64,000 nt of DNA. Source: Macrostomum lignano (lineage: Eukaryota). The position numbers and the translations under genes are program-made. The stretch spans positions 310,001-374,000 of the forward strand of contig NIVC01000980.1 in the NCBI GenBank assembly GCA_002269645.1. The letters run 5' to 3'. Of the stretch, positions 1-64,000 are shown one piece after another. A model generated the notes under the pieces. That model saw nothing but the letters and a program-made list of their open reading frames with translations. It was not told the origin of the DNA and made no database searches. Within the stretch, counting starts at the first letter, position 1; every line of letters begins with the position of its first letter.

Positions 1-68
1 GGTAAAGCACCTGTTGCACACTTGAAGTTCTTAATCCTTTGCCTTGAGCTATAATAAACTCTATTGCG

Positions 69-531
69 TACTCCCTCATTTCCTGTCTACTCCCTCAATT
101 CCTGTCTACTCCCTCACTTCGTGTCTACTCCTTCACTTCCTGTCTACTCCCTCACTTCCTGTCTACTCCCTCACTTCCTGTCTACTCCCTCACTTCCTGT
201 CTACTCCCTCACTTCCTGTCTACTCCCTCAGTCTCCATCTCCCTCAGTCTCCATCTCCCTCAGTCTCCATCTCCCTCAGTCTCCATCTCCCTCAGTCTCC
301 ATCTCCCTCAGTCTCCATCTCCCTCAGTCTCCATCTCCCTCAGTCTCCATCTCCCTCAGTCTCCATCTCCCTCAGTCTCCATCTCCCTCAGTCTCCATCT
401 CCCTCAGTCTCCATCTCCCTCAGTCTCCATCTCCCTCAGTCTCCATCTCCCTCAGTCTCCATCTCCCTCAGTCTCCATCTCCCTCAGTCTCCATCTCCCT
501 CAGTCTCCATCTCCCTCAGTCTCCATCTCCC
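69..531. repeat. Compound intronic minisatellite: 19-bp unit CTACTCCCTCACTTCCTGT changing into 16-bp unit CCCTCAGTCTCCATCT
   Basis: Read directly; the switch is near 225 and both units share CTCCCTCA. Confidence 0.95.
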
Positions 532-549
532 TGCGCCAGCCACACGCAC

Positions 550-840
550 CTGAAAATAGTCTGAGCTCGCACTGGCCTGGTACCTCGGGCCGACCTTCAG
601 CAGCCGGAAGCCGGTCCTGGGCAGCAGTTTGTACCAGCGAAACCGCTGATCTGGCAGCCAGAGGTCGCCAACATAGTGAGGCTGATGCGCAAGGAAGCGC
701 ACCGTGTCGTTGGCTCTGGGACTGCGGGGCACCCAGCTGAAGTCGAAGTCGAACAGGTTCAGGCCTGTAGAGGAGGCCGCTGCCACGGTCAGAGGTGCCC
801 CAACCAGACAGCCCAGAGCTGCCAGCACCGCTGCAGTCAT
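550..840 (-). CDS. First coding exon of a secreted or type I membrane protein (signal peptide plus PKD/Ig-like start); gene continues off the left edge
   Basis: ATG at 840-838 preceded by acceptor ctctcttcAG (844-843). Hydrophobic leader MTAAVLAALGCLVGAPLTVAAA, then DFSWVPRSPRANDTVRFLA. Donor CAG|GTGCGT at 550/549. The ORF-track extension past 549 is intronic repeat. Confidence 0.7.
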
Positions 841-1356
841 AACTGAAGAGAGCCAAAAGTTGTCTTTCTAAATTTGTCTAACAAATCATTCATTGGACTT
901 CCTATTTTATTCCCTCATCGTCAGTGGAGGCTGGGAAGACCGCCTCAGCGCCATTGGCTCTCGGCTGACGGTGAGGCTAAGAGAGTGGAAGAGAGAGATG
1001 AAGCGACTCAACCAAGGAGACTTTGAGCAGGAGTCTGGAAAGAATCAGCAGGTAGTGGGGGGCGTTTCGCAGCCTTCGCATCATCCAAAATTCTTCCTAG
1101 TCAATCTCTCGAGGAAGTTTTTCCATTGATTAGCACTAAATTCCCAGCATCTCACCTCCTGGACTTACGAATTACAATCAGAGCAAAGTGTGTTGCTTTT
1201 CCGAGGTTTGACTCGCACATTTCTAGACAGAAAATAGAACCAGGTTACAGTTAATCCCATGGAAGAAGTCGATGAGTTTTTAAGTCTCTGCGCTGTGTGT
1301 CTTGAAAATTGATGATTTGGGAAGGAAGGAAAGGCAGGCCAGGTGACCAGACTTAT

Positions 1357-1551
1357 AGGGCCGTATGCAGAAAGCTCTGTCTAGGGTAGTTCGGTCTTGA
1401 AAAGCTAGTCTGGACTTGGATTTGGTATGCAGAAACACAAAGTTAGACCAGTCTACTATAGCAGAACTAGGGTAGCTGGACCATAGACTATAGACTGAAC
1501 TACCCAAGTCCGGACTAGCTAGTCTGGACTAAGCTTTCTGCATACGGCCCT
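1357..1551. mobile_element. MITE-like element with perfect 20-bp terminal inverted repeats
   Basis: AGGGCCGTATGCAGAAAGCT (1357-1376) is the exact reverse complement of AGCTTTCTGCATACGGCCCT (1532-1551). The interior holds further CTAGTCTGGACT repeats. No clear TSD. Confidence 0.6.
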
Positions 1552-2721
1552 CTGTTTTAGGCCTCCTTGACTCAAGCCATGCAGCTCACTTTAGAACGCT
1601 ATAGCCTTGAAGTTGGGATAAAAAAGCCAGGGAGCTGTTTCTCCATCCAGCTTCCCATCGGATATTTTAAAGCTTGCTTCCTTCACTGGGATTTACTGGG
1701 CTGACAGCGCAAAGCTCTCTAATTGATTATACAAGCAGCGGATCCGGCCGACTCGAGAGCTGTGGGAGAATTTGAACCGAATCCTGTTCGATTGTCTTCA
1801 AAAGTTATTCTCGAGGCGAAGGAATCAGAGGGAAAAAACTGAAAAATGTTGCATTCGTGAAGCTGCTGGATGGATTGATGATGGATTTATCTTCAGTCTC
1901 AAATTACTCGAGTACGCTCCATGAGAGCTGAGCAGCTGAAGGTGTTTGCCAAGTAGAGTTCTCTCGCGCACTGCCACTTGATTGATTGATCCGGCAGCTC
2001 CGGAATCGGGAATGAAAGTTGAAAGGTTGGCCAACTTTCATCGCCCATCCCAATGGCACTTGAGGCTGCGCTGGCTTGGCCTCTCGCTTTACGAATTCGC
2101 ATCAGATTTCACCCCGGAGACCAAATTGTCAAATTGGTTCAAATTTTGCGATGCCAATCGATTTGCGTCTCAAATGTCTCAACTCGGCTTTAGCAGTAGC
2201 AGTTCTGCAGAAGATTAGCATGTAAAATATTAATAAACAGCCCTCGATATACTCGTGCCGGCATCTTTGGCGGCTATCAGCCGATCCTATGGGAGATTGG
2301 GGATAAATTAATGAGACAGCGAGTTAATCGTTTCGTAAAACTATTCGAAAATTTCACCTCTTAGCCGGGACTTCCTATGGTGGAGCAGTCACGCTTTCGA
2401 GGTTGGCATCTCTGGCCATGCAGGTGTGCCCGTCTCCACTTGCCGTTCTATTATCGCACTTAATTTGTGTCATGCAAGTTATGTAACACCTGGCTGACTC
2501 CAAACTGCGTCACTTCCTCTTGAAAATGGGAGATAGCTGGTCTGGGTGCTGGTCTGGGTGCCAGGTGGAGAGCTAGGGAAGTCTGCAACATCATTAATCT
2601 GTCCTGTTCCCAGTGCTCTGCTCCCACTTTTCTCTCGCTTTGCCGATCAAATTGCCGAACCTGATTTTGCTTCTAGTGCCCACTTTCCTCCTCTCGCCAC
2701 TCTGGGGCTGTCTGTCTTTAT

Positions 2722-4790
2722 ACTGTCAATTCACTGTCAATCTACTGTCAATTCACTGTCAATCTACTGTCAATCTACTGTCAATCTACTGTCAATCTAC
2801 TGTCAATTCACTGTCAATTCACTGTCAATCTACTGTCAATCTACTGTCAATCTACTGTCAATCTACTGTCAATTCACTGTCAATTCACTGTCAATCTACT
2901 GTCAATCTACTGTCAATTCACTGTCAATCTACTGTCAATCTACTGTCAATCTACTGTCAATCTACTGTCAATTCACTGTCAATTCACTGTCAATCTACTG
3001 TCAATCTACTGTCAATTCACTGTCAATCTACTGTCAATCTACTGTCAATCTACTGTCAATCTACTGTCAATTCACTGTCAATTCACTGTCAATCTACTGT
3101 CAATTCACTGTCAATTCACTGTCAATCTACTGTCAATCTACTGTCAATCTACTGTCAATTCACTGTCAATCTACTGTCAATCTACTGTCAATTCACTGTC
3201 AATTCACTGTCAATTCACTATCAATCTACTGTCAATCTACTGTCAATTCACTGTCAATCTACTGTCAATCTACTGTCAATTCACTGTCAATCTACTGTCA
3301 ATCTACTGTCAATCTACTGTCAATCTACTGTCAATTCACTGTCAATTCACTGTCAATCTACTGTCAATCTACTGTCAATCTACTGTCAATCTACTGTCAA
3401 TTCACTGTCAATTCACTGTCAATCTACTGTCAATCTACTGTCAATTCATGTCAATCTACTGTCAATCTACTGTCAATCTACTGTCAATCTACTGTCAATT
3501 CACTGTCAGTTTACTGTCAATATGCTGTCAATCTACTGTCAATTCACTGTCAATCTACTGTCAATCTACTGTCAATCTACTGTCAATTCACTGTCAATTC
3601 ACTGTCAATCTACTGTCAATCTACTGTCAATCTACTGTCAATTCACTGTCAATCTACTGTCAATCTACTGTCAATCTACTGTCAATTCACTGTCAATTCA
3701 CTGTCAATCTACTGTCAATCTACTGTCAATTCACTGTCAATCTACTGTCAATCTACTGTCAATCTACTGTCAATCTACTGTCAATTCACTGTCAATTCAC
3801 TGTCAATCTACTGTCAATTCACTGTCAATTCACTGTCAATTCACTATCAATCTACTGTCAATTCACTGTCAATTCACTGTCAATCTACTGTCAATCTACT
3901 GTCAATTCACTGTCAATCTACTGTCAATCTACTGTCAATCTACTGTCAATTCACTGTCAATTCACTGTCAATTCACTATCAATCTACTGTCAATCTACTG
4001 TCAATTCACTGTCAATCTACTGTCAATCTACTGTCAATTCACTGTCAATCTACTGTCAATCTACTGTCAATCTACTGTCAATCTACTGTCAATTCACTGT
4101 CAGTTTACTGTCAATATGCTGTCAATCTACTGTCAATTCACTGTCAATCTACTGTCAATCTACTGTCAATCTACTGTCAATTCACTGTCAATTCACTGTC
4201 AATCTACTGTCAATCTACTGTCAATTCACTGTCAATCTACTGTCAATTCACTGTCAATTCACTGTCAATTCACTATCAATCTACTGTCAATCTACTGTCA
4301 ATTCACTGTCAATCTACTGTCAATCTACTGTCAATTCACTGTCAATCTACTGTCAATCTACTGTCAATTCACTGTCAATTCACTATCAATCTACTGTCAA
4401 TCTACTGTCAATTCACTGTCAATCTACTGTCAATCTACTGTCAATCTACTGTCAATCTACTGTCAATCTACTGTCAATTCACTGTCAATCTACTGTCAAT
4501 CTACTGTCAATCTACTGTCAATCTACTGTCAATCTACTGTCAATTCACTGTCAATCTACTGTCAATTCACTGTCAATCTACTGTCAATCTACTGTCAATT
4601 CACTGTCAATCTACTGTCAATCTACTGTCAATTCACTGTCAATCTACTGTCAATCTACTGTCAATTCACAGTCAATCTACTGTCAATTCACTGTCAATCT
4701 ACTGTCAATTCACTGTCAATTCACTGTCAGTTTACTGTCAATATGCTGTCCATTTGCTGTCCATTCTGTTAACTGTCAGTTTACTGTCAA
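2722..4790. repeat. 11-bp minisatellite CTGTCAATCTA/CTGTCAATTCA
   Basis: About 2 kb of two alternating variants; explains ORFs 2546-4879, 2613-4772 and 3448-5379. Confidence 0.97.
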
Positions 4791-4809
4791 TTTCGGCAAC
4801 CTGGCTATA

Positions 4810-5110
4810 TCTTCTGTTCTCCTCTCTCCTATGGCCCCCGTCTCTCCGATCTCTTCCCTACCTCCCCTCTCTCCTCTAACCCCTGTCTCCTCCTCTCTTC
4901 TCACCCCTGTCTCCCCTCTCTTTTCTCCCTTGTCCACCCTCTCCCCTGTCTCCCCTCTCTTCTCACCCCTGTCTCCCCTCTCTTCTCACCCCTGTCTCCT
5001 CTCTCTTCTCTCCCTTGTCCCCCCTCTCCCCTGTCTCCCCTCTCCCTGTCTCCCTTCTCCCCTCTCTCCCCTCTCCCCTGTCTCCCTTCTCCCCTGTCAT
5101 TCCTCTCCCT
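4810..5110. repeat. C/T-rich low-complexity tract
   Basis: CTCCCCTGTCT-like degenerate units. Confidence 0.8.
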
Positions 5111-5789
5111 TTCTCTTTCATCTCTCCATTCCGCTGTCCCACAGTTTCAGTTTTCTCTTTCTTTCATCCCCAGCCATCATCGGCTTTCTGCTACAGCGGC
5201 ATTCTTCATTTTTCCATGCATTCTTAACCCTATTGTACTCTAAGAGGCTGGCCCCGATTGGATCGATGAACACCCTGCCAAGTCAGCCAGTCATACGCTT
5301 CATGTCACCGCGTTGTCGGGCGGTGGGTGGCGGCGGCAGCATTAATAATCCCTTCCCAACAAAAACTTCCCATTTTTAGCGAGCAGCCTCAATACTATGG
5401 TTAGAGAGTGGCACTTGTTGAGACCATGGCTGGCTTTTCTTCCGTCCCCTGACTGACTATATATATATATACACAGAGAGGCTGAACTGCGGTGCAATAA
5501 AATTTGCATAAGAGAAGGAAGCGACCGCCCACGAGGATCACAGCCGGCTCAGCTCACTGAGGTGGGTGGCAAGAGCCGGCAGCGATAAACTGATTCAATA
5601 ATTTGCTAAATTAAATTGCCGCAAAAAGCTAAGGGAATTTTAGATGAGAAGGCTGCGACGGATGGACAGACAACCTTGAGCAAATCTTGGACTGGAGTCT
5701 TGCCGACTTGAATAAGAATGATTAAAACTGTAATGCCATTTTCCCTTAGGCTAATTTACATTAGACTAGGCTGTCCCAGTCTCACACCG

Positions 5790-6160
5790 CCACCCTCCCA
5801 GATCCTCAGTTGCTGGGCCAGCCTCCCAGATCCTCAGTTTCTAGGCAAGCCTCCCAGATCCTCAGTTGCTGGGCAAGCCTCACAGATCCTCAGTTGCTGG
5901 GCCAGCCTCCCAGATCCTCAGTTGTTGGGCCAGCCTCCCAGATCCTCAGTTGCTGGGCAAGCCTCACAGATCCTCAGTTGCTGGGCCAGCCTCCCAGATC
6001 CTCAGTTGTTGGGCCAGCCTCCCAGATACTCAGTTGCTGGGCCAGCCTCCCAGATCCTCAGCTGCTGGGCCAGCCTCCCAGATCCTCAGTTGCTGGGCCA
6101 GACTCCCAGATACTCAGTTGCTGGGCCAGACTCCCAGATACTCAGTTGCTGGGCCAAGCC
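5790..6160 (+). repeat. 28-bp minisatellite family A (GCTGGGCCAGCCTCCCAGATCCTCAGTT), locus 1
   Basis: About 13 units. Confidence 0.95.
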
Positions 6161-6180
6161 TCTAAGATTCTTATCCTTAT

Positions 6181-6516
6181 TTGCTGTCCTAGTGTCAGAC
6201 TGGGCTGTCCTAGTGTCAGACTGGGCTGTCCTAGTGTCAGACTGGGCTGTCCTAGTGTCAGACTGGGCTGTCCTAGTGTCAGACTGGGCTGTCCTAGTGT
6301 CAGACTGGGTTGTCCTAGTGTCAGACTGGGCTGTCCTAGTGTCAGACTGGGTTGTCCTAGTGTCAGACTGGGCTGTCCTAGTGTCAGACTGGGCTGTCCT
6401 AGTGTCAGACTGGGCTGTCCTAGTGTCAGACTGGGCTGTCCTAGTGTCAGACTGGGCTGTCCTAGTATCAGACTGGGCTGTCCTAGTGTCAGACTGGACT
6501 GTCCCAGTGTCAGACA
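6181..6516. repeat. 21-bp minisatellite GCTGTCCTAGTGTCAGACTGG
   Basis: About 16 near-perfect units. Confidence 0.95.
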
Positions 6517-6784
6517 TGGCTGTTGTCCGCAGGATAAAAGCGGGGGTCCCAGACATTTAGCGAATAAATAAATCGATAAAAAGTTGCGCTGATAAATGAG
6601 GCCCGGGAAAGCAAACTGGCCAGATTGGGAGCAAGGCACTCTTGAGGAGAGGGGAGTTTACTAAACCCCAACTCTTCTGTAACGATGTTCCCAAAGAAAA
6701 GTGCAATCGTGTATAGGCCTGATAGAAATTCCAATGCACTATTGAATCCAAACACACTGAATTCACTGTTGCAATAATATCATC

Positions 6785-6990
6785 AGTTGTTGGGCAGCCT
6801 CCCAGATCCTCAGTTGTTGGGCCAGACTCCTGGATCCTCAGTTGCTGGGCCAGCCTCCCAGATCCTCAGTTGCTGGGCCAGCCTCCCAGATCCTCAGTTG
6901 CTGGGCCAGCCTCCCAGATCCTCAGTTGCTGGGCCAGCCTCCCAGATCCTCAGTTGCTGGGCCAGCCTCCCAGATCCTCAGTTGCTGGGC
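6785..6990 (+). repeat. 28-bp minisatellite family A, locus 2
   Basis: About 7 units, same unit as 5790-6160. Confidence 0.95.
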
Positions 6991-7654
6991 CACAGCAAAG
7001 CTCGCCAATAATAAAATTGCTTTGGCAGTCAAATATGTAAATAGAAACAGCATTTCAGCCAAAACTTTCATGGATAGATTTAGACACACAGAGAGAGTGG
7101 GAGGGAGAGAGAGAGAGAGAGAGAGAGCGGCAGAGAATTATTCCTCGCGATGCGCTCCACAAATAACGCCACAGAAACGTCAGTACAGATTAGTAGCTGA
7201 GCCCGCACGCCCCGCGGAAATCTCTAAGGAAGCCACGCGGCGCCTCCTTGCGTCATTCAGGAAGCCTTGCTCACGAGCAGCTACGCTCGCCCGAACTCCA
7301 CAGCGAATTCCATAATCAAAATGGACGGCCACGGCCGTCTGTCTCATTTTTGAGTCCGCGTGCCGCGCTGAAATTGCGGCAAATTGATTGCGTAACAATG
7401 ATGAGGCAATTATTTTTGAGTGAATCATGGAGTTCTGCCGATTGGTGATTGCTTTTCTCAATCAGAAACAGAGGGAACTGAGTTTTTGACTTTCTGCAGA
7501 ATGTAAAATATCGAAACAAAATGTCTTGAAAAAGAGGCTTATTTTCTTTATCAGTAGTAATATTCGTGTTTTTTAATTTTAACTGAAAGGAAAATTAGCA
7601 GTTATTCTATTGTGCAATAACAGCTGTGGTGTTTATTAGGAGCAACTGTATGGG

Positions 7655-7906
<252 letters not shown>

Positions 7907-7908
7907 TG

Positions 7909-10900
7909 TTAGTCCAGCTGAAGTTGTATTCCTCGCGTCAGTCCGACAGCGCCAGGCGCCAGCAGTTGGCGCCAGACCGAGGCGCAGTCGGGCCGATCGG
8001 CTCTCCAGGTGAGCAGCAGGGAGCCGGCGGGCTGCCACGGCAGTCGCGGCAGACTTTCCGGACTGCCGAGTTCCACGGCGATCTCCAGTCGCGCTTCGGT
8101 CAGCGACGCGGCCGGCAGGGGAAACCTGACGGCTTTGTGCGACCACCGGAAATTCCCGATTGACGCCGCCGCCGGAGACTGCGGCGGAACGGGCGGCCAC
8201 TTGCGCAGCTTGACGCAGCGGCCTCCGGGCGTCAGGCGCAGGCGGATGGCGACCCTGCAGCTGTAGAGGCGTCCGGAATCCTGCGGCAGCGGTAGGGCGG
8301 TGCACTCCAGAAGGCGCACGAAGAGGTCCAGCCGTTCGCCCTCTGCCGCGGCCGTCGGCGTCGTCTCCAGCAGGATTCGGCCGCGGCTTTCGGGCGGACA
8401 GCTGACTGGCCGCTCCAGGCGCTTCCACATGCATAGGCGGTGACCTCCTTGAAGGTCGGGCTGGACCAGGCCGGTGCCCAGGATGATGACGCTGCTGCCC
8501 TTCCTGCTGCTGCTGTTGTTGTCAGCTGCGGAATCGAACTTGCAACCTCTGTCTTTGGCTAAAACATCAGTTTGGTGTGTTATTTTGGCATGTCCGTAAT
8601 GGCTAATGAATCTGAGCTAACTGTTGCTAATGAATCTGAGCTAACTGTTGCTAATGAATCTGAGCTATTGCTAATGAATCTGAGCTAATTGTTGCTAATG
8701 AATCTGGGCTAATTGTTGCTAATGAATCTGGGCTAATTGTTGCTAATGAATCTGAGCTAATTGTTGCTAATGAATCTGAGCTAACTGTTGCTAATGAATC
8801 TGAGCTATTGCTAATGAATCTGAGCTAATTGTTGCTAATGAATCTGGGCTAATTGTTGCTAATGAATCTGGGCTAATTGTTGCTAATGAATCTGAGCTAA
8901 TTGTTGCTAATGAATCTGAGCTAATTGTTGCTAATGAATCTGAGCTAATTGTTGCTAAGAATCTGAGCTAATTGTTGCTAATGAATCTAAGCTAATTGTT
9001 GCTAATGAATCTGAGCTAATTGTTGCTAATGAATCTGAGCTAATTGTTGCTAATGAATCTGAGCTAATTGTTGCTAATGAATCTGAGCAAACTGTTGCTA
9101 ATGAATCTGAGCTAACTGTTGCTAATGAATCTGAGCTAATTGTTGCTAATGAATCTGGGCTAATTGTTGCTAATGAATCTGGGCTAATTGTTGCTAATGA
9201 ATCTGGGCTAATTGTTGCTAATGAATCTGGGCTAATTGTTGCTAATGAATCTGAGCTAATTGTTGCTAATGAATCTGGGCTAATTGTTGCTAATGAATCT
9301 GAGCTAATTGTTGCTAATGAATCTGAGCTAATTGTTGCTAATGAATCTGGGCTAATTGTTGCTAATGAATCTGAGCTAATTGTTGCTAATGAATCTAAGC
9401 TAATTGTTGCTAATGAATCTGAGCTAATTATTGCTAATGAATCTAAGCTAATTGTTGCTAATGAATCTGAGCTAATTATTGCTAATGAATCTGAGCTAAT
9501 TGTTGCTAATGAATCTAAGCTAATTGTTGCTAATGAATCTGAGCTAATTGTTGCTAATGAATCTGAGCAAACTGTTGCTAATGAATCTGAGCTAATTGTT
9601 GCTAATGAATCTGAGCTAACTGTTGCTAATGAATCTGAGCTAACTGTTGCTAATGAATCTGAGCTAATTGTTGCTAATGAATCTGAGCTAACTGTTGCTA
9701 ATGAATCTGAGCTAATTGTTGCTAATGAATCTGAGCTAACTGTTGCTAATGAATCTGAGCTAATTGTTGCTAATAAATCTGAGCTAACTGTTGCTAATGA
9801 ATCTGAGCTAATTGTTGCTAATGAATCTGAGCTAACTGTTGCTAATGAATCTGAGCTAATTGTTGCTAATAAATCTGAGCTAACTGTTGCTAATGAATCT
9901 GAGCTAATTGTTGCTAATGAATCTGAGCTAACTGTTGCTATTACAAGCGCGTACTATAAGCTAATTTTAGTTAATGTGCTGAGCTAATTTCTTTTAATTT
10001 CAGTAAAATGCTTTGATCGCACCGTAACCTCGCTCGCAGCTTCCAGTCCCAGAATTCCGATTGTCAACCGACTCATCGGTTGCCATAGCAACAATTCGCA
10101 GCAGCTCCAGCTGGATTTTGGGCTTCACAACTCCAACGGGACAGTCGGAAATCCGGAACACCGTGGGGGCGCCCGAAGCGGTGCACCAGTTGTGAGCTGG
10201 CGATGCCGCCGTGCTGAGCTCCTCGCTCTTGAGGCGGCACGGACCGTCAAAGGTGACCACCAGGCGGCACTGGTAGCTGCTGTGCTGCTGCTCGCCAGCC
10301 TCCTCGGGCTCCCCGACCTGCTCCTGGCTAAGGCACGGCCGTGCCTTCACGATGCCGATGCTGTAAACCCGCTCAGCCGGGTTGCTCTGTACAAACAGCA
10401 GCAGCAGTCAGTCTGCTGGCCCGCACGGACCTGCGAAGGTGTGGGATGGCAGCCAGTATGGTCTGATTGGGGAATGGGTGTGGGATGGCAGCCAATCTGG
10501 TCTGATTGGGGAATGGGTGTGGGATGGCGGCCAATCTGGTCTGATTGGGGAATGGGTGTGGGATGGCAGCCAGTCTGGTCTGATTGGGGAATGGGTGTGG
10601 GATGGCAGCCAATCTGGTCTGATTGGGGAATGGGTGTGGGATGGCAGCCAATCTGGTCTGATTGGGGAATGGGTGTGGGATGGCGGCCAATCTGGTCTGA
10701 TTGGGGAATGGGTGTGGGATGGCAGCCAATCTGGTCTGATTGGGGAATGGGTGTGGGATGGCAGCCAATCTGGTCTGATGGGGGAATGGGTGTGGGATGG
10801 CAGCCAGTCTGGTCTGATTGGGGAATGGGTGTGGGATGGCAGCCAATCTGGTCTGACTGGGGAATGGGTGTGGGATGGCGGCCAATCTGATCTGACTGGG

Positions 10901-13900
10901 GAATGGGTGTGGGATGGCGGCCAATCTGATCTGACTGGGGAATGGGTGTGGGATGGCAGCCAATCTGGTCTGATTGGGGAATGGGTGTGGGATGGCAGCC
11001 AATCTGGTCTGATTGGGGAATGGGTGTGGGATGGCAGCCAATCTGGTCTGATTGGGGAATGGGTGTGGGATGGCAGCCAATCTGGTCTGATTGGGGAATG
11101 GGTGTGGGATGGCAGCCAATCTGGTCTGATTGGGGAATGGGTGTGGGATGGCAGCCAATCTGGTCTGATTGGGGAATGGGTGTGGGATGGCAGCCAGTCT
11201 GGTCTGATTGGGGAATGGGTGTGGGATGGCAGCCAATCTGGTCTGACTGGGGAATGGGTGTGGGATGGCGGCCAATCTGATCTGACTGGGGAATGGGTGT
11301 GGGATGGCAGCCAATCTGGTCTGATTGGGGAATGGGTGTGGGATGGCAGCCAATCTGGTCTGATTGGGGAATGGGTGTGGGATGGCAGCCAATCTGGTCT
11401 GATTGGGGAATGGGTGTGGGATGGCAGCCAATCTGGTCTGATGGGGGAATGGGTGTGGGATGGCAGCCAATCTGGTCTGATTGGGGAATGGGTGTGGGAT
11501 GGCAGCCAATCTGGTCTGATTGGGGAATGGGTGTGGGATGGCAGCCAATCTGGTCTGATTGGGGAATGGGTGTGGGATGGCAGCCAATCTGGTCTGATTG
11601 GGGAATGGGTGTGGGATGGCAGCCAGTCTGGTCTGATTGGGGAATGGGTGTGGGATGGCAGCCAATCTGGTCTGACTGGGGAATGGGTGTGGGATGGCGG
11701 CCAATCTGATCTGACTGGGGAATGGGTGTGGGATGGCGGCCAATCTGATCTGACTGGGGAATGGGTGTGGGATGGCAGCCAGTATGGTCTGATTGGGGAA
11801 TGGGTGTGGGATGGCAGCCAATCTGGTCTGATTGGGGAATGGGTGTGGGATGGCAGCCAATCTGGTCTGATTGGGGAATGGGTGTGGGATGGCAGCCAAT
11901 CTGGTCTGATTGGGGAATGGGTGTGGGATGGCAGCCAGTCTGGTCTGATTGGGGAATGGGTGTGGGATGGCAGCCAATCTGGTCTGATTGGGGAATGGGT
12001 GTGGGATGGCAGCCAATCTGGTCTGATTGGGGAATGGGTGTGGGATGGCAGCCAATCTGGTCTGATTGGGGAATGGGTGTGGGATGGCAGCCAGTCTGGT
12101 CTGATTGGGGAATGGGTGTGGGATGGCAGCCAATCTGGTCTGATTGGGGAATGGGTGTGGGATGGCAGCCAATCTGGTCTGATTGGGGAATGGGTGTGGG
12201 ATGGCAGCCAGTCTGGTCTGATTGGGGAATGGGTGTGGGATGGCAGCCAATCTGGTCTGATTGGGGAATGGGTGTGGGATGGCAGCCAATCTGGTCTGAT
12301 TGGGGAATGGGTGTGGGATGGCGGCCAATCTGGTCCGACTGGGGAATGGGTGTGGGATGGCAGCCAATCTGGTCTGACTGGGGAATGGGTGTGGGATGGC
12401 GGCCAATCTGATCTGACTGGGGAATGGGTGTGGGATGGCAGCCAATCTGGTCTGATTGGGGAATGGGTGTGGGATGGCAGCCAATCTGGTCTGATTGGGG
12501 AATGGGTGTGGGATGGCAGCCAATCTGGTCTGATTGGGGAATGGGTGTGGGATGGCAGCCAATCTGGTCTGATGGGGAATGGGTGTGGGATGGCAGCCAA
12601 TCTGGTCTGATTGGGGAATGGGTGTGGGATGGCAGCCAATCTGGTCTGATTGGGGAATGGGTGTGGGATGGCAGCCAATCTGGTCCGACTGGGGAATGGG
12701 TGTGGGATGGCAGCCAGTCTGGTCTGATGGGGGTTTTAACTCATTAAATTTAGAACATCATGCCTTTTAACTTCAGTTGCGAATTATCTAAAGCTTAAAA
12801 AACTGTACTCACTACTATCTAAGCAGCCATTTTCAGTAGTAGCACCGCATTCACTAAGCCAGGTAATAAGTTGACTGAGAGCCCCCTGATTAAGGACCTA
12901 GCAATCGGGGTCTTAACAAGCTCTGAGTGGCTCATGCGTGTCAAGGCAGGGGCTTAGCTTACAGGTACGCGGACGGGCCCTCATTCCGACGCAGTTAATT
13001 GGCTGTTTCGAAAGAGTTCCGCCTACTTAATTTGGCAAAATAGCTCGGCCTAGGGGAAGCCGCTAGTTCGAACTTTGAAAGCAGGAAAGAAAAATTTGGC
13101 AGAAAAATACACAAAGGCGCTATAGGGGTCGGAAAAGTGAATCGTTCATGCTGAGTTGACTAAAACAGGCCTTTAGAAGGCACCGATGAAGTGCTAGCAC
13201 ACTAAGGAATTTTAAGGTGTATTAGAAGGAACAGGCTGTGCTAGAAGGGCAAGGTGTGCTAGAAGGAACAGGGTGTGCTAGAAGGGCAAGGTGTGCTAGA
13301 AGGAACAGGGTGTGCTAGAAGGGACAGGTGTGCTAGAAGGGACAGGTGTGCTAGAAGGGCAAGGTGTGCTAGAAGGGACAGGCTGTGCTAGAAGGGACAG
13401 GCTGTGCTAGAAGGGACAGGCTGTGCTAGAAGGGACAGGTGTGCTAGAAGGGACAGGCTGTGCTAGAAGGGACAGGCTGTGCTAGAAGGGACAGGCTGTG
13501 CTAGAAGGGACAGGTGTGCTAGAAGGGCAAGGTGTGCTAGAAGGAACAGGGTGTGCTAGAAGGGCAAGGTGTGCTAGAAGGAACAGGGTGTGCTAGAAAG
13601 GACAGGTGTGCTAGAAGGGACAGGTGTGCTAGAAGGGCAAGGTGTGCTAGAAGGGACAGGTGTGCTAGAAGGGACAGGTGTGCTAGAAGGGACAGGTGTG
13701 CTAGAAGGGACAGGTGTGCTAGAAGGGACAGGGTGTGCTAGAAGGGACTGGTGTGCTAGAAGGGACAGGTGTGCTAGAAGGGACAGGTGTGCTAGAAGGG
13801 ACAGGTGTGCTAGAAGGGACAGGTGTGCTAGAAGGGACAGGCTGTGCTAGAAGGGACAGGGTGTGCTAGAAGGAACAGGGTGTGCTAGAAGGGACAGGTG

Positions 13901-14321
13901 TGCTAGAAGGGACAGGTGTGCTAGAAGGGACAGGTGTGCTAGAAGGGACAGGGTGTGCTAGAAGGGACAGGTGCTGCTCACCATCCGCAGGCTGCACAAG
14001 CTGCAGCCTCTCCATGACATTCAAATGAAACTGGTTGCCAAGCTGCAGCCGGTCGAAGTCGAAGTCAAATTGAAACGGACCGACAGCAGCGAGCGACTCC
14101 GGCTGCACCTCGGCGATGCTGGTCTCAACGCAGGGGGTCGGCTGCGGCTTCACCAGCTGGTCGGCGACTTCGGTCGTCACTGCTGACGCCTCCCCGATGT
14201 GGACTGTCGGCTTTCGTTGTCGGCGAAGCCAGAGAAGCCACAGAGCGGCAGCCGCGGCGGCCAGCAGGACCGCAGCAGCGAAGGCGCAGGCGGCGGCGAG
14301 GCCGGCGTCTTCTGCTCGCAT
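7909..14321 (-). CDS. Synaptotagmin-like protein (N-terminal TM, degenerate C2, C2); 3 exons; in-frame TGA in exon 2
   Basis: Exons 14321-13982 ([31 protein letters not shown] then RRQRK, donor G|GTGAG phase 1); 10430-10023 or -10029 (acceptor cttcgcAG, C2-like [25 protein letters not shown], phase 1-1, TGA at 10410-10408); 8558-7909 (acceptor gtttt[12 protein letters not shown] motif, C2-like RGRILLE...[15 protein letters not shown]). All junctions are in phase. Canonical Ca-binding Asp residues are not evident. Confidence 0.65.
8601..9941. repeat. 24-bp minisatellite CTAATGAATCTGAGCTAATTGTTG
   Basis: About 55 units filling synaptotagmin-like intron 2. Confidence 0.97.
10437..12731. repeat. 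39-bp G-rich minisatellite GGGAATGGGTGTGGGATGGCAGCCAATCTGGTCTGATTG
   Basis: About 59 units in synaptotagmin-like intron 1; source of several 13-aa-periodic ORFs. Confidence 0.97.
13222..13972. repeat. 18/19-bp minisatellite GTGCTAGAAGGGACAGGT
   Basis: About 40 units ending 9 nt from the donor at 13981. Confidence 0.95.
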
Positions 14322-14613
14322 TTTTCTTCTTCAATTGGCCACAATTTGCTATCTCTGCTTTGCCAAGTGGCCTCGTTAAGCTTCATTTCTTAGCTAGTTG
14401 CGCCTTCTTTACTTTGCAGAAGCAGAAATCACAGATACGGATGGCCGTGCTCAAATCCTGGATTGGCGCGGCGGGTCAGCTGGGGCCGACTGGGGCTGTC
14501 TGAGTCACTATTGTGTGCCCCATTGTGCGTTTGAGTAGCGCTAGCGAGGGACAGTGAGACAGGCTTGGGTGAGGTCTAAAAATAGAACAGTTGAGAGAGA
14601 TATTCGTGTGTGC

Positions 14614-15412
<799 letters not shown>

Positions 15413-15593
15413 AGCTAACCAGCAGGCATCATGCCGCTCTGGACCAATCACAGCTGAGCTGACAGGGGAAACACAAGCTACATTCGCGCCTCATTTAAAT
15501 GCCTCAGTTCGAGCTCAGGTCCTCACTGACGATAAGGAGTCTAGGTTTCTATATTCTACAGTTACCTAATACTAGATAAACCGCTGGCGGCTA

Positions 15594-15944
15594 ATGATGA
15601 GGCATCAGACAGCCGCCCTGTTGCTAACCGCGCTTCTCTGTGTTGCTGGAGCCGCTATGGCCGGCCCGCTACGATGGCCCCAGGAGTTCGGTGAGTACTT
15701 TTTAGAGCACCTTTAGATATTCAAAAGATCTGCAATAAGATCTCTAACCCAACTGGCAGGCGTTGAAGATGACGAACTGGTGCAGCCTCCGCCTCCGCTG
15801 CCTGACTGGCCAGAAGAGCCGCTGCTTGGCACCGACTTTGGCTTCGAGGAGGTGCAGCCGCAGCCGCCGCAACAGCCGCTGATTCTGCCGCGGTTCAGCA
15901 AGAGGTGCCGACTGAATGACTACAGAGCCTGCCCGATTGGATGA
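15594..15944 (+). CDS. Neuropeptide precursor, 93 aa; predicted mature cyclic peptide CRLNDYRACPIG (vasopressin/oxytocin-like, no neurophysin)
   Basis: Exon 1 15594-15690 MMRHQTAALLLTALLCVAGAAMAGPLRWPQEF (signal peptide, donor G|GTGAGT); 69-bp intron; exon 2 15760-15944 with acidic Pro-rich spacer, dibasic KR (15900-15905), CRLNDYRACPIG, TGA 15942-15944. Confidence 0.85.
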
Positions 15945-16555
15945 ACATGGCGCTGCTTTCTCTTCTTGAAGAAAAAGTACTTTAACAATGCTCCAGCAAG
16001 CTTTGTATACAGTTGGCGATTAAAACAAGAAAATCTCTGGCGGATTGCAGTTTTGCCTGTTTTTTGCCGACTTGGGCGGTCATATTTTCTGTCTTGTTTT
16101 CTCAATGGATGGCTATAATCGCTATATTATTAGAACGGAGATCAATTACAACGCGATAACATTGTATCCATGGCAGACTCAATGGATACACCAAAGAAAG
16201 CAAAGGAATTGTTGACGAATTTTGTCAGCTGGAATTAGCTCTAGACGATTGTAATTCTGCTTATTTTCAGAGATAAGCATCTGAAGGATGAAATGGGTGA
16301 ACAAAGCAAAATTTTCCAGATAGCAATTTCAGTTTTTTTGGCACTGAATTCCAAATAAAGCAAGAAAGTGTTTCGTTAGATCGGTTCACTCAACATTTTA
16401 TGAAGAAAACGCTTGAAAAAATATTTGAAAATATGAAAAATATGAGCGACAAACCAATGTTGTGTTTTTTAAACAGATTTAGCAAAGATTTGCTTTTTGT
16501 ACTTCATGTATAACTAGCCTGATTTATCTGTGAGTACATCTCACACTAAACACAC

Positions 16556-16890
16556 AGCTTCCCCTGACACCGGACTCAGCCTCCCCTGACACCGGATTCA
16601 GCCTCCCCTGACAGCGGACTCAGCCTCTCCTGACACCGGATTCAGCCTCTCCTGACATCCAATTCAGCCTCTCCTGACATCCAATTCAGCCTCTCCTGAC
16701 ACCCAATTCAGCCTCTCCTGACTCCCAATTCAGCCTCTCCTGACACCCAATTCAGCCTCTCCTGACTCCCAATTCAGCCTCTCCTGACATCTAATTCAGC
16801 CTCTCCTGACACCCAATTCAGCCTCTCCTGACTCCCAATTCAGCCTCTCCTGACTCCCAATTCAGCCTCTCCTGACACCCAATTTAGCCT
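16556..16890. repeat. 22-bp minisatellite CAGCCTCTCCTGACACCCAATT
   Basis: About 15 units. Confidence 0.92.
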
Positions 16891-17394
16891 CATCTGACAC
16901 CCAATTTGGCACCACAAGGAAGGGCAGCTGACAGTACCAAAGTTTTGAAGCTGGTGCTCAGCCTACAGTGCATGCATGGATTTCAATACAATTGCAGAGA
17001 CTCTAATTAAACAATTATTTATTAACGATGCAATGGTATCTGTCTCCTGCTCTGCATCAGCTCAAGTAGCCAGTCGGGACTGAAGAAAAACATTGATTTG
17101 CTTTTCTCAAGCTCCCAGTCCCAGACTAAAATGTCCCAGAAATCCAAAGCACTTCAGGGAGCGCTCGTGAAACTTTAATGAACCTTGATGGATTCGACAA
17201 GTCAACTTTGCGATTCGTTTAATTGGATGCATTGTGCGGGATTCGCAAATCTCATGGTCTATTTTTATTCAACGCACTTTTGCTTTTTGGAAGTCTGCAT
17301 GGCTTCTTACTTTGAAACAATTGCTGTTGAAATTGCTTCTGGTTGCTTTGCTGTTGATTGCTATGATGATCACTGCTAGGCATTCGGTTGTTTT

Positions 17395-17690
17395 CAGTTG
17401 CTATGCTGTTGCTTGCTATATATGCCGTTGGATGCTATGCTGTTGGTTGCTAAGCCGTTGGTTGCTATGCTGCTGGTTGCTATGCTGCTGGTTGCTATGC
17501 TGTTGGTTGCTGTGTCGCTGGTTGCTATGCTGTTTGTTGCTATATATTCCATCGGTTGCTATGCTGTTGGTTGCTAAGCTGCTGGTTGCTATGCTGTTTG
17601 TTGCTATATATGCCGTTGGTTGCTATGCTATTGGTTGCTAAGTTGTTGGTTGCTATGCTGTGGGTTTCTACGCAGTGGGTTGCTATGCAG
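17395..17690. repeat. Degenerate 15-bp minisatellite TGCTATGCTGTTGGT
   Basis: Read directly. Confidence 0.85.
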
Positions 17691-19421
17691 CCGGAGTACA
17701 GTAGGCACTGAATCGAACTTCATTCAGTGCATTGCGCTCATCCTAACTAATCCGAAATTCTGTCTAAACAAGATAAGAGCTCTTTTACCTAAATGCTGAT
17801 TGACCGGGTCCTGGAAGGATAGATGGGGAAGGTACTGAGCGGTCATACTCATATCGATCCCCAGCCTGCGCTCTGGTCAGTCAGGCATTCACGCAGCTGT
17901 CATATGGAGAGCAGCTTCATTAGCCCCAGCTTGGGAGAGCTGCATAACTGGGAGAAATTTCCATATTTTATTGAAATTTTATTTATTACAGTTGCCTTAA
18001 TTATGCAGCTTGCACTTTGCTTGTGAATGATGCAATCCATTCAAACACTTGACTTCAGTGCCTGTTGGGAGTTTGAACGTAACTCAAAGCCTAATAATTT
18101 GAGTTCATTTCTCCTTTCAGCGAAATTTCCCACTGGAGCTTCTCTCGCCGGACGGATTGCGTGAGTCAAAACATTTTTTTTATAGTTTGGGATTAGTGAT
18201 TAAAATATCTCGCATATTTCTACGAGTATTTGACTTGCATGCTGCAGAGAAAAATCAGCTTGCAGATTATATAAGAATTGTTAATTCAATTCAATTTTGT
18301 GCAGTTCGTGCTTGAAATCCCTGTCGGGAGATCCATGTGGGGAAATCCCTGTCGGGAGATCCATGTGGGGAAATCCCTGTGGGGAAATCCCTTTAGGAAA
18401 ATCCCCATCGAGGAAATCTCCTGCGGGGATTTTTTTCTCGAAGCCCTTAATAAAAGAACCTTTTTAAGAACCGAAACAGTCAGTTTTGGGTTGTACAAGT
18501 TCCGGCAAAAAGGAATATGAAAAAGAATGCTGTATTTTTATTATCTGACTGAATGTATTTTATTTCTGCACTGTTCTACTAATAGTAGCTTGATGGCTTG
18601 AAGCTTGTTTGTTATCTACAATATTTATGTACGTATATCAGTATGCGTACACTGAGCTGCCACAGTTAATCAACTCCTGGCCCTACTGTTCAACTTGCCT
18701 ATTCGGCATATACGTTATACGCTATTAATACTCTGCCCGCCTGCTGCACTACTTTGCTTGGTTCAGTTCAAGCAAGTTCAATAAATTAATGAATGACTAA
18801 TTATCTTTCACTATATAGCGTAGCCATTTACACAATTTCACCCGTGTTACCCGTCATAAAGTTATTAGATATAGAGTAGTAAATACGCACGCAATTGGTC
18901 AAGTCCAAGATAACGTCTAAGTCTTACAGTCTTATTAATCTTACAGTCTAAGTCTAAGATAAGGCACTGCGAGCCCTCTGCCCGCTCAAGTAGACAAAAA
19001 TAGGTCCATCTCTCGTCGCGTCCTTTAAACCCTCTCCTTTCCTTCCCTTCTCTTCCCCAACCGACCGCCCCTCGTCGAAGCCTATGTACATTCACCAGTG
19101 TACATTGTCTTGATAAGGATGGATGGCCGCGCAAGCCTGTTTATGCAAAGAACACAACTAGACGGCACTGACTCAGTGGGCAGGAGAAGGGCAATCCCTA
19201 TTTTGCATTGTCTGCCGAGTGTGAATAAAATCATTGCACAATATTGTCGCAACCAACGTTCTTTAGCTTGACGCAAGCAAATTAATTCATTTCTCTGACA
19301 CCAACCCCAGAATACACCCTATTTTTTTATAAAAAGAACTGCCAAGGTCAAACGGAGAATATAAAAGGGCATAGAGACTAAATATAATTCACTTGTTAAT
19401 CTGCCGCTATTACGATTAAAA

Positions 19422-22400
19422 ATGACACAAGAAACCTTGCAGCAGCAGCAACAGCAACAAGTTCTCACTGTGCGCGGAGTCAATCTGACTGTCGAGGGTG
19501 GACGGCAGATTCTGCACAATGTACACCTGACGGCCAAGTCTGGATCTATGCTGGCCGTTATGGGACCCAGTGGTTAGTGAGACTGAATTGTTATTATCTT
19601 TAAAATCCAATGCTAATTTACAGAATTAACATAAGCAAGCTTAGAAACTGATCACACCTGCGAATATCAGTCCAGAGATAATCACACCTGAGAATATCAG
19701 TGCAGAGATTATCACACCTGTGAATATCAGTCCAGAGATTATCACACCTGTGAATATAACTCCAGAGAAGATCACGCGTGAGAATACCAGTCTAGAGAAG
19801 ATCAGATGTGAGAATACCAGTCTAGAGATCACACCTGAGTAATATCAATCCAGAGATTATCACACGTGAGAATACCAGTCTAGAGAAGATCACATGTGAG
19901 AATACCAGTCTAGAGAAGATCACACGTGAGAATACCAGTCTAGAGAAGATCACATGTGAGAATACCAGTCTAGAGAAGATCACACGTGAGAATACCAGTC
20001 TAGAAAAGATCACATGTGAGAATACCAGTCTAGAGAAGATCACATGTGAGAATACCAGTCTAGAGAAGATCACATGTGAGAATACCAGTCTAGAGAAGAT
20101 CACATGTGAGAATGCCAGTCTAGAGAAGATCACATGTGAGAATACCATGCAGTCTAGAGAAGATCACACGTGAGAATACCAGTCTAGAGATCACACGTGA
20201 GAATACCAGTCTAGAGATCACACGTGAGAATACCAGTCTAGAGATCACACGTGAGAATACCAGTCTAGAGAAGATCACACGTGAGAATACCAGTCTAGAG
20301 ATCACACGTGAGAATATCGCGTATCAACCGACGGACCACGGGGGGACCACGTCCAAGACCAGGATCAATAAAATATACGCTAAGTAACTAAGTAGCATGG
20401 CAAAAACTTAAACAGTAACTAAAATAATTTCTCAATAAAAAACGAATCCCCATGCAGGCTCCGGCAAGACCAGCCTCATGAACCTCATCTGCGGCAGGAG
20501 GCCGCCCTCCTCAACCATGGACGGTGAAATTCTGCTCAATAATCGAAAAGTCACTTCCCGGATGAGGAAAAGCTTTGGCTACGTTACTCAGGAGGACGTC
20601 TTTTTTAGTCAGCTCACACTCAAGCAGACTCTCTGGGTTTGTTCAACTGTCGATATTATGGGATCTCTAATTCGGGATCAATACCTGGCTAATGGGATCT
20701 CTAATTGGGGATTAATGCTTAAATGATGAGATCTCTGTTTAGAGATAAACACCTGAAAAATTGGAACAGTCTTATTATTGATTTGTGATTGCCTAAATCA
20801 CTCTTCGTTACCCTTGTCTGATTTCAGTTTTTCTCCCAGGTGAAGCTGCCCAGCTCAATGACCGCTAAAGACAAGGAGAAACGAGTTAACGAAGTCGTTG
20901 AACTACTGCAGTTGACCAAGTGCCTCGATACAAGTGAGGCTGTCCGCGATGTCTAACTAGCAGAGTTTATTGGGAGAACGATTAATTTCTGGGTGACCAA
21001 GTCAAGTTTCGGGGAAAGTGACGTCTCGCTAAGTGTCACGTTAGCCGATAACTTAGAGTCAAATTGAGCTAAAAATAGAAACGCAAAGGAATCTCCAAGG
21101 GCACTGACCTTGGTAGTCATAGTGACGCCCTTTCCCATATCCCCCGCAGAGATCGGCGGCATGTCAGATCAGGGCCTCTCAGGCGGTGAGAAGAAGCGAG
21201 CAAACATCGCCTGCGAGTTGCTGCGCAATCCCAAGGTGCTACTGCTGGACGAGCCGACCTCCGGATTGGACTCCAGCCTAGCGCTCAAACTGATGGAGAT
21301 CCTTGGCCGCTGGGTGGTTGAGCAGAGCAGCATCGTGGTCACCAGTATTCACCAGCCGTCGTCGCAGACGTTTCACGAGTTTCACGAACTGCTCCTACTG
21401 GCAGACGGGCAGATCGCCTACTCGGGTAGGCGGGAGCTGATGGTGGAGTACTTTGAGGGCATCGGGGTGCCGTTCCACAAGCACTGGAATGCGGCCGACT
21501 TCATGCGTGAGTTTGTGTGCGATCTCTAATTAGCATTGCATAATTAATTAGCTGTCACCAGGTTGTCTGCTTTTTGGGAGCAGGAGAGGGCGAGAAACTG
21601 TCACGTGTACTTATATTTACCTAACCGGATGTCAGGGGTTGTCAGATATTCTATGTCATTGTTTGTCAAGGGTGGGTTGCCAAACTGTGTCAGTTAGCAC
21701 TCAATCGAGCATCTTGAACCCGCAGTGGAGGTGGTGAAGGAGAGCTCCCAGCACAAGGCGCACATCCTTGAGAACGGCAGGCAGTTCGCGGAGCGGGCCA
21801 AGCAGGAACAGCAGCAGCTGGCATCGGCCAGCGCCTCCCAGGTGCACCTGAACCTGTCCTACCAGGCCGATGCCGGTTCCAGGCAGAACGGATTGGCAGG
21901 TCTGGACGAGGGCTCGGTGCGCATCCGGTTCACCAGTCCGGATTTCTCTCCGCAGGCGGCGGCGGCAAAACTGCAGGACGACTCTGAAGGCGTTCACCTG
22001 GTGCATGAAGTCAGCTGGTGGACTCAATTCCTAGCGCTGAGCTATCGCGGCTTCCTGGTTTCCCGGGAAGCCATCCTGTCTGTGCAGGTGCTGGTACAGA
22101 CCGCCTTTGTGGCCTTCATTGTTAGCGTGCTGTGGTTCCAGGTGGCCAAGACTGAGAATAACATTGCCGATTTTATTTCTGCGGTGAGTCGTTAACGGGA
22201 TTTGACTTCTAGTGGGGGATTTGGGATCAGACTTCTAGTGTGGGATTTGGGTTCAGGGGTTTGGGATCTAACTTCTGTTGGGGAATTTGGGATCTGGGAT
22301 CTGAATTTTAATGGGGGATCAGGGATTTCAGATTTGGGATCTGACTTTTAGTGGGAGATCTGGGATCTGGGATCCGAAATCGGACTTTTCATAGGATTTG

Positions 22401-24212
22401 GGATCTGGGATTTGAATCTGGAGTCTGGGATTGGAGCTTCAACTGGAATTTAAGCCGGGATCGCTATTTAATAATAATCATGTACATGTGCTGAAATTTT
22501 AATTAAACTTCAGATTTTCTTCCTAACAAGCTACGTAACTTTTGCACCGTTCTTCGAAGCCATAATGACGTGTAAGTCAGTTCTATAAAAACAGCATTCT
22601 TCTCTATTCCCAAGATATCCCGCGCGACCTCGTGTGACCTTTTCCTCCATTATCGCTCCCCGTTCGCATTCCCGGCAGTCTACGCCGACTTGGCCATAGT
22701 GAGGCACGAGCGCAAGTCCGGCATGTACCGCATTGGCGCTTACTACCTGGCCAAGATGGTGGTGGAGATCCCGCTGCTGCTGGTGGTGCCCATCTTCATC
22801 ATCGCGCCAGCTTATTGGTGCGTTGGCTTTGCCGACTTTAGCGCCTTCGCGGCCTTCCTAGTGGTCATCACCTTGAATAGCCTGGCCTCGCAGGTGAGCT
22901 CCGGCTGGCGGGGTAGCTCAGCAGCCAGCGTGTCAAAGTCTCTGGGTTCGAATAGGTCGAGGCTCTTGTCGTGCGATTCGTGTCCGTGAGGGCCAACCCC
23001 CCAAGGCACAGAGAGTTGTACAGAGAGATTAGAAAGTCAGGGCATCGACTGATTTGCCTTCTCGCTGGGTCCGCGCTGACAGTGGCCTTGATCTGCGGCA
23101 GCGCCCACACCCCTCCCCTTGCGAACTAACTGAATATACCGAGGGACGGGGACGCAAACACAGACACCGAGACAATGAGACACAAAGACACATAGACACA
23201 AAAACACAGCCACTGAGAAACAAAGACACCGAAAGACACCGAGACACAAAGACACCGAGACACAAATATACCGAGACACAAGGACAAAGACACTGACACT
23301 GAGACACAAAGACACCGAGACAATAAGACACAAAGACACCGAGACAATGAGACACAAAGACACCGAGACAATGAGACACAAAGACACCGAGACAATGAGA
23401 CACAAAGACACAGACAAAGACACCGAGACAATGAGACACAAAGACAGACACAAAGACGGACACTTCAAAGCTGAGAAATTCACTTCCAGTCTACTCCTCA
23501 GTAGTGAGAAAGGTTTTCCTGTCGCCAAATTCACTGTAGGGCATCGGAATCGTCTTCAGCCTCCTGTCCACCAATCCGAGAACGAACATGACCTTTGCCT
23601 TCATCTACATGATTTTCTGCTTTCTGACTGGTGAGTAGGTTTCTCAAAATTGTGTCAGTTAGCGCACTCCAGTTGGCAATGACCCGCAGCCTCCCAGATT
23701 AGAAGCAAAACCCGCAACCAACATTGCACAGGCGGATTCTTCACTAAAAGCATCCCGTTCTGGTTCGACTGGGCCAAATACCTGTCCTATATTCGCTACT
23801 GCTATCACTTCGGTCTCATAATCATACTGGAGAGGACGGACGATTTTCGGTGAGCTGTAGGAGTCAGCGGAATGAGTAGAACTGCTTTCAGAGCTGGTTG
23901 TGGGGCGATGTCGCCTGAAGGCGTTGCTCCAGGTTGCCCGCAACCCTAGCTTCTGCAAATAATTTTATACCAATCTCGCCATCATCAAATTTATTAAACA
24001 GATGCGGCGAGCCCAGCCTCTATGCGGTGTGCAATAGGAACAGCACCGCAGGAAACAGCACAGCACCGCTCACCATTCCGGGCTCAGTGATTCTCGAACT
24101 GCAGCCCGACACCATCTTGCCTGTGTGGGCCAACATTATCGTCACTGTCTGTATGTTCTTCGCCTTTCGCCTGCTGGGCTACGTGATCCTGCGCTTCTGT
24201 CGGAAAGTTTAG
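19422..24212 (+). CDS. ABCG: ABC transporter subfamily G half-transporter (white/ABCG-like), 10 exons, 647 aa
   Basis: join(19422-19572,20458-20636,20828-20933,21150-21506,21726-22183,22514-22571,22679-22893,23540-23630,23732-23849,24002-24212); all GT-AG and in phase, 1944 nt. Walker A MGPSGSGKT, Q-loop YVTQED, signature LSGGEKKR, Walker [13 protein letters not shown]-loop [13 protein letters not shown] motif, C-terminal TM helices. Confidence 0.95.
19648..20312. repeat. 30-bp minisatellite GATCACACGTGAGAATACCAGTCTAGAGAA (ABCG intron 1)
   Basis: About 22 units containing CACGTG/CATGTG and TCTAGA. Confidence 0.95.
22205..22440. repeat. Degenerate GGGATTTGGGATCT repeat (ABCG intron 5)
   Basis: Read directly. 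Confidence 0.7.
23155..23462. repeat. 24-bp repeat GACACAAAGACACCGAGACAATGA (ABCG intron 7)
   Basis: Read directly. Confidence 0.88.
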
Positions 24213-24223
24213 CGGAGCTTCGA

Positions 24224-24229
24224 AATAAA
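24224..24229 (+). terminator. Candidate polyadenylation signal of ABCG
   Basis: AATAAA 11 nt after the TAG; another AATAAA lies near 24311. Confidence 0.4.
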
Positions 24230-24235
24230 AAAACT

Positions 24236-24545
24236 CCTACCCCTCACTCTGCGCTGATTGGCTGTTGCAAAATGGCCAATATGTAACACTCATTGGACTG
24301 CCCGTCCTGATAAATAAACTGCTACCCTCACTCTGTTCTGATTGGCTGTTGCAAACTGGCATATTTCTAACCCTGATAAGTCTGTCCTGATAAATCAACT
24401 GCTACCCCTCACTCTTCCCTGATTGGGTGTTGCAAAATAGCCCATTTCTAACCCTCATTAGTCTGTCTGTCCTGATAATCCACTTCTACCCCTCACTCGG
24501 CGCAGATTAGCTGTTAAAAGGGGCCCATTTCTAACCTCCATCGAA
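24236..24545. repeat. About 83-bp degenerate repeat x4 downstream of the ABCG stop
   Basis: Recurring CTACCCCTCACTCT...TGATTGGCTGTTGCAAAA at about 24237, 24322, 24402 and 24487. Confidence 0.8.
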
Positions 24546-25011
24546 CTGTCTATTCCGGGTGCATTTTAATTTGTACGTTCTTATTGTCAGCTATTGTTTT
24601 TGTATTAAAGCAGGATTTAAGCTCGCTTAAAAATCAGCCATGCACCGTATTCTACATGCATGAACACATGGTTCAGTCCAACAAGTTTTCAAGAAGACTC
24701 CTAGAAATCGTTCGTTATACACGATACTGCTCTATGACACGATACTGACATACATGTATAACATCAGCTGATGAGGCAGCATGTTCTTTAGTAGATTTTA
24801 ATGCAAATGCTCATAAGTACTCATAATCATCTCTGAATGGAAAACAAGAAGTAAAGACGATCAATGTTTTTCCATCTGCACTGCCAGTGTTCTTCATTGC
24901 GTTAACTTGAGCATTTATAACGATAAAAATAATAAATCATATGGCTGAGCTCTGATACTCCTCCTTCTTCAATCTGTGCAACGAATAATATTTGTTATTC
25001 ATTCCCCTCTT

Positions 25012-25866
25012 CCACCCTCCCAGATACTCAGTTGCTGGACCAGCCTCCCAGACCCTCAGTTGCTGGGCCATCCACCCAGATCCTCAGTTGCTGGGCCAGC
25101 CTCCCAGATCCTCAGTTGCTGGGCCAGCCTCCCAGATCCTCAGTTGCTGTGCCAGCTTCCCAGACCCTCAGTTACTGGGCCAACCTCCCAGATCCTCAGT
25201 TGCTAGGCCAGCCTCCCAGATCCTCAGTTGCTTGGCCAGCCTCTCAGATCCTCAGTGTTGCTGGGCCAGCCTCCCAGATCCTCAGTTGCTGGGCCAGCCT
25301 CCCAGATCCTCAGTCGCTGGGCCAGCCTCCCAGACCCTCAGTTACTGGGCCAACCTCCCAGATCCTCAGTTGCTGGGCCAGCCTCCCAGATCCTCAGTGT
25401 CTGGGCCAGCCTGGCAGATCCTCAGTTGCTGGGCCAGCCTGGCAGATCCTCAGTTGCTGGGCCAGCCTCTCAGATCATCAGTTGCCAGGCCAGCCTCCCA
25501 AGTCCTCAGTGTCTGGGCCAGCCTCCCAGGTCCTCATTGTCTGGGCCAGCCTCCTAGAGTGTCAGTTGCTGGGCCAGCCTCCCAGATCCTCAGTTGCTGG
25601 GCCAGCCTCCCAGATCCTCAGTCGCTGGGCCAGCCTCCCAGATCCTCAGTTGCTGGGCCAGCCTCCCAGACCCTCAGTTGCTGCTTGCTGGGCATCCACC
25701 CAGATCCTCAGTTGCTGGGCCAGCCTCCGAGATCCTCAGTTGCTGTGCCAGCCTCCCAGACCCTCAGTTACTGGGCCAACCTCCCAGATCCTCAGTTGCT
25801 TGGCCAGCCTCTCAGATCCTCAGTGTTGCTGGGCCAGCCTCCCAGATCCTCAGTTGCTGGGCAGCC
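25012..25866 (+). repeat. 28-bp minisatellite family A, locus 3
   Basis: About 30 units between the convergent ABCG and SBF genes. Confidence 0.95.
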
Positions 25867-27026
25867 CAGCACACAAAGAACTCAGCAGTGCGGACCCGAT
25901 CTCATCATGAAGCAGTTCAGTATAAAAATGTTTAAGGTTAGCCGCCCTATCTATGACAGGCCAAGCGCAGACAGACTCAGTCCTGTCAGTAATAATCAAT
26001 CTATTTATGATAATATATTAAATATTTAGCAAAGTCTAAAAAAGTGCTTGACACCGCCAGATAGAGGAGACCCAGTCACATCAAAGAGTAAATGTGAGAA
26101 AAAGAGAGTAAAAAACAGAATTCAATAAAGCACAGGAGTTGCACTGTCAGCTTGGTTGTATTGCAGTAATCGAAAGCGATATTGTTAAAATAAAATATCA
26201 GTTATCAGGCGAAACCACAGAGAGAAAGCTGAAAGAGTCAGCGAAATATGCAGAGAGAAGTGTTTATTTACAGCAGGACAAGCTCAAACAGAAGCCTCGG
26301 GCAGCGGCTGTGAGAGTTGGCAAGGCTAAGCCGAAAGCGGGGTTGAAATGAAGCTCAAAATAACAATAAATAAACGCTATTTGGTAACTTCACGTTACCG
26401 ACACTAATGACTAAATAGATCACTTGCATATGCGCTATTCAACTACTTTTCAAATCAGTAGTATCATTCAAAACAGTTATTATATCATAATTCGCTATTG
26501 TTGTCGTCTTTTACTACTGAAATGATTTTGAAAGTAAGTAGTAACAGCGAAAGTGACTTAATAATTTATTATAGAAACTTTGGAGAGTTGAAATTTTAAA
26601 CAGAAAAAGCTCAAAGCCAGGTGGCAGGGGGCGGATGGAGGAAGCTGCGGCAATTCGAAAGAAAGCCAATTCGTGGAAGCAGAAGCGTAGGCCAAGACCG
26701 AAGGCAACATTAATTTCAAATAGCTAAGAATTTCAATATATAATAGCACAACCAGTAGTACACAACAATACCATTCCACGCCACCTAATACTTGTACACA
26801 ATCTTAGGAAATCGAGTTTAATTTGAATTCCCGCCAAAAATAGGCATCGCAAAAAACAAATACTAAACGGTATCGGTAGAATAGAATACTGGCCCTGTTT
26901 AACAAGATGGTTTGATATTGAACTCTATTTTCTGGGCCTTCAAAACAGCTACCCGAATCGAACAACTTAATGGGTAAAAGGCGGGAGTAAAATTACTGCC
27001 TCGTCACCTAATTAGTGCTCCAATTA

Positions 27027-62214
<35,188 letters not shown>

Positions 62215-63070
62215 CTGATTATTCCTTCTTTAATATAAGAATTGGAGTCACAAAAGAAAAAGATTTAGTCTTAAACTTCTAATTTATATTCTTCAGTTTT
62301 AAGTGGATATAGTCGCATTTTACCTATTTTCTTGTCTTCATGAAAATATATTAAAATGCAACATAAAATAAGAACTATGTTTATCTTATCCGTAGTCTAT
62401 CAACAGTCTCGAAAACAATCAAATTTTAGAACACTTGTAACATTTCAGTAAAAGGCTATCTGGCACAGTAAACCGAAAATGTTGCTTCACTGCCTAGAAA
62501 ATAGATGAAAAATACTAATCAACTGCTTTCCCTTTCTTTTCATAGAAAATCTGAAACTGAATAATTTACTAAACTTAACAAAACTAACTTGATATTTTTA
62601 AAAAAAGTTACGTTTTGGTGAAAATTGTATACCAGTTTTATTTTACCTAAGTGTGCACTTTTATTGAAATTTCTGCATAAGAAGTAAGATTATTATTTTG
62701 AATTTAGTTATTATAGGAAATAGTACAAATTTTTACAGCTTTACTTCAACGTTCAGTAAAAAAAAATTGTTATTTATAGTTCATAATCTTATACCGGTTT
62801 TTATAATGCATTTAGAATTCGAGTGCTATATTCAATTCCATATAAATAAACTTCTCTACTAAACGTCAAGCCTAGTCCAGATCTATTGCAGACTTCTATC
62901 TATCGACTACTCATTTTCTGTCTGTTCAGAATTCAAGAGTTCTCAGTTCTGCCAAAACGTCAAAGTAGTAGAAGTTATTGCGCTACTGTTTAAAGCAACC
63001 TAAATTATAATTTTCTGTCAAATCACCTTTACTAAGACTAGAGTAGGCTCAAGGCCTCATAAAAAATACT
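62215..63070. promoter_or_regulatory. Putative bidirectional promoter and 5' UTR region between SBF (-) and NELFA (+)
   Basis: 856 bp between divergent ATGs at 62214 and 63071; AT-rich; candidate acceptor ttttctgtctgttcAG at 62928-62929. Function is inferred from gene orientation only. Confidence 0.5.
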
Positions 63071-63295
63071 ATGGCAACTCAGTCAACAGACGAAATCATT
63101 GAATGGCATAAGAGATTGGGTGGTGACAACTTTGATTATTGGATTCCACCAACTGTAACGGCCTGTTTTACAGAAGAGAAACTAAAAGCATTGAGTGATA
63201 TTCATTCTTCAGGAAATTTTAGCAACTTATCAGAATGTCTAAAAACAAAGCTTCTTCTTGCATTGTGTAATATGCCACAAAGAAACTCTGATCAG
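63071..63295 (+). CDS. NELFA: Negative elongation factor A, first coding exon; gene continues off the right edge
   Basis: MATQSTDEIIEWHKRLGGDNFDYWIPPTVTACFTEEKLKAL...LKTKLLLALCNMPQR resembles the NELF-A N-terminus as I recall it (WLHNKLG..DELWAPPSIASLLT...KLKLLLG.LHLPRR). Donor CAG|GTAAG at 63295/63296. Confidence 0.8.
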
Positions 63296-64000
63296 GTAAG
63301 TTTTAATTTTGTAACCTATTATTGTTTATTTAAGAGTATGCTTTATAAATGATATAATTATATAGCCTAGCTATTTTAAACTTGGCATTAGCTTAGCAAG
63401 CAAAAGCTCTGCATATATATATGGTCTAAGTCTAATACTAACAGCTATATAGATTGAATATATTGTGATTAAAAATGGCTCTGGCCAAAGTTGTTATTCA
63501 AGATTGTCATATATGGGTTATGAGAAAAACAACTTGGCCTAAATTATCTAAATTGTCATTGTCTTATTATTGTATTGTGTGCATTTACTTAAATTATCAT
63601 ATTGTGTTACATTGGCTATGCAATGATCTCAACTCATTGTGGCAACCATCTGCTTAGAACTTTAGTAATTAGGACTAGGACTAGGACTATTCCTAGTTAA
63701 ATTCATTGGGTCTGACTAAATATTTAGTGTCACATTGTATTGCATTATATTAGTTTAATAAATCTATAATAAGAAGCCATTATATATATTTTTAAACTTT
63801 AGTCAAGATACTATTTAATAGCTATTATAATAGTATATATAAATAAATTTATTCTAAGGTTTTAAAGATATTTTTTGTTCAATTGGATTTTTTTTCAAAG
63901 AAAGTTGATTTGATAATTCAATAAAATTAATTTCTTAATATTTTACTTATTAGGCCCTAGAGTATATCTAAATATACTAAATATTATCTATTATCCATAT

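Follow-up and report, generated by a model that had tools for sequence, protein, structure and literature searches.

The stretch of Macrostomum lignano DNA analysed here (the window, 64,000 nt) carries, at 15594-15944 on the forward strand, a two-exon gene whose coding sequence, spliced in silico, comprises 282 nt (93 codons plus TGA) and is translated into the 93-residue product MMRHQTAALLLTALLCVAGAAMAGPLRWPQEFGVEDDELVQPPPPLPDWPEEPLLGTDFGFEEVQPQPPQQPLILPRFSKRCRLNDYRACPIG, followed by the stop. The two-exon precursor of 93 residues with its 69-bp intron, as put forward in the original prediction, was reproduced exactly, and the other elements claimed for it (a signal peptide, an acidic Pro-rich spacer, a single Lys-Arg site and a terminal CRLNDYRACPIG directly before the stop) are all present in the sequence. 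The gene and its immediate surroundings are laid out as follows, the promoter and polyadenylation elements coming from a motif scan:

15444-15448, forward strand: CCAAT, a possible promoter element by consensus match only; invariant in the three genomic copies
15494-15499, forward strand: TTTAAA, a possible TATA-like element by consensus match only, about 95 nt 5' of the ATG; the block is conserved in 3/3 copies
15594-15690, forward strand: coding exon 1 (97 nt), with the ATG at 15594, the signal peptide (residues 1-23, 15594-15662) and the start of the propeptide; ends in phase 1 and is identical to PAA74047.1
15691-15759, forward strand: intron (69 nt), phase 1, donor G/GTGAGT and acceptor CAG/G
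15760-15944, forward strand: exon 2 (185 nt), from the splice product and reading frame
15760-15899, forward strand: spacer part of exon 2 (the rest of residues 33-79), acidic and Pro/Gln-rich, with no dibasic site
15900-15905, forward strand: Lys80-Arg81 (AAG AGG), the sole dibasic site, of prohormone-convertase type, read from the sequence
15906-15941, forward strand: predicted mature peptide CRLNDYRACPIG, with a putative C82-C90 ring (seven residues between the Cys) and Gly93 as potential amide donor
15942-15944, forward strand: TGA stop, directly 3' of the Gly93 codon, read from the sequence
16019, forward strand: ATTAAA, an alternative candidate polyadenylation signal
16354-16359, forward strand: AATAAA, a candidate polyadenylation signal by consensus match only, about 410 nt 3' of the stop

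The intron carries an in-frame stop codon and must therefore be spliced out, the unspliced frame ending after 40 amino acids; a branch-like CTAAC motif lies within it at 15744-15748, 12 nt 5' of the acceptor. GC content is about 0.63 (0.628) in the coding sequence but drops to about 0.38 (0.377) within the intron and to 0.375 within the 3' flank. The gene had been described as absent from the track of open reading frames, which is correct and is explained by the prokaryote-style construction of that list, in which only fragments of 40 and 54 amino acids are found. It had also been described as hidden, and this part of the claim did not survive, since GenBank already holds the same protein: a single cluster emerged from a homology search, with identity and coverage both at 100%, namely PAA74047.1 (hypothetical protein BOX15_Mlig011818g3 [Macrostomum lignano]), which is encoded on contig NIVC01000980.1 of assembly GCA_002269645.1, position 15594 of the window being position 315594 of the contig. 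The GenBank annotation of M. lignano comprises the 'coregenes' subset of a transcriptome assembled from RNA-seq data with genome guidance (StringTie/TACO, TBONE, TransDecoder; Wudarski et al. 2017, PMC5730564), so that the model was built from RNA-seq transcripts and the splice is supported indirectly. The gene for this secreted precursor is real, annotated before and uncharacterised; a literature search found neither the peptide string nor the gene identifier in any paper searched, and the supplements of three M. lignano transcriptome papers (PMC5816591, PMC7336406, PMC12896417) do not list the Mlig011818 identifier.

Two further copies of the gene are located on other contigs, g1 (PAA70106.1) and g2 (PAA59721.1), each 98% identical, and every one of the three copies lies about 3.3-3.5 kb 5' of an ABCG-type transporter gene. 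In the window, this neighbour is an ABCG-type half-transporter gene at about 19422-24212 on the forward strand (647 aa, ABC_tran and ABC2_membrane domains), 3.5 kb 3' of the precursor gene. The position of g1 and g2 beside an ABCG gene is consistent with the duplicated blocks that make up 180-312 Mb of the M. lignano assembly (PMC5730564). Across the three copies, the coding sequence differs by seven substitutions in 282 nt, four synonymous and three nonsynonymous (T6P and T12S in the signal peptide, L46P in the spacer), with no indel and no stop, and the 45-nt block encoding the Lys-Arg site, the peptide and the stop (15900-15944) shows no difference at all; the alignment of the 3' flank (349 nt) shows 10 substitutions along with 42 gap columns. 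As the copies are 97-99% alike, flanks and intron included, purifying selection cannot be demonstrated from them, and the comparison amounts to a frame that is intact three times. Upstream of all three copies there is also an (ACTG)n/(ACTA)n microsatellite, which in the window spans 795 bp (14616-15410) and ends 34 nt 5' of the CCAAT motif.

These data bear on a sceptical view of the locus, namely that it is transcribed, with an open reading frame that yields no functional product and was called by TransDecoder by chance in a GC-rich, low-complexity transcript. We consider this unlikely. The searches found no homolog, the copies show no measurable constraint (7/282 variable sites in the coding sequence versus 4/182 in the 5' flank), and the middle part of the precursor, the spacer, is of low complexity (CCG/CAG-rich) and overlapped by an antisense ORF of 62 aa, all of which would suit a chance frame. 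Such a frame would nevertheless have to combine by coincidence a signal peptide with an AxA cleavage motif, a phase-1 intron just after it, one dibasic site, two Cys around a short loop and a Gly followed by the stop; moreover, the three copies are free of indels in the coding sequence, versus many in the flank, and GC at the three codon positions is 0.72/0.48/0.68, a high third-position value being shared with the exons of the adjacent ABCG gene.

The N-terminus displays n, h and c regions like those of a signal peptide, with a hydrophobic core at residues 6-20 (Kyte-Doolittle 9-residue means up to 2.98) and a predicted cut after A21-M22-A23 (AMA/G, -3/-1); the signal-peptide and cleavage calls are rule-based and not from a trained predictor. 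The spacer (residues 24-79) has a pI of 4.05 and a charge of about -9, and is rich in Pro and Gln. Beyond the signal peptide, C82 and C90 are the only Cys, and the last residue is Gly93. A signal peptide, a convertase site, an amidation donor and a small size, the generic rule-based marks of a neuropeptide or hormone precursor, are thus found together. The signal peptide would direct the protein co-translationally into the secretory pathway, where C82 and C90 would be oxidised to a disulfide and a convertase of the PC2 or PC1-3 type would cut after K80-R81, freeing the C-terminal 12-mer. With Phe at P4, the Lys-Arg pair does not fit the furin pattern R-x-K/R-R, and this favours processing in the regulated pathway. 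Peptidylglycine alpha-amidating monooxygenase (PAM) may then use Gly93 to generate cyclic CRLNDYRACPI-NH2, most likely an extracellular signal that presumably acts via a GPCR. The two products originally predicted, a 12-mer free acid or an amidated 11-mer ending in CPI-NH2, follow from the Lys-Arg site and the Gly-stop; their computed monoisotopic [M+H]+ values are 1378.635 (2+ 689.821) for the free acid and 1320.630 (2+ 660.819) for the amidated cyclic 11-mer. A single small amidated peptide with a disulfide ring is the probable product of the gene, and we give a probability of about one half to the reading in which its 93-residue, prohormone-type prepropeptide is the source of a processed extracellular signalling peptide, similar to a neuropeptide or hormone.

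The original prediction went further and proposed a divergent hormone of the vasopressin/oxytocin (VP/OT) type, possibly related to platytocin. Its structural reading of the peptide (a C-X7-C ring, a C-P-x-G tail, a C-terminal position and no neurophysin) agrees with the sequence and with the Pfam scan, but the family assignment does not hold up, as the C-P-x-G tetrapeptide is the only one of the defining features that is present. The precursor does resemble those of VP/OT peptides, platytocin included (PMC8896804), in being secreted and in containing a Cys-bridged, probably amidated peptide whose second Cys is directly followed by Pro and, two residues further on, by Gly. However, the VP/OT nonapeptide ring is C-X4-C (Cys1-Cys6), with four residues between the Cys, whereas the ring here, C-RLNDYRA-C, is C-X7-C; the VP/OT peptide directly follows the signal peptide, whereas this one is C-terminal and begins at residue 82, 58 residues past the predicted cut after residue 23. 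The VP/OT precursors continue with Gly-Lys-Arg and neurophysin, and their peptides end in Gly-NH2. Here C-P-I-G is followed by the stop and not by G-K-R, so that the lone Gly would be spent as amide donor and leave Ile-NH2, not Gly-NH2. A Pfam scan with hmmscan, run at E<=10, yielded no match to Hormone_4 or Hormone_5 (neurophysin, PF00184), and residue 93 is the last of the protein.

The homology matches likewise include no VP/OT precursor, yet the Lymnaea conopressin precursor, used as a control query, readily retrieved 16 proteins with PF00184, from gastropods only. Kobayashi et al. 2022 (PMC8896804) have described VP/vasotocin precursor genes of M. lignano (PAA85176.1, PAA50340.1, PAA46766.1 and PAA87831.1), which, by these accessions and the statement of that paper, are reported as loci different from the three copies of the precursor gene; the same authors describe platytocin as fitting the neurohypophyseal motif. 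As for the tail itself, P-x-G is expected after Cys by chance in about 0.4% of peptides, an estimate from residue frequencies. That a hormone of this type could have arrived at the present form by enlarging its ring, relocating the peptide to the C-terminal end and losing neurophysin is therefore highly improbable, in spite of the C-P-x-G tail, the Cys-bridged ring with an Asn inside it, and the report that M. lignano has no clear VP/OT receptor ortholog, which would allow for an unusual VP system in this species (PMC8896804). Judged by its sequence, the gene is not a member of the VP/OT family, and such membership is largely refuted. A bolder variant would make the gene the founder of a family of cyclic amidated neuropeptides (C-X7-C-P-I-NH2) confined to macrostomids, in which the C-P-x-G tail is the relic of a VP/OT gene after neurophysin loss and ring expansion; we hold this to be far-fetched, but if true, a peptide of VP/OT descent would for the first time be known apart from neurophysin and with a non-canonical ring, and this in an animal that reportedly lacks a clear VP/OT receptor. 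A useful caution is that a C-P-x-G tail alone is no proof of a VP/OT peptide.

In its architecture, the precursor is closer to those of somatostatin, allatostatin-C, urotensin-II and MCH, which share a signal peptide, a long non-conserved spacer, a basic site and one C-terminal disulfide peptide within about 100 aa. A single cyclic C-terminal peptide after a basic site is indeed found here (K80-R81 and a 12-residue Cys-bridged end), a likeness of architecture only. The ring motifs of these families (FWKT, Y/F-F-N-P in allatostatin-C, CFWKYC and MLGRVYRPC) are all missing from this precursor, and its ring of seven residues differs from those of 10, 6, 4 and 8 residues in somatostatin, allatostatin-C, urotensin-II and MCH, respectively. 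These peptides are also generally without amidation, and MCH is not known from protostomes. The Pfam scan gave no somatostatin or Pro-MCH match, and the homology searches returned no member of these four families. Contryphan precursors and CCAP offer another parallel: in each case the peptide is short, amidated and closed into one disulfide loop, and the mature contryphan is C-terminal and followed by a Gly amide donor. They differ in their C-X5-C ring, in the lack of any sequence similarity and in context, contryphans being products of the venom gland and CCAP belonging to a multi-site neuropeptide context. The likeness to somatostatin-type and contryphan-type precursors is one of functional analogy, not of membership.

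Beyond the species, a word-indexed search of 5.8 billion protein clusters matched the M. lignano cluster only. An exhaustive phmmer search of 1.84 billion representatives returned three other matches, A0A1I8FR66, A0A1I8FLP7 and one protein of 4034 aa from Polarella. All three were rejected as orthologs, the Polarella (dinoflagellate) protein on account of a low-complexity match and the other two as error-laden old models of M. lignano itself. These UniProt entries, derived from an older assembly, contain frame-shifted versions of exon 2; A0A1I8FLP7 includes a fusion with the ABCG gene, and 'YbaB/EbfC family DNA-binding protein' is the name given to one of the two models. They look like annotation artefacts and could mislead homology searches. 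A metagenome scan produced no locus that was confirmed by tblastn, and nothing of relevance came from Pfam or NCBIfam, where the sole match, to Phage_OMP on the signal peptide, was below threshold. In the PDB, the segment FSKRCRLNDYRAC matched the Sel1-like repeats of the Helicobacter cysteine-rich proteins HcpB/HcpC: RFSKRCRLNDYRAC (residues 77-90, 15891-15932) resembles the y-S-K-A-C-x-L-N-D-x-x-x-C of the Hcp repeats, which likewise have a C-X7-C spacing. We judged this match to be coincidental, because its total is inflated by summed repeats (the per-repeat i-Evalue is 260 or worse) and the precursor contains no 36-aa alpha/alpha repeat. No homolog outside M. lignano was found in any collection searched, and other Macrostomum genomes and transcriptomes were apparently not part of these collections. 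By these comparisons the precursor is an orphan and no demonstrable member of the VP/OT, somatostatin-type or contryphan-type families. Candidate orphan cyclic amidated peptide precursor is a reasonable label for it, and a new cyclic peptide family, the fallback offered alongside the VP/OT assignment, is plausible.

Orphan genes for secreted peptide prohormones (spp) are common in flatworms; Schmidtea has 19 of them (Collins et al. 2010, PMC2953531). Like the gene described here, the planarian spp genes are small and flatworm-restricted, with a signal peptide, basic sites and Gly amide donors and no homologs outside flatworms. They differ in having peptidomic support for their products, that of the present precursor being predicted; in addition, the prohormone families of Schmidtea (Table S4, PMC2953531) are linear (RL/RMamide, RFamide, Wamide, planarin and others), insulin being the only disulfide-ring family named.

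The signal peptide and the orphan status would also fit a non-neural secretory product (of a gland, of prostate or seminal fluid, of the epidermis or of defence), in the form of a small cyclic peptide or of an unprocessed, acidic, Pro-rich protein of 70 aa. The plan of a signal peptide, an acidic propeptide, a Lys-Arg site and a C-terminal Cys-looped peptide is indeed shared by the precursors of amphibian skin peptides and conopeptides. Brand et al. 2020 (PMC7336406) describe a rapid evolution of reproduction-related genes in Macrostomum, and such evolution would fit the lack of detectable homologs; the gene identifier was, however, not found in the supplementary tables of that paper, which may list subsets. 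The Lys-Arg site without Arg at P4 favours convertases of the regulated pathway over furin, and a terminal Gly amide donor with a single compact peptide is most typical of neuropeptides and hormones. We view a non-neural product as a possible, though less likely, alternative to the signalling peptide.

If the cyclic peptide is made and neuronal, a disulfide-ring amidated peptide would be added to the flatworm neuropeptide repertoire, and it would be a compact candidate ligand for GPCR deorphanisation in M. lignano, a model with transgenesis (PMC5730564). Should it instead be secreted by a gland or belong to the seminal fluid, or should the frame stay untranslated, the gene would be one of many lineage-restricted small secreted ORFs, of little wider interest.

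The remainder of the window is marked by a very high load of tandem repeats (70 TRF rows in window 1-64000). The arrays include a 38-bp unit repeated 86 times (27761-31025), a 48-bp unit repeated 65 times (54965-58074), a 39-bp unit repeated 59 times (10438-12733) and an 11-bp unit repeated 186 times (2721-4761), and such repeats account for long spurious frames (1240 aa at most) in the mechanical list of ORFs. The 28-bp minisatellite unit CCAGCCTCCCAGATCCTCAGTTGCTGGG and its rotations form arrays at 5789-6162, 6779-6992, 25012-25866 and 39435-39706, and its occurrence at four places suggests a dispersed satellite or a repeat-carrying element. A large SBF/MTMR5/13-like gene lies on the reverse strand, with exons at about 27027-58785 that encode uDENN/DENN domains (58114-58785), a myotubularin-related domain (31348-33399) and C1 and PH domains (27027-27800); its introns are full of minisatellite arrays, and the ORF of its last exon continues into the 38-bp repeat. 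Finally, an ORF of 151 aa on the reverse strand (13866-14321), which is absent from the gene calls for this locus, adjoins an 18-bp tandem array and combines an Ala/Leu-rich, transmembrane-like N-terminus with a tail of PVPSST repeats.
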